The notes under the pieces: generated by a model
What the model was told of the DNA's origin: nothing
Seen by the model: the letters and a program-made list of their open reading frames with translations, nothing else
Databases searched by the model: none
Shown: positions 1 through 64,000 of the stretch, one piece after another
Position numbering within the stretch: the first letter of the stretch is position 1
How the letters are laid out: each line of letters starts with the position of its first letter
Position numbers and translations under genes: made by a program
Source: a virus
Direction: 5' to 3' (one strand)
IMG/VR virus record: IMGVR_UViG_3300036791_001038
Coordinates: 13,233-77,232 of that record
DNA: 64,000 bases

Positions 1-1
1 C

Positions 2-3000
2 AACCTGTCCGGCAAGTCTGAGGGCGAGGCCGTTGAGCAGCACGGCCCGCACCTCTGCACCCATTGCTTCAAGTCCGCTCCCACCGAGTGGAAGCGGGAT
101 CCGGCCGAGACGCGCGCCGAGGAGAAGAAGAAGTCGGGTGAGTATTGCGAGGGCGGCAAGGCCAGCAGCTACCCCGACGCCGAGGAGCGCGCCCGGCGCA
201 AGGCCACCCATCCGCAAGGCAAGGTCAAGCTAGAGCCCGGCGAGGCCATGTACACCGGCCAGCGGGGTGGCTACCAGGGCCGTTGCCCCACCTGCAAGAC
301 CATCCAAAAGGTCAAGAACTCCGGCGAGTTCTACCAGCACAAGCCGCCCGAGGTACCCAAGGAGGAGAAGCCCAAGGTCGAGCGGCCGGTGCTACCTGAT
401 CCTGGTAAGGGGCTCAAGACCCATCTGCGGCAGAAGCATCAGATGAATACCCATGATTTCGACTCGTACCAGCAGTATCAACCGGATAAATCGCTGGATC
501 AGATCCATAGTGATCTGCATGAGAAATACGATAACAATCAGCATGCACCGAACAATCACACCCATGGTGGGTCTGCGCCGCCTGCCACCACGGTCATGAC
601 CCCGCCCAGGGAAGGCTCCAGGAGGGGCCTAAGAGCCTTTGTAGGGGCTGATGCCTCGGGGATAACGGTGGCCGGTCTCGCGGTGGTGGCCCGCGACACC
701 GGCCGGGTGCTGATGCTGCAGCGCCTGCTCGATGGTAAGGATCCGGCCGGGGGTACCTGGGAATGGCCAGGCGGTCATATCGGTCAGGACGAATCACCTA
801 TCGAGGGAGCCATCCGCGAGTGGAAGGAAGAAGTCGGTCAGCATCTCCCTGAGGGCCATGTAGGGGGCTCCTGGGACTCCAAGGGGATGTATCAGGGATT
901 CGTGTACGTCATCCCCTCTGAGGACGACATCGAGGTCTACAGCGGCAAGCGACCGGTCACCAATCCCGATGATCCCAAGGGCGACAATCCCGAAGCCGTG
1001 GCCTGGTGGGATCCCAAGGACCTGCCCGACATGCCCGCTCTGCGCCCTGAGTGCAAGACCACCGACTGGTCGCTGTTCAAGCCCGCTGCTATTGCGAAGG
1101 TGGCCGTCGAGGAGAAGCCCTCAGAGCCCTGGTATCACAGCGCCGACGACTATGAGGGCGCAGTAGGTGACCGTACTCATATCACCCGTAATGTGCAGAT
1201 GGATCTACCCACCCATCTGGTCGCTCATATGCCCGGTGTGATGGATGAGCGTCCTGGCGAACACCGTAACATGCAAGGTGATAAGTGGGAGGACTTCAAG
1301 AATGACATCTCTGCCAACGGCATCAAAAACCCGCTCTTTATCACGGTGGATCACGGCCAGCGACCCAGGCTGTCTGAGGGCAACCACCGCAGAGACGCGG
1401 CGATTGAGCTAGGCCTCAAGCACGTCCCGGCCCAGGTGCGCTACTACGGTCACGCCGAGCGGGACAGCGACCTGGAGGACCAGGCCCGCAAGTGGTGGAC
1501 CCACAATCCCCAGCATCTGCCCAGAACCTCGGCTAGAGCGTCCAGGATCAAATGGGATCAGGTCGAACAGGATTACGAACATTCAGGACCGAGTGATTAC
1601 GGAGGTGCTTACTGGATAACCCCCTCCGGTAAGAACTTGAATGTCGGTGAATACCATTCCAATCTCTTCAAACATCCGGCCGTTGGTTACAATCCGAATG
1701 CTAAGCCGGAGTATGCCGATGAGGATTCCCGTCATGTGCTGGCTCAGGGTGGGGTGCGGATCATGCATCTGCCCAACTCCGCCTATGGCAATCGCATAGC
1801 CGTCGAGCATCACCATCCTCTCACCGAGGGCCAACAGAAGACCCTGATCAGCTTCGTGCATCGCTCCCATCCTGATTCCCTGGACTATGACGGCCCGAAT
1901 GGCTATCGGCAGTTCGACTTTCCCACTGGGGCCGATGTCCGTAAGCATCTGTCCAAAGAGGCCGCCTACGACCTCCTCGGTCCAGGCAAAGGCCACTACT
2001 TCGAGCCGGTGGAGGAGGGCAGCGACTGGTGCGCCGTCTGCGGTCACGATCGCCGGGTGACCAAGCATCCCCTGCCCAAGCAAGCGGCCGCCGAGCGTCA
2101 ATATCTCTATCACACTTCTCCCGTTCATAATCGAGCGAGTATTACCGAGAAGGGTCTGCTTCCTAATCAACCAGGTCATGAAGACGAACCTGAGCTTCCT
2201 AAGGGAGTCTATCTTGACTCTGATGAAAAGATGGCTCTCGATACCGGTAATGATTATGGAGAAGATGTATGGAAGGTGGATGTCACTGGATTAAAACATC
2301 ATGTTGATCCTTATTGGGAGGGAGTTGCTCATCGACCTAATACCAGTCATTACGTCAAAGGAGCCATCCCACCTCATCGTGTGACTCTACACCGGCCTGC
2401 ATCATGGCATGAATGCTCTGATAAGTCTTGTCACCTTGCAAGGATCGGGCTGCGGGCCTTTGTGGCGCTGGTGGTCCCCAAGACCTTCTTTCATGGCACC
2501 ACTGAAGAACTGCAGCCTGGAGATGTCCTGCATCCCGGCAATGAGATGGGGCTGAAGACACACCCTCAACTGCACAAGTGGCGGGGGGATCATGTCTGGG
2601 CCACCCCCGAGGAGGCCGGGGCCTGGGGCTACTCCGAGCAGGCCGAAACCAGCCGGGGCACCCACCACGTTTATGGACCAACGGTCGGTGATCGCCCCCG
2701 GCCTCGGGTCTATGAGGTCGAGCCCATGGGACCGGTGCAGAAGCGCCGTCGTCTGAGTCCCTTCGACCCCGAAGAATACACCATGCCCTCGGCCAGGGTC
2801 CTGCGCTCCATCGACATCCCCCACCCCGAGGTGCCGTTACCCACTCAGGGCAAGCCCTCCGGTGGGGGTATGCAGGGTCGTCTCCCCGGCGAGAAGAGTT
2901 GGGAGAACTGGAAGACCCTGGAGCCCGACGCGGCCGATCTCTCCGAGCATTGGGAACTGTCCCGGCGTCGTCATCCAGAGGCCTGGGCGGCGGGTGATAA

Positions 3001-6000
3001 GGAAGAGCCAGCCCCAGAGACCGATGAGCATCAGCAGAAGCTCTTCGCGGCTCGAATGGCCGCGCTCCGGGCCTTCATAGCCGTCAACAGTTCAGATGAA
3101 GTACCGCCACCCATGGGGGAGTCGCCCATCCCCGAGGGCCATGTGCGGCTGTTCCACCAGACCTCGGTGAAGCAGGCCGAGTCGGTGCGCCAGCACGGGC
3201 TGACCATGGAGCATGCTCGCGATGTCAGCGGGCCACGCGGCGTCTGGGCCAGTCATGGCACCCGTTTCTACGGCGAAGGCGATGAGCATGCCACCGTGGA
3301 GTTCCACGTCCCTTACGACGAGCTACGCGACACGGCCGGAGGTCAGTCCCCGCATCGGCATCAGCCTCAGGAGGACTGGGAGAAGAGTACTCACCACACC
3401 CTGATTATCCCCCGCTCTATCAAGCCGCATGAGATCTCCGCTATCCATCTGCCCTGGCACAATCGTTATCACTACTTCCATGACAACGGCATGACTGATG
3501 ATGTGAAGAAGGGTGAGTACGACAACCTGTCCGACATGAAGGACTACGGCCCGGCCATCGACAAGATCAAGCACGAAGCTCTGCGTCATTTGGCCATGCA
3601 AGCCGAGGACGAGGTACCGCCCCGGCTCGGGACCGCGCCCATCCCCGAGGACCACGTCCGGCTCTACCACCACACCTGGTCAAGGAACGTTCCCGGCATC
3701 CGGGAGCATGGCCTGCTGGCCGAGATGGGCCAGGGCGACAGCGGCAAGGGCTACGGCAACGAGGCATCAGCGGGGGTATGGGCCGCCAGTCAGCATCCCG
3801 AGCCTGATCCCCAGAGTGACCGGCATGTGATCGAGTTCCACGCCCATCCAAGAGAGATCGATGTCAACGGCCCCTCTCCTGGCCAGGACATCCATAAATG
3901 GCAGCAGGGCGATCACAACGTCCTGATGCGGGGCAGTGTGCCGAAAGAGAACATCCTGGCTATTCACGCCCCTTGGCATACCGCTTATCATCAGATCTCC
4001 GAGGATGCCCGCGACCGGGAGGATGTGAAAGGCGGCAAGCTGGACTGGGTCCACAACGATCCCAGCATGAAGGAGATCAGCAAGGCCGTCCACAAGATCC
4101 AGTCCGAAGCCAAGAAGACCCGCAACACCGAGAAGCCTCAGCAATGCAACTGGTGCAAGCAGCCCGCCACCAAGTCCATGCTGTGGGCCGAGGGTATGGG
4201 GTACATCCCCACCTGTGACAAGCATGAGGCAAAGACCCGTGACCACATCGAGAACACCAATGATGACGAGGTCGTTGCCATCCACCAGATCAAGCAGGGA
4301 GCCAAGCAGCCCTATATCGGCAAGGGCTGGTGGCTGACGCCCGAGGGCAAGAAGATCGGGGTCTACGACCACTACGAGACCACTCCGGGGATGGCCCGGC
4401 AGATGATTCGTCCTCACATGGCCGAGAGTGGTCAGGTCCGGGTCCGTAGCTTCAACAATCAACTCAACGTGCAAACGTCGCGGCCGTTCACCGATGCTCA
4501 GCGCCAGAGCTTGCTGCTGGATGCCGATAAGCATTCCCGCATGTTCGTGGACGTGCTACACCCCGACACCGAGGAGTCCATCCACTCCGAGTCCGGTGGC
4601 CCCGAGGACGCCGATCGCATGCTGGCCCGAGCCCACCGGGCCGCCATACCCCACACGGCCGCCCTGACTCTCCTGGCCGATCAGCCCTACGCCGGAGGTC
4701 ACACCTTCCAGTTCATCAAGGCCACCCCCAAGGTGATGGGTGGTAGCTCCCTGCACGAACTGCGGGCCTATCCCGAGGGCGAGTCCAAGCGCTACTCCGG
4801 GTCGCTGCGATGGTCATACAAGTCTGGTGAGATTGCCGGTATCGACGTGGACAAGGACCAGCAGCGTCAGGGCCTGGCCACCGAGCTACTGGGCCGGGCA
4901 CGCGATATCGCCGCCACCACCCGAGGGGTGATCGCTCCCAAGCACTCCGATCAACGCACCAACGAGGGAGAGGCTTGGGCGCGCTCGACCGGCGATCGGC
5001 TGCCCCGGCGGCTCACCGGACTGGGGGTGTTCGTGGCCGCTTTTGGACAACCACAGCTATTCGATCCCGGTAGTGGTGGCCATGAGCATCTACCCAATCC
5101 TCGGGGTGGGCTGGACTGGCATCACGGCACTCCGCATCACTTCGAGAGCTTCGAGGAGGAGCGCCCGGAAGAAGACGATCCCTATGGCGGGTATGACTTC
5201 GAGACCGGCGAGAAGTTCAAGCAGCCCCATTGGAACACCCACCTGGGCCAGCACTGGACCTCCCTGCCGGGCGTGGCCGAGCATTTCGCCAAGGGCCAGT
5301 ACGGTCAGTATGGGGAAGGCAAGGGTCATGTCATCACCGCTAACCTGGGCGTAAAGCACCCCAAGGACTACAAGCTCGAATCCCACATGGACAAGGAGGC
5401 CTTCGAGCATGCCTGGGACGGGCATGATCCCCACGATTACCACGATGAGTTCTGCCATAACCCGGAGCATCGAGACGACCCCGACGAGGAGCATTTCGAT
5501 GACGAGCCCTACCACTACAACGACCAGCATGAGCGCGGCGACGAGGTGGACCGCCAGGTCCAGGCCCGCTACCGGGACCGGGAGCAGCAGGGCGAGTGGC
5601 TGAGCCAGCATCCCGACTCGGGCTCCCTGGCCGAGAGCTTCAAGGACAAGGTCCGCCAGGAGGGTCATGACGGCATCACCTACGGCAACGAGCTAGAGGG
5701 GCCGCACGGCCACCAGTGCGCCATCACCTTCGATGAGCATCAGATCCACAACCCCCGCCGCCGGGCTCTGGGCAAGCTGGCGGTCGAGGACTACGACACC
5801 CTGTACCACATCACCGATCAGCACCACTTCGCCCTGGACCCTGAGCATGCCCCCCAGGACAACGCCTTCGCCATCCAGGACCGCTCCCACTACAAGGGCC
5901 TATACGCGACCAAAGACCCTGACACCTGGCGGGCGCAGGGCTACCACCGGCCTTACGTGGCCGAACTGCACGTCCCCCATGGGCTGGCCCAGCAGGAGCG

Positions 6001-7813
6001 CTGGCACGGGGAGAGCTTCATTCCGGCCGAGCATTTCGACAAGGTCAAGGTCAACCGGGTCATCCCCTTCGATGCTCATCAGCGTGAGAAGTGGGGTGAG
6101 CCCGGCACCATCGAGAGCTACCACGGCACCCACTACCAGACCAACCAGCCGCTCAAGAAGAAGCCGGGCTGGGAGTCATCGGACTACTACGAGGCGGATG
6201 AGAACGAGCCTGCAACCAAGGACGTGCGCGACTTCACCCCGAAGGAACACACCCGTCATCTCAAGCGGCTGCGCGAGTACCTGCACCACGTCCAGGGTTG
6301 GGGCTGGAACGAGTTCAACCAGAAGCATGAGCATGTCGGCATAGGCGAGGACGAACAAGACGAAGAGGGCATGCCCATCCGGCGGGACCAGAAGGGCCAG
6401 CCCATGACCCGAGATCGCTATGCAGCCAAGACCGGGCCGATCTACTACCACGGCCATGGCCGGGGAGGAGCCCGAGCCGCGACCGGCGATCCCGAGTGGG
6501 ACGACAACCTCTTCGTCAGCCACGATCCCGAGGTGGCCAAGCTGTACGGCCCCAAGCTGGATCGCATCCAGATGGCCCCCGACACCAAGGTGGCCCGCCA
6601 TGAACACTGGCTGGGCGCGCAGAGGCCTGACATTGCCCTCAATCTCCTGCGTAAGGCCAAGGCTAAGAACGCCGATGTGATCGAGTTCCACAAGCCTCAT
6701 GACTTCGTCGGTCACATCATCCTGAACAAGGACAAGATCGTCAGCCGGGAGCCCTATGATCCCGGTCATACCGCCATGGCCGATCGAGGCGACTACGGCA
6801 TGGAGCATTCCCCCCACCTGGAGGGACCGGCCTTGCACGAACTGGGGCACAGCTATCCCGACATCTACGACCATCCCGAGTACTACGGCTCCATGCATGA
6901 ACGGCCCGGCCGGGAGTCAGCCCGCGCCCTGAAGAGGGCCAAGGGCATCGGCCCCGACGACCAGGTCAGCATCTACCGGGCCGCTCCGCACGGGGTCACC
7001 ACCTTCAACCACGGCGACTGGGTCACCCTCTCCCCCAGCTACGCCCAGCAGCACAGCCGCCACCCCACCGACGAGAGCCGGGACATGCCCATCTACAAGG
7101 CCCAGGTGGCGGCCAAGCACGTCCACTGGGACGAGAACGACATCAACGAGTTCGGCTACTCCGGCCCCGAGGTACCCGCCACCAAGCACCTACCGGGTGG
7201 TCCTGACGCGCCGCGCCTGGCTGCCTTCGTGGCCGCCCTGGACCCCGGCCAGGTCTCCGAGGCATCCCCGGAGGAGTTCCATCGCCGCTTCTCCGAGGCT
7301 ATGGAGGGCAGCCCCTTCGTCCACCATGTGACCAACCACACTCCCGAGGAGATCCGCTCGGGCGGCATGCGCCCGCTCACCACCAACGGTGGCGACACCG
7401 GGGTGCTGGTGCATGACCACGGCGACGGCCGTATCGAGGCCACCGGCCTGTACAACCGCTCCAAGGTCAAGGGCGCGGGGGTCGATCTGCTCAAGCATAC
7501 CATGGAGCATCATGGCGTGAACTACGTCGAAGCGTATGGACCTAGACTTCCCCAGTTGTACCGACGAGCAGGCTTCCAGACCACCGAGAAATATCGCTTC
7601 GATCGTGAGCAGGCTAACCCTGGCTGGGATTTTCGCCAGTTCGATTCGCCTAGCTATCACATCATGCACCCACGTAACACTCAGAAGTCTGGTAAGGTGA
7701 TCTCATGGCCTTCGACCGCCAGCGTTCCATTCCTGTTCCCATCAACGAGCCTGAGCCCTCCGAGGGGGCTATCAGCCTTTGGGATGTTGACTGGGACGAC
7801 CCCGAGCAGGTAG
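2..7813 (+). CDS. Giant polyvalent multi-effector protein (NUDIX, ParB-like, multiple ADP-ribosyltransferase-fold, GNAT and Zn-finger domains); 5'-truncated by the window edge
   Basis: The frame is open from base 2 (NLSGKSEGEAVEQHGPHLCTHC...) through the ATG at 248 to the stop at 7813. Motifs: Nudix box GGHIGQDESPIEGAIREWKEEVG; ParB-like GIKNPLFI..EGNHRRDAA; repeated (Y/F/W)-H-x-T ART motifs; GNAT motif A VDKDQQRQGLATELL. Confidence 0.85.
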   Translation, partial: NLSGKSEGEAVEQHGPHLCTHCFKSAPTEWKRDPAETRAEEKKKSGEYCEGGKASSYPDAEERARRKATHPQGKVKLEPGEAMYTGQRGGYQGRCPTCKTIQKVKNSGEFYQHKPPEVPKEEKPKVERPVLPDPGKGLKTHLRQKHQMNTHDFDSYQQYQPDKSLDQIHSDLHEKYDNNQHAPNNHTHGGSAPPATTVMTPPREGSRRGLRAFVGADASGITVAGLAVVARDTGRVLMLQRLLDGKDPAGGTWEWPGGHIGQDESPIEGAIREWKEEVGQHLPEGHVGGSWDSKGMYQGFVYVIPSEDDIEVYSGKRPVTNPDDPKGDNPEAVAWWDPKDLPDMPALRPECKTTDWSLFKPAAIAKVAVEEKPSEPWYHSADDYEGAVGDRTHITRNVQMDLPTHLVAHMPGVMDERPGEHRNMQGDKWEDFKNDISANGIKNPLFITVDHGQRPRLSEGNHRRDAAIELGLKHVPAQVRYYGHAERDSDLEDQARKWWTHNPQHLPRTSARASRIKWDQVEQDYEHSGPSDYGGAYWITPSGKNLNVGEYHSNLFKHPAVGYNPNAKPEYADEDSRHVLAQGGVRIMHLPNSAYGNRIAVEHHHPLTEGQQKTLISFVHRSHPDSLDYDGPNGYRQFDFPTGADVRKHLSKEAAYDLLGPGKGHYFEPVEEGSDWCAVCGHDRRVTKHPLPKQAAAERQYLYHTSPVHNRASITEKGLLPNQPGHEDEPELPKGVYLDSDEKMALDTGNDYGEDVWKVDVTGLKHHVDPYWEGVAHRPNTSHYVKGAIPPHRVTLHRPASWHECSDKSCHLARIGLRAFVALVVPKTFFHGTTEELQPGDVLHPGNEMGLKTHPQLHKWRGDHVWATPEEAGAWGYSEQAETSRGTHHVYGPTVGDRPRPRVYEVEPMGPVQKRRRLSPFDPEEYTMPSARVLRSIDIPHPEVPLPTQGKPSGGGMQGRLPGEKSWENWKTLEPDAADLSEHWELSRRRHPEAWAAGDKEEPAPETDEHQQKLFAARMAALRAFIAVNSSDEVPPPMGESPIPEGHVRLFHQTSVKQAESVRQHGLTMEHARDVSGPRGVWASHGTRFYGEGDEHATVEFHVPYDELRDTAGGQSPHRHQPQEDWEKSTHHTLIIPRSIKPHEISAIHLPWHNRYHYFHDNGMTDDVKKGEYDNLSDMKDYGPAIDKIKHEALRHLAMQAEDEVPPRLGTAPIPEDHVRLYHHTWSRNVPGIREHGLLAEMGQGDSGKGYGNEASAGVWAASQHPEPDPQSDRHVIEFHAHPREIDVNGPSPGQDIHKWQQGDHNVLMRGSVPKENILAIHAPWHTAYHQISEDARDREDVKGGKLDWVHNDPSMKEISKAVHKIQSEAKKTRNTEKPQQCNWCKQPATKSMLWAEGMGYIPTCDKHEAKTRDHIENTNDDEVVAIHQIKQGAKQPYIGKGWWLTPEGKKIGVYDHYETTPGMARQMIRPHMAESGQVRVRSFNNQLNVQTSRPFTDAQRQSLLLDADKHSRMFVDVLHPDTEESIHSESGGPEDADRMLARAHRAAIPHTAALTLLADQPYAGGHTFQFIKATPKVMGGSSLHELRAYPEGESKRYSGSLRWSYKSGEIAGIDVDKDQQRQGLATELLGRARDIAATTRGVIAPKHSDQRTNEGEAWARSTGDRLPRRLTGLGVFVAAFGQPQLFDPGSGGHEHLPNPRGGLDWHHGTPHHFESFEEERPEEDDPYGGYDFETGEKFKQPHWNTHLGQHWTSLPGVAEHFAKGQYGQYGEGKGHVITANLGVKHPKDYKLESHMDKEAFEHAWDGHDPHDYHDEFCHNPEHRDDPDEEHFDDEPYHYNDQHERGDEVDRQVQARYRDREQQGEWLSQHPDSGSLAESFKDKVRQEGHDGITYGNELEGPHGHQCAITFDEHQIHNPRRRALGKLAVEDYDTLYHITDQHHFALDPEHAPQDNAFAIQDRSHYKGLYATKDPDTWRAQGYHRPYVAELHVPHGLAQQERWHGESFIPAEHFDKVKVNRVIPFDAHQREKWGEPGTIESYHGTHYQTNQPLKKKPGWESSDYYEADENEPATKDVRDFTPKEHTRHLKRLREYLHHVQGWGWNEFNQKHEHVGIGEDEQDEEGMPIRRDQKGQPMTRDRYAAKTGPIYYHGHGRGGARAATGDPEWDDNLFVSHDPEVAKLYGPKLDRIQMAPDTKVARHEHWLGAQRPDIALNLLRKAKAKNADVIEFHKPHDFVGHIILNKDKIVSREPYDPGHTAMADRGDYGMEHSPHLEGPALHELGHSYPDIYDHPEYYGSMHERPGRESARALKRAKGIGPDDQVSIYRAAPHGVTTFNHGDWVTLSPSYAQQHSRHPTDESRDMPIYKAQVAAKHVHWDENDINEFGYSGPEVPATKHLPGGPDAPRLAAFVAALDPGQVSEASPEEFHRRFSEAMEGSPFVHHVTNHTPEEIRSGGMRPLTTNGGDTGVLVHDHGDGRIEATGLYNRSKVKGAGVDLLKHTMEHHGVNYVEAYGPRLPQLYRRAGFQTTEKYRFDREQANPGWDFRQFDSPSYHIMHPRNTQKSGKVISWPSTASVPFLFPSTSLSPPRGLSAFGMLTGTTPSR

Positions 7814-7944
7814 CCGCGCTCAAGGCCCAGACCGAAGCCGAGCTTGAGGCCGAGAACCCCGAGGATTGGGCCGCCATGACGCCCGAGCAGAGGGAGAACT
7901 CCTGGAAGGCGGCCCTCGCTCAACTCGGCGTACACGGCGTCTGA
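7705..7944 (+). CDS. Small acidic protein (79 aa), overlapping the 3' end of the giant ORF
   Basis: SD-like AAGGTGA upstream of the ATG; phage-like codon usage; the stop lies just before the promoter motif at 7946. Confidence 0.6.
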   Translation: MAFDRQRSIPVPINEPEPSEGAISLWDVDWDDPEQVAALKAQTEAELEAENPEDWAAMTPEQRENSWKAALAQLGVHGV

Positions 7945-7945
7945 G

Positions 7946-7981
7946 CCTGTCGGGCGCTCCCTGAGCGCGCCGAAGTGGTGA
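7946..7981 (+). promoter_or_regulatory. Putative phage late promoter, copy 1 (CCTGTC-N19-CGAAGnnnTGA)
   Basis: Same motif and spacing at 10472, 14248, 14706, 31073 and 36400; the ATG at 7983 follows almost immediately. Confidence 0.7.
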
Positions 7982-7982
7982 G

Positions 7983-10217
7983 ATGTCTCTGGTCGCCACC
8001 GCCAAAGAGCAGACCACGGTGCCGCCCGAGGTGGACACCATGCGGGAGGAGATCTGCCCGGTCTGCGGCTCGGACGACTCCTACGTGGGTGACAAATGCT
8101 CGGTGTGCGGCTTCGAGAAGCCCCCGTCGCTGTTCATGGACCCCGACACCTCCCTGGCCCAGAACGTCAACCTGCGCCAGCAGGACCAGGAGGACGCCAA
8201 CGACGACGGGGCCGGGGATCTGCAGTGCCCCGAGTGCGGGGAGACCTTCTCCTCGGCCGAGGCCCTGAACCAGGCCGGGGACCCCCACCTGGCCCCGGCC
8301 GCCCAGACCATCCCGGCCGAGCAGGACCTGGTCGCTCCCGAGGAGGGCTCAGAAGAGCCGGAGGGGCCGCTGGAAGCCCCCGAGGACGAGGATGAGAACC
8401 AGATGGCCCCAGGCCCGCCTGAGGACGCCATGGGCGTTCCTGGGCAGCCTGAGCCCCCCGAGGAGGACCAGGAGGAGGAGCTACCACCGGGTCAGCCCGA
8501 GGACCAGGACGAGGTAGCTCCCGGCCAGGAGGGACCAGAGCCGCCCGAGGGGGAGCTTGACGGCGAGGAGATCCCCGAGGGGGCCGAGGAGGAAGAGGAG
8601 CCTGAGCAGGCCGAGCAGGAACAGGTCGATCCCGAGGCCATGGCCGAGCAGCAGTATGCCGCCGATCAGCAGGGCATGGCCGACACCGGCTACGAGGAGG
8701 GCGACATCTGCCCCAACTGCGGTCAAGGCATCCTGCAGGAAGTCGGCCCGGAAGGCCCCATCGTCCCGCCCGAGACCAGCAGCCCGCGCACCGCCCCTGA
8801 CTCCGGTGACCAGGGCCAGTCACCCTTCCCGGTCAGCGACGAGGACGAAGAGGATGAGGGTGACCAGGAAGAGGCACCCGGCGCAGACGAGGCCGAGGAG
8901 TCCGGCGGTCAGTCCGACATAGCCCCCGAAGACCAAGACGACGGGGATGAGGACCAGGAGCCAGACGATGAGGACGGGGACGAGGATGAGGACGAGGATG
9001 GCATCCCTCCCTGGGTGAAGAAGAAGACAAGTTCACATGAACTACCAGCCATAGGAAGGAGCCCCAGTACCATGGCCAACCGCACCCGCACCAACGGTCG
9101 CGTCACGCCCCGACAGCCCCAAACCACCACCCGCACCGCCAACACCGCTCAGCCCGAGCCCACGCCCCGGACCTCGGTGCGGACGGCCCTGCACGCCTCG
9201 CTCAACCAGCAGGCCCATGTGCTGCGCCAGATGACCGCGGCCTGCCAGCAGGAGCGCATCCTGCGCCTGGCGGCCGAGGCCCGCATCACCACCTTGGAGC
9301 GCCAGATGCTGCGCTTCGCCCAACTGGCCGGGGCCGATCACGATGCCGAGCTTCGCTCCCTCAACGAGGAGGGCTACCGGACCCACACCGCCCTCATGGC
9401 CCGTGCCGCCTCCCTGCATGACACCACTCGGCACATTGCCGACCAGCGCGACCCCGGTCAGCCCGTGCCCGAGCCCGCCCCGGCTCCTCCGGTGGTGACC
9501 GAGCAGGAGGCGGCCCAGCCCGCCGGGCGGGACGACGTGACCCAGCTTGGGGCCACTCCGGTGGCCGACGTGTCCGCCGACGCCACCCTGGCCGTGGACG
9601 AGCCCTACGGCACGGCTGCCTTCGAGCCCCTCAACCTCAACCAGGTGGACGTGACCGCCCCGGTCCAGAACACCCAGGGCCATCTGCCCCCCGAGCAGAC
9701 CATCATCCCCGTCGAGGTGCGCGTCGGTGACCCCGACGATCCCCAGCCCAGCTTCGGTTGGACCATCGACGGTGGCAACCCCTCCGGTCAGACCGGGGGC
9801 TCGGTGGGCTCAGGGGCTCCCACGGGAGCCGGGCGCGGCGCACCAGGGGTCCAGCCCGGCACCACCGCGGCCCGCAACGACGGCCAGGTCTCCCTGGGAG
9901 CCCTGCGGCTGGCTCGGCTCCGCATGCAAGCTGGTATTGCCCCGGCCAACCAGGACGACCTGTCCATCGCCGCGGCCATCCAGGACAACCCGGCCCTGAC
10001 CGTCGAGGCCATCAACACCGAGATCCGCACCCTGACCCAGGTGTTGTCGGCCCAGCCTCAGGCCCAACAGCGCACCGCCGCCGCCAGCCGTCGCCTGGTC
10101 CCCCGTGCCGCGCCGGGGGCCGAGCCCATGCCCTCTCTGGCCCCGAGCGGGGAAGGCCCCATTCGATCCCACGCTTCTACCGGGCAAGTTACGGCAGATG
10201 AGATGCTCTTCGAATAG
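7983..10217 (+). CDS. Capsid scaffolding/maturation protein with N-terminal Zn-ribbons and a long acidic region
   Basis: CPVCG/CSVCG/CPECG/CPNCG motifs, a D/E-rich tract and a helical C-terminal half; lies two genes before the major capsid gene. Confidence 0.65.
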   Translation: MSLVATAKEQTTVPPEVDTMREEICPVCGSDDSYVGDKCSVCGFEKPPSLFMDPDTSLAQNVNLRQQDQEDANDDGAGDLQCPECGETFSSAEALNQAGDPHLAPAAQTIPAEQDLVAPEEGSEEPEGPLEAPEDEDENQMAPGPPEDAMGVPGQPEPPEEDQEEELPPGQPEDQDEVAPGQEGPEPPEGELDGEEIPEGAEEEEEPEQAEQEQVDPEAMAEQQYAADQQGMADTGYEEGDICPNCGQGILQEVGPEGPIVPPETSSPRTAPDSGDQGQSPFPVSDEDEEDEGDQEEAPGADEAEESGGQSDIAPEDQDDGDEDQEPDDEDGDEDEDEDGIPPWVKKKTSSHELPAIGRSPSTMANRTRTNGRVTPRQPQTTTRTANTAQPEPTPRTSVRTALHASLNQQAHVLRQMTAACQQERILRLAAEARITTLERQMLRFAQLAGADHDAELRSLNEEGYRTHTALMARAASLHDTTRHIADQRDPGQPVPEPAPAPPVVTEQEAAQPAGRDDVTQLGATPVADVSADATLAVDEPYGTAAFEPLNLNQVDVTAPVQNTQGHLPPEQTIIPVEVRVGDPDDPQPSFGWTIDGGNPSGQTGGSVGSGAPTGAGRGAPGVQPGTTAARNDGQVSLGALRLARLRMQAGIAPANQDDLSIAAAIQDNPALTVEAINTEIRTLTQVLSAQPQAQQRTAAASRRLVPRAAPGAEPMPSLAPSGEGPIRSHASTGQVTADEMLFE

Positions 10218-10403
10218 CTATGGGGTCTCGTCCACCAACTGATTTTCGTCCACGAACTGAACCTGTAGATAATCGACAGTTTCAGGCAGCATCAACAGGA
10301 ACATGCGTAGTTCGCTTCGGCGTATACGCACGGTAATAAGTGCCGGTTGATCAGGATTCGGTAGCTCAGGATCAGGACCAGTAATAGGCGGCAGCGCAGT
10401 CAT
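10218..10403 (-). CDS. Small antisense-oriented hypothetical protein (61 aa), probably leaderless
   Basis: MTALPPITGPDPELPNPDQ...; TACAAT lies 6 nt before the ATG on the - strand; its stop abuts the scaffold stop (TAGCTA). Confidence 0.45.
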   Translation of the reverse strand: MTALPPITGPDPELPNPDQPALITVRIRRSELRMFLLMLPETVDYLQVQFVDENQLVDETP

Positions 10404-10471
10404 GCTGCGATTGTATTTACCCACGAACTCCGGTCCTCCGATCGGGGTTCGTGGTCGTTCAGGGATGAGAG

Positions 10472-10507
10472 CCTGTCTATTTGCGGTCCAGACCGACGAA
10501 GTGGTGA
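10472..10507 (+). promoter_or_regulatory. Putative late promoter, copy 2
   Basis: CCTGTC-tatttgcggtccagaccga-CGAAGTGGTGA upstream of the capsid operon. Confidence 0.7.
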
Positions 10508-10535
10508 AAGCCACTCAATAGGAGGCTGAGCGCCC

Positions 10536-11171
10536 GTGATTCGTGTCCCCATCTCTCGGTCGTACATCAAGCGGACGATCCGGGTCAACTACGGCTGGAC
10601 CCAGGCCACCCCCAAGAGTGGCTACCTCGATCCCGCTTGGAACCGCTCGGTGCCCATCTGGCCTGGCATGGCCTTCATGAGGACCTCCGGCGCGTCTGGC
10701 TACACCAGCCCGTACCAGAGCTTCGGAGCCACCTCGGGTGGTCCCAACTACACCCTGCTCAACGCCACCGGGGTACCGGCCGGGTTCGTGGGCAACTACA
10801 TCGGCGGCGAGGGCATCGATGAGCTTCTCGACACCGGCCTGTCCGCCCTGGCCGTGTGGGTCCTCGACCCCGACGCCGAGTTCGAGATCCTGGCCCCGGC
10901 CTTCGACGCCAACCTGGTCTGGACCGACCCCGGCAACGGCACCGACGCCCTGGTCTATGCCCGCACCTCCAATCTGGCGGGGGCGGTGGGCCTCAACGGT
11001 CTGGGTGGGGCCATCGCGGCAGGCTCCTACACCGGCACCTACGGCCTGCAGGGCCAACTGGTGACCACGGCCGACGCCAACAAGTCCACCCAGCCGGTGG
11101 CCCGCCTGGTGGCCGTCAACTCCAACCTGTCCATCACCATCGGTGGCCTGGCCGTCCGCTCGGGCTTCTGA
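10536..11171 (+). CDS. Capsid decoration/minor head protein
   Basis: Immediately upstream of the major capsid gene; SD GGAGG; KRTIR..Y...QATP and IDEL...LAVWVLDPDAEFEILAPAFD segments resemble the equivalent Bxz1-like gene (recalled). Confidence 0.7.
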   Translation: MIRVPISRSYIKRTIRVNYGWTQATPKSGYLDPAWNRSVPIWPGMAFMRTSGASGYTSPYQSFGATSGGPNYTLLNATGVPAGFVGNYIGGEGIDELLDTGLSALAVWVLDPDAEFEILAPAFDANLVWTDPGNGTDALVYARTSNLAGAVGLNGLGGAIAAGSYTGTYGLQGQLVTTADANKSTQPVARLVAVNSNLSITIGGLAVRSGF

Positions 11172-11214
11172 TCCCGCTTCGCCTTAGTCCTCGTCTTACA
11201 AGGAGCAAATCGAT

Positions 11215-12207
11215 ATGACTCTGGTTGCCAACGTTGCGGGGCTAGCTCCAAAGCGGGCCAAGAAGTCCGACGACTACGTCGCTGAGATCCTCAAGCGGCG
11301 CGGCGGGGATGGCAACGTCCCGTCGCTGACCCATGAGGCCAAGGTCCGCAAGCTCTCCCTGATCCTCCAGGACGAGGTCAACGGCATCCGCCGTCTGGGC
11401 GTGGGCATGGTCGGACCCATCCAGTTGAAGCTGCGCTACCAGGGCATCACCCGCAACGTGCTGATCGAGGACCCAGTCACCCCCGGCACCCCGGTCGAGT
11501 ACGACGTGTGGGACGACCTGGGCCAGGCCTACCTCATGAGTGGCACCGAAGGCGAGGTCCGGGTCACCCCCTTCGAAGGCAAGCGCCTGCCCATCCGGTT
11601 CTGGCGTATCGCCTCCCGTCCGGCCATCCGCAAGGAGGACCTGTTCTACCTCCGCATCAACGCGGTGGAGCAGGCCCAGGACGAGACCAAGCAGGCCATC
11701 ATGAAGCAGGAGGACTCCCGCCTCCTGGTCATCATCCAGGCCGCCCTCACCGACTACGCCTCCAGGCCCGACCATGTCGTCACCCCCAACCACACCGTCT
11801 ACGAGGCCAGCGGCTACTTCACCCCGCAGTCCATGTACACCGCGGTGGCCCAGTCCGACATGCACGAACTGCCAGCCGGGCGCATGCTGGTCAACCCCTT
11901 CGACTACCGGGACTTCTTCCGCTGGGACATCAACACCACCGGCTGGGCCTTCAAGGACCGCATTGTGGCCGGGGAGCAGATCCAGACCTTCGGGGAGTTC
12001 AACTTCCAGCGCTCCATCATGGTCCCCCAGGGCCAGATGTACCTGCTGCCCAACCCGGACTTCCTGGGCGTGTTCCCGGTGCTGTACTCGCTCGACGTGG
12101 AGGAGAACCACAACGTCGAGGCCTTCTGGAAGGGCTGGGTTTTCGATGAGATGGTCTCCATGGCCATCCTCAACCCCAGGGGCATCACCACCGTCCTCAA
12201 GGGCTAG
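11215..12207 (+). CDS. Major capsid protein (Bxz1-like)
   Basis: SDDYVAEI, GPIQLKLRYQGITRNVL, RWDINTTGWAFKD and FLGVFPVLYSLDVEE closely match my recollection of cluster C phage capsid proteins; SD AGGAG. Confidence 0.92.
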   Translation: MTLVANVAGLAPKRAKKSDDYVAEILKRRGGDGNVPSLTHEAKVRKLSLILQDEVNGIRRLGVGMVGPIQLKLRYQGITRNVLIEDPVTPGTPVEYDVWDDLGQAYLMSGTEGEVRVTPFEGKRLPIRFWRIASRPAIRKEDLFYLRINAVEQAQDETKQAIMKQEDSRLLVIIQAALTDYASRPDHVVTPNHTVYEASGYFTPQSMYTAVAQSDMHELPAGRMLVNPFDYRDFFRWDINTTGWAFKDRIVAGEQIQTFGEFNFQRSIMVPQGQMYLLPNPDFLGVFPVLYSLDVEENHNVEAFWKGWVFDEMVSMAILNPRGITTVLKG

Positions 12208-12234
12208 ACGCCAGGCCCCGGAGGGGGTGCTGAC

Positions 12235-12489
12235 GTGGTGACCACCGACAAGGCCGCCCAGGTGGCCGCAGAGCCTGAGGAACCGCTCGAACCCTCCTGG
12301 TATCGCACCGGCTTCCCCATTATCCGGCGCGTGGTCATCTTCCTACTGGGGATGGCCATCATGATCGACGCCCTGTGGGATCGCCAGTACGTGGTCCCGG
12401 AGTTGATCATCGGCATGATCATGGTCGGTGTACTTCCGCTCGATGAAGTCCTAAAGTCCCTGACGAGCAAACGCCGTAAGGGTGGCTGA
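12235..12489 (+). CDS. Small membrane protein with 2 TM segments (holin-like)
   Basis: Two hydrophobic segments and a basic C-terminus (KRRKGG). Confidence 0.55.
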   Translation: MVTTDKAAQVAAEPEEPLEPSWYRTGFPIIRRVVIFLLGMAIMIDALWDRQYVVPELIIGMIMVGVLPLDEVLKSLTSKRRKGG

Positions 12490-12724
12490 AGGGACCGCGA
12501 TCGCCGCCGTACTCACCGGCACCGCTGCGGTCTTAACGGCTTGGGCGGCTGTCAAGCGAGCCAAATCCAAGGGGAACGAGGAGTGTGAGGAGAATCTGTC
12601 CTTAGCTCGAAAGGAAGCTGAGGCTAATGCCGCCGAGGTCCATCGGCTGAGAATGGCGCATCCAGAGGACTATGAGGAGCCTGATCACAAAGAAGAAGTA
12701 GAAGATGAGAACAAGGACAAATAG
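12482..12724 (+). CDS. Membrane-anchored coiled-coil protein
   Basis: N-terminal hydrophobic helix followed by a charged helical segment. Confidence 0.55.
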   Translation: MAEGTAIAAVLTGTAAVLTAWAAVKRAKSKGNEECEENLSLARKEAEANAAEVHRLRMAHPEDYEEPDHKEEVEDENKDK

Positions 12725-13343
12725 AGGAGCTATTACCTCGAATATGCTCTTGGGTTTGTCGGTCATCTTCATCGTCCTAGCGGTGGTATTCGGCTTGTTG
12801 ACCGGGAGTGGGGCGTCAACAAAGAACGGACCACCGGGATCGACCGGGCCACCTGGATCGACCGGACCAGCAGGACCACCAGGCAGTCCCGGCAAGCAGG
12901 GACCTCAGGGGCCATCGGGGGCAACGGCCACCACCCTGATCACCGAGGGCGGGCGAGTGGTAACCGCCACCGTCCCTGGCGCGACGGGATCTACTGGAGC
13001 AGCCGGATCAGCAGGTACGTCAGGAGGGACAGGAGCGACAGGAGCAACAGGAGCGACAGGATCGGGTGGAGCAACAGGTACAGCAGGAAATACTGGAGCC
13101 ACCGGGGCACCAGGTGCCCAAGGCCTACCAGGCCCAGCGGGAGAGCGAGGGGCCACGGGCGCTCAGGGCTCACCTGGTCCATCCGGGTCTCATGGCGCGA
13201 CAGGAGCTACCGGGCCGCCAGGGCCGCGAGGACCGCCCGGAGTGGCCGGTACGTTCGAGTGTCCGAGCGGCTCAAGGCTGGAGAAGATCACCTTAAATGG
13301 CAAAGGTGGGCAGACCACCCTCTGGGCTTGTGTGATCGGATGA
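12705..13343 (+). CDS. Membrane-anchored collagen-like protein
   Basis: TM helix, two Gly-X-Y runs and a C-terminal C-x22-C domain. Confidence 0.75.
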   Translation: MRTRTNRGAITSNMLLGLSVIFIVLAVVFGLLTGSGASTKNGPPGSTGPPGSTGPAGPPGSPGKQGPQGPSGATATTLITEGGRVVTATVPGATGSTGAAGSAGTSGGTGATGATGATGSGGATGTAGNTGATGAPGAQGLPGPAGERGATGAQGSPGPSGSHGATGATGPPGPRGPPGVAGTFECPSGSRLEKITLNGKGGQTTLWACVIG

Positions 13344-13356
13344 TCTACACTCAATC

Positions 13357-13668
13357 ATGGCTATCGTAACCGGAACTATCGCCATGTCCACCACGGCCGG
13401 GCTCACGGTGGTGGGCACCAGAAGCCACATGACCTACAGCGGCGGCCAGGTCACCCAAATCGGGGTTGATGGCACCACTGGTTTGCAACATCCAGTCGGT
13501 ACCTGTGTGTGGTGTGGGCAAACCAACGTCATACTGTCTTCTCACATGGATAGAGGCGGCGGTGGTCGTTATCTCTGCCTGTCCCCCACACTGGGTCCTT
13601 TCATCGATCCCAACCAGTCTGCCTTGCCCGCCAATCAAAAGGGCGCGGCGGGCTATCTGCATCGATGA
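13357..13668 (+). CDS. Hypothetical protein with CxxC
   Basis: CVWCG...YLCLSP; translationally coupled to the next gene. Confidence 0.55.
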   Translation: MAIVTGTIAMSTTAGLTVVGTRSHMTYSGGQVTQIGVDGTTGLQHPVGTCVWCGQTNVILSSHMDRGGGGRYLCLSPTLGPFIDPNQSALPANQKGAAGYLHR

Positions 13669-13916
13669 CCACCTCGGTCACCTACTCGGAGAAGAACGGG
13701 ATCATGGTCCAGGACGGCCTTGATCCGCTGGCCGGAATCAAGGATCCTGGTCCCGGTGTTTGCATCAACTGCGGCCAGTACATCCCCAAGTTGAATCACC
13801 ATTACTCGCAGTATTTCGGCTATTTCTGTCTGCCGCCCTATTTGCCCAATGGCACCGATCCTCGACCTATTCTGGCCGTTGAAGCCACGGTCTCTATGAC
13901 TGGTACCACGACTTAA
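13665..13916 (+). CDS. Hypothetical protein with CxxC (similar to 13357..13668)
   Basis: CINCG...YFCLPP; ATGA overlap with the previous gene. Confidence 0.55.
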   Translation: MTTSVTYSEKNGIMVQDGLDPLAGIKDPGPGVCINCGQYIPKLNHHYSQYFGYFCLPPYLPNGTDPRPILAVEATVSMTGTTT

Positions 13917-13925
13917 GGAGATCTG

Positions 13926-14246
13926 ATGGCAACTGGTAATGCTAAGCGGGCCTATCACAGCGCTCTGGTCGCCAGTGCTGTGGATACCATCACCTTGAAC
14001 CAGGGTTTTGAGTTCGTGGAGATCATAAACAGAACGGGTGCAGCCGAGATCTATTACACCCTGGATGGCACCACCGCTCCCACCGTCGGAGGAGCCGACT
14101 GTTACGTCATACCTGCGGCCATAACCTCTCGCATTCGAGCCAATCCCCTGGGTAGTCGTAACACCACGGTGGTCAAGGTCACCTCCTCCGGCACCCCCAA
14201 CTACACGGTGCAGGGAGCGGACAACACCATGGTGCCGTCCGGCTGA
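13926..14246 (+). CDS. Small beta-rich virion protein
   Basis: SD AAGGAG; EIINRTGAAEIYYTLDGTTAPT motif of small phage structural proteins. Confidence 0.65.
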   Translation: MATGNAKRAYHSALVASAVDTITLNQGFEFVEIINRTGAAEIYYTLDGTTAPTVGGADCYVIPAAITSRIRANPLGSRNTTVVKVTSSGTPNYTVQGADNTMVPSG

Positions 14247-14247
14247 G

Positions 14248-14283
14248 CCTGTCACCCTAGAAGCCAGAGCGACGAAGGGGTGG
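14248..14283 (+). promoter_or_regulatory. Putative late promoter, copy 3
   Basis: CCTGTC-N19-CGAAGGGGTGG. Confidence 0.65.
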
Positions 14284-14312
14284 AGGCCCCCGCGTCGAGG
14301 GAGGAATGCCCT

Positions 14313-14474
14313 ATGCCCCATCAAGTCACCACCACCAGGCCCAACACCACGCTGCCCAATGGGTTCACCTATCCGGTGGGGTCGGTGGTCATCCTGTCCA
14401 ACGAGCAGTTCGCCAAGCTCCAGGCGGGCATCTTCACCAGGGGCAACCTGACCGACGGCGGGAACGTCCCGTAA
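14313..14474 (+). CDS. Small virion protein, paralog A (53 aa)
   Basis: SD GGAGG; shares NTTLPNG..YPVG.VV.L and TRGNLTDGGN with the next gene. Confidence 0.7.
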   Translation: MPHQVTTTRPNTTLPNGFTYPVGSVVILSNEQFAKLQAGIFTRGNLTDGGNVP

Positions 14475-14476
14475 CC

Positions 14477-14650
14477 ATGGCTCGTCAGGTCACCATCGTC
14501 AAAGCCAACACCACTCTGCCCAACGGGATCGCCTATCCAGTGGGGGCGGTGGTCGTCCTCACCGACCAGCAGTGGAACATGGTCAACCCCGGCATGGTCA
14601 CCCGAGGCAACCTGACCGACGGCGGCAATATCCCCACTACGTCTCAGTAG
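14477..14650 (+). CDS. Small virion protein, paralog B (57 aa)
   Basis: Tandem paralog of 14313..14474. Confidence 0.7.
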   Translation: MARQVTIVKANTTLPNGIAYPVGAVVVLTDQQWNMVNPGMVTRGNLTDGGNIPTTSQ

Positions 14651-14671
14651 TCCCTGGTCCCAGGCTGAATC

Positions 14672-14698
14672 GGAGGTCACCCCTCGGGGGTGGCCTTC
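14672..14698 (+). terminator. GC-rich stem-loop, possible terminator without a U-tract
   Basis: GGAGGTCACCCC-TCG-GGGGTGGCCTTC, between a gene end and the next promoter copy. Confidence 0.45.
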
Positions 14699-14705
14699 GT
14701 CGCGT

Positions 14706-14741
14706 CCTGTCACTCCTCCGACCAGAGCTATGAAGGGATGA
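14706..14741 (+). promoter_or_regulatory. Putative late promoter, copy 4
   Basis: CCTGTC-N19-TGAAGGGATGA. Confidence 0.65.
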
Positions 14742-14776
14742 AGACCGTTCAAACTCATCTCATGGAGGATCTCATC

Positions 14777-15319
14777 ATGTCTGGTTCGGGTGTTCTCATC
14801 GTTCGCAATATGCACGGCGGACCAACCACGTTTACTCACGAACACGATGGGATGAAGACACCCTACGAGTGGTTCGGGGCGGGCGATGTCGATGAGCGTG
14901 ACATCCTCGAAGTGCCCGAGTCCATGGCCATGAGCCCCCACTTTCGCAAGGCCGTGGCACGGGGCATCTTCAAGATCGAGGAGGGCGACGAGGATGTCCT
15001 GGCCTCTATCAATCGGGCCGGGCAGCGCTGGCAGGAGCGCCAGACCGCTCGCCGGGTCGAGATCGAGGCCCAGATGGACCGCCAGGAAGACAAGTCCATG
15101 ATCGTGGTGGCCTGCGTGGGTCCGGGGCCGCGGGGCTCGACGTGTGGGGCCAGCGTGTTCGAGCGGGCCAAGACCCAAGGCGGCAAGCCCCCGCTGTGCC
15201 CCAACCATGAGCATCTCTCCACCAACTTCGTGCAGGTGGAGTCCAACGAGATCCGCGATGGCAAGGCCGTCATGACCTGGGTCCAGGCCTCCAAGACGGC
15301 CGCCAACGCCATCGACTGA
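14777..15319 (+). CDS. Head-associated hypothetical protein with a Cys/His Zn site
   Basis: SD GGAGG before the ATG at 14777; CVGPGPRGSTCG...PPLCPNH. Confidence 0.7.
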   Translation: MSGSGVLIVRNMHGGPTTFTHEHDGMKTPYEWFGAGDVDERDILEVPESMAMSPHFRKAVARGIFKIEEGDEDVLASINRAGQRWQERQTARRVEIEAQMDRQEDKSMIVVACVGPGPRGSTCGASVFERAKTQGGKPPLCPNHEHLSTNFVQVESNEIRDGKAVMTWVQASKTAANAID

Positions 15320-15328
15320 AAGCGCCCC

Positions 15329-15451
15329 ATGTCCGACCAATCCGACCCGATCGAGTACGACACCACCGACACCCCCGATCCTTATCCCGTCGAGGATCCG
15401 GCCACCCAGGTGCTGGCCGCCGATTCCATCCTGTACCCCGGTACCACCTAA
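15329..15451 (+). CDS. Small acidic peptide (40 aa)
   Basis: MSDQSDPIEYDTTDTPDPYPVEDPATQVLAADSILYPGTT fills the intergenic gap; it is below the ORF-track size cutoff. Confidence 0.45.
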   Translation: MSDQSDPIEYDTTDTPDPYPVEDPATQVLAADSILYPGTT

Positions 15452-15459
15452 GGAGCCCC

Positions 15460-16101
15460 ATGTCTGAGCAAACCGACCAGTCCACGGCGGAGACCGAGGA
15501 GGCCCCGCCCGAGGACACCGAAGCCGAGCCCACCCAGGAAGACACCGGCCCTGACCCCGCCCTGGCCGACAAGTTCCGGCGTGCCCGTGAGATGGGCATC
15601 ACCGGGGATCCCGACGCCCCTCCCGGCTACGTGGTCGATGAGAACTTCCGGCCCAATCCCCTGGACGTAGGCACCCTCAACACCACCGAGGTCCACGGCA
15701 TCTCCGCCTACGACCTGCCTCGTCACGCCGGGGTCTTCGACCCCACGGCCGTCCCCGAGAACCCCAACCCGACCGAGGTCGAGCCGGTCCCCCAGGCGGT
15801 CGCCACCGACTACGACCCCTCGGCGCGGGCTGGGGTCCTGGCCGAGGTCACCCCTCAGGAGGACCCGTCCGCGGCCATCACCCGCCAGACTGAAGGAGTC
15901 GCGGCCGGGACGGTCGAGGATACCGGGGTCGAGGCCCAGGCCCAGACCCAGGCCCAGCCTGAGGTGGCAGAGCCCGCTCAGCCCGTTGCCAAGGCCACCA
16001 AGGCCACCAAGGCGACCAAGGCCCCATCCCCCGCCGGAACCAAGGACAGCGCCCTGGAGCCCACTCCAGAGGGCTCTGAGGGCGGACCTCGCATCCCCTG
16101 A
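15460..16101 (+). CDS. Acidic, probably disordered protein
   Basis: SD AAGGAG; E/D/P/A-rich with a KATKATKATKA repeat. Confidence 0.65.
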   Translation: MSEQTDQSTAETEEAPPEDTEAEPTQEDTGPDPALADKFRRAREMGITGDPDAPPGYVVDENFRPNPLDVGTLNTTEVHGISAYDLPRHAGVFDPTAVPENPNPTEVEPVPQAVATDYDPSARAGVLAEVTPQEDPSAAITRQTEGVAAGTVEDTGVEAQAQTQAQPEVAEPAQPVAKATKATKATKAPSPAGTKDSALEPTPEGSEGGPRIP

Positions 16102-16104
16102 CCT

Positions 16105-16761
16105 ATGCCCACCCCGTCCCCCAAGCTCGGGCTGAACATCTTCGCCCTGGCTGACACCTTCTCGACCGCCCAGTACAACGCCAACTGGAACGCGCTCGAT
16201 AACTACCCCGGTCTGTTCGTCTGCACCTCGACCAGCAGACCGGCCTGGGGGGCCAACCAGAACGGCATGCGGATCTCCGAGACCGACACCGGGCTGTTGT
16301 GGACCTGGAATGGGACGGCCTTCGTGCGGACCCATGGGATCGGCAACCTGGGCCGGGTCACTCGCACCTCCAACGTCGGCACCACCTCGACCTGGACGCC
16401 GCCCTCGACCGGCTCACCCACCTCGGCCCTGACCCAGACGGTGCATCCTCCCAATGGCGGTCGTTTGCTCATGATCGTGGCCGAGGTGCCCGAGGTGCAG
16501 AACCCCAACGGGCTCAGCTACCTGATCATCCAGCGCGACGCCACCATCTTGAACTCCTACCCGGTGTGGACCTCCCAGGAGACCGGCTCGGGTAACTCCG
16601 GCAACGCCGGGAACAAGGGCGACTTCACCACCTTCGACATCCCCAACGAGGCGTCGGCGGTGTACTCCCTGTTCTTCGCGGCGGCCACCGTCACCGGGGG
16701 CACCACCACCCTGGTGGCGGCAGCCTCCCGGCCCATCGCTTTAACCGTGATCGAGACGTAG
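16105..16761 (+). CDS. Minor tail/fibre protein
   Basis: MPTPSPKLGL..NWNALD..PG...CTSTSRP...ETDTG motif typical of actinophage minor tail proteins. Confidence 0.7.
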   Translation: MPTPSPKLGLNIFALADTFSTAQYNANWNALDNYPGLFVCTSTSRPAWGANQNGMRISETDTGLLWTWNGTAFVRTHGIGNLGRVTRTSNVGTTSTWTPPSTGSPTSALTQTVHPPNGGRLLMIVAEVPEVQNPNGLSYLIIQRDATILNSYPVWTSQETGSGNSGNAGNKGDFTTFDIPNEASAVYSLFFAAATVTGGTTTLVAAASRPIALTVIET

Positions 16762-16772
16762 AAAGGATCCCT

Positions 16773-17141
16773 ATGAGTGACACCTCCGGCTCGGATCGGG
16801 TCAGTCGGGTTTGTGATGTCTGTGGGGTGGAGGACGCTCAGAGCCATCACGTCCAGCACGTCGCCTTCCTGCACCCGGTGACGAATGAGCCAACTGATCT
16901 ATCGGTGTCCCGACACATCCAGTGCTGCGCCGACACCGGCTGCGAGATCTGCAGTGTCGATGTAGCCCATGCCCAGGAGGCCGGGATCGACACCAGTGGC
17001 CCCTCCGACGAGTTCACCCAGGCCATGCAGCAAAAGGGCGATGTGCTGCTGGCCGCCTTGGCCACGGTGGGAGTGGCCAACCCGGTGGACGAGACCGCCT
17101 TTGCCGGAGAGCCCACCCCGTCCGCCGAGTCAGGAGCGTAA
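16773..17141 (+). CDS. Cys/His-rich hypothetical protein (possible fibre chaperone)
   Basis: CDVCG..HH, RHIQCC..GCEIC. Confidence 0.6.
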   Translation: MSDTSGSDRVSRVCDVCGVEDAQSHHVQHVAFLHPVTNEPTDLSVSRHIQCCADTGCEICSVDVAHAQEAGIDTSGPSDEFTQAMQQKGDVLLAALATVGVANPVDETAFAGEPTPSAESGA

Positions 17142-17144
17142 CCC

Positions 17145-17528
17145 ATGGCCAACCTGGTCCAAGTAGAAGCCAATGCCATCCTGGCCGCCAGTTCCGGCCA
17201 GGCCACCTACCTCAACGTCACCGCCCCTATCAAGGTGGCCCTGGTGACCGCCACCGGCTCGGCTCTGGCCGCCGGTACCGAGGTGACCGGCGGCAGCTAT
17301 GTCCGCCAGACCATCACCTTCGCCGCCCCCTCGGGGGGTGCCATCGCCTCCAACATCGCCTTGAACTGGACTTCGATGCCCGCCTGCACCGTGACCGGTG
17401 TGGACGAGTACGACAGCACCGCCACGCCGGTTCGCAGGTGGTTCGGTAATCTAAGTGCATCAAAAACGGTGAATGCCGGTGACACGTTCTCGATTGCATC
17501 AGGAAGCTATACAAAGACGTTAAGCTAG
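17145..17528 (+). CDS. Small tail-fibre-associated structural protein
   Basis: GTEVTGGSYVRQTITF..PSGG...N...KTVNAGDT pattern; paralogous to 31750 and 32204. Confidence 0.7.
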   Translation: MANLVQVEANAILAASSGQATYLNVTAPIKVALVTATGSALAAGTEVTGGSYVRQTITFAAPSGGAIASNIALNWTSMPACTVTGVDEYDSTATPVRRWFGNLSASKTVNAGDTFSIASGSYTKTLS

Positions 17529-17537
17529 GACACCACC

Positions 17538-20500
17538 ATGTCGGTTGACCTGTTCACTGACTACTACCGGTGGACGGTCTCCTCGGGTGGTACTACCGCG
17601 CCGGTCGCGGGCACCTCCGAGACCTGGACCGTCGCCTCCTCCACGGGTGCGCCCACGGTCACCGCCGGGGTGTCACAGTTCCGCATCGTGGACGCCGCCG
17701 ATCCCGGCGCGCCCCCGGAGATCATCATCGTCACCAACATCTCCGGCACCACCTGGACGGTGACCAGAGGCGGGGAGGGAGCGGCTCCCTGGGCGCATGT
17801 GGCGGGCTGGACGGCCATCCCGGTCCTCACCGCTGACGCCCTCAACACCCTGGCCAAGTTCCCGCTCGTTGACACCACCCAGACCACGGCGGCTGCCATC
17901 GAGTATGCCACCAGGGTTTCCGGTGATGCTTATCCCCGTTTCGAGATCGAGACCAGCGGGAAGTTGGTCTGGGGCACCGGTACTTATGATCCAGTAGCCA
18001 GTCCAGGTGGTGATCTGAGCTATACCACCACTGTCATGGGCGGATCGTTATCGGGTCTTGTCACCACCGCAAATCCCTGGTTGTCCACGGCCTGGGCTGG
18101 TTTTGGTTACGCCGATACTCGTACTAATGCCTGGACTGATCAGACTCAGGCCAGTACCGCTTTCTTTTCCGGTCATAATCTCGACAACGGTAACTATCGC
18201 TTCCAGATAAACAGCGACGGCGGGTTTATGTGGGGGTCCTACGACACCGCTGGCACCGTCGAAGGCAATCCTGATGTACTCATGACCCATCGCCAGTCCG
18301 CGGCGGGTACCTATGGCAATCAGGGCCTAAATATCATGGCTGGTGACTGGCAACCTGCTGTGCCTGTCCTCTCCGTTGTGGCTCGCGGCTCAGTCATCAA
18401 TAACAGCACTACTTGGCAGACCAGTTTCGGACGCCAAACCGGTGACCTGCTGCGTATACAGGATGGTTCGACCGGCAATATCTGGGCCAAGTTCGACGCC
18501 GAGGGACGCCTCAGCCTCACCCCAAACAACCCGGCTTACATCCCCTTCACTATCCAGGCGGCAGCCAGTCAGACCGGCGATCTCCTCGACATCAAGAGCA
18601 ACGGTGGCGCTCTTCTATCGAGGATCGATTTGGCCGGGACCATCACCACTGGCGCTGTCGGCCTCAGAATCCCACGCACCGATTCGGCTCCGGGTGCCCT
18701 CACCGGCCTGATCTCCTACGGTACAACCTGGGCGTTCAACTTCATTGGGGGTGCTTCGGGCACTGCCTTGACGAGTATCGCCACTTCCGACGTGGGTGGT
18801 GGGGCTGGTCTCGATCGTATCTACTTCCCCCAATACGGTCAGGTGTCAGTCGCTAACATCCTCAGTGTTGGCACGACAGGCGTCAACAGCATGGCGCAGT
18901 TTAACGTGCTATCTAGCGCTACCACCAGCGTCGGTATCGCCATCAAGCTCTTTGCCAGTCAGAGCGCTGACGCTCTCCAGATTCAAAACAGTGCCGGTAC
19001 TATTCTGTCTCGGTTTGACAGCGTTGGGATGTTTAATACTCCGGGTTGGCGGCTTGCTCAGAATGCTGGGACCGCCTACTTGTTCATCCAGGACATGGTC
19101 AACTCGCGGTCACAGATTGGCTTGACTCCGGGTTCAACCACTGCTGGTGCTTTGACCGAGTTCTATTCAACTGTGGCGGTGGATGGCAACTTCAGTTTAG
19201 GTGGTATCGGCTCCTGGGGTGGTGGCTCAGGACCAATGCTATTCATGGCCAATGACACGGCTGATCCCACCGGTAATCCCACGGGCGGGATCATCTTGTT
19301 CTACTCGTCTGGCACGCTGAAGGCCCGAGATCCAAACGGCGTTGTCACCCAAATCACTCCGGGACTCACGCTGGGACCGGCCACGGCGGTATTAGGGCCT
19401 GACGCCTTCGGCGCAGGCTCGGTGGTGGGTTCGAGCAGCCTGTTCGCCCGGCAGGATCACCGACATGGGTTACCGGTGGCACCCACGGCCACAGGCGCGG
19501 CCTCGGGAGATCTGTCCGGCACCTATCCCGGTCCCACCGTGGCCAAGGTCAACGGCACCAGCGTCCCGGCCCTGCCCACCGCTGGTCAGGTCCTCACCGC
19601 CATCTCGGGGACCTCGGCCGCCTGGCAGGTCCCTGCGGCACCGGGGGTGAGCTTCCCGCTCACCAATGTTGCGTCGGGCAGCACCGTCGCCCAGTACCAG
19701 ACGAGAGTCACTGGTGACACTCAGTATCGCTTCGTAATGTGGGCTGACGGCACCTTGTTGTGGGGACCGGGTGGCAGCGCCGGGATCGACACCTCTATCG
19801 CGCGTAGCGGTCCTGGAGCGCTGGATCTAAATCCTGGCGCGCTGGCCATCCACGGCACCGCCGTGGGCACAAGCGCACTCAACATCGTGGCTCCAAGCGC
19901 CAGTCAGACCGCGGCTCTCTTGGCGATCTACGGCGTGTCCGGCATGTCGGCCAACCTCATTCAGACCCAGGGCACGGGTGGCGGCTTCAGCGTCTTTCCT
20001 ACTGGCCAGATCTCTGGTCTCTCCGCCCAGGGACATCAGTTCTCCACCACCGCCGGATATGCCAGCAACTTCAACGCCATCATCGCCCAGCCCGCTGCGG
20101 CCACCGACATAGCCCTGATATTGACCATGGCGGCCTCGCAGAGCGCCGACGCCCTGCGGATCCGTAATAGCGCCTTCACCGTCCTGGCGGGCTTCAACGC
20201 CTCCGGCCAGTTCTACCTGGGGGCGGCTCCCACCTATGGGGGAGGCACCGGCCCCATGGTCTACCTGGGCAACGACACCGCCGATCCCAGTGCCAATCCC
20301 ACGGGCGGAACCATCATCTACTCGGCGGCCGGAGTGCTGAAGGCTCGTACTCCTGATGGCACCGTCACTCAGATCGCGCCCGCCGTTGGCGGTGTGTCCT
20401 TCCCGCTGTCAAACTCGGCTGCCGCGGCCACCACCGTCGAGTACCAGACCAACGTCACCGGCATTGACACCCAGTACCGCTTCAGCATCAACGCCCGAGG

Positions 20501-23500
20501 AGACCACTTCTGGGGGACCGGCAGCGCCGTCACCGACACCCAGCTTGGTCGCACCGGCAATGGCATTCTCAGCCTGACTGCAAGCGCTCGGGCGGTCCTC
20601 AGCGTGCAGGGTGGGATTGGCATCACCGAGCAGTCCGCCTCCGCCACCCCGCTGAACATCCAGGCCGCCGTCAGCCAGACCGGCCCACTCACGTCCTGGG
20701 CCAACTCCTCTGGCCAGGTCATCACCTGGATCGACTCCGCTGGCAACTTCAATACCTGGGTGGCGGCCGACACCGTGGCCCGCTTCAACCTCAACGCCAA
20801 CGGGTCCATGTCCTGGGGTGTGGGCAACGCCGGGCGCGACACCGGCCTCTTTCGCTCGGCCGCGGGCGCGCTGGCGGTGGGCGGTAGTGCTAACGGTGTT
20901 CAGGGCTGGGACATCGGCAATCTCGGGCTCAGCGGTTCCCTGGCCGGGATCGTGGCCCACGGCTACAGCGGCACCACCGCCTTCTCCTTGGCCGGGGATG
21001 GCTCCCAGACCATCCTCAATGCCACCAATGCCGTCTATTGCCGTATCGGCGGCTCTACCAGCCTCTGGAGCGGATCCTCTGGCGGCACCAGCTTCAACAG
21101 CCCCACGGCCTGGGCCACCGCTACCCTCTCCTCCACCGTTCTGGCCGGTATCGGCATCAACTCCAGCGCCACCATCGGACTGCAAATCACCGCCAACTCC
21201 ACCCAGAACGCCGACCTCATGCAGTGGCGCAACAGCACCCCGGCGGTGCTGGGTGGCATCAACAGCGCGGGACAGATGTACTTCGGAGCCAGCCCCAGCT
21301 TCGCGGGTGGCACCGGCCCCATGGTCTACCTGGGTACCGACACCGCTGACCCGTCCAGCAATCCCACGGCCGGGATCCTCCTGTTCTACTCGGCTGGGGT
21401 GCTGAAGACGCGTGATCCCAACGGTGTCGTCACCCAGATCGCCCCGGCCCTGACGACTGGGCCAGCTACGGGGGTCATAGGACCGGATGCCTTCGGGGCA
21501 GGCTCCAGCGTGGGTAATAGCACGCTGTTCGCTCGGGGAGATCACGATCACGGTTTGCCCCCCGCACCGGTAGTCCCCACCGCTTCAACCACTGTTGCCG
21601 GTCCTCCTGCCTTCGGGGCGGCCTCAGCAGCAGGGAGCAGCCTCAACTGGTCGCGGGGCGATCACGTTCACGGGCTGCCAGCGGCACCGGCCGCGAGCTT
21701 CCCGCTCACCAATACGGCGGCCACAGGATCCACCGTTCAATATCAGACCAACGTCTCAGGTGATACCAACTACCGCTTCCAGATCAACGCGTTTGGCTCC
21801 ATGTACTGGGGACCGGGCAATGCTGCCACCGACACCCAACTGCTGCGAACGGCGGTCGGAACACTGGCGCTTTACAACGCCCTTTCGATTCAAGGCAGCG
21901 CCGCCATCGTCCCGCTACTCATCCAGGGGGCATCAGGTCAGACCGCCAATCTGTTCACCATCAGTGCCAGCAGCGGGACTCCGCTCAGTGTCAGTTCCAT
22001 CGGAGCGGTCACCCTTACCGCTCAAGCCGCCGCTTCAGTCCCGCTGATCATCAAAGGGGCTGCCAGCCAGTCCGGGTCACTGATGCAGCTTCAGAACAGC
22101 ACTGGCGCGCTCCTAGCCCAGTTCAGCCAGGTGGGCAACCTGGCCATCACCTCCTCGCCGTCATCCACCGTCAGCTTGACTCCGGCCGGTGGTGGCCAGG
22201 TCGTCCTCGACCTCAACAACGGCACCAACGAGTTCTACCTGTACGCCAACGTCAGCGACGCGAATCTGTACCTGCGGGACATGAAGAATGCCAGAATGCA
22301 TGTCACCTTTAGTCCTGCGGCGACCGCGGCGACGGCTCAGACCATTGTTAGCTCACAGCTTGTGGTCCAGAGCAATGTCAGCGTCAACCCTGCGGCTAGT
22401 ACTGATGCGAATATCGTCATCAACAATCCTGGATATAATGGGGACAACTGGTTTACTCTCAACCGGGGTGGCGCTGGCAACGAGCGGCTAAGGATCCTGG
22501 CTGCCGGTGGTGGTAGCACCGGCCTCAACAACGTCTATACCGTAGATCGGATCAATACCGCTACCGGTCTCTTACGCGATCTGTCGTTCAGGACATCCCA
22601 GGACAATGGATCTACTTATGCCATGCAGTTCAACCTGACTGGAGGGGGTGACATAGGTATCGGTGGCACCGGCAAGATCACCACTGCTCTCACCGAACTG
22701 ATCCTGGAGGAGACCGGCGACGCGGGTGGTGCCAGTCGTCTGCATATACAGAACCGTGGAGGTCTGGCTGGCGCGCTAATCGAAAGCACCGGCAATCCCA
22801 TCACCGATCTGGGCTTCAAAGCTGTCGGTGTCAACCAGGCGATCGTTCGTTTGGAGGGGCGTGCCGCGTACATCGGTGACGTAGGCAACGGCACCACCAA
22901 TGGTGACCTCCAGTTGCAGCCCAACCAACAGCAGGCAGCTTGGTTCGGGATGGTTGGTTCTGGTGTCACAGGCCGGTTCAGCCTGGGCGTCAACCCTCAA
23001 GCGGCCACCTGGGGTGGTGGCTCGGGCGGGATGCTGTACATCGGCAACAACACGGGTGATCCAAACGGCAGCGTTACTGGCGGAACCCTCCTTTTCTCCT
23101 CAGCGGGCGTACTCAAGGCCAAGACCCCGAATGGCACCGTGACGCCCCTGGCCCCTGGAGGGGCCTACGCTCCGGTCAGCGCTGGTACGGCCCCCAACGC
23201 CAGCAATCCGGGTGCTGTGCCGCCCATGGGCCTGCTCTGGGTGGACACCAGCGTCACGGGTGCATCGTTCGTCGGCCCACCGGGGTCACCGGACATGGGG
23301 GTGAGCGCGGCTGCGGTCGATCTGAACACCTACCAGACCACCGGGGTGTACGGCCTGACCGGCACTCTCACCAACGCCCCGACCAACGTGGTCAGCCCGA
23401 TCATCCTGCAAGTCACCACGGTGGGCAGCGGTACGTACATCCTGCAACAACTATCCTCGATCACCAACCCGCAATGGGTCTTCACACGGGCATATGCATC

Positions 23501-23921
23501 GGGAGCATGGGCGGCCTGGCGATCCCCCATGGGTCCACCCGCCACCTATCTCACTGTTTTTGGTGGATCTTTTACGACCAGCGGCACCGTTGTAACCACC
23601 CTGGGCTCTATCACCATTCCGGCTCAACCCTATGCCCAACGAGTTCGACTCTCGCTCATTCTTTCTGCTAGCCAGACGGTGGCTGCGGATGGGTTCCAGA
23701 CAAATCTGGGTATCACCAGCGGTCTCTCCTCGGGCTCCATCGCTCGTTATTCGGGTGCCTTCTGGACCTCTCACTCGACTCTCGCCTACACCTTGCCCGC
23801 CAACACGGCTGATGCCACATCAGCGTTGATAAGCCGATCGGCAGGCACCGGGACCGCCACGACAGTCAACGATGCTCGGTACAACCATGTGGATGTCGAA
23901 CTCTGGCCGGTGGGGGTCTGA
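17538..23921 (+). CDS. Long tail fibre (2127 aa) with modular internal repeats and a pyocin-knob-like domain
   Basis: G/A/T/S-rich; repeated SFPL..QYQT.V.GD..YRF, GPM.YLGNDTADP..NPT and AR.DH.HGLP units; DLNTYQTTGVY..NAP..WAAW knob-like segment. Confidence 0.8.
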   Translation: MSVDLFTDYYRWTVSSGGTTAPVAGTSETWTVASSTGAPTVTAGVSQFRIVDAADPGAPPEIIIVTNISGTTWTVTRGGEGAAPWAHVAGWTAIPVLTADALNTLAKFPLVDTTQTTAAAIEYATRVSGDAYPRFEIETSGKLVWGTGTYDPVASPGGDLSYTTTVMGGSLSGLVTTANPWLSTAWAGFGYADTRTNAWTDQTQASTAFFSGHNLDNGNYRFQINSDGGFMWGSYDTAGTVEGNPDVLMTHRQSAAGTYGNQGLNIMAGDWQPAVPVLSVVARGSVINNSTTWQTSFGRQTGDLLRIQDGSTGNIWAKFDAEGRLSLTPNNPAYIPFTIQAAASQTGDLLDIKSNGGALLSRIDLAGTITTGAVGLRIPRTDSAPGALTGLISYGTTWAFNFIGGASGTALTSIATSDVGGGAGLDRIYFPQYGQVSVANILSVGTTGVNSMAQFNVLSSATTSVGIAIKLFASQSADALQIQNSAGTILSRFDSVGMFNTPGWRLAQNAGTAYLFIQDMVNSRSQIGLTPGSTTAGALTEFYSTVAVDGNFSLGGIGSWGGGSGPMLFMANDTADPTGNPTGGIILFYSSGTLKARDPNGVVTQITPGLTLGPATAVLGPDAFGAGSVVGSSSLFARQDHRHGLPVAPTATGAASGDLSGTYPGPTVAKVNGTSVPALPTAGQVLTAISGTSAAWQVPAAPGVSFPLTNVASGSTVAQYQTRVTGDTQYRFVMWADGTLLWGPGGSAGIDTSIARSGPGALDLNPGALAIHGTAVGTSALNIVAPSASQTAALLAIYGVSGMSANLIQTQGTGGGFSVFPTGQISGLSAQGHQFSTTAGYASNFNAIIAQPAAATDIALILTMAASQSADALRIRNSAFTVLAGFNASGQFYLGAAPTYGGGTGPMVYLGNDTADPSANPTGGTIIYSAAGVLKARTPDGTVTQIAPAVGGVSFPLSNSAAAATTVEYQTNVTGIDTQYRFSINARGDHFWGTGSAVTDTQLGRTGNGILSLTASARAVLSVQGGIGITEQSASATPLNIQAAVSQTGPLTSWANSSGQVITWIDSAGNFNTWVAADTVARFNLNANGSMSWGVGNAGRDTGLFRSAAGALAVGGSANGVQGWDIGNLGLSGSLAGIVAHGYSGTTAFSLAGDGSQTILNATNAVYCRIGGSTSLWSGSSGGTSFNSPTAWATATLSSTVLAGIGINSSATIGLQITANSTQNADLMQWRNSTPAVLGGINSAGQMYFGASPSFAGGTGPMVYLGTDTADPSSNPTAGILLFYSAGVLKTRDPNGVVTQIAPALTTGPATGVIGPDAFGAGSSVGNSTLFARGDHDHGLPPAPVVPTASTTVAGPPAFGAASAAGSSLNWSRGDHVHGLPAAPAASFPLTNTAATGSTVQYQTNVSGDTNYRFQINAFGSMYWGPGNAATDTQLLRTAVGTLALYNALSIQGSAAIVPLLIQGASGQTANLFTISASSGTPLSVSSIGAVTLTAQAAASVPLIIKGAASQSGSLMQLQNSTGALLAQFSQVGNLAITSSPSSTVSLTPAGGGQVVLDLNNGTNEFYLYANVSDANLYLRDMKNARMHVTFSPAATAATAQTIVSSQLVVQSNVSVNPAASTDANIVINNPGYNGDNWFTLNRGGAGNERLRILAAGGGSTGLNNVYTVDRINTATGLLRDLSFRTSQDNGSTYAMQFNLTGGGDIGIGGTGKITTALTELILEETGDAGGASRLHIQNRGGLAGALIESTGNPITDLGFKAVGVNQAIVRLEGRAAYIGDVGNGTTNGDLQLQPNQQQAAWFGMVGSGVTGRFSLGVNPQAATWGGGSGGMLYIGNNTGDPNGSVTGGTLLFSSAGVLKAKTPNGTVTPLAPGGAYAPVSAGTAPNASNPGAVPPMGLLWVDTSVTGASFVGPPGSPDMGVSAAAVDLNTYQTTGVYGLTGTLTNAPTNVVSPIILQVTTVGSGTYILQQLSSITNPQWVFTRAYASGAWAAWRSPMGPPATYLTVFGGSFTTSGTVVTTLGSITIPAQPYAQRVRLSLILSASQTVAADGFQTNLGITSGLSSGSIARYSGAFWTSHSTLAYTLPANTADATSALISRSAGTGTATTVNDARYNHVDVELWPVGV

Positions 23922-24820
23922 TGCCCGCCCTCAAGTACTGGGATGCCGGAAGCAATCAGTACGTATTGCTCATGCCGGGGACACCGACCACCTTCCCGCT
24001 AATCTACACCCAGACCTTGAGCGCTCCCACGGTGGTGTCGTCGCCCTATCAGGTCAACCACAATCTCGGTACCACCACGCCGTTGGTGCAGGCATATGAC
24101 GCCGTGACCGGCCAGCTTGTCATGGTGGCCATCACGGTGGCCAACAGCAACTCCATCCAGGTCAGCGTGTCGGCCAACATGCCGAATAACATCAACGTGG
24201 TCGTGGTTGGCACCGCTCAGGCGACAGTACCAGTACAGCCCGCGGACGTGGCCAATAAGTCCTATGTTGACGCTCGCACCCCCAACTTGCCTGCGCCGGT
24301 TACCAGCGGCTCAGGTGTCCAGAGCTTCACAGATGCTCTCGGGGATGTGTGGGTGGCAGTCAATGGTGTGTACTCAGGCAACTGGCGACGTGCTAAGGAT
24401 GTAATCCGTGCCAGGGTCTACCGGGTGGCCGCCTTCACGGCTGGGGCAGCCGGGTACACCATCGTTCCTTACGACACGGTTTCGGATGACGCCTTTGGTG
24501 GGTGGACGTTGGGTGCCAATGCCCTCTACACCTGTCCAATAGCCGGTAGGTACTCTGCCTCTGCCCGTGGTGGTTGGGCTGTCACCGGGGCAACACGGGG
24601 CTTTATCAGCATCTACAGGCAGGGTGGCGAAGCGTATCGTGGCACTGATATTTCCACCACCACTGCCTCTATCCCACTGAGTGTTGTTGTGACAAGTTCT
24701 CTTCTTGTGAATGCTAACGACCAACTACAAGCAAGACTCTACTGCTCTGTTGCCTCCTTAGTCATGGAGGTCGCTCAGATCTTGGCATACATGGATGTGC
24801 AATACATAGGGCCGGTTTGA
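23921..24820 (+). CDS. Tail fibre/receptor-binding protein, C1q-like C-terminus (paralog 1)
   Basis: HNLGT motif, ANKSYVD, shared NLPAPVTSG..SFTD..G.VWVA.NGV module and YTCPIAGRY. Confidence 0.7.
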   Translation: MPALKYWDAGSNQYVLLMPGTPTTFPLIYTQTLSAPTVVSSPYQVNHNLGTTTPLVQAYDAVTGQLVMVAITVANSNSIQVSVSANMPNNINVVVVGTAQATVPVQPADVANKSYVDARTPNLPAPVTSGSGVQSFTDALGDVWVAVNGVYSGNWRRAKDVIRARVYRVAAFTAGAAGYTIVPYDTVSDDAFGGWTLGANALYTCPIAGRYSASARGGWAVTGATRGFISIYRQGGEAYRGTDISTTTASIPLSVVVTSSLLVNANDQLQARLYCSVASLVMEVAQILAYMDVQYIGPV

Positions 24821-25986
24821 TGGCCAAACTTAGCTCGTTGATGAACGCCTTTGTTAGTGGTCTTAGCAATCCTCCTTGGGCCAGTGCAAATGCGGCCGGA
24901 GGCTCATTTTCGGCTGTTGGACAACTGGTTTTGAATGTCCCGGTGAACACGGTTAGCTCCGCTGCATCACTAGTCACTTACAGTGGGGGCTACATCTACT
25001 GGGATATCACCGAGAGTTACATCGTCGTTCAGGTGGTGAATGCTGGGACTCAAAATGCCACTCTTGAACTGTGGTGCCCGCAGTTGGTTGATACCTCTGG
25101 TAACTGGTTTGGCTGGCACATCATCAACGGCCAGATCCAGGCCGACTACGAGGGCACCATCGTAGCCTCGGCCACTTACTCAGCCATCACCCACGCCTGG
25201 CTGAGGATACGTGAGACCGCCAGTACGACCTATTTCGATTTCTCATCTGACGGTGTGAACTGGACGAATCTCACCTCTTACGCTGACTCAGCCCACACCT
25301 ATGTGGCCACCGCCGTTTACCCCAACTTCTACCTGGGCAGCAACAGCAGCGGCACCAATCCCGCGTCCTCAGCGACCCTCGACAACCTTAACCTGCCGCC
25401 CGTTCCTGTTCAGATACCCAACTATGCCGTCACCGACAACCTGCCTGCTCCTCTGACCTCGGGCACCACCATCCAGAGCTTCACTGATGTCGGAGGTGAG
25501 ATCTGGGTGGCTAAGAACGGCGTCAATGGTGGCACCTGGAACCGGGCGCGTGACGTGTTGAAGGGCATAATCACCCGGAATGCGGCCTACAACATGCCTA
25601 CCGCTACCACGGGCGGCGGAGGCATCATCGCCTTCGATGCCGTTGCCAAGGACGTGTACGGCATGTACACGGGTGCTAGTAACTACGGCTATACGGCCTT
25701 CATCGGCGGCTGGTACCAAGCCTTTGTCATCATTCAGGTCGTCTGCACGGTGGCCAATGCTTTCGTCCAGGGTTCCATCAAGGTCAACAACACCACCCTG
25801 TGGTCGAGTGACAACGAGTTCAGTGCCCTGGCGTCTGGAGGTGGCTTGCTCTGGCGCAGTAGCGCCCTGTTGTTCTTGAACGCCGGGGACATCGTCAACA
25901 CGGTCGCTTATAATGCCCAAGGGTTCGCAGTGTCTGCGGGTGCTTCTGTCACTCACATGGACTTTGAGTATGTGGGGTCAGGATGA
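24820..25986 (+). CDS. Receptor-binding protein: lectin-like N-terminus plus C1q-like C-terminus (paralog 2)
   Basis: HAWLRIRE....YFDFSSDGVNWT lectin-like segment, then the shared module. Confidence 0.7.
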   Translation: MAKLSSLMNAFVSGLSNPPWASANAAGGSFSAVGQLVLNVPVNTVSSAASLVTYSGGYIYWDITESYIVVQVVNAGTQNATLELWCPQLVDTSGNWFGWHIINGQIQADYEGTIVASATYSAITHAWLRIRETASTTYFDFSSDGVNWTNLTSYADSAHTYVATAVYPNFYLGSNSSGTNPASSATLDNLNLPPVPVQIPNYAVTDNLPAPLTSGTTIQSFTDVGGEIWVAKNGVNGGTWNRARDVLKGIITRNAAYNMPTATTGGGGIIAFDAVAKDVYGMYTGASNYGYTAFIGGWYQAFVIIQVVCTVANAFVQGSIKVNNTTLWSSDNEFSALASGGGLLWRSSALLFLNAGDIVNTVAYNAQGFAVSAGASVTHMDFEYVGSG

Positions 25987-26558
25987 GTATTCAATCCACT
26001 TACGCGCCAGCTAACAATCTCCCCAATCCTATTGTCTCGGGATCGGGCATCCAGGGTTACACCGATGTCAACGGTGAAGTATGGGTCGCTGCCAATGGAG
26101 TGAACGGAGGAAACTGGAGCAAGGCTCGGGAGGCATTACATGCCGTCGTCGGTCGAGCGGCAGCCTTTACCTGTCCTACCGGTGTCACCACGTTTGGCTG
26201 GGACACCATCGTTCATGATACCTACGGGATGTTTTCCGGTGGTCCCAACTACGGTTTCAACATCCCGGTAGCTGGTAGCTATCGACTGTTCGCTCAGTAT
26301 GCGGCAGGTTGTCAGTCCGCTCAGTACTGTGGCATCCGTCATTATTACAACGATGGACATGGTGGTAGCGCCCTGCTGACCAACGAGAACAAGATAATGA
26401 ATCAATCATCGGGGAACGTTGTGATCTACTCCCTGGCGATCAGCTTCAACGCCCAGCCGGGATGGTGGTATTACGTCATGTATTGGCAGCCCAATGGAGG
26501 GGCTGGTGTTCCCGGTGTTCAATGTCGCTACTCGATCAGCTACATAGGTGCGCCATGA
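25983..26558 (+). CDS. Receptor-binding protein, C1q-like (paralog 3)
   Basis: Shared module plus IPVAGSYR. Confidence 0.7.
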   Translation: MSIQSTYAPANNLPNPIVSGSGIQGYTDVNGEVWVAANGVNGGNWSKAREALHAVVGRAAAFTCPTGVTTFGWDTIVHDTYGMFSGGPNYGFNIPVAGSYRLFAQYAAGCQSAQYCGIRHYYNDGHGGSALLTNENKIMNQSSGNVVIYSLAISFNAQPGWWYYVMYWQPNGGAGVPGVQCRYSISYIGAP

Positions 26559-27115
26559 GCATTGCTACCTATACTCCTGTTAATGATCTGATCGCCCCGG
26601 TTACCACTGGTGGCATCCAGAGTTTCATCGACGTGTACGGGGATGTCTGGGTAGCCAAGCCGGGAGTCAATGGCGGAGCGTGGCGCAAAGCCCGTGACGT
26701 ATTGCATGCTGTTATCTACCGCAATGCCGCCTGGTCAACCGGGAACACCATTGTGGTGGCCTTCGACACGGTGGTGCGTGACACCTATGGCATGTTCTCC
26801 AGCAACGGGTATCTCATCCCGGTGGCAGGTTGGTATCGGATCCAGGGAACCTGCAACGGCAACGTGACGGCTTTGGGCCAATACATGATCGCTTACATCT
26901 ACGGTGGTAGTCCCACGGCAGGCACCCAGCTTTCCTCGACCAACGTCACCGATCCGCTAACCGGTGGCGGGTGTGCCTGCCGCACCTGGACCGACACCTA
27001 CTGTAACGCTGGCGATCTGATCCAACTGAGGATGTATCAGGCTGGCTTCCCCATCAATGCCCAGGTGGGGCAGGCCAACACTCGCCTGGAGATCTCGTTC
27101 ACAGGGACTGGCTAA
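26555..27115 (+). CDS. Receptor-binding protein, C1q-like (paralog 4)
   Basis: ATGA-coupled start at 26555; shared module plus IPVAGWYR...NAGDLIQL. Confidence 0.7.
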   Translation: MSIATYTPVNDLIAPVTTGGIQSFIDVYGDVWVAKPGVNGGAWRKARDVLHAVIYRNAAWSTGNTIVVAFDTVVRDTYGMFSSNGYLIPVAGWYRIQGTCNGNVTALGQYMIAYIYGGSPTAGTQLSSTNVTDPLTGGGCACRTWTDTYCNAGDLIQLRMYQAGFPINAQVGQANTRLEISFTGTG

Positions 27116-27124
27116 GGAGAATCG

Positions 27125-27730
27125 ATGAGCTACCTGACCTATGCATTCCTCACCGAGGACGTGAACTTCGGACGACGATCCCGTGCCTGCATCAACGAGA
27201 CCGCCAACTCGCTCAATCAGTCTGACAATCCTGCCATCGCGGCATTGGCTACTGATCTGTTGAAGCAAGAGGCTTTGCAGACCACGGTCATGCTCAACTC
27301 CATCTGTGCTGGTCCGAACTTCAGCATCATTGTGGACAATGGCGATGGCACCATCGATTCGACCAAGATCTCCGACGAGGACATCAAGGCCCATACCCAG
27401 GCCATGTTCACTGAGGTGGCCTGGGTCTTCTACCCTGATTTGACAGCACCACCTGACATACCTCCTGATGAGGTGCCTCCTGATGAGGTCACGGTGACCG
27501 ACATCTCGCCTATTAGCGGAGATAAGAACGGCGGTACCACCGTGACCATCACCGGCACTGGCTTGACCGGGACCACCGACGTGACCATCAGCAACCCCTG
27601 CACCAACGTCACCGTGGTCTCCGACACCACCGTCACCGCCATCACCCCAACCGCCGCCAAAGCCACGTTCCCCGTGATCGTGACGGTGGACGGCGTTGAG
27701 GTCACTGGCCCGAACTACCAGTACATCTAG
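27125..27730 (+). CDS. Virion protein with a C-terminal IPT/TIG (Ig-like) domain
   Basis: VTDISPISG...GGTTVTITGTGL...VVSDTTVTAITP. Confidence 0.75.
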   Translation: MSYLTYAFLTEDVNFGRRSRACINETANSLNQSDNPAIAALATDLLKQEALQTTVMLNSICAGPNFSIIVDNGDGTIDSTKISDEDIKAHTQAMFTEVAWVFYPDLTAPPDIPPDEVPPDEVTVTDISPISGDKNGGTTVTITGTGLTGTTDVTISNPCTNVTVVSDTTVTAITPTAAKATFPVIVTVDGVEVTGPNYQYI

Positions 27731-27766
27731 ATTCGATATCCATCCACCTAATCACCCGGAGGTGCT

Positions 27767-28102
27767 ATGAGCTACAGCAGCGTCCATCTCTTGAACCAAG
27801 AGCCCACCTACGCCGGGCGGGTTCGGGCTTGTGTCACCGAGCAGGCCGCCTTGCTGACCGGTGACGCCGATCCGGCCATCGCGGCCTGCGCCAATGCCGG
27901 GCTGCGAGGTGACCCGGTGATCATGGACACCTTCGTGCGGACCACCTCCAGCGCCCCCGGCCTGGGCGACAAGGCCGACGTGGGAGACGGCACCATCGAC
28001 CACACCCTGATCGTGGACGACGACATCCTGACCGCCATCCAGACCAACTTCCCGAAGGTGGCGGTGTTGTTCTTCAACGCCGAAGGCGTCAGGATCGCCT
28101 GA
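27767..28102 (+). CDS. Paralog of the N-terminal domain of 27125..27730 (possible fibre chaperone)
   Basis: MSY....L......GR.RAC..E.A and GDGTID...I.D.DI occur in both. Confidence 0.65.
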   Translation: MSYSSVHLLNQEPTYAGRVRACVTEQAALLTGDADPAIAACANAGLRGDPVIMDTFVRTTSSAPGLGDKADVGDGTIDHTLIVDDDILTAIQTNFPKVAVLFFNAEGVRIA

Positions 28103-28329
28103 TGAGCCCGACCAAGAAGGACACCAACAAGCGCATGCGGGTGGTGGGCTGGAACATCCAGCCTGTCATCATGGCCGACGACGGCGAGAACCTGACCCCG
28201 GTCCAGGTCCAGGCCACCATGATCTCGGCCGCCAACTGGGACGAGTTCAAGGAGGGCGGCGACAAGCTGGCCCTCGAAGACCTGCGGACCCAGATCGAGA
28301 ACGGGAAGGTCGAAACCCCCAACACCTGA
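28102..28329 (+). CDS. Hypothetical protein
   Basis: Coupled start; typical codon usage. Confidence 0.6.
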   Translation: MSPTKKDTNKRMRVVGWNIQPVIMADDGENLTPVQVQATMISAANWDEFKEGGDKLALEDLRTQIENGKVETPNT

Positions 28330-28345
28330 CCGTACCTGAGGTGAT

Positions 28346-29953
28346 GTGACCCCTACCCCTGAGCCACTCGCTGGACCGTCGGTCGCTCGGACCGCGGGGG
28401 TGCTGGGCGCGCCGGTCGGGTCCTTCGTGTTGAGCAAGCCGTTGGTGGCCGCCGAGGCCGCCTCTATCGGCATGTCCGCCAGCACCGGCCTGACCGTCCA
28501 AGGTCAGGTCACCCAGGTGGCCCAGGTGGCCCAGTCGGCCACCTCTGGGATGGTCCTGGCCGGAGTGGTCACCCGCCCGGCCGCGGTGTCCCTGTCGGCT
28601 ACGGCCGGGATGACCATCGCTCCTCTGGTCACCGAGGTGGCCACGGTAGCTCTGTCCGCTTCGACCAGCTTGACCCTTGCTGCGACTCGCACGGTATTCG
28701 GCACCGTACCTTTGAGCGCCACTACCGGGCTGACCGTTACCACCCTCCAGACGGTCCTGGCCACGGTGCCGCTCTCGGCTGTCTCCGGGCTGAACATCGC
28801 CGGGCTGATCACTCAGCAGGCCGGGGTGGCTTTGACCGCCACCGGAGGACTGACCATCTCGCCCCTGGTCACCGAGATGGGCGCGCTGACCATGACCGGG
28901 GTGGCCTCCCTGTCGGCCACCCTCACCGGCCTGTACGCCGGGACGGTCGCCATGACGGCGGCCACCTCCCTGACCCTGGTGTACACCGTCTTCGCCGGGA
29001 CCTCGATCTTCATGGCCGCCACTACCACCCTGGTCGTAGCCGCCTGGGTCACCGAGTTGGCCGCGGTGTCGATGAGCGCCAGCGCGGGCCTGGTCGTAGC
29101 CGGGGTGGTGACCCGCTCCGGGGCCGTGACCATGAGCGCCACCGCCGGGTTGGCCTTCACCGTCCTGGTCACCGAGGTGGCCGTGGTGGCCATGAGCGCC
29201 AACGCCGTCCTCACCATCGTGGCTGGGGTGACCGAGATGGCGGTGGTGGCCCTGTCGGCACGGGCCAGCCTGACGGTGGCGGCCCTGGTGACCGAAGAGG
29301 GCTCGTTGGCCCTGAGCGGGTCCACCACCTTGACCGTGGCGGCCGGGGTGATTGAGCTTGCCAGTGTCGATCTGACCGGGCTGGCGTCCTTGACCACGGC
29401 GGCTCTGGTGATCGAGCAGGGCACGGTGGCCATGACGGCGGTGGCCTCGCTGACCACGATCGGGGTGGTGGTCCGGTACGGCTCGGTGAACATGACGGCG
29501 GTGGCCTCGCTGACGGTGACCGGGTTGATCACCGAGTTCGCCATCGAGGCCTTCATGGGGGCCACGGCCGAAGTGCTGATCGGTCACCTGTTCATACCGG
29601 CCTCGGTTCCCCTCAATGCCAGGTCCACGCTGCTGATCTTGGCTCGGGTGACCGAACTGGCCACGGTGCAGTTGAAGGCCAAGGCGGCCATGAAGGTGAT
29701 CGGCACCGTTATCGCCATCACCATCCTGGGCAAGGTCCGACCGGGGGCCACCCTATACCCTTGGCCCGAGTCCGAGGCTCTGGTGGAGATCACCGAGGAC
29801 CTCACGGGCCTGGTCAGGATGGCCGGTACGCTCTTCCCCTGGCCGGTGGCGGGCGGCCCGGAGGAGGAGACCGAGAACATCCTGGGGGTCGTCCGCGTCG
29901 GAGGACCCCTCTTCCCGTTTCCCACTACGGATCCCACCATGGAGAACCAATGA
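28346..29953 (+). CDS. Fibre/spike protein with 20-aa tandem repeats
   Basis: About 20 copies of VTE.A.V.(L/M)SA.A.LT....; three C-terminal G.VR..G.L(Y/F)P(W/F)P repeats. Confidence 0.75.
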   Translation: MTPTPEPLAGPSVARTAGVLGAPVGSFVLSKPLVAAEAASIGMSASTGLTVQGQVTQVAQVAQSATSGMVLAGVVTRPAAVSLSATAGMTIAPLVTEVATVALSASTSLTLAATRTVFGTVPLSATTGLTVTTLQTVLATVPLSAVSGLNIAGLITQQAGVALTATGGLTISPLVTEMGALTMTGVASLSATLTGLYAGTVAMTAATSLTLVYTVFAGTSIFMAATTTLVVAAWVTELAAVSMSASAGLVVAGVVTRSGAVTMSATAGLAFTVLVTEVAVVAMSANAVLTIVAGVTEMAVVALSARASLTVAALVTEEGSLALSGSTTLTVAAGVIELASVDLTGLASLTTAALVIEQGTVAMTAVASLTTIGVVVRYGSVNMTAVASLTVTGLITEFAIEAFMGATAEVLIGHLFIPASVPLNARSTLLILARVTELATVQLKAKAAMKVIGTVIAITILGKVRPGATLYPWPESEALVEITEDLTGLVRMAGTLFPWPVAGGPEEETENILGVVRVGGPLFPFPTTDPTMENQ

Positions 29954-30885
29954 CCGCACTGCCCTCTCCTGTCCCCGGTAATCCTCCGGCCAATCTGGAG
30001 GACTATCTCTACGTCTCGCAACAGGCCAACGATCAGGTTGGCATCATCATCAACATCGGCGGAGTGCCCACCGATCCTGACGGTCTAGTGGTGCTGGTGG
30101 CCATGATGCCGGACCTGGCCGGAGTGCCCGCCGTTTTCACCGGGCGTAACGCCGTGCGGGACTACACCGGGGCCTATTCGTACACCTTCCTGTCCACCGA
30201 CACCGCCATCACCGGCAAGTACCACCTGGCCTGGACCTACCAGCTATCCGGGGTGCCGGACACCTACATGACCCCGATCGAGGTGGGCTCCTACAGCCCG
30301 GCCTATGACGCTCTGGCCCCGGACATGCGGGCTGTCATCGACCTGGTGTGGGCCAAGTTCGAGGACATCTACGACAGCCAGTTCGGTGGTCCCAACCTGC
30401 TGTCCTATTTCCAGAGTCACTTCGGGCGCGGTCGCATGGCCCAGCTACTGCAGATCGCCATCATGAACATCAACCTGTCCATGCAGCCGGTCAACAACTA
30501 CTCCTGGGCCGCCCCACCCACCGATGCCAACGCCCCACCGGCCACCGGCCCCACCTTCCCGGTCCAGCAGTGGGGTGGCCTGCTGGTCCAGGGCCTGACC
30601 ATCGAGACCATCAAGCACCTGATGCGCTCCTACGTGGAGGAGCCCCTGGCCGAGAACGCCAACGTGGCCCGCCTGACCCGCCGGGACTACCTGCAGCGCT
30701 GGGGCGAGATCCTCTCCACCGAGCAGGCCGCCTACCAGCAGGAACTGGAGGTGTTCAAGATCCGCCAGATGTTCACCCTGCAGCCCAGGGTGCTGGTCTC
30801 GGGCGGCGTCTACGGGAACTTCGGTCCCACCCGGCTGGCCGGGAATGCCGCGGCCAGACCTCGCTACTGGACGCGTTGGTACTAA
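29950..30885 (+). CDS. Head-tail adaptor (neck) protein
   Basis: ATG at 29950 overlaps the previous stop; FED.YDS..GGPNL...F...R.AQLL, HLMRSYVEEP and RRDYLQRW match Bxz1-like neck proteins (recalled). Confidence 0.7.
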   Translation: MTALPSPVPGNPPANLEDYLYVSQQANDQVGIIINIGGVPTDPDGLVVLVAMMPDLAGVPAVFTGRNAVRDYTGAYSYTFLSTDTAITGKYHLAWTYQLSGVPDTYMTPIEVGSYSPAYDALAPDMRAVIDLVWAKFEDIYDSQFGGPNLLSYFQSHFGRGRMAQLLQIAIMNINLSMQPVNNYSWAAPPTDANAPPATGPTFPVQQWGGLLVQGLTIETIKHLMRSYVEEPLAENANVARLTRRDYLQRWGEILSTEQAAYQQELEVFKIRQMFTLQPRVLVSGGVYGNFGPTRLAGNAAARPRYWTRWY

Positions 30886-30890
30886 GCCAA

Positions 30891-31088
30891 ATGGAATACC
30901 TCACCACAAGCTCCAGCAACTCCGCGGTGTCCTGGACCACGGCCAACACCAGCACTACCTCGTTGTCATGGACCATCTACCAGTCCCCCAGTGACCCCTC
31001 AGCGCCTCCCTGTGGCGTCCGGGAGCCCCGCAGGCCCCTGCTCCCCTCCGGCTCGGCCAGCCAGGCCCTGGCGCTGCCTGAGGGCTGA
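30891..31088 (+). CDS. Small protein ending in a GVREPRRP motif
   Basis: 65 aa; fills the gap between the neck gene and promoter copy 5. Confidence 0.45.
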   Translation: MEYLTTSSSNSAVSWTTANTSTTSLSWTIYQSPSDPSAPPCGVREPRRPLLPSGSASQALALPEG

Positions 31089-31108
31089 CCAGAGCAACGA
31101 AGGGGTGA
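31073..31108 (+). promoter_or_regulatory. Putative late promoter, copy 5 (degenerate upstream box)
   Basis: GCTGCC-N19 (containing CCAGAGC)-CGAAGGGGTGA; ATG at 31110. Confidence 0.55.
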
Positions 31109-31109
31109 G

Positions 31110-31355
31110 ATGGCGAACGAGTCCGGCACGTCCAAGTATGAGGTACGCCTGGCCAAGTGGTCCGAGGAGCAGACCACGGCCGCGGCCGAGCGACACGGGG
31201 TGGCCCCCGAGGATTTGACCAACGATCACTTCACGGGCCTGGCCCCGGCCGAGGAGATCCGCATCGATCATGTCACCGGCAGGGTCATCCACATCGACTC
31301 TCGCGGCAACCGGCGGGTCCTGACCATCGAAGAGTGGAACGAGGAGAAGCACTGA
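31110..31355 (+). CDS. Hypothetical protein
   Basis: 81 aa, directly after the promoter motif. Confidence 0.6.
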   Translation: MANESGTSKYEVRLAKWSEEQTTAAAERHGVAPEDLTNDHFTGLAPAEEIRIDHVTGRVIHIDSRGNRRVLTIEEWNEEKH

Positions 31356-31747
31356 TGGTCGAGACCAACACCGGCATCGGCATCATGGAGCAGCTTCTGA
31401 CCGGCACCGCTCAGCCCACCCCCTTCGACGCCGGTCATGCCCGCATCGGGGTGGGTGATGGCAACGGCAGCGTGCCCGTTGCCCACGCCACCGACACCGC
31501 CCTGGCCGCCACCACCAACAAGGTCTTCGTGGGCATGAACGCCGGGTTCCCCCAACAGTCCGGCAACGTCATGACCTGGCAGGCCACCTTCCCGGCCGGG
31601 ACCGGCACCTTCTTCTGGCGGGAGTGGGGCATCGACAACGGCAATGGTGGCGGCCCGCAGCAGCTTTTCAACCACATCGGGGTGTCCCTGGGCAACAAGA
31701 CGGCCGGAACCACCTGGACCTTCCAGGTCAGCGTGACCCAGACCTAG
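31355..31747 (+). CDS. Small structural protein
   Basis: ARIGVGDG...ATDTAL...WQATF......F.WREWGI...LFNH...LG.K pattern of phage virion proteins. Confidence 0.7.
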   Translation: MVETNTGIGIMEQLLTGTAQPTPFDAGHARIGVGDGNGSVPVAHATDTALAATTNKVFVGMNAGFPQQSGNVMTWQATFPAGTGTFFWREWGIDNGNGGGPQQLFNHIGVSLGNKTAGTTWTFQVSVTQT

Positions 31748-31749
31748 CC

Positions 31750-32193
31750 ATGCCCTTCACCAACTACCTCGATCAGAAGCTGGCCGGGCTATTCCTAGGC
31801 AACACCGCCTATGCCATCCCGGCCAACCTGTACCTGGGCCTGTCCTCCACCGGTCCCACCCAGGCCCAGGCAGGCACCCCGCCCTGGAACTTCACCGAGC
31901 CCTCCGGCAACGCCTATGCGCGGGTGATGGTGCCCAACAACTCGACCAACTTCGGGCCGATCACCACCGAGCCCCCGGCCGGTTACACCATCCAGAACAA
32001 GCTGGTGATCACCTTCCTGCAGGCCAGTGGACCCTGGTTGGCCGGAGCCCCCTTGTCCTGGTTCGGGCTCTTCGATGTGGTCACCGGAGGCAACCTGTGC
32101 CTGTATGGGACCTGCTCCCCGGCCCAGACGGTGGGATCTGGGAACATCACGCTTAGCTTCACTGCCGGTGCCTTGAATATCACGCTGAACTGA
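31750..32193 (+). CDS. Small tail-fibre-associated structural protein
   Basis: LYLGLSST..EPSGNAYARV..GLFD..TGGN; paralog of 17145. Confidence 0.7.
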   Translation: MPFTNYLDQKLAGLFLGNTAYAIPANLYLGLSSTGPTQAQAGTPPWNFTEPSGNAYARVMVPNNSTNFGPITTEPPAGYTIQNKLVITFLQASGPWLAGAPLSWFGLFDVVTGGNLCLYGTCSPAQTVGSGNITLSFTAGALNITLN

Positions 32194-32203
32194 GGAGCAA
32201 ACA

Positions 32204-32602
32204 ATGCCCGTAGGAGTTGCCACTCCGGTCGCCAACAGCATTCTGGCATTGATGCTCAACGGCACCGCGTGGGCCGGTTATAGCACCTTGTACGCCCAGT
32301 TGCACACTGGTCAACCAGGACCATTAGGCACCGCTAATGTCGCCGGTGAAGCTCTGCGCGTTACCTGTGGGACAGTACCGGAGTTCGGAACCCCGACCAA
32401 CGGGGCTTGCAGCAACAACAATCCCATAACCTGGTCTGCAGTAACCACCAGTGAAACCTACACCTTTGTCACGCTTTGGACGGCGCTTACCGGTGGGAAC
32501 TTCGTAGCGTCAGGATCCATCTCTGCACAGCCGGTAGTCGTCGGGAACAACTTCTCAATCCCGGCTGGAGGCCTGTCTGTTTCGCTGCCTGTAGCGAGCT
32601 AA
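32204..32602 (+). CDS. Small tail-fibre-associated structural protein
   Basis: YAQLHTGQPG..GTAN...LWTALTGGNF; same family as 17145 and 31750. Confidence 0.7.
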   Translation: MPVGVATPVANSILALMLNGTAWAGYSTLYAQLHTGQPGPLGTANVAGEALRVTCGTVPEFGTPTNGACSNNNPITWSAVTTSETYTFVTLWTALTGGNFVASGSISAQPVVVGNNFSIPAGGLSVSLPVAS

Positions 32603-32606
32603 GCCT

Positions 32607-34958
32607 ATGGCGACTTACCGCCTGTTCCCCTCCACCAACGGGCCAGCTACCGCTACTGCTCGTACCGGGAGCTTCATCTCCGGGGTGACCTTCACCGTCA
32701 CCCAGGGAGGCATGTGGTTCACCGGCTACTGGTGGTGGGTGTGCGCCTCGGGCCAGACCATCACCCCGGTCAAGTGCGCTCTGTGGTCCCTCCTCAATGG
32801 CACCAGCGGACGGGTCATCCCCGGCAGCGTGGTCACCTCCGGGACGCTGACGGTCGGGGCCTGGAACTACATTCCGCTGCCCATCCCCGTCCAGATCGCC
32901 ATCGGTGACACCCTGGTGGCCGCCATCGGGGTCAACGGGGCCTACCCCGACACCCCCAACTCCTTCGGGGCCGGTCAGACCTACGCGGCGGGCATCACCC
33001 AGGGACCATTGCGGGCCTTCTCCGCCCCCAGTGGCACCTATCCCAGCGGCTGGGGCAACCCCCAGGGCTGCATGTCCACCGGGGGCAACGACCCCTCCAC
33101 CACCATCCCGTTGACCGCCTCGGGCACCGACAACCTGTGGGTCGGAGTGCAGGTCTCTGACACCGCGGCCCCCAACTACACCGGCACCTGGCGACTGTGG
33201 CCCAACATGGCCTCGGCCACCTCCTATACCCAGCCCAACACCACCGACAATCTCATCGTCGGCACCGAGATCGATATCACAGCCCGAGCCACCGTCAACA
33301 ACATCTGGTTCTACAGCCCGGCTGGAACGGCTCAGCTACCCACCGAGGTCACCATCTGGACCACCCATCAGGGCGGGCTCACCGGCACCGCCCTGGTCGA
33401 TGTCACCGCTCCGGTCTGGTCGGGCGTGGCCGGGAGCGGCTGGATCTCGACCCCGGTGCCCGGCAACGTGGTGTTGCCCATCGGCAAGTACCGGGTGTCG
33501 GTCTACAACGAGACCGTCACCCCGGACCAGTGGTCCGCCTTCTACACCGGCTACTGGGGGATCTACTCCGGCCAGGCCGCTCGGGCGGTGGGCCAGAACG
33601 GCATCGTGGCCGGTCCCATGACCGCGCCCCCCTCGGCCACAGCCCTGAACGCCTTCAGTGCCAACGGCGCAGGAGCCACCGAGCCGGGCCAGTCGGTCTA
33701 CATCCTGGGTCCTCCGAACGCCTTCCCCAACATCTACGTCGGGGTCAACTCCCCTGGTGGGGCGCTCTTCCAGAACTACTGGGTGGACCTGGAGGTCACC
33801 ACCGTCATCATCACCGTCACCGGTACTGCCTCCATCATCGCAGGACCGTTGAGCGTTAGAGCTAACGGCGTCGTTTCGATAATAGGAAAAGCCAGTATTA
33901 CGGTTGGTCCGGTCCTTATTGTCGCCACGGTTATCACCGTAATAGGCAATGTCAGCATCGTCGTTGGCGGCGTGGATGTCGTTGCCACCGGGCAGACCTC
34001 TGTCACTGGCACAGGCCGGGTGGCCCTGGGCGTGCTGGACCTCCGGGCTACCGGGATCACCACGGTGGTGGGCCACGCCAGCATCGTCGTCGGGCCGATC
34101 CTGGTGGTGGCGGCCCGCGTCAACAAGGTCTACACGCGAGGCGAGTCGGTCACCCAGTCCTCGGTCGCGGCCACCCTGCACAAGGCCATCGTCATCACCA
34201 CCACCGGCCCGGTCACGGCCCTGTCCTCGGCCAGCGCCGTCCTGACCCAGAACCTGGCTATCCCGCCCGGTGTCGAGACCGGGGTCGGGACCGAGTCCAT
34301 CGACTCCCTGACCATCCAGGCCGCCCTGCTCAACCACTTCTTCGACACCTACGTGGTCCCCGACGCCAAGAACTGGGAGGTCGAGAACGAGCGCGCCCGC
34401 CACGATCAGGCCCTGTACCGCTTGGGCGAGTACGGCATCTTTGTGCTGATGTGGCAGATGCAGGACTTCACCCTGGGCCTGGTGGGGCGCTGTACCACCT
34501 GCATGATCCCCCAGGGAGCCCTGGCTGACACCTGGGCGCAGCCCGCCTACTTCAAGTGCCCGGACTGCTACGGCACTGGCTTCGAGGGCGGCTACAAGGC
34601 CGTCCTGGTGCGGCCCTCGCTGTGGACCTGGGACGAGCCGGTGCAGCAGCAGGTGGCCCGTGGCGTGATCAACACCAACGTGGCCCAGGTCCAGACCACC
34701 GCCGACTTCCGCATGCAGCCCAAGGACTACCTGATCCGGGGGGACGGGTCGCGCTGGCAGATCCAGAGCGTCGAGGGGGAGCATCTCGACACCGGCTTCG
34801 GGACCCAGGCCGGGCCGTGGAACGCCGTCGGCTTCAGCTATGCCAACGTGACCAGAGAGGACGAGTCCTCGCCCATCTACCTGCTGCCGCTGGCCGAGAG
34901 CTACATCCAGGAGAACATCACCCAGTACTACTCCCGAGCCCCGGTTACGGAGTTCTGA
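32607..34958 (+). CDS. Neck/head-closure protein fused to two DUF4082-like beta-sandwich domains
   Basis: G.TF.V....TGY.W and NYWVDLEV motifs; C-terminal ERARHDQAL..GEY..F.LMW, RCTTC and CPDCYGTGFEGG. Confidence 0.65.
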   Translation: MATYRLFPSTNGPATATARTGSFISGVTFTVTQGGMWFTGYWWWVCASGQTITPVKCALWSLLNGTSGRVIPGSVVTSGTLTVGAWNYIPLPIPVQIAIGDTLVAAIGVNGAYPDTPNSFGAGQTYAAGITQGPLRAFSAPSGTYPSGWGNPQGCMSTGGNDPSTTIPLTASGTDNLWVGVQVSDTAAPNYTGTWRLWPNMASATSYTQPNTTDNLIVGTEIDITARATVNNIWFYSPAGTAQLPTEVTIWTTHQGGLTGTALVDVTAPVWSGVAGSGWISTPVPGNVVLPIGKYRVSVYNETVTPDQWSAFYTGYWGIYSGQAARAVGQNGIVAGPMTAPPSATALNAFSANGAGATEPGQSVYILGPPNAFPNIYVGVNSPGGALFQNYWVDLEVTTVIITVTGTASIIAGPLSVRANGVVSIIGKASITVGPVLIVATVITVIGNVSIVVGGVDVVATGQTSVTGTGRVALGVLDLRATGITTVVGHASIVVGPILVVAARVNKVYTRGESVTQSSVAATLHKAIVITTTGPVTALSSASAVLTQNLAIPPGVETGVGTESIDSLTIQAALLNHFFDTYVVPDAKNWEVENERARHDQALYRLGEYGIFVLMWQMQDFTLGLVGRCTTCMIPQGALADTWAQPAYFKCPDCYGTGFEGGYKAVLVRPSLWTWDEPVQQQVARGVINTNVAQVQTTADFRMQPKDYLIRGDGSRWQIQSVEGEHLDTGFGTQAGPWNAVGFSYANVTREDESSPIYLLPLAESYIQENITQYYSRAPVTEF

Positions 34959-35719
34959 TGCCCATCGGCACTCGGGCACCTGATCGGGCCATCATGGTCA
35001 TCGACGGGCTCAGCCTGCACGATGCCAAGTGGCTGGCCAACGTCGCCGTCATCTTCGCCCGCGCCCACGCCCCCAAGCTGACCGGGGTCTCGGCGTCGAG
35101 GATCGAGCCGCTCTACGGCAAGGAGCATTTCGGGCTGCGCTGGGCCGATGATCGGGTGTGGTTCCAGAACGCCGGGGTGAACCCCTTCGTCATGCGCGCC
35201 CTGGCCGGGAAGACCATCCCCATGTGGATCGATGACCCCTCCGGCACCGAGCGCCAGAAGAACCCCAAAGCCAAGGTGCGCGTCACCGAGAGCGGCCGGA
35301 CCCAGGTGCTGATCTTCCGCAAGGCCGCTCAGCTAGGGGCGCGCAAGACCGTCGCTCGACGCCGAGGTGGCGTCACCACTCAGGTGACGGTGCCCCAGAG
35401 CTATCCCGGCGCGCCCGGTCGCATCACCATCCGGGAGGCCGGAGCCCCCTACACCTCGCCGGGCCGTCAGCCCGGTCGCATCGCTCGGGGCAACGTGGGC
35501 CTGCGCTGGTACTTCCCTGGGCTGAGCCCCCGCAACTTCATCCAGAACGGATTGGTGCAGGCCTGCAACGCCGCGGGGATCACCCCCGGCCCTATCCATA
35601 CCGGCTACAACTTCTACTCGGCCCGAGCCTCGCTCGGTGACAAGATCCCTGCTTATCCCCAGCAACCCATGGCCGAGCGGATGAGCAAACTGGCGAAAAG
35701 AGGTGTGAAATCTACCTAG
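34958..35719 (+). CDS. Neck/tail-completion protein (basic)
   Basis: Coupled ATG at 34958; PF.MR.LAGKTIPMWIDDP.G...NPKAK.R.T.SGR.QVLIFRKAA resembles Bxz1-like neck protein (recalled). Confidence 0.7.
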   Translation: MPIGTRAPDRAIMVIDGLSLHDAKWLANVAVIFARAHAPKLTGVSASRIEPLYGKEHFGLRWADDRVWFQNAGVNPFVMRALAGKTIPMWIDDPSGTERQKNPKAKVRVTESGRTQVLIFRKAAQLGARKTVARRRGGVTTQVTVPQSYPGAPGRITIREAGAPYTSPGRQPGRIARGNVGLRWYFPGLSPRNFIQNGLVQACNAAGITPGPIHTGYNFYSARASLGDKIPAYPQQPMAERMSKLAKRGVKST

Positions 35720-36390
35720 TTCAGTTGATGCATGTCATCACCTCAGGCTTGCAAAGCGTCTTCCATGGCGATTATGTCTCCATGGATGATCAGCCGGACT
35801 TCGCCGGTCTGCATGTCTCTATCGAATACCCGTTGAACCCCCAGGACTACCCTGGTATCTGGGTGGACTTCGAGCCCGAGGGAGAGCTTTCCCGAGGTGG
35901 CATCGATGACATCAACAGCTTCCTGCCGAACGGGGACTCCTCCCTGACCCCGTTGTACCTGTGGCGGGCTCAGGGCTGGGCCACCTACACCCTGGCCGCC
36001 CTGACCTCCCTGCAACGGGCGCGCCTGCACGATGAGATCGTCCGGGTGTTCGCCTTCGGCAGCGACCCGACGGTGGCGGCCTTCCGGGGCTCCATCGAGT
36101 CCAACGACTACCTGGCCATGAACATGGACTTCGATCGCATCGCGGAACGGGGAGCCTCGGCCACCGCGGGCACGCCCTGGGGAACCGAAGAGATCATCTA
36201 CGAAGTGACATTGGCCATGCAATGCGTGATCGAGTTCTACTCGACAGCCAACAAGGACAAGCTCTATCCGTTGTCCCAGATTCAGATTTACTCCACGCCA
36301 CAAGGATTGGATACTTGGACAGAAACCACAGTCAATGCTAATGGCCTGTCCATCGCGCCAGGCACACCACCATCAGATGGTTGGCAGTAG
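35710..36390 (+). CDS. Tail terminator/completion protein (start may be ATC at 35710, else 35725/35728)
   Basis: VSIEYP....YPGIWV.FE and ALTSLQRARL.D; lies just before the sheath gene. Confidence 0.65.
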   Translation: MYLVQLMHVITSGLQSVFHGDYVSMDDQPDFAGLHVSIEYPLNPQDYPGIWVDFEPEGELSRGGIDDINSFLPNGDSSLTPLYLWRAQGWATYTLAALTSLQRARLHDEIVRVFAFGSDPTVAAFRGSIESNDYLAMNMDFDRIAERGASATAGTPWGTEEIIYEVTLAMQCVIEFYSTANKDKLYPLSQIQIYSTPQGLDTWTETTVNANGLSIAPGTPPSDGWQ

Positions 36391-36399
36391 GGGTCGGGG

Positions 36400-36435
36400 C
36401 CTGTCTCTAGCTGGATCAGAGCGCCGAAGGAGTGA
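36400..36435 (+). promoter_or_regulatory. Putative late promoter, copy 6 (tail operon)
   Basis: CCTGTC-N19-CGAAGGAGTGA upstream of the sheath gene. Confidence 0.7.
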
Positions 36436-36522
36436 GAAGCCCGACCAGGGAGACGCGGTTCTGTGTCATCAGCCCAAATGCATGACGCAATCCTAACCTT
36501 TGATAAGGGGGCGTGATACGTC

Positions 36523-37998
36523 GTGTCCATCATTGATTTCACGCAGTACCAGCCTCCCGATGTATATATCGAGGCTTTAGCTGCCCCCCTTGTTGGGGTC
36601 ACTGGCATCGCTCCTGATGTCATCGGGATTGTTGGTCCAGCCCTCGGTTACAAAACCACCACCGAGAGCTATGTTCTGACCGATACCATTCCGGTCATAC
36701 TGAATCAGTTTGGAGCCAATCCAGCCAGCGTAAGCGTTACCGATGTATCCGGGAATGCATTCCTTCTGACCGACTATGTCACCACTGTGATCAATGGGCA
36801 CACCCCGGCTCAGAACCAGGTCACGGTGGCCCGGTCCCCGACCTCGAACATCCTCAGCGGCCAGGTGGTCTACATCACCTACCAGTACACCGACGGGGAC
36901 TACTACCTCCCGGCCACCTACACCGACTACCCCTCGGTGAAGAAGGACTGGGGCATCCCCCTCGACCTGACCACCAACGCCATCCTGTCCCCGCTGTCCC
37001 TGGCCGCCCAGTTGGCCTTCGTCAACGGGGCCAACACCATCATCATCTGCCCCACCCAGGATACCGGGGGCATTGCCACCCGCACCGGCCTGGCCGAGGC
37101 CTACAACACCATGGCCTCGATCGTCCCGCTGGACATCATCGTCCCGCTACCGGTGGGCATCAGCGGTACTCCCGCCCTGCCGGGAGACACCATCAACGTC
37201 GGCCTGGACCTGGCTTCCTTCCTGAACGGTCAAGCCCAAGTGGGCATCTTCGGGGTGGGCCTGGTGGGCTACGACGCGGTCAACTCGGTCGGTCCCGACA
37301 CCATCGCCCAGGGCATCTCCAGCTACCGCATCCAGGAACACTGGCCAAATCAGATGAACTACTTCAACGGCACCAACAACGCCTCGTTCATCATCTCGGG
37401 CTACTACCTGGCCGCGGCCTGGGCCGGAGTACTGGCCTCTCTGCAACGCCAGATCCCGCTGACCAAGAAGAACGTCTCGGGCCTGTCGGGGATCCCGAAC
37501 TCGGTCTTCACCACCATGACCATGGCCTACAAGAACCAGCTATCGGCGTCCGGGGTGGCCGTCACCGAGCAGGTGACCGGCGGGGGCCTGCAGATGCGCC
37601 ACAGCGTCACCACCTCCACGGTGGCCATCACTAGCCGGGAGCTATCCATCATCCGGGCTGGCGACGGCATGATCGAGATGATCGAGAACACCCTGCAGAA
37701 CTCGGGCCTGATCGGCTCGGCCTTCACCCCTACCACCTTGGCCAACGTCAAGAGCATGGTCCAGGGAGCCCTGGAGGCCTTGCTCAGCCAGGGGCTCATC
37801 GTGGGCTACACCGCCCTCGGGGTGCAGCAGCAGATCACCAATCCGTTGGTGGTCCTGGTCCAGTTCCAGTACCAGCCTGCCTATCCCCTCAACTACATCG
37901 TCGTCCAGTACTCCATCGACACCACCACCGGGTCGGTCTCGACCGTCACCACGGCTCCCGATCCCACGGGTGGCTCCACGGGCAACGCCACCGGCTAG
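36523..37998 (+). CDS. Tail sheath protein
   Basis: Y.PPDVYIE N-terminus, AF.NGA, YLAAA.AG, PLT.K, RH.VTT and V.FQYQPAYPLNYI C-terminus. Confidence 0.9.
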   Translation: MSIIDFTQYQPPDVYIEALAAPLVGVTGIAPDVIGIVGPALGYKTTTESYVLTDTIPVILNQFGANPASVSVTDVSGNAFLLTDYVTTVINGHTPAQNQVTVARSPTSNILSGQVVYITYQYTDGDYYLPATYTDYPSVKKDWGIPLDLTTNAILSPLSLAAQLAFVNGANTIIICPTQDTGGIATRTGLAEAYNTMASIVPLDIIVPLPVGISGTPALPGDTINVGLDLASFLNGQAQVGIFGVGLVGYDAVNSVGPDTIAQGISSYRIQEHWPNQMNYFNGTNNASFIISGYYLAAAWAGVLASLQRQIPLTKKNVSGLSGIPNSVFTTMTMAYKNQLSASGVAVTEQVTGGGLQMRHSVTTSTVAITSRELSIIRAGDGMIEMIENTLQNSGLIGSAFTPTTLANVKSMVQGALEALLSQGLIVGYTALGVQQQITNPLVVLVQFQYQPAYPLNYIVVQYSIDTTTGSVSTVTTAPDPTGGSTGNATG

Positions 37999-38010
37999 TA
38001 AAGGATCGTC

Positions 38011-38496
38011 ATGCAGACCCAGACCAGGCTCGTCGGCTCGGGCTTCACCACCTTCACCTACCAGTCCAGGGCCATCGCCTTCCTGGACGAGGTCCATGAC
38101 TCGGGCCAGCAGCCCATCCGCCAGTACGAGGCCGTCACCCCGCTCGATGCCCAGTACCCGGTGGAGTTCGCCCTGCCCCGTGTGCGGGCCGAGGGCACCC
38201 TGCAGCTAGTGGTGCGGGAACTGTGGAACCAGCCCGTCTGGTGGGCGCTGAGCGGCCTCACCGGGTCCTGGAACATCGTGGACGTGTACAACATGATGGC
38301 CAATCAGAAGACCCCCATCATCGCCACCACCACCATCAAGTCCCCCACCTCGTCCACCTGGCGGGGCTGGACCTACCACAACTGCGTGGTCACCGCCATC
38401 GATGACCGGGAGGCGGTGCAGATCGGCACCCTGACCTTCCCGCGCAACCTCTCACTCATCTACGCCTATAAGACAGGGCTGCAAGGACAAACTTAA
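38011..38496 (+). CDS. Tail tube protein
   Basis: Follows the sheath gene; GTL.L...ELWN.PVW and YHNCVVT.IDD.E. Confidence 0.85.
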   Translation: MQTQTRLVGSGFTTFTYQSRAIAFLDEVHDSGQQPIRQYEAVTPLDAQYPVEFALPRVRAEGTLQLVVRELWNQPVWWALSGLTGSWNIVDVYNMMANQKTPIIATTTIKSPTSSTWRGWTYHNCVVTAIDDREAVQIGTLTFPRNLSLIYAYKTGLQGQT

Positions 38497-38507
38497 GGAG
38501 ATCACCC

Positions 38508-39119
38508 ATGAATGGTGAAGGAGAGTCCATCGACCCTCCTGTTTCAGATATCCCCATGGACTTTGGCACCACATCTACCGGATCAGGCTCGTTCTGGACC
38601 AGCGACTCAGAGCAAGAGAGCATCTCCGAGCCACCCCACGATCCACGCCCGGTGACTGAAGGAACGTTGAGTGAGGGACCTGGAATAGAGGAAGAGGAAC
38701 TCCCCGCATTTGATGATCAATACAGACAGGATTTCATAGGACTCAACTTCGTCGGCAAGCTCAGTGATGACTTTGAGTGGATGGGCCATCGCTTCAAGAT
38801 CAGAACGTTGATGACAGACGAACTGATCCAAATAGGGATGGTGCATGCGAAGTACCAGAATACCCTGTCGGATGTCAAGGCTTATCAGACCCTGGTCGTA
38901 GGAGCATGCCTGGAGCATGTGGACGGCAAGCAACTACCGGTGCCCATCGCCATGGATGTGGATCTGGTGGAAGAGCGGTTCAACTACATCAGGACCCACT
39001 GGTACCCCTGGACCATCGATGCGATCTACGAGCGTTACCTCCTCCTCGAAATCCGGGTACAGAAGGTCATCGAAGCAATGGGAAAAGTGTCGGGATCAGT
39101 GGAGTTGATCCCTGGCTAG
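38508..39119 (+). CDS. Tail assembly chaperone (short form)
   Basis: Between tube and tape measure; ends ..EAMGK, with a slippery GGGAAAA at 39080-39086. Confidence 0.8.
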   Translation: MNGEGESIDPPVSDIPMDFGTTSTGSGSFWTSDSEQESISEPPHDPRPVTEGTLSEGPGIEEEELPAFDDQYRQDFIGLNFVGKLSDDFEWMGHRFKIRTLMTDELIQIGMVHAKYQNTLSDVKAYQTLVVGACLEHVDGKQLPVPIAMDVDLVEERFNYIRTHWYPWTIDAIYERYLLLEIRVQKVIEAMGKVSGSVELIPG

Positions 39120-39478
39120 CTGCCCAGTGCCGACTGGCTGAACGACAGGGCCTCCTGCACGGTGGCCATATCTCGATGGTGCAGAAGACCGCCCTCGAAG
39201 TCGTCATAGCCATGGAGGACCAGGACAGGGTGCGCCAGGAGATCCAGGCCCTGAAGTTGGCGCTGATCTCTGCTGATCCCGTTATTTACGTTCCCCGGTT
39301 CTATCCCGAAATCGCCCCACCTCCGTTGCTCAGCAACGTCGATTCCCTCATCGACACCCTCACCGAGGAGGAGACCCCCATGATCGACTTCGAACTCACC
39401 CCACCCTCCACCGCCGAGGCCGCCCAGATCATCGAGTCGCTCCTGGCCAACAAGAAAGTGACGCTCAACGGATCATGA
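38508..39478 (+). CDS. Tail assembly chaperone, long -1 frameshift form
   Basis: G GGA AAA heptamer; the -1 frame stays open to 39478 and couples to the tape measure ATG. Confidence 0.75.
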
Positions 39479-41901
39479 GTTGGACCACCGCCTCAGGCTT
39501 TGAAGGCCCCGAATCCAATATCAGAGGCGATCAAGCTCGGACCAATCCTCCTCCCGGCGGAGGTCTCGGCTCGGATCTGCCCAGTTCCATCGCCGCCGGT
39601 ATAGCCGCCGGGCTCCGGGGCCTGGAAGGCATCATCTCGAACCTGAACACCCAACAGCAGCAGACCAACCTCTTCCTGTCCCAGATGACCGGCAAGGCCA
39701 CCCAGGGCGGCACCATGTTCGGGGGCGTGTGGGGACCCATGGGCGTGGGTGGCACCACCCACACCACCGGCAAAGGCACGGTGCCCACCGTCACGGCCAG
39801 GTTCGACATGCCCGGAGGCGGGTTCACCGAGGTAACGGACCCGTCCAGCCAGCGGGGTCAACCCGGCGCTCTGCCCACCAGGGCCATGACCATGGGCAGC
39901 CTGCGTACTCGGGCGGCTCGGGCCATCTCCACCACCGGATCGGGGATCTTCGGTCCTCGCCTGGAGAGCTACTACAACGAGAACACCAAGAAGATGGAGA
40001 CCCACCAACTCATCCGCGACGCCGACGGCAACGTCAGATCCGAGAAGGTGGACGAAGGACAGGTGCCCAAGCTGCAGCGCGCCGAACGTGTCGGTAGCGC
40101 CTTTCAGGGGGCAGTGGGTCGAGCCGTGGCCGGAGAGGGGCTGGGTGGCGTCGGCCAGATAGCCACGGCCTTGCTCCCAGAGGGAGCCATGCTCGGGCTG
40201 GGGGCCGCCGGGGCGGTGGGTGCCGTCGGCTACGAGGGCGTCAAGATGATCCAGAACCAGCGGGCGCAGAACGCCCAGTACCAGGCCATCCTGGGCGGCT
40301 CTAACTTCTCCCAGTTCGGTCAGCGCATCTCCAGCGCCGCCTTCGGGATCCGCAATATGTTCAGCTTCGGCTCCGGGCAAGCCCAGGAGGCCTTCATGGG
40401 GGCCACCCAGTTAGGCATGCGGGGCCAGGAGCGCAACAGCGCCCTGAACATGATGGTGTCGAGCTTCAACTCCATGGGCATGAGCGTGGCCCAGTCCCTG
40501 GCCGCCATCACCGTCCAGGCCCAGAGCGGCTACGAGAACTTCAACGACCTGGAGAAGTCCCTCAAGGGGGTGTCGGCCGCGGCCAAGGACACCGCCCAGA
40601 ACGCCGAGGCGGTGCGCCAGGGCTTTATCCAGACCTACCAGGGGGTGACCCAAAACGTGGGGGGCGGAGCCGGGACCCTGGGGGTGTCCACGGCTATCAG
40701 TAAGTTCCAAGCCAACCTGGGTCGTCAGTTCCAGGGCATGAACTTCAGCGGAGTAACCGGCAATACCCAGCTATACGAGATCGCCTCCGAACAAGGGATG
40801 AACTTTAACCAGGTGGTCCAGAAGATGGCCACCAATCCCACTTGGGGTGTTCAAGCAGTCAATAAGAACATCGATACATTCCTGAGTCAAGCTGGTGGTG
40901 GACAGGCTATAGCTAGCTTACGACAGCAGATGAAATCCGGTAAGTTCCAGGTCGGTGCAAATGGTCAGGTTGATCCGGCTCAACTGACAGGATTAGCCAC
41001 CAATCTCCTGACCCAGCTTCCCAATGTTCAGGGCATCTCATCGATCTTGTCAGCGGCCGGGATCGACACCAGCCAGATGAACCCCATGCAGGTGGCTCAG
41101 GCCTTCATCGGCTACTACGCCCAGAATGGCCTCCAGGCTCCGGCCGCGGCTGGACCGCAGACTGTCGGCGCGGCCCAGCGACAGGCCTTGGCCGCCACCA
41201 GTGCCAACCCGGCGGCGGCGGCCGGTTCACCTGGTGGGGCAGGCAGTTCCACGGCGGCCCTGGGAGCGGCGGCCAAGGGCACCGGCCTCAAGGGTGGTGT
41301 CCAGATCGACGTGGGCACCATCACCGGGTCCAGTGGGGCCGAGAAGCTGCGTCGGCAGTACCTGGCCCAGATCGGCAAGACCGGACAGAACTCCACCATC
41401 ATCGACCAGATGCTCAAGAGCAGCGCGGCCCAGAAGATGCTCTACCGGGTGAACACCTCGGACGGCTCCAAGGTGGTCAACTTCCAGGACCTGATCACTA
41501 ACTACTCCGACCAGGCGGCCTCGGGTGGAGTGGAGATCGCCCAGGGCACCATGAACGGTCAGAACGTGGCCGGGCTGTCGGCGTCCTCCCAGTTCGGTGG
41601 CACCCAGGGCGATCCCGCTGCCTACGCGGCCGCCAATGCTGCGGCCTCCTCCAACCAGAAGCTCAAGGGCAAGGACCTCTCCGGCAAGCTCAAGACCGGG
41701 GAGGCGGCCACCGGCAAGGCGGCCACGCAGCTTCAGATCTCGGCCACCCCGCAACTCCAGCAGCTTCTGAGCTTTGCCGTCAACGGTCAGAGCGTGTCGG
41801 CCTCCAGCGCCACCAGCCTGGTGGCCCCACTCGGGCCGGTCAACCCCGACAGCATGGCCGGTAGCTCTCCGGCCAACTACAGCGGCTACACCGGGCAATA
41901 G
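39475..41901 (+). CDS. Tape measure protein
   Basis: 808 aa, A/G/Q-rich and helical, directly after the chaperone genes. Confidence 0.75.
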   Translation: MSWTTASGFEGPESNIRGDQARTNPPPGGGLGSDLPSSIAAGIAAGLRGLEGIISNLNTQQQQTNLFLSQMTGKATQGGTMFGGVWGPMGVGGTTHTTGKGTVPTVTARFDMPGGGFTEVTDPSSQRGQPGALPTRAMTMGSLRTRAARAISTTGSGIFGPRLESYYNENTKKMETHQLIRDADGNVRSEKVDEGQVPKLQRAERVGSAFQGAVGRAVAGEGLGGVGQIATALLPEGAMLGLGAAGAVGAVGYEGVKMIQNQRAQNAQYQAILGGSNFSQFGQRISSAAFGIRNMFSFGSGQAQEAFMGATQLGMRGQERNSALNMMVSSFNSMGMSVAQSLAAITVQAQSGYENFNDLEKSLKGVSAAAKDTAQNAEAVRQGFIQTYQGVTQNVGGGAGTLGVSTAISKFQANLGRQFQGMNFSGVTGNTQLYEIASEQGMNFNQVVQKMATNPTWGVQAVNKNIDTFLSQAGGGQAIASLRQQMKSGKFQVGANGQVDPAQLTGLATNLLTQLPNVQGISSILSAAGIDTSQMNPMQVAQAFIGYYAQNGLQAPAAAGPQTVGAAQRQALAATSANPAAAAGSPGGAGSSTAALGAAAKGTGLKGGVQIDVGTITGSSGAEKLRRQYLAQIGKTGQNSTIIDQMLKSSAAQKMLYRVNTSDGSKVVNFQDLITNYSDQAASGGVEIAQGTMNGQNVAGLSASSQFGGTQGDPAAYAAANAAASSNQKLKGKDLSGKLKTGEAATGKAATQLQISATPQLQQLLSFAVNGQSVSASSATSLVAPLGPVNPDSMAGSSPANYSGYTGQ

Positions 41902-43097
41902 TGCCGTCGTCTTACGCCCGCGAGAGCTTCCTCAACAGGAGTCTGTCCGGCGTTATGAATGCCTCTCTCAATGGCATTCCCATGAGGCTGAATCCCCTCA
42001 CCCTGGAGCTTGACTATGTGGTGAAGACCTCGGAGATCCCCACTCTTGGCGGCATGGTGGTGCAGATCTTCGGGGTGGAGATGAGTGATCTGGTCGTCAC
42101 CGGCACTTTCGGAGTGGGCGGTTACGTCGAGCAACTAACGTTCCTGAACCGGATGCTGGCTCTGGCCGGGTACCAGGCCAACCAGAGCTTCTCCACCGCC
42201 GGGGGACCGGTACGTTTCGTCTATCCCAATCGCAACTTCGATTTCATGGTCTATCTCAAGGACTACACCTCATCTGCCGGGATGGCCATCGACTACGAGA
42301 ACACCAATATCGCCCCTGATTGGCAGCTAACGTTCTTCGTTGACGTTGATAATACCGGTGGGTCTTTGACCAGAGTGGCAGCCGATGCTTACATCCAGCG
42401 TCTCTCCCATGGGTTGGGGTACGATAGCGTCAATAAGTACAACGGCAATCTCAGCGTTGCTGATGTCGAGAAGTTCCTGGCCGCCCAGGGCTACGCCAAC
42501 AACCTCGGGGGGTATCTGCAAGCGGGCTTCGGCAATCCCGTCCAGGTCCCGCCCAGCACCACCTCCAGCGACGGGACCACCGCGCCCGGCACCCCGGCCA
42601 CCGGAGGCACCGGCCAGGGTCAGTACTCGGGGGCCAAGTGGATGCCGGTGGTCAACCACGGTGGGGCCATGTCCGCCCATGTCGGTCTGGTCCTGCACGT
42701 CTGCCAGGGCGACAACAGCCAGTACAACCACTTCAACACCCCCGGCGCGGGAGCGGTCTCGGCCCACTTCTGGGTGGCCAAGACCGGGGCTGTCGAGCAG
42801 TACGTGGACGGTGCCAACCAGGCCTGGCACGCCGTGGCCGCCAACGATTCCTACCTGGGGGTCGAGACCGAGGGCATGAACACCGACCCCCTCACCAACG
42901 CCCAGGTCAAGGCGGTGGCCGGGATCTACCAGTGGGCCGTGACCTCCTATGGGATCCCCAAGCGGCTGTCGGCCAAGCCGGGTGACGGTGGGTTCGCCTG
43001 GCACGGTGAGGGAGGCTCCGACTGGGGCGGTCACATCTACTGCCCAGGGGACCTTCGCAAGGCCCAGATGCCCGACATCTTGAAGCTGGTGAAGTGA
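41901..43097 (+). CDS. Tail/baseplate protein with a C-terminal N-acetylmuramoyl-L-alanine amidase (Amidase_2)
   Basis: LVLH, SAHF.V...G.VEQYV, AWHA, GVETEG and H...CPG zinc-amidase motifs. Confidence 0.85.
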   Translation: MPSSYARESFLNRSLSGVMNASLNGIPMRLNPLTLELDYVVKTSEIPTLGGMVVQIFGVEMSDLVVTGTFGVGGYVEQLTFLNRMLALAGYQANQSFSTAGGPVRFVYPNRNFDFMVYLKDYTSSAGMAIDYENTNIAPDWQLTFFVDVDNTGGSLTRVAADAYIQRLSHGLGYDSVNKYNGNLSVADVEKFLAAQGYANNLGGYLQAGFGNPVQVPPSTTSSDGTTAPGTPATGGTGQGQYSGAKWMPVVNHGGAMSAHVGLVLHVCQGDNSQYNHFNTPGAGAVSAHFWVAKTGAVEQYVDGANQAWHAVAANDSYLGVETEGMNTDPLTNAQVKAVAGIYQWAVTSYGIPKRLSAKPGDGGFAWHGEGGSDWGGHIYCPGDLRKAQMPDILKLVK

Positions 43098-44320
43098 TGT
43101 CGTCCTACGCCCGTGAGAGCTTCCTGAACCGGTCCCTGTCGGGAGTGATGAACGCCTCCCTCAACGGGGTGCCCATGCGACTGAACCCGACCAGCGTGTC
43201 GCTCTCCTACACCGTCAAGACCTCGGAGATCCCCACCCTCGGGGGCATGGTGGTGCAGATCTTCGGGGTCGAGATGAGCGACCTGATGGTGACCGGGACC
43301 TTTGGCAAAGGCGGCTACATCGAGCAGCAGCAGTTCCTCAACCGCATGCTGGCCATCGCCAACATGCAAGCCGATCAGGGCCGGGCCGTCGCCTCTACCC
43401 CGTCCACCTCGTCTCATCCGGTGCGCTTTGTCTACCCCAATCGTGGCTTCGATTTCATGGTCTATCTCAAGGACTACACCTCAGCCGCGGGTATGGCCGT
43501 TGACTACGAGAACATCAACATCGCTCCCGACTGGCAACTCACCCTCTTTGTGGACTCCGATCTCACGGGTGGGGCGTTGACCAGGGTGGCTACCGACGCC
43601 TACATCCAACGCCTTTCCAACGGGCTGGGCTATGACGGCATGAACAAGTACAACGGCAACCTGCAGACCTCCGACGTGGAGCAGTTCCTGGCCCAGCAGG
43701 GCTTCGCTGACAACCTGGGCGGCTATCTGAACTCTGCCTTCGGCGGAGCCCAGCAGCAGCCCGCACAGAGCAACACAGGGGGCTCTGGGACCCCTCCAGC
43801 GGGTGGTGGAGACCCGGCCAAGGCGGCCGATCCCAACATGACCATCCTGGGACCGAACACGGCCACGGCCAAGCAGATCCTGAACTTCTGGGGCAGCCGG
43901 GGTCAGCCGTCCAAGCTCAAGGACACCATCCAGAACGTGATCGGCTGGTACCTCTCCGAGGGCAAGGCCCAGAACGTGCGCGGCGACGTGGCCTTCGCCC
44001 AGGCCATCTGGGAGACCGGCTACTTCACCAACGACGACACCAGCCTCAACAACTACGCCGGGATCGGCCATCCGGTGAGCGCCCCCTCGGGCCTGGACTT
44101 CTCCAGTCCTCAGAACGGGGTGCGCGCCCAGATCCAGCTTCTCTACCGGGTGGTCCAGGGCAACTCCGCTCCGCTGGCCGAACCGGTGGTGGCTCCTACC
44201 TGGGGCGGCAAGAACGTCCCCACCTGGGCCGGGCTGGGTGGCAACTGGGCGGCCGACACCACCTACCCCAAGGACATCATGAGCGTCTACGGACAGATCC
44301 TGGCAGCGAGTACAACATGA
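43097..44320 (+). CDS. Paralogous tail/baseplate protein with a C-terminal GH73-type glucosaminidase
   Basis: N-terminal ~215 aa nearly identical to 41901..43097; AFAQAIWETG, NNYAGI and WAAD..Y motifs. Confidence 0.85.
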   Translation: MSSYARESFLNRSLSGVMNASLNGVPMRLNPTSVSLSYTVKTSEIPTLGGMVVQIFGVEMSDLMVTGTFGKGGYIEQQQFLNRMLAIANMQADQGRAVASTPSTSSHPVRFVYPNRGFDFMVYLKDYTSAAGMAVDYENINIAPDWQLTLFVDSDLTGGALTRVATDAYIQRLSNGLGYDGMNKYNGNLQTSDVEQFLAQQGFADNLGGYLNSAFGGAQQQPAQSNTGGSGTPPAGGGDPAKAADPNMTILGPNTATAKQILNFWGSRGQPSKLKDTIQNVIGWYLSEGKAQNVRGDVAFAQAIWETGYFTNDDTSLNNYAGIGHPVSAPSGLDFSSPQNGVRAQIQLLYRVVQGNSAPLAEPVVAPTWGGKNVPTWAGLGGNWAADTTYPKDIMSVYGQILAASTT

Positions 44321-44529
44321 CTGCCAGCGCCAGCAATGCCAGCAACTATTGGATCGCAGACACGCCCATCTCCATGCCTGCTCCACCGACTACACAACGA
44401 CCTGTCGTCCATGAGTTCAAGGACACTGGCTTCGGGCTTACCACTTATGGATTGACGGTGGTTATGACCGAGGCTGACCGAGACGAGATGCTGTCGGGAT
44501 TCCTGGGACCATCGGGGGGAGTGCCCTGA
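44317..44529 (+). CDS. Small baseplate-region protein
   Basis: Coupled to both neighbours. Confidence 0.55.
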   Translation: MTASASNASNYWIADTPISMPAPPTTQRPVVHEFKDTGFGLTTYGLTVVMTEADRDEMLSGFLGPSGGVP

Positions 44530-45200
44530 TGGCGGGCGAGAACATGACCCTATCGTGGGGCTCTGGTAGCACGGCTACTTCTTACGCCGTCAAATGCAAC
44601 CGAATCCTCTTCGGTCCCAACATCATCTCCACTCAGGACTCCGGCCAGGGAGGACCCCGCTACGGTGGCTTCGGGGCCAAGGCTATCTACGTGCGTCAGT
44701 ACTTCATGAGTACGGTGGGCATCACCATTGTTCAGACCACCTGGGAAGATCGGGAGAGATTCGTCAACTGGTGTATCAACTACGCCAAGTACATTTCTAG
44801 TGGAGCCAACTATCCTATGCGGATGAGAGGACCCAGGGGATTCGACTTCTATGGGTTTCTTACTGAGGGATTTGATCGTACTAATACTGTTCAAGATCTG
44901 GCCTATACCATGAATCTTACCTTCCGGGGATGTCAACCGACCATCAGAGGAGTCATAGGGTTCGCGGCGGGATCAATAGCCTCCAAGCCGAAGAGCATCG
45001 GAGGGGCCAACTCGCAGTTCTATCCCTTCGAGAGCCTGCAGGGAGGTCCGGCGGTGTCGATCGAGGCCAAGCTCTACGACAACATCACCGATGACTCCAA
45101 GGGCCTTCCCATCTCGTTGCCCACCGACGTGACCGGTGGTCCCCCTCCCTCCCCGGTCAGCACCTCGATTCCTGGTCATCCTGGCAAGGGAGAGGCCTGA
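44529..45200 (+). CDS. Baseplate/distal tail protein
   Basis: Position in the baseplate operon; coupled starts and stops. Confidence 0.6.
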   Translation: MAGENMTLSWGSGSTATSYAVKCNRILFGPNIISTQDSGQGGPRYGGFGAKAIYVRQYFMSTVGITIVQTTWEDRERFVNWCINYAKYISSGANYPMRMRGPRGFDFYGFLTEGFDRTNTVQDLAYTMNLTFRGCQPTIRGVIGFAAGSIASKPKSIGGANSQFYPFESLQGGPAVSIEAKLYDNITDDSKGLPISLPTDVTGGPPPSPVSTSIPGHPGKGEA

Positions 45201-47620
45201 TGGGGGTCTTCGCCTACTCACCCAGCATCAGATGTGAGATCGCCACGGCCTCGGGCACTGTCGATGTCTCCGAGGACATCACCCAGGGCACGGTGCAGCT
45301 TCGCGAGAACGGCCTGCACACCATGAGCCTGGGCCTGCTCAACAAGCGGCGCAAGTACGACCGGGCCTTCTCCCCCAACGACCGCTTCGTGATCTACATG
45401 AAGCGGGTGCGCGAGATGCTGGTCATGACCGGCTACCTCAACGTGGTGCCCTTCGTGACGGCCTGGCAGCGGACCATCATCATCACCGGGTCCTGCGCCA
45501 ACAAGCGGCTCCTGTACCACTACTGGGATCCCGGCACCATCGCGGCCATGGACCTCTTGATGCACAACGGAGCCATGGGGGATCCCGCCAACGGAGCCGA
45601 TGGTGGCATCTCTCAAAAGATGGAGGCAATCCTCACCCAGGTGTGTGGACTGAAGAACTCCGAGATCCACATCGGGCAGATACCACCAGCTTGGATGAAC
45701 AAGATCGCCGCCTTGTACAACGCCGTCGAAGGCCAGTTCGGCAGCTATTACGACGCTCTGGGCGGCAATAACACTCAGGGATCCACCACTGCCGCCAATG
45801 GTGTCACCACCAACTCCACCAATCCCATCAAGACCTTAGGGAAAGCCCGGAACGACGTGCCCAAGGGGGTCGAGCTTCCTACCACCCTGGGTCCGGTGAC
45901 CAGCGCGGCTCCATTGACCACCGGCATCCAGCCCGAGAAGGGCCACTTTTGGATCGCCATGCAGTGGGGCTTCCGGTTGCCCCCGGACGGCACCAAGAAC
46001 ACCCCCGGCATCGACAAGGTCAAGGTCACGGCCTGGCTGGCCAAGCGCAAGATGATCGTGGCCAACCCCAACTCCAACGCCGCCGCCATCGTCTACACCG
46101 TGGGCTGGGGACCCAAGCAGGTCAGCAAGCCCCCTCAGCCCTTGGTGTGCATGGACTCGTACCTGATGTCGTCACTGGGGCTCACTGAGGGCGACTACGT
46201 CTCGATCGCCTGGGTCGATCCCGCCCAGGAGGCGGCCCAGAAGTTCGGGATGATCTCCGGCACGGCGGCCACTACCGGAGCCGGATCGGCAACCGGTGGC
46301 GACAATGCTTACACCGGGTCGAGTACGGGACAGATCGCAGTCGTTTCCGTAGCCGGTCTCAACGCCGCTAACTACGCCACTGGCCTTTGCAATCACACGC
46401 CTCCCATCCCTTATGTCAGTGGTGGTGTCGGTCCTAACGGCTATGACTGCTCCGGTTTGACCTCACAAGCGTGGCTACATGGTGGAAAGATCGAGATCCC
46501 TCGTACCTCTGAACAACAATACACCGCTCTGCATGTCCCCAATATGACGGTGGCTCAGCTTGAGCCCGGTGATCTGATCTTTTACGAGATGCGCTCGGAT
46601 GGTCCCGGTCATGTCACCATGTGGGTCGGTAACAATCAGATGGCCGAGGCTCCCCAGACCGGCCAAAACCTCCATATCACCGATTATCGCACCGACTCAG
46701 TAGGGTTTGGACGGCCCTCGGATGCGGCGGCCAAGGCTGGTACTACCACGGTTCCTGTCGGTAGCACGGCGGCCGGAGCCACCGGGGGCACTGGCACTGC
46801 AGCCACGCAGCAGCTAATCACCGAGTGGGATTGGTTCGGTCAAGGCTATGATCCGCTCTCCGGGATATTGGCCGGGGTACGCTCTCTGATGAACGACTCT
46901 CCCATCCTGCCTTTCATCGACATGATGGCCAAGGCCTCGATGCGATCCTGGTGCGCGGCTCCCAACGGTGATTTCATCAGTTGGTTCCCGGACTATTTCG
47001 GGGTGTATCAGACGGCCGGGATCATGGATGTCACCAATGTTGAGCTACAGGACTTCACCATCGTTTGGTCCGACGAGAGCTTGTTCACCCACCAGTTCAC
47101 GGCCGGAACCTACGCCCCCAGCGTCTTCGGCTCTGCTCCGGGTGGCCCGATAGCTATCGGCAACATGGTCCAGACCATGGGCATAGCCACCGTGCAGACG
47201 CCGGATGTCCTCAAGGCCCTCCTCAATCTGAGCGAGGCCGATCTGGCCCCCAATGGATCCGGCTCGGTACTGATCAAGCAGATCCTGGACCGCTTTGGGG
47301 TACGACCCAACTTCACCCCCATGCAGACCATCGTCGGCCACCTGGCTGAGTTCTGGTATGCCCTCTACCTATTTCAGTTGAACTGGGCCAGCCAGTTCAA
47401 CACGGTCATCCCCATCACCTTCATGCCTGAGCTTTACCCCGGCATGCTGTTGCGCCTCAAGCAGTTCGGCTTCCAGTGCTACGTCACCGGGGTGACCCAC
47501 TCCTTCAACCTAACCCAGGGCGGTGGGTTCAAGACCGATGTCAACGTGATCGCCCCGTCCGCCACCGACAACTCCGGGCTCTACGGAATGGCCAAGGGAG
47601 GGTTGACCGCACTCGTATGA
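45200..47620 (+). CDS. Baseplate hub protein with an inserted NlpC/P60 peptidase
   Basis: PYVSGG...YDCSGL, PGDLIFY and GHV.M catalytic motifs; hub-like ends (PNDRF, FMPELYPGM..YVTGVTHSF). Confidence 0.85.
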   Translation: MGVFAYSPSIRCEIATASGTVDVSEDITQGTVQLRENGLHTMSLGLLNKRRKYDRAFSPNDRFVIYMKRVREMLVMTGYLNVVPFVTAWQRTIIITGSCANKRLLYHYWDPGTIAAMDLLMHNGAMGDPANGADGGISQKMEAILTQVCGLKNSEIHIGQIPPAWMNKIAALYNAVEGQFGSYYDALGGNNTQGSTTAANGVTTNSTNPIKTLGKARNDVPKGVELPTTLGPVTSAAPLTTGIQPEKGHFWIAMQWGFRLPPDGTKNTPGIDKVKVTAWLAKRKMIVANPNSNAAAIVYTVGWGPKQVSKPPQPLVCMDSYLMSSLGLTEGDYVSIAWVDPAQEAAQKFGMISGTAATTGAGSATGGDNAYTGSSTGQIAVVSVAGLNAANYATGLCNHTPPIPYVSGGVGPNGYDCSGLTSQAWLHGGKIEIPRTSEQQYTALHVPNMTVAQLEPGDLIFYEMRSDGPGHVTMWVGNNQMAEAPQTGQNLHITDYRTDSVGFGRPSDAAAKAGTTTVPVGSTAAGATGGTGTAATQQLITEWDWFGQGYDPLSGILAGVRSLMNDSPILPFIDMMAKASMRSWCAAPNGDFISWFPDYFGVYQTAGIMDVTNVELQDFTIVWSDESLFTHQFTAGTYAPSVFGSAPGGPIAIGNMVQTMGIATVQTPDVLKALLNLSEADLAPNGSGSVLIKQILDRFGVRPNFTPMQTIVGHLAEFWYALYLFQLNWASQFNTVIPITFMPELYPGMLLRLKQFGFQCYVTGVTHSFNLTQGGGFKTDVNVIAPSATDNSGLYGMAKGGLTALV

Positions 47621-48453
47621 CCTCTCCCCACTCCCGTAACCCTCAGGCCGTCGCTGTGGCCAACAGCGCCGCCCAGATCACCCGCTACTCGGTGGTCGTC
47701 ACCGCCATCGATCATTCCAGGGTCGGTCAGAACCAGACCGATCCCATGGGCATCGCCACCACCATCGACAGCTTCGGCAAGTACCGCCAGATCGGCGTGT
47801 CCACCATGGTGGGCTCGGGGGCCTACCCGCAGGTGGGCGAGCAATGGATCGTGGACCAGTCCCTGGGGGCCTGGACCTTTCTGTCGCGCCAGAACCCGGT
47901 GTTGCCGGTCCTCCTGATGGGTCCGACCATCGTGCTACCCCGCAGCCCTTCGACCCCGGCTACTCCGCCCGACGGCGGCATCCTCTACGTGGAACACGGG
48001 GATCTCTACTTCCTCGATCCCAACGGGGTCCCGAACCCTCTGACCTCCCCACCACCGAACTTCGAGTTCACGGTGCCGGGGCCGATCACTCTGGCCGCGT
48101 CGGCGGCCTGGGTGCCCTTGCCTGCGCCGGGGCTCACCGGCTCGTTCACTCTCAATCATAACTGGCTGTGTCAGATTTGTGTCTCGGCCTACATCGACAC
48201 CGTTGTCAACAACAATCAGATCAACCTGGACTTCCAGATATCGGGAGCCAACAGCATCGCACCAGGGTCACCTCCACAGAATGTGTTGCGCGTCGGTGGT
48301 AAGAGCGAGACGGCTACGACTGCTTCTCTGACCACTTTCTATTCGTTTCTAAAGGGAACTTCGACTATTACCGCCTATTACACGGCCCAGGCCGCCGGTG
48401 GTTTGGCCAGTTATTACACGATTGATGTGGTCGGTGTCGGGTTGCTGCGTTGA
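47617..48453 (+). CDS. Baseplate spike-like protein
   Basis: ATGA-coupled start at 47617; PQVGEQWIV OB-fold-type motif. Confidence 0.6.
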   Translation: MTSPHSRNPQAVAVANSAAQITRYSVVVTAIDHSRVGQNQTDPMGIATTIDSFGKYRQIGVSTMVGSGAYPQVGEQWIVDQSLGAWTFLSRQNPVLPVLLMGPTIVLPRSPSTPATPPDGGILYVEHGDLYFLDPNGVPNPLTSPPPNFEFTVPGPITLAASAAWVPLPAPGLTGSFTLNHNWLCQICVSAYIDTVVNNNQINLDFQISGANSIAPGSPPQNVLRVGGKSETATTASLTTFYSFLKGTSTITAYYTAQAAGGLASYYTIDVVGVGLLR

Positions 48454-48465
48454 GAAAGGGATGGG

Positions 48466-48897
48466 ATGTTCACCTTACAGGTTCAAAACGGTGATCTGCA
48501 GATCGGTGCGAATGGGTTTGCTTCGCTCAATGGTCCCTCGAAGGTCTACCAGGACTTGTCCCTGGCTACCCTGGAGCCCTACGGATGTGATCGATTCCAT
48601 CCGAGATGGGGCTCATTGCTGGGCAACTATATCGGTGACGCCATCACCTTGGTCGATGAGAACCTGATCATGGCCGAAGTGGCCCGACTGGTGAACAACT
48701 ACATGATGGTGCAGCAGGACAACATCTCCACCGAGGTATCCAGGGGCCTGCAAAGCCAGTACGCCAGCAATGAGGTGGTGGGCTCCATCGAAGCCATCAA
48801 TGTGACCCAGCAGGCGGACAGGCTGATGGTCTCGGTGCAGATCCTGACGGTGTCAGGACAGCAGGTGACCCTCCAGAACGAAGTGAGCCAAACCTGA
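48466..48897 (+). CDS. Baseplate wedge protein (gp25-like)
   Basis: NGDL, G..K..QDL, EP.G.DRFHP.WGS.L. Confidence 0.8.
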   Translation: MFTLQVQNGDLQIGANGFASLNGPSKVYQDLSLATLEPYGCDRFHPRWGSLLGNYIGDAITLVDENLIMAEVARLVNNYMMVQQDNISTEVSRGLQSQYASNEVVGSIEAINVTQQADRLMVSVQILTVSGQQVTLQNEVSQT

Positions 48898-49349
48898 TGC
48901 CCCTTAACACCCTTGTGTTCGTCAACGGAGTGCGCCGCCCGGAATACCGCGCCTGGCAGAGCATGAAGTATCGATGCTTGGATCCGAACGCTCGTCAGTT
49001 CCGTAACTACGGAGCTAGAGGTATCCAAATCTGTGATCAGTGGATGGTCTTCGCCAACTTCTTTGCTGACATGGGTGAACGTCCTGGGCCAGCGTACAGC
49101 ATCGACCGGTTCCCTGATCTCCATGGGGACTATGAGCCCGGTAACTGTCGATGGGCCACAATCATCGAGCAAAACAGGAACAAACGTACCAACGTTATCC
49201 TGACTTTGCATGGTGAATCGCATCCCATGTCTGAATGGGCGGAGATCACTGGAATCCATGTGGATACCATCAGGAGAAGAATCGTAGTTTACGATTGGTC
49301 TGAAGAGGAAGCTCTGACCATTCCTGCTCGACTCGGACAGAGGAGGTAG
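48897..49349 (+). mobile_element. Free-standing HNH homing endonuclease
   Basis: W.SMK.RC...YG.RGI.IC..W..F..F..DMGERP..YSIDR....G.YEPGNCRWAT..EQ.RN plus a C-terminal HTH-like part; lower GC than its neighbours. Confidence 0.85.
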
Positions 49350-49353
49350 GGCC

Positions 49354-51564
49354 ATTCCTACGCAGACCGATGTCGCCAGCCAGATCGTATCCGCCCTGGG
49401 GGTGACCATCCCCGACCTCGACACCTCGATCGGCACCCCCACCCGCAAGATCATCGACGCCGTGTCCGAGGTGATCGCAGAGGCGTATGTCGATCAGTTC
49501 TTCCTGGGCTACAACTACGACATCGCCAGCCTGACCGGGGCTTCGCTGGACGACTTCGTGAACCTGTTCGGCATGACCCGTTTCGCGGCCCGGCGCGCCA
49601 CCGGAGTGGCCACCTTCGCCGTTCCCCAGGCCGCCGTGCAATCCACCTCGGTGCCCTCGGGGACGGCCATCGCCACCAACGACAGTCCGGCCGTCATCTT
49701 CACCACCCTCATCACCGCGGTGCTACCCATCGGCGCAGTCTCCATCGACGTGCCCATCATCGCCCAGGTAGGGGGATCGGCGGGCAACGTGCCCCCCAAT
49801 GCCATCGTCAACTTCGGCACGCCCCTGAGTGGCTTCTCCAACGTGGCCAACACCAACGCCACCTTCGGGGGATCCGACGCCGAATCCGACGACGCCCTGC
49901 GGAACCGCTTCGAGAACACCGTCTTCCGCAACATGGCCGGGACCGAGCAGATGTTCCTGGGGGTGGCCCAGGAGAACCCCGCCACCGTCCGGGCCAACGT
50001 CATCGGGGCGGCCAAGACCCATCTGGAGCAGGTCCAGATCGTCAACACCAAGGGCCAATCCACCATCCAGGCGGCCCAGTACGTCTACCCCATCAACTAC
50101 GTCTTCGGGCCGGACATCGACAACCAGAACATCCTGAACCCCGGCATCAACTACACCTTCGACCCCACCACCTTCGCCATGACGGCCCCAACCTTCGCGG
50201 TCGCCAACCTGGCCCTGGTGGCCTCGGGTGGCACCTTCGCCAGCGGGGTGGCCCGGTTCTACCGCATCGCCTGGGGCAACGACTGGGGCACCACTCCGGC
50301 TTCGGCTGAGGCCACCATCACCACCAACGCCGTCAACCAGGGCATCCGGCTGACCATCCCGACCCCACCATTGATCGCGGAATGGGTCTACATCTACGGC
50401 TCTTCCACCACCAATACCGAGGTCCTGCTGGCCATCATCCCGGTCAGTCAGACCACCTGGACCGACAATGCCTCCTACACCGGCACCCAGGCTTATCCCA
50501 CCGTGAACACGGCCGGATACTCACCTACCATCACGTCCATCGATCCGGTCAACTGCCCGGATGGCATCTACGATTTTCAGTTCTCATACGTGCCGCAGGC
50601 GTCGCGCAACAACCCCGCCAATGGCATCACCAACAAGATCGACATCTATGTCCAGGGCGACGACGAGCAGCAGGCCAATGACACCGTCATCTGGTCCGGG
50701 GCCGTCACCTTCAACTCGGTGGCCAACGACCCCATGAACTTCACCAAGTACATTCACCCTGATCTCACCCGGCCTACGCCGGGCAACTACTTCCTGCCGT
50801 TGACCTTCGCCCCAGTCACGGTGCTTCCGGCCACCATCACCGTCTCCGCCATCGGCGGCACGCCGGTCAGCCAGGCTCCCTCCCAGGTGGGCTCGATCAT
50901 CTACGCCTCCGACGCCGGGACCGGCACCGAGGTGGGAGCCCTGACCTACTACCTGGGGGTCGATTACTTCCAGGTCAACAACGCCACCAATCAAGGTGGC
51001 AGCCCCCACTCGATCTCCGGCATCGAGTGGCGCTCGGTGGCCAACGGCGGCAACCCGGTGCCACCGGCCAACTCCCTGCTACCGGTGACCTACAACTACA
51101 ACGCCGTGCCACGCGAAGTGGAGACGGCCATGAACCTGTGGCGGCTGGTGACCACTGATCTGTGGGTCCACCAGGCCAAGCAGATGATGCTCAACACCAC
51201 CTTCGTGGTGGTCCTGGCCTCCGGCTACACCGCCGCCACCGTGCTGGGCCTTATCCAGACCGCGGTGCAGGGGGTCATGAGCGTGGTGGGCTTCGACGGC
51301 ATCCTGTCAGCCTCGGAGGTCCTCACGGCGGTGGGCCAGGTGGCCGGGGTACTGGCCGTGCGCTTCGCCACTCAGGCTGACGCCACCGCGGCGGGCTCGC
51401 CCAACTGGGCCATCCAGCAGGTGAACTCGGCGGCCGGGATCATCCAGACCTTCGCCTACGCCAACCGGGTCACCGACGTGTACTTCCCCGACGACACCGT
51501 CCCGGTCTTCAACGCCACCAACCTGTACGTCCGAGCCTTCAACACCTACATGGTCAACGCCTGA
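49354..51564 (+). CDS. Baseplate J-like protein (probable ATT start at 49354; ORF-track start 49402)
   Basis: PDLDTSIGTP, LDDFV..FG..R..A..ATG, G..GNV and GG.D.ESD..LR.R motifs. Confidence 0.85.
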   Translation: MPTQTDVASQIVSALGVTIPDLDTSIGTPTRKIIDAVSEVIAEAYVDQFFLGYNYDIASLTGASLDDFVNLFGMTRFAARRATGVATFAVPQAAVQSTSVPSGTAIATNDSPAVIFTTLITAVLPIGAVSIDVPIIAQVGGSAGNVPPNAIVNFGTPLSGFSNVANTNATFGGSDAESDDALRNRFENTVFRNMAGTEQMFLGVAQENPATVRANVIGAAKTHLEQVQIVNTKGQSTIQAAQYVYPINYVFGPDIDNQNILNPGINYTFDPTTFAMTAPTFAVANLALVASGGTFASGVARFYRIAWGNDWGTTPASAEATITTNAVNQGIRLTIPTPPLIAEWVYIYGSSTTNTEVLLAIIPVSQTTWTDNASYTGTQAYPTVNTAGYSPTITSIDPVNCPDGIYDFQFSYVPQASRNNPANGITNKIDIYVQGDDEQQANDTVIWSGAVTFNSVANDPMNFTKYIHPDLTRPTPGNYFLPLTFAPVTVLPATITVSAIGGTPVSQAPSQVGSIIYASDAGTGTEVGALTYYLGVDYFQVNNATNQGGSPHSISGIEWRSVANGGNPVPPANSLLPVTYNYNAVPREVETAMNLWRLVTTDLWVHQAKQMMLNTTFVVVLASGYTAATVLGLIQTAVQGVMSVVGFDGILSASEVLTAVGQVAGVLAVRFATQADATAAGSPNWAIQQVNSAAGIIQTFAYANRVTDVYFPDDTVPVFNATNLYVRAFNTYMVNA

Positions 51565-51575
51565 GAGAGGCCCTC

Positions 51576-54500
51576 ATGAGCGATCTGACGCCCCCAGGGC
51601 AGCTACAGCTACAACCGGGCACTCCGGGGTCCGCGAGCCTGCAGACGGTCACCCAGCCCCTCCTGCTGCCACTCCAGACCGATCAGCGGTTCCGGCACTT
51701 CCCACCCCAGACCTACGACCTGTCCCCGCACTCCAACCTGGTCCGGTTCCTGCGGGTGCTGCTGGGCGATGCCGGGGCCGGGCAGCTACGCAAGCGACTG
51801 GTGCTGTCCCGGCTGGGCCAGGCCCTGTCGGGGTCGTACTTCTACGACCTGGACAGCTTCTACGGGGCGCTGTTCGGCATGACTCGCGAGCCCGAAGAGC
51901 AGTTGCCCATGAACCCCTACACCGACACGGCGTCCAACAGTGATTGGCGCGACGCGGCGGCGCTCGATGCCAGTTACCGCCAGCGGCTGTTCCAGTTCGG
52001 TCGAGCCATCGCCTACGGCCCCACCCCGGTGGGCATGCGGTTGATCGCAGAGGCCATCCTGTCGGTGAACTGCGACATCTACGAGAGCTTCGTCTACGCC
52101 GCCAACACGGCCATGACCTACCTGCAGTTTCAGTCCATGATCTATGGGCCAGCCAATCCCAATCCTCCACCACCTTCATTAGAGAACTACACCTACGCCC
52201 AGCTTGAGGGTTACACCGGTAATACTCCCAATGCGTTGCTGATGAAGCAGTTCATCATCTCGCCGCATCGGCCGGTCACCCAGGCGGAGATGTACAACGT
52301 GCTACAGGTGATCGAGCAACTGAAGCCCGCCGATGCTATCGCCCAGGTGATCGGTCAGAGTCCGCAGGTGTACAATCCGGTGGCGGTGGCCGGGGTATGG
52401 GCTGACTCGAACTACTGGGAGATCGAGCCTGCCGTCACGGTCACCTCGACGGGCGCGGCCGCCCCCTATGGAGCAGTCGCGCCGGGGACGGTGCTGGAGC
52501 CCTCGGTGCCGCCGTTCAACAGCTACCAGGGTGAGCAGTGGTTCTACAACAAGGATATCTCCGGGGCCTTGTCGTACCTCCAGGACTTCTCGCAGAACGT
52601 GCTGGCCAACACCGACACCCAGCGCATCGTCTGGTCGGATGGGACCTACACCGACTACCTGCCCACCAATGCCCCGCTGCCGTGGTGGATGGCGCTGCTC
52701 GGGCGCTACTCCCAGGATGGGGTCATGGCCATCAACGCCCTCTCCGGGCGGGGCACCGTCAACTCGCCAGTCAGCCTGTCCGAACTCACCTTCGACGGCC
52801 TCGACGTGGACGCCCTATTGTCCGCCCTGGGCCAGCAGAACATCAACAACCTGCAGCTATCCAGTGACTCCCTGAGCTTCTGGGCCACCGATGCTCGTCC
52901 TCAGGACAATGATGACCGCGAGATCCTGGAGATCCGCTTCGGCTCCTCTCACAACATCAATGCCGTCTCTCTTGATGTGGCTCATTTCCCTCAGCATGTC
53001 TCGGTCCAATACTTCGATAGTCCAAGCGGAGCCTGGATCTCGATGCTGGAGCATGACATCATTGATTCCGTTCCAACAGTGCTGGTAAATAACGAGGACT
53101 ATCTCTTCGCCAAGACTCATCCCCAGCACTACGGGCCGGATCACTGGTTCAATCTGGCCACCAAGATCCTGCCGGTGAACACCCAGCGCATCCGGGTGGT
53201 GCTGCAGAGAAGAGACGGTCGCGGGCCGGTCTACAGCTACAACACCACCCAACCGGCGGCTAACGGAGGCTGGGTCACCCGTCAGATACCGGTGCCGTAC
53301 TCCCTGGCCGTGCGCCGATTCAAGGCAGGCTTCTCCATCGAGGGAACCGACGACCTGCCTATCCCCCACCTGCCCGCCACCCAGGTCATCGGGGTGGGCT
53401 CGGACATCATCGGCAGCCCCATCAGCTACTCGCTGTACATGGAGGAACCGGCCAACGCCATCAAGACCAATCCGGTGCAGTGGCGCTGCGCGCCTCAGCC
53501 GCTGGCCTCGGCCGTGGTCAACTTCTACCTGGACGTGCGGACCAACACTGGAGCCGCTCAAGTTGTGGATCGGTTCTACATCGACCCCACCCATCTCGGG
53601 GTCCACGCCACCCTGTACTGGTCCAACAGCACCCCCACCGCGGCGCAGCGCCACGTTGCCCAGGACACTCCGTTGCTCTACCCGGCCAGCAACATCGTCG
53701 GCAACGTGGCCCATGTCCCCACCGGACTGCAGTTCCCCATCGGGACCGGGACCAACGGCTATGTCGATGTGCCCAACTGGGCACTGCAATGGGATCCGGT
53801 TCAAGACTGGTGGGCTGGACTGGCCTTCCTGGCCAACCTGGCTCCCACCACCGGGGTGCTACCCCTCATCGACCTGCTGGGCATTCAGGTGTCCTACGCC
53901 AACGGGGCCTTCTGGATCGCCCCCAATGACGGCAGTCCTCCCATCTCCCTGGCCGTCGCCTTGCCTCTGGGAGCCATGATCCACCTGCTGGTCGGTTACA
54001 CGGCAACCCAGGGCTGGACCATCGCCTATCGCATCGAGACCAACGACCCGGTCATCCACGTTGTCAATCAGGTGCGCGGTTCGGCTCTAGGCCAGATCGA
54101 TACCGGCAACACCTCGGCTCAGTGGCATGTGCAGACGGGTACTGGCTTCGGTTCGAGCAGTGTCCAGGGCAACCCCGGCCCCAGCTATGTGGTCCCGGCC
54201 CACACCGTGGTGTCGCGCAGCGTCGGCCCCCAGACCACCTACGCCTACGACGTGTGGATCCCGACCGGTGGGCTGGCTAACTTCTACTTCGGTTGCAACG
54301 TCTCCGGTCAGGGCTACATGGCCCGCGTCGATACCCGTGGGACGGCCTCGGGGATCGCCACCACCACCTCCTGGACCTCTTGGGGGGCACCCATCGGCAT
54401 CACCGGTATCACCGCCAACGTTTGGCATCATGTGGTCATCACTGTCAACGGGACCACCTCGGTGATCATGACCATCGATGGGGTGGTGGCCTATAGTGGG

Positions 54501-57332
54501 AACCTGAGTGGAACGCTCGGTCCTATGGGGTCGTATATCGGACTGAATAGCGATATTATCAACACCAACTATTATGACAATATCCAGCTTTCCGGTACCA
54601 AGTATCCCAACATTCGCATCGGTGGTTTCAACGATAACTCGGTGGTGGCCACCTCGGGGATGATGCTGCACAACCTGGTGGTGAAGAACGAGACGCTCAC
54701 CACCACCACCGTCAACGACTTCCTGTTCAATACCCTGCCGTACTGCTCCAAGGGGAAGTTCGCCTCCCAGGACCAGGGCAAGACCGTCAACGCCTACTTG
54801 CGCTTCAACCCCAGCTTCATCTCCACCGACAACCCCTCGGGCATGGTCGGGGGCCAGCCCGCCTTCTACCCGGACCTGTTCTGGACCCCGGTGGCCGGGG
54901 ACTACCTGCTCACCACCGGCTACCTGAAGGTGCCACCCATCCTGGCCAAGTTCTGGAAGGTCGAGATGACCAACCTGGCCCCTGAGCCCTATGAGGGGTT
55001 CCTGCCCACCCAGGTCACGGTCCAGACCTTCTCGGCCACCACGGTGGCGGCCTCCACCACGGTGGCTTCCACGCCTGGCTATCAGGGCACCATGGACCCC
55101 GGCACAGCCACCCTCATCGGTATAGGGCAGGGTCAGAACCCCTGGATCAACTCCGGGACCGGGGGAGCCCCGCTCAACACGATGGCCTCCAGCCTGCAGA
55201 TGAGCCCTACTCAGGTCATGGTGTCCAAGGACCCCGGCGCGGCCCTGCAGATCGGATCGGCCTCCTGGCTGTACAACTTCACCGACATCCGCCAGGGCAT
55301 GAACGCGCCTCGCTTCGCCAGCCCGAGCTTCCACACCTATCAAAACTCTGATGTGGCCTACACCGCCAAGGTGGCCTTCTTCTGCGGATTCAAGCAGATT
55401 CAGGCGGTGAGAACATCGGTGTTAGCCCAGAACGATGCTGATGTTTACTACGAGTATTTCCTGGATGATATGTTCATCGAGTCCAACACCTTCCAGCAGA
55501 ACCCCGGTGATCTGTCCACGCCCATCGACCCGGCGCTGACGACCAGCCTGCCCAATGTGGCCCAGTCGGTCAGCTTCATCTCCACCCATGACGTGACCAG
55601 TCTGCAGTTCGCCACCATCCAGTCGGACGCCGTCCAGGTGGTCCTGGACGACGACATGCGGAACCAGGCCCTCAGCAGCACCTCCTGGCTCGACATCGGT
55701 ACCTGGCATGCGGTGGGCGACGTGACCCCCTTACAGGTCACCTACCTGACCGGCAACCACTCCATCGTCTTCTCCCGCCAGAGCGGGCCTCCTCCCGCGG
55801 CCCAGAGAGCCGGGGGTGCGGTGCATGGGATGATCGAGCCCCTCATCGAGCCACCCCTGGAGACCTTCGGGACCTACGTCCTGCAAAACGTGCTGTCGCC
55901 CGAGGACTCCTCCTTCGAGGGTGGCACCATCGGTGATTACGTCGGGACTAGCTGCACCTTGACCAACTCGACGGCTCAGGCCGAAGACGGCACGCATTCA
56001 TTGGCTCTGACCAATACCATTGTTGGTGATATGTATGCGCGTTTTCCGCATACTACCGTTCCCATTCCCATAACACCGGGTCAAACGTATACTATTCGTG
56101 CCGGTTTTCGTGCAAATACTACGGCTCGAAGCGTGGGTGCTTATATTCAGTGGTACAACGCTGCGGGTACTATGATAAGCCAAGCCGCTACCACTACGGT
56201 CAGCGAAACTCTGGGAGTTTGGACTGACAGCACCACCACAGCGGTAGCTCCGGCCAATGCTGTCACGGTCGATCTCCTTCTCTATGTGTTTGGGGCCGCG
56301 CTTAACGAGGTCCACTATGTCGATAAGGTCTCCTTTGTCGCTCCGGTGAAGCTCTCCAACGCAGGCCAGGCCGCCCTCACCTACGGTGGGATCTGCTCTG
56401 CTCCACTGCTACTCTCGCCGGGCGGGCGGGCCTGGGTGGCGGTGCGCTACACCGTCATCAGCGGGCTGACCTCACCGCTGTTCGTGCAACTGGTGGACAC
56501 CGTCACTGGTCGTCTGATCTGGCAGGCCCAGACCTCGGGAGCCCAGGGGGCGGTGACCGAGTTCATGGCCGTCTATGACATCGGCTCGGTGCCCAATGTC
56601 AACGTGGGTGACGCGCTCTTTGTGCAACTGGTCCAGGACGGCAAGACCAACGACGTGATCTCGGTCGATACGCTCTCGGTCTTCGATGAGTCCATCATCT
56701 GGGAGTTCTCGGTGGATGGCGGCACCACCTTCTGGCAGGGTCTGGACAACCGCAACAATCCCAACGGGGTGGTGCGCTTCCCCATCCCCTCTCAGCAACT
56801 GGTCTGGCGTTGCACCTGCTACCGGGAGTCCATGCACATCTCGGCCCTGCAGATCCGGCCCATCTACGAGGGCCAACTCAACGTGGACGCCAAGCCCTTC
56901 ATGCAAGGGCCAAACCTGTCGGTGTTCGACACCACCCCGGACATCTACACCGACCCCATGTTCACCCAGTGGAGCAACCCGGTGCCGCGCTGGTGGTTCC
57001 TGGCCTTCAAGCAGTACCCGAACCTCTTTCCTGACGGTGTTCCCATCGTCAACGTCTTCTCCAACTTCTACAGCCGGACTACCGCTGACAATCTCGCCGC
57101 CTCTCTCACCGACTCTGCTACGGGTAAGGTTACCGCTAATCCCAGTGCCTTCGAGTTCTTTGGCACCGACAATCCTATGAGTGATTCCGCCACCTGGATC
57201 AATGGTCATTTCACCAGGCAAAGTACGGATGATCTCTCCGGTACCTTCGGTGACTCTGTGAGCTTCTTCGTTGTCACCCCGGCGCAATACGACAACCTCA
57301 TCTCTCCGACCATCCACAAACAGATCATCTAA
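51576..57332 (+). CDS. Large baseplate wedge/tail protein (1918 aa) with lectin-like and CBM-like domains
   Basis: N-terminal DLD.FYG.LFG..R and YR.R...F..AI..GPT..G; ConA/LamG-like WHHVVITV; CBM4_9-like SFEG....A.DGTHSL...PGQTYT. Confidence 0.75.
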   Translation: MSDLTPPGQLQLQPGTPGSASLQTVTQPLLLPLQTDQRFRHFPPQTYDLSPHSNLVRFLRVLLGDAGAGQLRKRLVLSRLGQALSGSYFYDLDSFYGALFGMTREPEEQLPMNPYTDTASNSDWRDAAALDASYRQRLFQFGRAIAYGPTPVGMRLIAEAILSVNCDIYESFVYAANTAMTYLQFQSMIYGPANPNPPPPSLENYTYAQLEGYTGNTPNALLMKQFIISPHRPVTQAEMYNVLQVIEQLKPADAIAQVIGQSPQVYNPVAVAGVWADSNYWEIEPAVTVTSTGAAAPYGAVAPGTVLEPSVPPFNSYQGEQWFYNKDISGALSYLQDFSQNVLANTDTQRIVWSDGTYTDYLPTNAPLPWWMALLGRYSQDGVMAINALSGRGTVNSPVSLSELTFDGLDVDALLSALGQQNINNLQLSSDSLSFWATDARPQDNDDREILEIRFGSSHNINAVSLDVAHFPQHVSVQYFDSPSGAWISMLEHDIIDSVPTVLVNNEDYLFAKTHPQHYGPDHWFNLATKILPVNTQRIRVVLQRRDGRGPVYSYNTTQPAANGGWVTRQIPVPYSLAVRRFKAGFSIEGTDDLPIPHLPATQVIGVGSDIIGSPISYSLYMEEPANAIKTNPVQWRCAPQPLASAVVNFYLDVRTNTGAAQVVDRFYIDPTHLGVHATLYWSNSTPTAAQRHVAQDTPLLYPASNIVGNVAHVPTGLQFPIGTGTNGYVDVPNWALQWDPVQDWWAGLAFLANLAPTTGVLPLIDLLGIQVSYANGAFWIAPNDGSPPISLAVALPLGAMIHLLVGYTATQGWTIAYRIETNDPVIHVVNQVRGSALGQIDTGNTSAQWHVQTGTGFGSSSVQGNPGPSYVVPAHTVVSRSVGPQTTYAYDVWIPTGGLANFYFGCNVSGQGYMARVDTRGTASGIATTTSWTSWGAPIGITGITANVWHHVVITVNGTTSVIMTIDGVVAYSGNLSGTLGPMGSYIGLNSDIINTNYYDNIQLSGTKYPNIRIGGFNDNSVVATSGMMLHNLVVKNETLTTTTVNDFLFNTLPYCSKGKFASQDQGKTVNAYLRFNPSFISTDNPSGMVGGQPAFYPDLFWTPVAGDYLLTTGYLKVPPILAKFWKVEMTNLAPEPYEGFLPTQVTVQTFSATTVAASTTVASTPGYQGTMDPGTATLIGIGQGQNPWINSGTGGAPLNTMASSLQMSPTQVMVSKDPGAALQIGSASWLYNFTDIRQGMNAPRFASPSFHTYQNSDVAYTAKVAFFCGFKQIQAVRTSVLAQNDADVYYEYFLDDMFIESNTFQQNPGDLSTPIDPALTTSLPNVAQSVSFISTHDVTSLQFATIQSDAVQVVLDDDMRNQALSSTSWLDIGTWHAVGDVTPLQVTYLTGNHSIVFSRQSGPPPAAQRAGGAVHGMIEPLIEPPLETFGTYVLQNVLSPEDSSFEGGTIGDYVGTSCTLTNSTAQAEDGTHSLALTNTIVGDMYARFPHTTVPIPITPGQTYTIRAGFRANTTARSVGAYIQWYNAAGTMISQAATTTVSETLGVWTDSTTTAVAPANAVTVDLLLYVFGAALNEVHYVDKVSFVAPVKLSNAGQAALTYGGICSAPLLLSPGGRAWVAVRYTVISGLTSPLFVQLVDTVTGRLIWQAQTSGAQGAVTEFMAVYDIGSVPNVNVGDALFVQLVQDGKTNDVISVDTLSVFDESIIWEFSVDGGTTFWQGLDNRNNPNGVVRFPIPSQQLVWRCTCYRESMHISALQIRPIYEGQLNVDAKPFMQGPNLSVFDTTPDIYTDPMFTQWSNPVPRWWFLAFKQYPNLFPDGVPIVNVFSNFYSRTTADNLAASLTDSATGKVTANPSAFEFFGTDNPMSDSATWINGHFTRQSTDDLSGTFGDSVSFFVVTPAQYDNLISPTIHKQII

Positions 57333-57388
57333 ACCGAGTGGAGGTCCGGCGGTTAGCGGTGATAGGATCTGCTCAGGAGGTGAGTTGG

Positions 57389-57703
57389 ATGTCGTTGCTG
57401 GAGGTGCGCCTGAATGTGACCATGGCACGGCTGCGGGTCATCGAGGAGGCTCTGCACGGCCAGCATGAGTGGTCTATGCGCTTCGTTAGCGCCAATCCCA
57501 CCTGGCAGATCGAGGCCCAGGTCCACTTCTCCGACCAGGGGGTGCAGTTTCTCACCCCGGTCCCGGCTGGCATCAGCTATACCACCGTCGAACTGCTCAT
57601 GGATGACGAGGTCGTTTTGGTTTGCACCGACCCTCATCACTCGGATCATCCTTACCTGTATGTCTGGGGCTTAGATCTGGAGAGTTTCTCCTCAATAACG
57701 TGA
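57389..57703 (+). CDS. Hypothetical protein
   Basis: SD AGGAGG before the ATG at 57389; possible extended -10 TGaTAGGAT at 57360-57368. Confidence 0.6.
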   Translation: MSLLEVRLNVTMARLRVIEEALHGQHEWSMRFVSANPTWQIEAQVHFSDQGVQFLTPVPAGISYTTVELLMDDEVVLVCTDPHHSDHPYLYVWGLDLESFSSIT

Positions 57704-59292
57704 CCTACATCGCCCCTTTTGACCTGAAGCCCTTTCAGGTCGATCTGGTGGTCCAGGGACTGAGCCAGCCATCGCTGTGCATCGGTGCCGACTGCGGGGC
57801 AGGTAAGACCGCCATCGGCCTGTGCATCGCCTGCATGCTCTTGGACGAGGGCCAGATCGACCACGTCCTGCTGGAGTGCGAGAAGGGCAAGCTGGACGAG
57901 TGGGAGCAAGACCTGCGGACCTTCACCCGAGCATCGGTCGGTGTGCTGAGTGGGGGTCCGCAGAAACGCCTCAGTGTGATCACCGACCCGCCCCAGATCA
58001 TCCTGGGGGTCTACGAGACTGTCCGGGGTGAGATCGCCGTGCGGGAGAAGATCCGCCAAGGAGGACGCGAGCGCAACAAGCTCATGCCGGGGCCGCTGGC
58101 CCAGGCCCTGGAGGGCAAACGGGTCCTGCTCATCTGGGACGAGGCCACGGCCAAGCTGGGCGCGGATCGGGGCTCGGCCATGTACAAGCACCATGAGCTA
58201 TTGGTCAAGATCCTGCGGAAGAGCGGCTCGGTGCGGGTCCTGCCCACCACCGCCACCGTGGTGGACCGCGACCCCGAGGGCTGGTTCAACCTGGCCCGGC
58301 TCATGGACCCCCTCTCGGCTGGGCGGGTGGAGGACTTCGAGACCTACCACGTCGGCCGGGACCGCTATGGCAAGGCCATCGTCTTCAAGTGCCTGACCCC
58401 CGAGGACTGCCCGCCGGGAGTGCCATCCCTGCAGGAGAAGATCGGCCATTTGGCTGTCTTCAAGTCCAAGTTCGATCCTGACATTGCCTCATATTTCCCC
58501 AAGATCGCCCCGCCCATTTCCACCTACGTGGACCTGGGTGAACGCCATCAGGAGTTCTACGAGATCATCGCCCAAACCGACGAGGACCATCGGGGCGATT
58601 ATGCCTGGTCGCGTCAGCTATTCGGGGTGTTGCGCCAGATCGCCGGTCATCCGCTGTCCCTGGTCCGCTCGGTGGAGCTAGCCCGCCAGGAGAGGCGGGA
58701 TCTCCCCCAGGTAGCCTCCATGATCGTGCGAGAGGTGGGGGAGGCGGGCCTGGAGGCCCTGGGTGCAGCCAAGCTGGACGTACTGGTGGACCGGCTCAAG
58801 CGGGACGTGAGAGGCGTACAGGCTGTTTGCTTTACCTTCTACGGGCAGTCACTTCTTCCGTTGATCGAGGAGCGTCTGATCAAGGAGGGCTTCGAGGTGG
58901 TGGTCAATCATGGCGGGCTCAGCTACCCTCAACGTCGTAGGGCCATGGCTGACTTCCGCGACGGTGCCCAGATCTTCCTGTCCTCCGACGCCGGGTGCCG
59001 AGGCATCAATCTGCCCGAGGCCCAATGGGTCATCAACTACGAGATGCCCCTGACTCATTCGAAATGGTGGCAACGTTGTCACCGAATCAACCGACTCGAT
59101 AGTAAATGGCCCACCACCTTTGTCATTGATCTGATCGCCCGTAACACTATCGAAGACGGCATCGTAGGACTGGGGCTAAAGCGCCATGCTTGGTCGGACA
59201 AACTCACCGATGATAACGAGGATGGCTCCAACTATCTTTCCGCAGACATTCGCAAGCGGTTGATGAGGATCAGTCGCAAGCAAGGAGTGTGA
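57700..59292 (+). CDS. SNF2-like superfamily 2 helicase/ATPase
   Basis: GTGA-coupled start; ADCGAGKT Walker A, WDEAT, TAT, SSDAG..GINL and QR..RINR. Confidence 0.85.
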   Translation: MTYIAPFDLKPFQVDLVVQGLSQPSLCIGADCGAGKTAIGLCIACMLLDEGQIDHVLLECEKGKLDEWEQDLRTFTRASVGVLSGGPQKRLSVITDPPQIILGVYETVRGEIAVREKIRQGGRERNKLMPGPLAQALEGKRVLLIWDEATAKLGADRGSAMYKHHELLVKILRKSGSVRVLPTTATVVDRDPEGWFNLARLMDPLSAGRVEDFETYHVGRDRYGKAIVFKCLTPEDCPPGVPSLQEKIGHLAVFKSKFDPDIASYFPKIAPPISTYVDLGERHQEFYEIIAQTDEDHRGDYAWSRQLFGVLRQIAGHPLSLVRSVELARQERRDLPQVASMIVREVGEAGLEALGAAKLDVLVDRLKRDVRGVQAVCFTFYGQSLLPLIEERLIKEGFEVVVNHGGLSYPQRRRAMADFRDGAQIFLSSDAGCRGINLPEAQWVINYEMPLTHSKWWQRCHRINRLDSKWPTTFVIDLIARNTIEDGIVGLGLKRHAWSDKLTDDNEDGSNYLSADIRKRLMRISRKQGV

Positions 59293-59642
59293 TGACCGCT
59301 ACTGCTATCATGGATCCGATTCGTGAGCGCATCCCCCGTCTGCTGGATGAACTCTCCTTCGGAGAGGATCTGCAATGGGAAGCCAACTGTCAGCTTCAGC
59401 CCATCCCCGGTGGCATGGCCCCCATGGTGGGCATCATCCTGGTCATGAACTCACCCATCCTGGGCCAGGAGATCCTGGGGGCCGCGGCCGTCCCGTTGGG
59501 CTTGGCCCAGAACGATGAGACGCTCCTCGGTCAACTGCGTCAGATGTGGGAGGGCCTGTGTTCCCAGCGCTCGCAAATGCTGGGCCACGCCAATCCTGGT
59601 GGCCCGATCGTCCTACCCCCGACGAACGGCAACCAGCCTTGA
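59292..59642 (+). CDS. Hypothetical protein
   Basis: SD AAGGAG; coupled to the helicase stop. Confidence 0.6.
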   Translation: MTATAIMDPIRERIPRLLDELSFGEDLQWEANCQLQPIPGGMAPMVGIILVMNSPILGQEILGAAAVPLGLAQNDETLLGQLRQMWEGLCSQRSQMLGHANPGGPIVLPPTNGNQP

Positions 59643-59986
59643 TCATCAACCTTCGCAAGCGCTTCGAGATCGCCGTGGGCAAGGTGATCGGGGAGAGCTT
59701 CTCCGATGGTCCAGAGGACGTGGCTTGGTGGGTGGGCCTGGGCGAGATCAACCTGGGTCCCTGCGATACTTGCGGCAGTGATGTGATCAAGATCTGCGCC
59801 CGTATCCACCTCAACATCTACGATAATGAGGAGGCCAGTCTGGCGGAGCTAACCGCTGATCTTCCTACCATGTTGAATCCCGGTGATATCCGGGCTGCGA
59901 CCAGGGAGATGGTGGATGGGTATCGCATCTCGGCCCTGGAGGAGAGGCTGGCCGGTCATGATCACAGTCGCGAACCGGAGGCTTGA
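59639..59986 (+). CDS. Hypothetical protein with CxxC
   Basis: TTGA-coupled start; GPCDTCG. Confidence 0.55.
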   Translation: MIINLRKRFEIAVGKVIGESFSDGPEDVAWWVGLGEINLGPCDTCGSDVIKICARIHLNIYDNEEASLAELTADLPTMLNPGDIRAATREMVDGYRISALEERLAGHDHSREPEA

Positions 59987-60012
59987 CGGGACCACTTGAG
60001 GTGGTTTACCCT
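59983..60012 (+). promoter_or_regulatory. Host SigA-type promoter
   Basis: TTGACG-18-TACCCT, directly upstream of the structured region. Confidence 0.5.
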
Positions 60013-60017
60013 GCCCG

Positions 60018-60355
60018 GTGCATAGCTGTACCGGTCGGGCAGCCTTGGACGCTACTAAGGAGTGCTGCTTCCAAGGATCCCGCTGTTTGAGTTCCAAAAG
60101 TCCAGCCAGGCGAAGTCCTGACGGGCTGTCTGACCACTCGGTACAGGGCGATCACCTCTCTTTCGCGAGGAGGGTGAGCGTCAGATCCTCCTCCACCGGA
60201 GGATCGGCTCCGACAGGGAGCCAGGCTTTCGCGCCCATCCGCGGATACCCGGCTCCGGGAGTCGCTTGGCTTGGCCGGAGGCCAGACCCCTCTGCCTTTC
60301 GATGCCGCCGCAGGCGGCGGCTTCTCAGGAGGGCTTTTAAACCGTCCTTTGAAGT
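60018..60355 (+). ncRNA. Candidate highly structured ncRNA
   Basis: Nested and serial stems with G-U pairs that work on the + strand; no credible protein; promoter upstream. Confidence 0.45.
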
Positions 60356-60456
60356 TCAACTTCTAACTTATATAGATTCGCGTAAGAGCTTGTCTATTAA
60401 GGCCAATAGCGCAGCGGGCCGGACAAATCGGACAGACCGGCGCTCTCTAGGGTTGC

Positions 60457-60485
60457 TTGACAATCGGGACAGGACCTGCTAAGCT
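60457..60485 (+). promoter_or_regulatory. Strong host SigA-type promoter
   Basis: TTGACA-17-TAAGCT with an extended -10 TG. Confidence 0.75.
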
Positions 60486-60610
60486 CTCGGCCGGAGAGCC
60501 CTGGTCTGTCTCCCCTGGTAAACGGCCGTTTCCTCCCTCTCGGAGGTCGGGGAGCGTTGCCCCAGGGAGGCTCAGCAGGTCAGGGCTCTCCACTTAAAAT
60601 CCACCACAAC

Positions 60611-61000
60611 ATGGAGATCCCATTGCCAGTCAACATTGAGATAACCGACGACGAGATTCTCGTCACCGCCGAGAACGGCACCAGGGTGCGCCTGTCCCGT
60701 CAGGACGGCGTCATGATCCCGCCCCTCAAGGCCAGTGACCTGCCGCGCGCTCGGGCGCGTCGAGTCGCTCAGAGCCTGCCGGACCAGGTCAAGGTCAGCC
60801 CCCGCTGGATCCTCCATGTGGGCGACTTCGTCCTGGGCCAGCACAAGCCCGGCGGCCGCAAGTTCCGAGCCAAGGTCCGGGCCATCAAGGTCGAGAACGG
60901 CACCACCTACGTCCAGGTGGCCGATCCCCGCAACGGCGGCACCTACCTGCTGCCTCTGGACCGCCTCACCCGGCTCTCCCGCAAGGCCCTGGCCTCATGA
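60611..61000 (+). CDS. Hypothetical protein with an SH3-like basic C-terminus
   Basis: Typical codon usage; coupled to the next gene. Confidence 0.6.
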   Translation: MEIPLPVNIEITDDEILVTAENGTRVRLSRQDGVMIPPLKASDLPRARARRVAQSLPDQVKVSPRWILHVGDFVLGQHKPGGRKFRAKVRAIKVENGTTYVQVADPRNGGTYLLPLDRLTRLSRKALAS

Positions 61001-61371
61001 CCGGCTTCGCGGACGGCAAGACCAACTGGCCGCCCAAGCCGGGCCTCCAGGGTGATTACCGCGACACCTGCATCGTCTGCCTGCGGGCCACCGACACGGC
61101 CATGGCCTTTCGGGGTGAGGGCGAGTTCCTGGCCGCCGGGCTCATCTGCCTGGGCGTGCCCCACGATGACGCCATGCGGATCGCCTCGCAGGCTTCCGGT
61201 GACAATGCCGACAACCTGACCATGCGGATCCAGGTCTGCGCTCGCTGCGTGGCCAAGGCCAAGCCCAACTTCCCGGCTCCCAGGGTCCACATGCAGGGGG
61301 CCAACATCCCTCTGGTGGCTCAGAAGCCGCAACTGCTCGGAGACGGGGTGAGCTTGCCTGGAACCGGCTAA
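60997..61371 (+). CDS. Zn-binding hypothetical protein
   Basis: CIVC...CARC. Confidence 0.6.
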   Translation: MTGFADGKTNWPPKPGLQGDYRDTCIVCLRATDTAMAFRGEGEFLAAGLICLGVPHDDAMRIASQASGDNADNLTMRIQVCARCVAKAKPNFPAPRVHMQGANIPLVAQKPQLLGDGVSLPGTG

Positions 61372-61482
61372 AGTGGTATGGGACGACCTGGTGGCGAGGC
61401 TGGATCCTTACTACCGGGGAGAGGGAGGGTTGGACCTGGATCCGCCGCCGGGTCCCCCTCCCTCAGCCAAGTTTCAGTTCAG

Positions 61483-61644
61483 ATGAACTATGCCGACGAG
61501 GATCTCTGTGTCTGTGGACATCCGGCTTCCGATCATCACCGGAGTTGGTTTCGCGGAGGTGCCATGCTGATCGAGGAATGTGAGACCTGGGAGGACGAGT
61601 GTGACTGCCCGAGGTTCGTGCCTGCCCCGACTTGCGCCCTCTAA
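61483..61644 (+). CDS. Small Zn-finger protein
   Basis: CVCGH....H...C....CDCPRF. Confidence 0.55.
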   Translation: MNYADEDLCVCGHPASDHHRSWFRGGAMLIEECETWEDECDCPRFVPAPTCAL

Positions 61645-61660
61645 GGATTCCTGCTAACGT
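61632..61660 (+). promoter_or_regulatory. SigA-type promoter giving a leaderless DinG mRNA
   Basis: TTGCGC-17-TAACGT with TG extension; ATG 6 nt downstream and no SD. Confidence 0.6.
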
Positions 61661-61666
61661 ACTGCC

Positions 61667-63691
61667 ATGACCACCACCCAGTCCCACAGCGTGACCTACG
61701 CTGACGTTGAGGCCCGCATGGCGGATCTCATCCCCGGCTACGAGCGCCGCCTGCCCCAGGTGGCCCTGGCCGAACTCAACGTCCAGGCCCTGAACGACGG
61801 CTTCCATCTGCTGGCCGAGGCCGGGTGTGGCACCGGCAAGAGCTTCGCCAACCTGATCCCCTCCATCCTGTGGTCCACCAACGGGCGCAACGCCAACGGC
61901 GAGCCCCGCCGGGTGGTCTACGCCACCGCTACAAAAGCGCTTCAGGACCAGATCACCGACAAGGACCTCCCCAACCTGCAGGCCTTCTTCGCAGAGGCCT
62001 TCGGCATCAGCTTCAAGTACGCCCTGCTCAAGGGCCGCTCCAACTACCTCTGCGTCGGCCGGGCCATGGCCACCGACCCCTCCGAGGTGGACGGCCTGGG
62101 TGAGATCGTGCGCCTGGCCAACGAGCGCCTCGAAGACAAGTCCTTCGGCGGCGAGAAGGGCGACTTCGAGGCCCTGATCGGCCGGGACATCCCCTTCGCC
62201 CAGTGGGCCAAGATCCGGGCCGACTCCGACAACTGCTCGGTCCATGGCTGCTCCCAGACCAAGGCCTGCTTCGCCACCCAGGCTCGGGTGCGGGCCGCCG
62301 ACGCCCACATCATCGTGGTCAACCACGCCGTGCTGTTCGCGGACCTGCTCTTCTTCAACGCCCTGATCGGCAGCTACGACGTGGTCATCTTCGATGAGGC
62401 CCACGAAGCCCGCGAGTACGCCCGCTCGGCGCTCGGCAACGAGTTCACCGAGGGCTCCCTGCGGGGCCTGCTGGCCGAGGCCCGCAACCTGGTGGGCCGG
62501 GAGTACTCCGAGCATGCCATCACCCTGGGCGAGGCCCAGCGGGACGCTCAGGCCGCTCAGACGGCCCTCTTCGAGAGCTTCGATGACCTGCCCGAGGTCA
62601 AGAAGGGCGGCAACGTGGCTCGCCTGGGCCAGGCCGACATCGTCCTGAACCAGGACGGCTGGGCCGACTACATCATGGCCATCCAGGTCTACGCCGGGTG
62701 CATGGCCCGCATCGCCCCCGAGCTTGACGCCATGAAGACCAAGGACCTCCTGCCCTACGAGCGCCGCCTGCAGATCCTGAAGAAGCGCTCCGCCAACCTG
62801 GCCTCCAAGGTCACCGACCTGGTCCTGGCCGACTTCGATGACCTGGTCCGCTGGGTCGAGGTGGAGGGCAAGGGCCACGATCGCAAGCGCACCGTCAAGT
62901 CCTGCCCCATCGATGTCAGCCCTTGGCTGCGCGAGAACCTCTTCGGCAACGTCACCGCCATCCTGACCTCGGCCACCCTGCAGGTGGCGGGCAAGTTCGA
63001 CTTCGTGGCCAAGCAACTGGGCGTCGATGCCTACCGGGAACTGAACGTAGGCACCCCCTTCGACTTCACCACCCAGGCCATCACCTACGTGCCCAACCTG
63101 CCCGACCCCAGCCGCGAGCGGGCCGCCTTCGACAACGCCGCCGTCAACGAGATCCGCTCCCTGGTCACCGCCTCCGACGGTCGGGCGCTGGTGCTGTTCA
63201 CCTCGGTGAAGTCCATGCGGAGCGCCTACGAGGCCCTGGAGGGCATCCTGCCCTTCACCTGCCTGATCCAGGGCGAGGCCCCCAACAAGGTGCTGGCCGC
63301 CCGCTTCGCCGCCGACACCCACTCGGTCCTGTTCGCCACCCGCTCCTTCATGACCGGGGTGGACTTCCAGGGCGAGACGCTCAGCCTGGTCATCGTGGAC
63401 AAGCTGCCCTTCCCGGTGCCCACCGAGCCCCTCTTCGAGGCCGAGGCCGAGTGGCTGGAGCGCCGGGGCGGCAACGCCTTCAACGGCCTGTCGGTGCCCA
63501 TGATGTCCCTGGTCCTGTCCCAGGCGGCCGGGCGGCTCATCCGCCACCGCACCGACCGGGGCGTCATCGCCATGCTGGACCCCCGGCTCTGCACCAAGGG
63601 CTACGGCAAGCGCATCCTGAAGACCCTCCCCAATGCCCCGCTGGTGCGGGACCTGGGGGCGGTCAAGAGCTTCTTCGAGGAGGTGAAGTGA
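61667..63691 (+). CDS. dinG: DinG/XPD-family ATP-dependent helicase
   Basis: Q motif, EAGCGTGKS, LKGRSNYLC, VVNHA, FDEAH, TSATL, GVDF.G, KLPF and Q..GRLIR...DRG. Confidence 0.92.
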   Translation: MTTTQSHSVTYADVEARMADLIPGYERRLPQVALAELNVQALNDGFHLLAEAGCGTGKSFANLIPSILWSTNGRNANGEPRRVVYATATKALQDQITDKDLPNLQAFFAEAFGISFKYALLKGRSNYLCVGRAMATDPSEVDGLGEIVRLANERLEDKSFGGEKGDFEALIGRDIPFAQWAKIRADSDNCSVHGCSQTKACFATQARVRAADAHIIVVNHAVLFADLLFFNALIGSYDVVIFDEAHEAREYARSALGNEFTEGSLRGLLAEARNLVGREYSEHAITLGEAQRDAQAAQTALFESFDDLPEVKKGGNVARLGQADIVLNQDGWADYIMAIQVYAGCMARIAPELDAMKTKDLLPYERRLQILKKRSANLASKVTDLVLADFDDLVRWVEVEGKGHDRKRTVKSCPIDVSPWLRENLFGNVTAILTSATLQVAGKFDFVAKQLGVDAYRELNVGTPFDFTTQAITYVPNLPDPSRERAAFDNAAVNEIRSLVTASDGRALVLFTSVKSMRSAYEALEGILPFTCLIQGEAPNKVLAARFAADTHSVLFATRSFMTGVDFQGETLSLVIVDKLPFPVPTEPLFEAEAEWLERRGGNAFNGLSVPMMSLVLSQAAGRLIRHRTDRGVIAMLDPRLCTKGYGKRILKTLPNAPLVRDLGAVKSFFEEVK

Positions 63692-63870
63692 TGCCCGATC
63701 GTGAGGCCAGGGCGGCGGTGGAGGCCGCCGCCCTACTCGACTGTGATGTCTCCTGGCTGCCTCGGTTCATCGCCGTTCTGCAGCGGGACTTCCCCCAGCA
63801 ACTGTGGACGGCCATGGGTACCGCCATCACCGAGAACGCCGTCGAACAGGTCGATGGTCGGGCGGGCTAA
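63691..63870 (+). CDS. Small hypothetical protein
   Basis: SD GGAGG; coupled to the DinG stop. Confidence 0.45.
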   Translation: MPDREARAAVEAAALLDCDVSWLPRFIAVLQRDFPQQLWTAMGTAITENAVEQVDGRAG

Positions 63871-63999
63871 GGCCTGGTCCACCAGGGTGGCGCAGCCGGA
63901 GCAGAGATCCCAGTGGAGGGACTCCTCGACATAGCCGCTGTCCTGGGTGAAGCGCATGCTGACTCTCACCCAGCCGGGAGGCATCAAGGCCCGCGGCTG
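63733..63999 (-). CDS. Convergent hypothetical protein, 5'-truncated
   Basis: PPGW...DLCSGC pattern of small phage Zn-binding proteins; the frame runs off the window end. Confidence 0.4.
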   Translation of the reverse strand, partial: QPRALMPPGWVRVSMRFTQDSGYVEESLHWDLCSGCATLVDQALARPTIDLFDGVLGDGGTHGRPQLLGEVPLQNGDEPRQPGDITVE

Positions 64000-64000
64000 G

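Follow-up and report, generated by a model that had tools for sequence, protein, structure and literature searches.

A giant head-module open reading frame of a Bxz1-like actinophage with about 17 predicted small enzyme modules behind a putative capsid-maturation protease

Known capsid-packaged effectors and the giant ORF

The prohead serine protease of phage T4, gp21, trims passengers within the procapsid, and these passengers, which include the ADP-ribosyltransferase (ART) Alt, are injected with the DNA. Prohead proteases of the T4 and phiKZ type use Glu-based cleavage sites, and the cleavage consensus of herpesvirus assemblin is (V/L/I)-x-A|S. Parts of the literature on phage SPN3US describe a prohead protease together with ejection proteins (PMC5694885, PMC10052503). 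The polyvalent proteins that phages and conjugative elements encode were surveyed by Iyer, Burroughs, Anand, de Souza and Aravind in 2017, and passages of that survey report 2-15 domains (PMC5512222). Sections of the survey and of a second paper, a 2022 survey on NAD+ and ADPr, name ARTs as the commonest modifying enzymes in polyvalent, virion-embedded proteins, and describe other phages in which a Nudix domain is fused to the capsid-processing serine peptidase (PMC9503650, PMC5512222). MuF polymorphic toxins and the MuF-portal-effector fusions of Microbacterium phages appear in passages of two further studies (PMC5576092, PMC7302621). Excerpts on Microbacterium phages add protease-scaffold-capsid fusions in cluster EE and a gene of >4,400 aa in cluster EK, termed 'likely processed, virion associated' (PMC7302621). 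Knowledge of polyvalent phage proteins comes from comparative genomics alone, and their cutting into working units and their travel in the capsid are largely predictions.

We analysed a window of 64,000 nucleotides from an IMG/VR virus record (IMGVR_UViG_3300036791_001038). The DNA belongs to a soil actinophage of the Bxz1-like kind, a relative of the Bxz1-type mycobacteriophages; a megablast of window positions 1-8000 against phage records gave no match. The first-pass annotation had described one ORF of more than 2600 aa, open past the 5' edge. This ORF is real and larger, with 3,240 aa and a GTG start at contig position 11323, 1,911 nt upstream of the window. The first 637 aa (contig 11323-13233), which include the protease and an antisense HNH gene, lie upstream, and within the window the frame stays open on the + strand over positions 2-7813. 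All features described below are on the + strand, apart from the HNH gene.

The same annotation had cautioned that the ORF might be a misassembly of separate genes. The source is a metagenome contig and the + frame runs across an antisense gene, which would fit a chimeric assembly or separate genes joined by sequencing errors. However, a Logan contig (12,251 nt) from an independent assembly of the probable source run covers all 9,723 nt of the ORF with zero differences, and the depth in the independent assembly of the run is even, at about 30. Contigs from two other studies also cover most bins of the ORF. Among the sequencing runs listed as carrying the sequence, none was an RNA run. Near relatives found in other samples share this giant layout, P0064 with 2,796 aa (N-terminally cut) and L005 with 3,116 aa. 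Since the independent contig is identical and these two relatives are equally large and similarly built, a misassembled fusion is very unlikely, and we put its probability close to nil.

As read from its sequence, the ORF is a string of about 17 small enzyme modules behind a predicted capsid-maturation protease (about 18 modules in all, from at least 10 families). We infer, with moderate confidence, that it encodes a protease-led, self-processing and capsid-packaged polyvalent effector polyprotein of the head module. It resembles the polyvalent proteins in that a single polypeptide joins effector domains of unrelated kinds (ART, GNAT, ParB-like, peptidase), its gene neighbours virion genes, and packaging and injection are predicted. 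It differs in its number of modules, about 18 versus the 2-15 given in the survey passages, and in that the same chain carries eight ARTs of at least five families. The predicted assemblin-like peptidase lies N-terminally here, whereas the survey text places it 'always at the C termini' (PMC5512222). A zincin-like MPTase, which that text proposes as the processing enzyme, is absent, and the conserved inter-module motif described below does not appear in the survey passages. The giant ORF would be an extreme example of known polyvalent injected phage proteins. The earlier remark that a head protein with this many ARTs is uncharacterised was overstated, since passages of the literature already describe head-packaged ARTs, Nudix-peptidase fusions and polyvalent proteins of 2-15 domains (PMC5512222, PMC9503650), and metagenomes contain many multi-ART and multi-GNAT giant proteins.

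Like the T4/phiKZ type, the locus encodes a prohead serine protease, here a putative one, and an ART passenger, here predicted to be packaged. The His...Ser spacing of 58 residues is like that of gp21. T4/phiKZ-type phages encode each passenger in its own gene, with a targeting propeptide and Glu-based sites, whereas here protease and passengers form one chain. MuF systems likewise attach enzymatic passengers, VIP2-type ARTs and Nudix among them, to a head-assembly domain, but the carrier is a MuF or portal protein with usually one C-terminal effector, while here a protease carries about 17 passengers. Clusters EE and EK share the fusion of actinophage head genes into giant, presumably processed ORFs; they are structural fusions or an uncharacterised giant, and the passages concerned report no multi-ART cargo or linker motif (PMC7302621).

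The cluster C mycobacteriophage ET08 (Bixzunavirus) is similar in gene order. Its gp86 (1,286 aa, 'hypothetical protein') has a protease domain about 50% identical to ours and lies directly upstream of the genes for gp87 and the major head protein, so that the synteny gp86-gp87-gp88 matches. It differs in that BLASTP gave no match between gp86 and our 744-aa scaffold-like ORF. The window part of the giant ORF (P0001) did not retrieve gp86 in a tblastn search of phage records.

The lead protease and the enzyme modules

The first-pass annotation had raised a MuF or prohead-protease domain as a possible leader of the ORF, and in the upstream sequence we found a prohead protease by PHROG matches. 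The domain (aa 1-218, upstream of the window) matched phrog_18299, 'head maturation protease', with E 2.8e-22 and phrog_2774 with E 1e-66. Its jumbo-phage homologues are annotated as prohead or head-maturation proteases. The nearest named Atlas clusters, taken as leads only, were Peptidase_S77 (0.92) and S78 (0.91). In Pfam the sole match (0.086) was to Peptidase_S78_2, in the ET08 homologue, and a PDB sequence/profile search with the domain gave nothing useful. We assign aa 1-218, on these matches, to a head-maturation protease family of putative assemblin-like (S77/S78) type. His77 and Ser135, the putative catalytic pair, do not vary across 9 relatives, the most distant of them 48% identical.

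Behind the protease lies GNAT1 (aa 381-483, upstream of the window), which Pfam recognises at 37.5 bits. The Cys/His-rich module m02 (aa 491-845) follows, with its C-terminal part at 2..625 of the window; it matched phrog_2433 (E 3.6e-43) and phrog_15500, and Pfam gave no match. The NUDIX hydrolase at 647..1120, which had been placed at about 660-1080, is firm: it scored 55.1 bits (E 1e-14) against PF00293, with a cut-off of 21.1, had MutT-type matches in the PDB, and the Nudix box GX5EX7REUXEEXGU was read directly and found intact (nt 770, aa 894-916). It is closest to the Nudix domains that Arthrobacter portal-MuF fusions and a cyanophage 'capsid maturation protease' contain. The next module (1130..1489) had been proposed as ParB/Srx-like at about 1200-1460. 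It has a GxxRxxA-type box at nt 1376, and the ParB-like PHROG (phrog_4715, E 4e-5) lends the proposal some support; in Pfam, ParB_N (PF02195, E 0.0026) reached 18.2 bits, below the cut-off of 26.3. TIGR00180 matched with E 0.014, and the homologue P0014 carries PF02195.

Module m05 (1490..1990) is a paralogue of m11 (4307..4687), as the m11 HMM detects it with i-E 6e-28 and hhalign aligns the two at 99.8%. The small Cys/His (Zn-knuckle) module Zn10 (4100..4306) forms a family of its own with 14 domain instances, and a Pfam search found no named family for it. Two GNATs had been claimed within the window. The predicted acetyltransferase GNAT2 (4688..5017) is supported, with PF00583 at E 8e-4 (20.1 bits, just below the cut-off of 20.7) and 99.7% in hhalign to GNAT1. 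The C-terminal 'GNAT3' (7235..7765) does not fare as well: it belongs to a family of viral and actinobacterial proteins of about 195 aa and matched phrog_2563 (E 1.9e-4), but Pfam and the PDB gave no match, the Atlas no named family, and hhalign only 14-19% to the GNATs. Its identity as a GNAT is unproven. A PDB search with the whole giant protein found NUDIX and GNAT only, and a word-indexed homologue search with aa 1125-1455 gave no match.

About eight ART folds had been claimed. All eight, from at least five sequence families, are supported, with different strengths, by HMMs, hhalign, fold models or homologues. The cited motifs were found at nt 2105 (LYHTS), 2486 (FFHGT), 3146 (RLFHQT), 3659 (RLYHHT), 5117 (WHHGT), 5801 (LYHIT), 6443 (YYHGH) and 6971 (IYRAAP), as was the Nudix box. 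Three of the modules form one family, ARTx. ART3 (3083..3577, RLFHQT...VWAS...VEF) and its paralogue ART4 (3599..4099) align at 100% in hhalign, with an HMM i-E of 1e-59. ART1 (1991..2446) is a short member with a Zn knuckle and LYHTS...GVYL, detected by the ART3 HMM with i-E 4e-11 and aligned to ART3 and ART4 at 99.9%. The AlphaFold model of ARTx had a pLDDT of 88.6, and essentially all of its top-50 structural rows were ART-fold structures. The split beta-sheet ART fold is thus predicted for ART3 by the model and for ART1 and ART4 by homology. Arg, His and Glu are invariant in the family, except that the alignment column of the Glu holds Lys in ART1.

ART2 (2468..3061) is Arr-like, that is, similar to the rifampin-ART family. 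In Pfam it reached 17.7 bits with Arr-ms (PF12120), below the gathering cut-off of 25, but its five stand-alone homologues match only Arr-ms, two of them above the cut-off (36.1 and 31.2 bits). It is related to Arr, with neither membership in Arr nor action on rifampin implied. ART5 (5039..5764) contains an acidic, His/Asp-rich insert and aligns with ART2 at 87-88% (E 3e-6). Its three stand-alone homologues all match ART-PolyVal (PF18760) below the cut-off (best E 4e-5); the best one scored 24.8 bits versus 31.2 and covers profile positions 10-133 of 140. A link of ART5 to both the Arr and the ART-PolyVal profiles is supported by these similarities. For ART2 and ART5 alike the evidence comes from sequence comparison.

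MA (5786..6430, LYHIT...GLYAT...YVAE), MB (6431..6769, YYHG...FVSHD...EFH, a rare family) and MC (6770..7213, IYRAAP...GDWVT.S...EFGY) are, like ARTx, matched by no Pfam ART model, and MA has no Pfam family at all. PDB sequence/profile searches gave nothing useful for MA or MC, and for MB only spurious designed-repeat and oxidoreductase rows. All three were modelled as ART-like domains with a pLDDT of 78.8. The catalytic motifs (H-Y-E or R-S-E) outside ARTx were read by eye only. We considered MC as an ART-PolyVal member and dropped this, as the Pfam domain of P0062 and P0063 adjoins the MC-like part and does not overlap it.

The best structural matches of MB include 9r35, 8qnl and 6fkg (RES, NatT and MbcT), which we take to be NAD+-degrading toxins, and ART1 lacks the family Glu. 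Most ART-like modules could, on these grounds, bind NAD+ or ADP-ribose or act as NADases, either as sponges or decoys for NAD-based defence signals or as degraders of the RES/MbcT kind. We consider this quite improbable, as Arg, His and Glu are invariant in ARTx, relatives of ART2 pass the Arr transferase model, and the matches of MB and MC also include true transferases (ParT, exotoxin A, diphtheria toxin, TreX and Arr). With the modules read as ARTs, several widespread unannotated phage protein families may now be labelled ART folds by their models. MC is common as a stand-alone phage protein, for which PHROGs and RefSeq use the label 'ParB C-terminal domain'; gp127 of the mycobacteriophage Cjw1 is an example.

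Linkers between the modules

A motif of the form basic-G-L-R-A-F-V-A-acidic was found at 10 module borders of the giant ORF. Two copies lie upstream of the window, at aa 374 and 484. Within the window we found GLRAFVG at 626..646, GLRAFVA at 2447..2467, ALRAFIA at 3062..3082, the degenerate ALRHLAM at 3578..3598, GLGVFVA at 5018..5038, the degenerate ALGKLAV at 5765..5785, RLAAFVA at 7214..7234 and finally GLSAFGM, which together with an 8-residue tail and the stop codon occupies 7766..7813. The ORF has 7 strict and 10 loose matches, while 2,000 shuffles gave 0 and 0.015, and the rest of the contig (150,000 six-frame residues) holds only 3 loose ones. Every match falls between independently defined HMM envelopes and never inside one, with basic residues upstream and acidic or Ser-rich stretches downstream. 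The codons vary at synonymous sites, which shows conservation as protein and not as DNA, and for this reason we rejected the linkers as DNA repeats for recombination.

The two closest relatives also have the motif, and their module sets and orders differ; L005 has about 10 copies, its modules being arranged in another order. Near relatives differ by gain and loss of modules, with some of the events at linkers. The linkers may mark joints for module gain, loss and reshuffling, and by their position they look like candidate cutting sites. We tentatively propose that they are both: cleavage sites of the ORF's own protease and uniform connectors in an array of exchangeable cassettes, an 'effector integron' at the level of protein. 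The modules, including the four Pfam-unknown ART families, would be swapped between phages, freed singly within the capsid and then injected, as a made-to-measure set against the host and against defence. This is a real possibility to which we give less than an even chance. If true, it would answer how polyvalent proteins are processed in phages without a zincin-like MPTase.

Alternatively, the packaged and injected protein could stay one chain, or be cut once behind the protease, and the GLRAFVA stretches would then have a structural role. They could, for instance, be short hydrophobic strands by which the modules dock to one another, to the inside of the capsid or to the scaffold. The GLRAFVA motif is lacking in relatives whose proteases are 63-70% identical, so that the linker, if a cleavage site, would be clade-specific. 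The scaffold-like protein downstream has a conserved helix motif, ALRLARLR, loosely similar to the linker in alignment, and the linker is hydrophobic, unlike the Glu-based sites of T4/phiKZ-type prohead proteases; the hydrophobic candidate site would be closer to the assemblin consensus. Uncut or little-cut giant virion proteins exist, and passages of the 2017 survey mention polyvalent plasmid proteins transferred full length and P1 DdrB, cut to a single 76-kDa piece (PMC5512222). On the other hand, the motif is always inter-domain with its basic and acidic/Ser-rich flanks, and one copy lies 8 residues from the C-terminus, where there is nothing to join. The same survey text argues that targets in different places require processing of polyvalent proteins (PMC5512222). 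On balance, the single chain seems unlikely.

One point against the linkers as cleavage sites comes from the head proteins. Neither the scaffold-like nor the major head protein has the motif, and the cement protein has one loose match; to mature the capsid, the same protease would therefore have to cut at different sites. A protease-linker complex prediction, from the protease alignment and an alignment of nine linker stretches, scored 0.02 and gave no answer either way.

Head-gene neighbourhood and proposed packaging

The ORF had been placed in the head module, and the genes that follow bear this out. The capsid cement/decoration protein (10536..11171) matched PF23968 with E 4.6e-24, and the major head protein (11215..12207) matched phrog_2522 with E 2e-93. 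Between them and the giant ORF lies a scaffold-like ORF of 744 aa (7983..10217) with Zn ribbons, an acidic, Pro-rich centre and the conserved helix motif at its C-terminus. BLASTP matched it to L006, L007, L011, L012, P0121 and P0047 and showed homology to the C-terminal part of the relatives' protease-led ORFs. In more distant relatives protease, cargo and scaffold-like protein form a single ORF; P0047 reads NUDIX-ART5-MC-scaffold and L011 protease-MC-ART2-scaffold. The protease-led ORF and the cargo-scaffold fusions favour capsid packaging. In this genome the scaffold is a separate ORF, which counts against the packaging reading.

We suggest that the protease domain would accompany the polyprotein into the procapsid, or bring it there, alongside the scaffold. 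The protease would cut at the linkers and release single enzymes, which would be carried in the capsid and injected with the DNA. There they may ADP-ribosylate, acetylate or cut different host targets, and a possible task of the NUDIX is to clear away nucleotide signals or signals derived from ADP-ribose.

The fusion of cargo to a scaffold-like protein also allows another interpretation, as scaffolds are normally removed from heads, and the gene lies within a late operon. The polyprotein might not be a virion passenger but be made late and processed cytoplasmically, with the dying host or superinfecting competitors as the targets of its enzymes, or it might be mainly core or scaffold bulk that is degraded and expelled at maturation. 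This is improbable in our view. Intact catalytic motifs in the NUDIX and several ARTs speak against filler, many distinct enzyme families are maintained across hundreds of related proteins, and passages of one study tie the linkage of phage ARTs to head genes statistically to packaging contexts (PMC9503650). Read as a packaged polyprotein, the giant ORF offers a testable model: a single chain holds a candidate protease, ten possible cleavage sites and well-marked borders between modules.

Finally, the antisense HNH gene occupies aa 219-366 of the giant ORF, upstream of the window (PF13392, 34.8 bits, E 1.3e-8, cut-off 24.8). We considered that it was spliced out as an intron and dropped this idea; around it, Rfam searches to E 1 detected neither a group I nor a group II intron. 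The gene is in frame with the giant ORF, and the + frame reads through it as a linker. A homing gene can thus reside within a head gene that is essential, with neither intron nor intein.

Extent of the giant ORF and its probable leading protease

The frame open at window positions 2-7813, described in the first-pass annotation as a single ORF running past the 5' edge, extends upstream to a GTG at contig position 11323 and encodes 3,240 aa. The window covers bases 13233-77232 of the 77,232-nt IMG/VR virus record, whose completeness is estimated at about 54%. That annotation had also considered a misassembly fusing separate genes. In a separate Logan assembly of what is probably the source run, a soil metagenome, one 12,251-nt contig covers all 9,723 nt of the ORF with zero differences and an even depth of about 30. 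The giant layout is shared by two near relatives, the N-terminally cut P0064 (2,796 aa, 75-95% identical) and L005 (3,116 aa, protease 82-85% identical). Since the independent contig is identical and both relatives have the same layout, misassembly is very unlikely.

Retrieval of the upstream sequence, proposed earlier as a way to find a MuF or prohead-protease domain at the head of the ORF, revealed a domain of a prohead-protease family. Residues 30-210 matched phrog_2774 (E 1e-66) and phrog_18299, 'head maturation protease' (E 2.8e-22), while Pfam and PDB sequence searches did not detect the domain. His77 and Ser135 are invariant in nine relatives with identity down to 48%, as is a Cys/Cys/Cys/His cluster. 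Homologues in the jumbo phages Dickeya JA11, Xanthomonas PhiXhv-16 and Erwinia pEa_SNUABM_5 carry prohead or head-maturation protease annotations, with further matches in Bacillus phage G (gp19) and phiRSL1. The nearest named clusters in a language-model Atlas were Peptidase_S77 (0.92) and S78 (0.91), which we take as leads only. Four lines point to a probable prohead protease: membership in the PHROG family, how the homologues are annotated, the conserved His/Ser pair and where the gene lies.

Between the protease end (...KRGL) and the first linker, the ORF is crossed by an antisense gene in codon register, an intact 147-codon ORF for an HNH_3 endonuclease (contig 11977-12420, minus strand, 813 nt before the window start; 34.8 bits). 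Translated in the plus frame, this stretch adds about 148 filler residues to the giant protein. At this site P0064 has 10 residues and L005 about 30, both missing the insert. A contig from sequencing run X2 also lacks it (nt 654-1164 replaced by 88 letters) and one from run X3 covers it continuously; the insert is therefore polymorphic in nature. A search for intron-like RNA around it found none. The HNH frame contains zero of the three codons that give stops on the opposite strand. Their local frequency is 0.3-1.1%, so that their absence is expected in about one third of genes of that length, and the open plus frame needs no explanation beyond selection acting among insertion events. An antisense HNH gene in frame within such an ORF is new relative to the literature compared below.

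Modules of the chain

The chain was cut at the linker sites and homologue envelopes, and HMMs built from 210 related proteins or loci were compared by hhalign. We hold the resulting domain anatomy with high confidence. The NUDIX module claimed in the first-pass annotation is firm (Pfam 55 bits, Nudix box intact). Its ParB-like domain is matched by PHROG ParB-like families and stays below the Pfam cut-off (18 against 26 bits). Of the two GNATs placed in the window, GNAT2 is supported, though just below the Pfam cut-off (20.1 against 20.7 bits; hhalign 99.7% to GNAT1, which lies upstream of the window and is above the Pfam cut-off), while the C-terminal module is unproven as a GNAT.

All eight ADP-ribosyltransferase (ART) calls of the first-pass annotation stand: four have a predicted fold behind them, one is homologous to a family member that was folded, and profile links support the other three. 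ART1, ART3 and ART4 form one family, ARTx (hhalign 99.9-100%), with invariant R, H, G and E in an alignment of 39 members (RLYHxT...VWAS...VEF). In ART1, which is shorter, Lys occupies the Glu column. Sequence links of ARTx to known ARTs were all weak (DarT1 8baq, E 0.02; DUF7002 in 8/39 members; DarT in 1/39). The AlphaFold model was confident (pLDDT 88.6, pTM 0.84), and nearly all of its best 50 Foldseek rows were KptA/Tpt1, PARP10/14/15 or exotoxin A, with E from 0.02. ART2 itself reached only 17.7 bits to Arr-ms; its stand-alone homologues all match Arr-ms alone (5/5), two of them above the cut-off (36.1 and 31.2 bits). ART5 is linked to ART2 (hhalign 87-88%, E 3e-6), and its three stand-alone homologues all match ART-PolyVal below the cut-off, the best at E 4e-5 and spanning almost the full profile.

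Pfam and PDB sequence searches gave no match for MA, MB or MC. These modules were folded jointly from a balanced alignment (mean pLDDT 78.8; MA and MC cores mostly >80, MB more mixed). A VIA structure search with the model returned mostly ART-type chains, with a distinct range per domain. MA was the weakest of the three (TreTu 4.3, Scabin 4.2, BC2332 4.2, pertussis S1 4.1, PARP10/13/16). Foldseek against the PDB agreed, and against BFVD it matched phage 'PolyVal ADP-ribosyltransferase', 'large polyvalent protein associated domain', MuF-C and N4-type vRNAP proteins. MC (window 6770-7213) is a common stand-alone phage protein (phrog_2579, >394 viral loci), labelled 'ParB C-terminal domain' in RefSeq. 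Because MC models as an ART-like fold, this label looks incorrect. Mycobacterium phage Cjw1 gp127 (NC_004681, 70274-70597) is an MC-type protein with the same label.

A conserved linker peptide

At ten module borders we found the peptide [basic]-G-L-R-A-F-V-A-[acidic/Ser] or a degenerate form of it. The giant ORF holds 7 matches to a strict pattern and 10 to a loose one (means of 0 and 0.015 in 2,000 protein shuffles); across the remaining 150,000 residues of the contig's six-frame translation, the loose pattern recurs only 3 times. All copies lie between HMM envelopes, one of them 8 residues before the stop. A DNA repeat was ruled out, since the linker codons vary at synonymous positions and it is thus the peptide that is conserved. 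L005 has about 10 copies, though its modules are partly different and reordered, and the loose pattern finds 6 in P0064. No copy occurs in relatives with a protease of only 63-70% identity, nor in the major head protein or the scaffold-like protein. Outside the giant ORF, the loose pattern falls within a gene just once (GLSALAV, window 10836, in the cement-protein ORF), which may be chance.

Relatives, genomic context and proposed processing

The giant ORF is followed on the plus strand by a 744-aa acidic scaffold-like ORF with a Zn-ribbon (window 7983-10217), a cement protein (10536-11171; PF23968, E 4.6e-24) and the major head protein (phrog_2522, E 2e-93). The counterpart of the scaffold-like ORF in L006, L007, L011 and L012 is the C-terminal region of the protease-led ORF, and the related proteins P0121 and P0047 likewise carry a homologous C-terminal region. 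The order is protease-MC-ART2-scaffold in L011 and NUDIX-ART5-MC-scaffold in P0047. Such fusions physically tie the cargo to protease and scaffold in this lineage, and these are the two proteins built into procapsids. In the present genome the scaffold-like gene is separate, in a different frame after a 169-nt gap. Its product carries, near the C-terminus, a conserved amphipathic motif (window 9894-9941; ALRLARLR here, IRLAKLRV in relatives) that is loosely similar to the linker and may serve in coat binding or cleavage.

Gain and loss of modules are frequent among near relatives. In P0064, an additional ARTx module sits precisely at linker 3, and MB is missing. Soil contigs from two other studies include variants without ART1 up to linker 4 (L004 nt 3981-4375), without m05, the module between ParB and ART1 (3433-3863), or with 399 nt added between NUDIX and ParB (3015-3025), which are module-level polymorphisms in wild populations. 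Many more arrays of this kind occur in metagenomes: a search with residues 1320-2519 gave 793 proteins at E <=1e-3, among them one of 3,303 aa that has about 13 GNAT matches and others with five ARTx copies.

The polyprotein would be co-assembled into the procapsid, cut at the linkers by its own protease, and its released enzymes injected with the DNA. Packaging alone is likely; the full sequence of steps we favour only slightly. The hydrophobic x-A/small character of the linker resembles the herpesvirus assemblin consensus. Three points count against the full model: neither the major head protein nor the scaffold-like protein contains the motif, more distant relatives do not have it, and in this genome the scaffold has its own gene. 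A protease-linker complex prediction returned no answer.

The class of polyvalent proteins is known (PMC5512222, PMC9503650). One survey describes 2-15 domains with ARTs as the commonest modifying enzymes, proposes processing via a zincin-like MPTase and places assemblin-like peptidases 'always at the C termini' (PMC5512222), whereas the protease here is N-terminal. Head-packaged ARTs have been described, as have Nudix domains fused to MuF, portal or capsid-processing peptidase (PMC9503650), and another paper reports fused head genes in actinophages as well as a giant virion gene called 'likely processed' (PMC7302621). Relative to the passages compared here, the leading protease and the conserved linker are new, as are the number and diversity of ART modules in one chain and the predicted ART folds for Pfam-blind families.

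By N-terminal domain, the nearest isolates are Bxz1-type cluster C mycobacteriophages. In one of these, ET08, gp86 (1,286 aa, 'hypothetical') occupies the same slot, ahead of gp87 and the major head protein. PHROG searches of the ten ORFs upstream of the giant ORF gave no informative names. Directly after the major head gene lies a collagen-like fibre gene with collagen repeats (window 12705-13343; PF01391, E 5e-19), at the 'head fiber' position of ET08.

Follow-up and report, generated by a model that had tools for sequence, protein, structure and literature searches.

We asked what a short peptide motif, repeated along a single giant reading frame of a phage, is for. The window that we analysed is a stretch of 64,000 nucleotides from the virus record IMGVR_UViG_3300036791_001038. 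An original prediction, made from its letters, had placed an amphipathic motif at the domain boundaries of a protein encoded at its beginning and had taken this motif for a prohead-protease cleavage or capsid-targeting tag. The reading frame lies on the + strand and covers positions 1-7813 of the window, which corresponds to residues 638-3240 of a protease-led polyprotein of 3240 aa (P0002). Walking along the frame and translating it puts the true start at a GTG at genome position 11323, 1909 nt before the window. The domain matches of P0002 are phrog_18299 and phrog_2774 (protease), GNAT, Nudix, ParB_N, Arr-ms-like, phrog_2579 and phrog_2563. Above the Pfam cut-offs we find NUDIX (E = 1e-14) and the first GNAT domain (Acetyltransf_1, E = 2e-9); ParB_N, Arr-ms and the second GNAT are weaker and stay under the cut-offs, and there are also modules that match in PHROG only. 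Judged by these matches, what is fused to the protease is a series of swappable modules of about 3,000 residues (GNAT, Nudix, ParB-like, several ADP-ribosyltransferase-like and unknown domains).

Such an architecture recalls the polyvalent proteins of phages and conjugative elements (Iyer et al. 2017, PMC5512222). For these, packaging, processing by a peptidase of the same chain and injection are predicted, and they show extensive domain mosaicism; where the peptidase is assemblin-like, the processing is predicted to take place while the virion assembles. As in these proteins, a single late-gene polypeptide among head genes carries many conflict-type domains (ART, GNAT, ParB-like, Nudix). Polyvalent proteins combine several (2-15) unrelated effector-type domains in one polypeptide, as P0002 does, and are encoded among late or virion structural genes; here the genes of a scaffold-like, a cement and a major head protein follow directly downstream. 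Unlike them, the P0002 family has its protease at the N-terminus (in 150 of the 150 best relatives), and in P0002 an eight-residue tag stands at the joints. MuF was not found in P0002 in the Pfam/PHROG domain search, ART-PolyVal is seen in the relative P0008 only and below threshold (28.1 bits, cut-off 31.2), and a megablast search with positions 1-8000 of the window against phage records gave no match. In our view P0002 is probably a polyvalent, or multi-effector, polyprotein of the virion that starts with the capsid-maturation serine protease of the phage itself and that would be cleaved, packaged and injected.

The tag has the consensus G-L-x-[AG]-F-[VIL]-[AG]-A, with basic residues before these eight positions and often acidic ones after them. 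All five strong copies of the original prediction could be confirmed in the + frame of the window. These are tag 3 (GLRAFVGA, aa 846-853, 626-649, 20.7 bits), 6 aa before Nudix; tag 4 (GLRAFVAL, aa 1453-1460, 2447-2470, 11.5 bits), 6 aa before the Arr-ms-like ADP-ribosyltransferase module; tag 5 (ALRAFIAV, aa 1658-1665, 3062-3085, 15.0 bits); tag 6 (GLGVFVAA, aa 2310-2317, 5018-5041, 23.0 bits), 33 aa after the second GNAT; and tag 7 (RLAAFVAA, aa 3042-3049, 7214-7237, 11.4 bits), 7 aa before the phrog_2563 (GNAT-like) module. Because the reading frame really begins 1.9 kb earlier, two further copies are found upstream of the window in the same ORF on the + strand, namely GLGAFVAS (790 nt before the window) and GLRAFVAA (460 nt before it). 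Residues 1-500 of P0002 comprise the protease, the first tag, GNAT and the second tag, as well as an antisense-HNH filler. An eighth copy, RGLSAFGML (GLSAFGML, 7766-7789, + strand, 8.7 bits), 8 aa from the stop, is doubtful, because it overlaps a -1-frame ORF that is conserved in P0004 and because the tail is not conserved in P0010, which is 89% identical.

Note that the scores are those of a position-specific scoring matrix (PSSM) trained on the relatives P0003-P0008 only, with P0002 left out of the training. There are 8 matches of at least 8 bits in P0002, against 0.05 per shuffled protein, and the strict core GL.[AGSVL]F occurs 6 times where 0.18 occurrences are expected. Each of eight relatives of about 2,800-3,300 aa has 7-10 tags at the same threshold, and in six of the eight there are 5-8 strict cores (0.1-0.2 expected). 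In an unbiased count of 4-mers that recur inside a single protein, DPNA comes first, followed by AFVA, FVAA and SKTA.

None of the seven solid copies falls within a Pfam/PHROG domain envelope, and their distance to the envelope edges is 6-33 aa, in agreement with the claim that the motif belongs to domain boundaries and not to interiors. Ends of homology blocks accumulate at the tags: 27% of 643 block ends are found at most 15 aa from a tag; random positions give 8.1% (never above 14.9% in 2000 trials), so that the enrichment is about 3-fold, and a homology break is seen at 55 of 64 tags. A multi-domain cassette of 724 aa (aa 2318-3041, window 5042-7213, + strand) is missing in P0004 between the same two flanking modules, as seen in the BLASTP block map and the junction print-outs; there, the module upstream of tag 6 is joined via SLAAFVAA straight to the module that follows tag 7 in P0002. 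P0010 has an extra module of about 135 aa directly after its equivalent of tag 3. A comparison of relatives for domain gain or loss exactly at the motif, which the original prediction had suggested as a check, thus turns out in its favour.

Furthermore, the homology blocks to P0003 and P0004 begin at tag 5. The Arr-ms-like module is preceded by EHTAAKE in P0008, by GLWAFAREIPK in P0010 and by tag 4 in P0002, and the phrog_2563 module by SLAAFVAA in P0004, ERTAA in P0007 and RLAAFVAA in P0002; a given downstream module has a tag before it regardless of which module precedes. These alignments support the view that the tag is the joint signal of a modular system, in which cassettes appear to be gained and lost exactly at the tag. 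The predicted plug-in system therefore holds up, in that the same modules follow a tag, cassettes swap there, block ends are enriched and a protease is fused to the chain. If the 3' edge of each module bears a tag of its own, recombination at these tags would give new functional arrays, and we propose that the shuffling of cassettes among the relatives is explained in this way.

One may ask whether the tag is then only a neutral linker kept as a recombination joint, in which a short conserved stretch of DNA aids the exchange of cassettes and the protein stays uncut. The concentration of breakpoints at the tags would fit, and a stretch of 12 nt, GCCTTCGTGGCC, is common to 4 of the 7 solid copies. 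However, the copies of the tag keep their amino acids but differ in synonymous codons (GGC/GGA/GGG, CTG/CTC/CTA, TTC/TTT, GTG/GTA/ATA), the peptide is conserved where the flanks are unrelated and the proteases are 68-86% identical, and a protease is fused to the chain. Overall, this reading looks improbable. The codons also bear on the idea that the tags are internal translation starts, with GGAGCC TTC GTG serving as a Shine-Dalgarno sequence plus GTG, by which the modules would be made separately. The first copy does read GGA GCC TTC GTG, and the public gene call (P0038, 2862 aa) begins at about its Val, but two copies have GTA or ATA for this Val, four have AGA or CGG as the preceding codon, and the tag of the sister clade, GLxAFA, has no Val. 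We find internal initiation hardly conceivable and rejected it on the codon variation.

Not all joints carry a full tag. Three weaker versions had been proposed, HTAALTLLA, RALGKLAV and EALRHLAM; each of them scores below 6 bits and so fails as a copy of the tag, yet each stands at a real module joint, in a decayed or alternative form. The decayed tag EALRHLAM (aa 1829-1836, 3575-3598, + strand) lies between two tandem paralogous modules, whose joints can be aligned (ALRAFIAVNSS and EALRHLAMQAE, both followed by DEVPP) and are conserved in P0004 and P0010. At the decayed tag RALGKLAV (aa 2558-2565, 5762-5785, + strand) the homology to P0005 ends at RRxALG, after which P0005 runs into LKSFVAE (tag ALGLKSFVAE). 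HTAA(LTLLA) (aa 2188-2196, 4652-4678, + strand) is a joint of the short class [KRH]TA[AGS] and coincides with a homology break: the homology to P0004 and P0005 stops at IPHTA, and block ends are clustered at aa 2185-2192 of P0002. At equivalent joints the tag is exchanged for the short [KRH]-T-A-[AGS], for example FVAA versus RTAA before LDP, or FVA..TFFHG versus HTAAKE-TFFHG, and across the wider family [KR]TA[AGS] is observed 89 times where 10.4 occurrences are expected (about 8-fold). The looser rule [K/R/H]-x-[A/S/G], which had been suggested for the remaining boundaries, is found in P0002 at chance level (125 observed, 133 expected) and therefore carries no information. A different short pattern, [LF]SSG, is seen 8 times where 5.4 occurrences are expected and is thus not used by this family.

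Next, we turned to the protease. The N-terminal domain is matched by phrog_18299, 'head maturation protease' (E = 1.9e-22); its matches are to PHROGs only, as there was no Pfam family at E <= 10 and no PDB match by sequence or profile. A first AF2 model (P0004 residues 1-280, 9 sequences, pLDDT 58) gave no match with Foldseek, and its assemblin matches by VIA-align were within the noise. A model of the protease from an alignment of 38 sequences reached a pLDDT of 85. In a fold search of 48,161 chains with this model, the ranks 1-4 were taken by the proteases of T4 (gp21, 5jbl; Z 10.3, 126 aa, rmsd 2.6 A), VZV (Z 9.5), HCMV (Z 7.4) and KSHV (Z 6.5), and the next chain, an unrelated one, had a Z of 6.4. 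The best Foldseek matches belong to the same protease family (probability 0.97-0.99 for 5jbl). In all 38 sequences His77 and Ser135 are invariant; hhalign, at a probability of only 1%, aligns them with the T4 gp21 segments ELNH and GVS, which we take to contain the catalytic His85 and Ser140. According to the model, then, the N-terminal domain has the T4 gp21/herpes assemblin fold.

With a protease at the head of the chain, the tag most likely marks the sites where this fused protease would cut the chain into separately packaged proteins, and we hold this reading with moderate confidence. Polyprotein and protease would enter the prohead together, where the tag would form the non-prime side of the site that the protease recognises and cleaves. 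The cut would fall at the C-terminal edge of the tag, such that the upstream module keeps the tag and the downstream module is released; the pieces would stay in the head and then reach the host with the DNA. The tag and [KRH]-T-A-[AS] may be read alike through a shared core, that is, a beta-branched residue, Ala, and then Ala or Ser.

Several observations count against cleavage. With eight conserved residues, the tag is longer than the three-residue rules that T4-type proteases are known to follow, and several joints of P0002 have decayed tags only. The strong tag is missing altogether from relatives whose proteases are 60-70% identical. In the first AF2 model, that of P0004 residues 1-280, the pLDDT of the first tag was below 50 and the tag did not dock to the protease. 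In three relatives the tag terminates the protein (P0005, ..GLADFALSGAS; P0008, ..AALAAFAL; P0009, ..GLNGFIGSLEK), where it leaves nothing to release. Finally, the tag is on no scaffold or capsid protein, whereas the protease motif of T4 and phiKZ marks all substrates: outside the polyprotein, neither the scaffold, the capsid protein nor any other long ORF carries the strong tag, whether in this record or in a complete 157-kb relative, where the tag is confined to the polyprotein gene. A 16-bit match at the N-terminus of the ORF 16105-16761 (KLGLNIFALADTFS) was set aside as unconnected with the tag. Judged by eye, the start of this ORF resembles a tail-fibre-type protein, and its sole PHROG match is weak.

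The missing tag in scaffold and capsid proteins would also be understandable if another protease, either a host enzyme after injection or a second phage enzyme, cut the tag in place of the fused capsid protease. A HELGH motif is indeed present within one module (window 6836-6850), but among the eight tag-bearing proteins this pattern is found in P0002 and P0010 only, and MPTase (PF18818), the zincin peptidase of polyvalent proteins, has no match anywhere in the record. Since the record is only 54% complete, the absence of a second protease is weak evidence. We regard cleavage of the tag by a different protease as very improbable.

The main rival to cleavage at the tag is that the tag is a hydrophobic cargo-loading or retention peptide, which docks on the interior of the HK97-fold shell or on the scaffold and is not a cleavage site; cleavage, if any, would take place elsewhere, e.g. 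at [KRH]TA[AS]. It ranks first among the rivals since the tag goes along with the module upstream of it and forms the end of the proteins of the three relatives named above. It would also agree with the length and hydrophobicity of the tag and with its restriction to the polyprotein, since other substrates of the protease, such as the scaffold, lack it. Moreover, the tag is seen only in the clade in which the polyprotein no longer contains the scaffold part that would otherwise bring it into the prohead. On the other hand, one such element would be enough for a covalent chain, which leaves a copy at nearly every joint unexplained; the four-residue [KRH]TAA that substitutes at equivalent joints is too short to dock; and the likeness to the encapsulin consensus is a putative resemblance only. 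We consider docking alone unlikely. It could also be combined with cleavage by the fused protease, which would cut at the C-terminal edge of the tag and leave a retained tag to act as a loading or retention peptide on the HK97-fold shell, a dual function that we think quite doubtful.

The 3' end of the giant ORF offers a natural split to look at. An ORF of 79 codons in the -1 frame (7705-7945, + strand), identified by three-frame translation and comparison with the P0004 tail, overlaps it, with an RBS-like AAGGTG 5 nt before its ATG. In P0004 a homologue of its product is read in frame as the C-terminal module; what is fused behind a KTAA joint there is a separate gene here. A programmed -1 frameshift at this overlap was rejected, as a slippery heptamer was not found. 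Downstream on the + strand, 170 nt after the giant ORF, follows the gene of an acidic zinc-ribbon scaffold-like protein of 744 aa (7983-10217), and then those of the capsid cement protein (10536-11171; PF23968, E = 4.6e-24) and of the major head protein (11215-12207; phrog_2522, E = 2e-93), which carries no junction tag in the six-frame PSSM scan. The scaffold had been said to have similar sites; of this, only a site of the RTAAA type (10071-10085) remains, and the strong tag is missing. In 109 relatives the scaffold part is the C-terminal part of the protease protein, and here it is a separate gene. However, of 112 fused relatives only 11 have a [KRH]TA[AGS] site directly before the scaffold anchor, so that the natural-split argument is weak for the scaffold.

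How does this compare with known systems? The substrates of T4 and phiKZ come from separate genes and are cut after Glu (L/I-x-E or S/A/G-x-E), whereas those of P0002 are strung on the protease itself, with the tag absent from scaffold and capsid proteins. The original prediction had likened the tag to this cut motif, and here we could not follow it: in a column-wise table of 41 tag instances (40 distinct sequences) no Glu is conserved, and there is only a loose acidic run 9-13 residues downstream, and the tag therefore departs from the T4/phiKZ rule. What P0002 has in common with T4 gp21 and the phiKZ/SPN3US proteases gp175/gp245 is the protease fold; the internal proteins and Alt of T4 and the head proteins of phiKZ/SPN3US are processed at a short motif that recurs among them, and they are ejected into the host (PMC7411985, PMC10052503).

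Herpesvirus UL26 has an N-terminal assemblin-fold protease followed by the scaffold in the same chain, like the 109 relatives; P0002, in contrast, has its scaffold in another gene, and the protease is followed instead by effector modules of about 3,000 aa in total. The fused relatives have a small-residue site just behind the protease and a second one some 20-60 aa short of the C-terminus of the scaffold; both end in Ala-Ala/Ser, which recalls the rule of the UL26 R and M sites (V/L/I-x-A, with S after the cut). Encapsulin cargo-loading peptides and the C-terminal targeting tail of the HK97 protease, compared by position only, are likewise short Gly-/hydrophobic-rich elements at the C-terminal edge of a cargo of an HK97-fold shell; unlike them, the tag recurs at joints within the chain and can be exchanged for a motif of four residues. 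The Mycobacterium cluster C phages (Bixzunavirus) have a protease domain that is 50% identical, in Cali gp93, and Cali shares the gene order with this phage (protease protein, cement, major head protein), but gp93 is 1286 aa long, ends in a scaffold part, has no GLxAF tag and is labelled 'tape measure' in its record.

If the tag is a processing or loading code, this would explain how a dozen or more counter-defence enzymes can be packed and exchanged as one gene by a single lineage of phages, and it would offer a short signal that could be transferred to proteins of choice in order to load them into phage capsids. Should the tag serve both functions, it would be a phage counterpart of the encapsulin targeting peptides, that is, a portable 'cut here and keep inside' code for adding domains. 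In either case the herpesvirus-like layout, with an N-terminal assemblin protease and in-chain substrates, would extend to cargo delivery in tailed phages.

The giant open reading frame fills window positions 2-7813 (+) and runs on past the window's 5' edge. Walking the frame in the full IMG/VR virus record, which holds 77 kb, of which the window is bases 13233-77232, and is estimated to be 54% complete, gives a protein of 3240 aa (P0002) that starts with a GTG codon 1909 nt 5' of the window, after the ribosome-binding-like stretch GAAGGGGTGAGG. Residues 30-210 match phrog_2774 (E 7e-67) and phrog_18299, a 'head maturation protease' (E 1.9e-22). Past the protease follow GNAT, a phrog_2433 module, NUDIX, ParB_N, an Arr-ms-like ADP-ribosyltransferase, a second GNAT, phrog_2579 and phrog_2563, and large unannotated stretches separate these matches. 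The phrog_2579 module carries an HExxH-type motif, HELGH (aa 2916-2920, window 6836-6850, +); with the pattern used, only the closest relative, P0010, matched among the relatives. Directly 3' of the giant frame lie a 744-aa acidic zinc-ribbon protein, a cement protein (PF23968) and the major head protein (phrog_2522). The nearest named phages are the cluster C mycobacteriophages, whose protease domain is 50% identical and which share the gene order protease protein, cement, capsid.

The protease domain of P0002 has no sequence match in Pfam or PDB. A first AF2 model, built from a shallow alignment, was poor and was superseded by one from a 38-sequence alignment (pLDDT 85). For this model, Foldseek placed T4 gp21 at the top (probability 0.97-0.99) and herpesvirus proteases next, and in a structural scan of 48,161 chains T4 gp21 ranked first (Z 10.3, 126 residues, 2.6 A), with the proteases of VZV (Z 9.5), HCMV (Z 7.4) and KSHV (Z 6.5) at ranks 2-4. 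Note that the first unrelated chain (Z 6.4) comes just under the KSHV protease. Because of these rankings we consider the T4 gp21/herpesvirus-protease fold of the modelled N-terminal domain established. His77 and Ser135 are invariant in the 38-sequence alignment, and a statistically weak profile alignment sets them on the ELNH and GVS segments of T4 gp21; they are likely the catalytic residues. A search of 1.84 billion representatives found 2362 family proteins at E <= 1e-3, and in all of the 150 best matches the domain is N-terminal.

The original prediction had placed five strong copies of a linker motif at 620-649, 2441-2470, ~3053-3085, ~5009-5044 and ~7214-7240, and all five are present exactly there; two more lie 5' of the window in the same frame. 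The consensus of this eight-residue tag, G-L-x-[AG]-F-[VIL]-[AG]-A, was taken from 40 distinct sequences (41 instances) in six proteins: basic residues stand at -4/-3 and Ala stands at -1, the tag itself reads G(30) L(39) x A(29) F(40) V(30) A(33) A(24), and a loose acidic run comes after it. A matrix trained only on the relatives P0003-P0008 gives P0002 eight matches that reach 8 bits or more, where a shuffle gives 0.05, and none with 6-8 bits. Each close relative has 4-8 copies of the strict core (0.1-0.2 expected), which is missing from the relatives of ~2,000 aa; the sister pair P0007 and P0008 has the form G-L-x-A-F-A, without Val. At least two tags are found in only 9 of 181 family proteins, namely the ~3,000-aa clade and P0041, a protein of 826 aa with a 91% identical protease. 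Codon usage varies among the copies, so it is the protein sequence that is conserved.

A degenerate DNA pattern that represents the tag was run against a complete relative of 157 kb: it has five forward-strand matches, all within the giant gene, and a control pattern has none. The only reverse-strand match (G001 80474-80493, -) recurs in our record (G000 2544-2563, -) as the identical 20 nt GGCTTGTTGGCGTTCATGGC; it reads G-L-L-A-F-M-A, and both genomes keep it upstream of the head module. In our record it is out of frame, within a 66-codon open stretch, and it probably does not follow the reading frame of a conserved gene on the opposite strand. In a six-frame scan of the record, neither the scaffold, the capsid nor any other long ORF showed a convincing copy. 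A 16-bit match at the N-terminus MPTPSPKLGLNIFALADTFS of an ORF at window 16105-16761 (+) was rejected as chance-like; judged by eye, it resembles a tail-fibre-type N-terminus.

None of the seven solid copies falls within a domain envelope; an edge is typically 6-12 aa away. BLASTP block maps show the relatives to be mosaics of the same modules in differing order. Of 643 internal homology-block ends, 27% are no more than 15 aa away from a tag; random placement of the tags gives 8.1%, and at most 14.9% in 2000 trials, and a homology break is near 55 of 64 tags. For a given downstream module, the tag is always ahead of it, independent of the upstream module. Cassette differences coincide exactly with tags: in P0004 a single tag links a GNAT module straight to the phrog_2563 module, where P0002 has 724 extra residues between two tags, and P0010 has an extra module of ~135 aa right behind the tag that precedes Nudix in P0002. 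Since tags lie outside domain envelopes, often have block ends close by and mark cassette changes, the motif is enriched at boundaries over domain interiors, as had been proposed.

The shorter boundary rule suggested with it, [KRH]-x-[ASG], does not hold, as it occurs at chance level (125 observed, 133 expected). Another candidate linker motif, [LF]SSG, is likewise not in use here (8 observed, 5.4 expected). The narrower [KR]-T-A-[AGS] occurs 89 times across the family, with 10.4 expected, immediately C-terminal to the protease domain, between modules and ~20-60 aa ahead of the C-terminus of the scaffold, where 25 of 109 relatives have it and others have looser variants; the predicted RTAAA site in the window's scaffold-like protein is one instance. 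At equivalent joints the short motif stands in for the tag: ERTAA-LDP in P0007 for RLAAFVAA-LDP in P0002, and EHTAAKE-TFFHG in P0008 for GLRAFVALVVPK-TFFHG in P0002. A beta-branched residue followed by Ala and then by Ala/Ser forms the core of both. The three 'weaker versions' of the motif (~3575, ~4652 and ~5762) are real joints but decayed or short-type forms, not full tags, and the Nudix-ParB joint KPAAIAKVAVEE of P0002 aligns with a full tag, KKTAGLEAFLAAY, of P0004.

In 109 relatives the protease chain ends in a scaffold part, identified by the anchor VDT[LM]R..CPVCG, a layout like that of herpesvirus UL26, with protease and scaffold in one chain; in the window this part is a separate gene. 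The 744-aa protein (7983-10217, +; GC-rich, acidic, three zinc-ribbon-like CxxC pairs) is the detached scaffold part of an ancestral protease-scaffold fusion. RefSeq labels gp93 of Mycobacterium phage Cali (NC_011271) 'tape measure'; it has an N-terminal capsid protease domain and a scaffold-like C-terminus, and its gene adjoins the cement and major head genes, 5' of them. The label is probably wrong.

The polyprotein gene also carries an intact HNH homing endonuclease gene (147 aa; phrog_1872, E 5e-30; PF13392) at 11977-12420 (-) of the full record, 813-1256 nt before the window start. It lies antisense, codon-for-codon in register, between the protease domain and the first tag, and the + frame remains open across it (aa 219-366), with a chance of ~0.17-0.20 given the use of TTA, CTA and TCA codons. 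P0010 is without this insert, and P0009 and P0037 bear intein/Hint domains; selfish elements have thus targeted this gene repeatedly.

A 79-codon ORF in the -1 frame (window 7705-7945, +), with AAGGTG 5 nt 5' of its ATG, overlaps the last 109 nt of the giant frame. Its product corresponds to the in-frame C-terminal module of P0004, fused there after KTAA. As the overlap has no slippery heptamer, the ORF is probably a separate overlapping gene; the final ~36 codons of the giant frame may be free of protein-level selection. That the last module of P0004 is a gene of its own here argues that joints separate independent proteins.

All this suggests that the tag is a joint signal that acts at the level of the protein, in a chain headed by a capsid protease. 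[quoted passage not shown] T4-type cleavage rules are shorter and include Glu; the tag exceeds their length and has no conserved Glu. Because these three points speak against a pure cleavage site, we keep alive a docking or retention role, alone or together with cleavage.

Cleavage of head proteins by a protease of this fold has precedent in T4, phiKZ and SPN3US (PMC7411985, PMC10052503). P0002 fits the polyvalent proteins of Iyer et al. 2017 (PMC5512222), where assemblin-like peptidases are mentioned at C-termini only and no joint motif is described, whereas P0002 has an N-terminal protease and a joint tag. P0002 is set apart by its well-defined eight-residue tag, by the N-terminal place of its protease and by cassette exchange that the comparisons clearly support.
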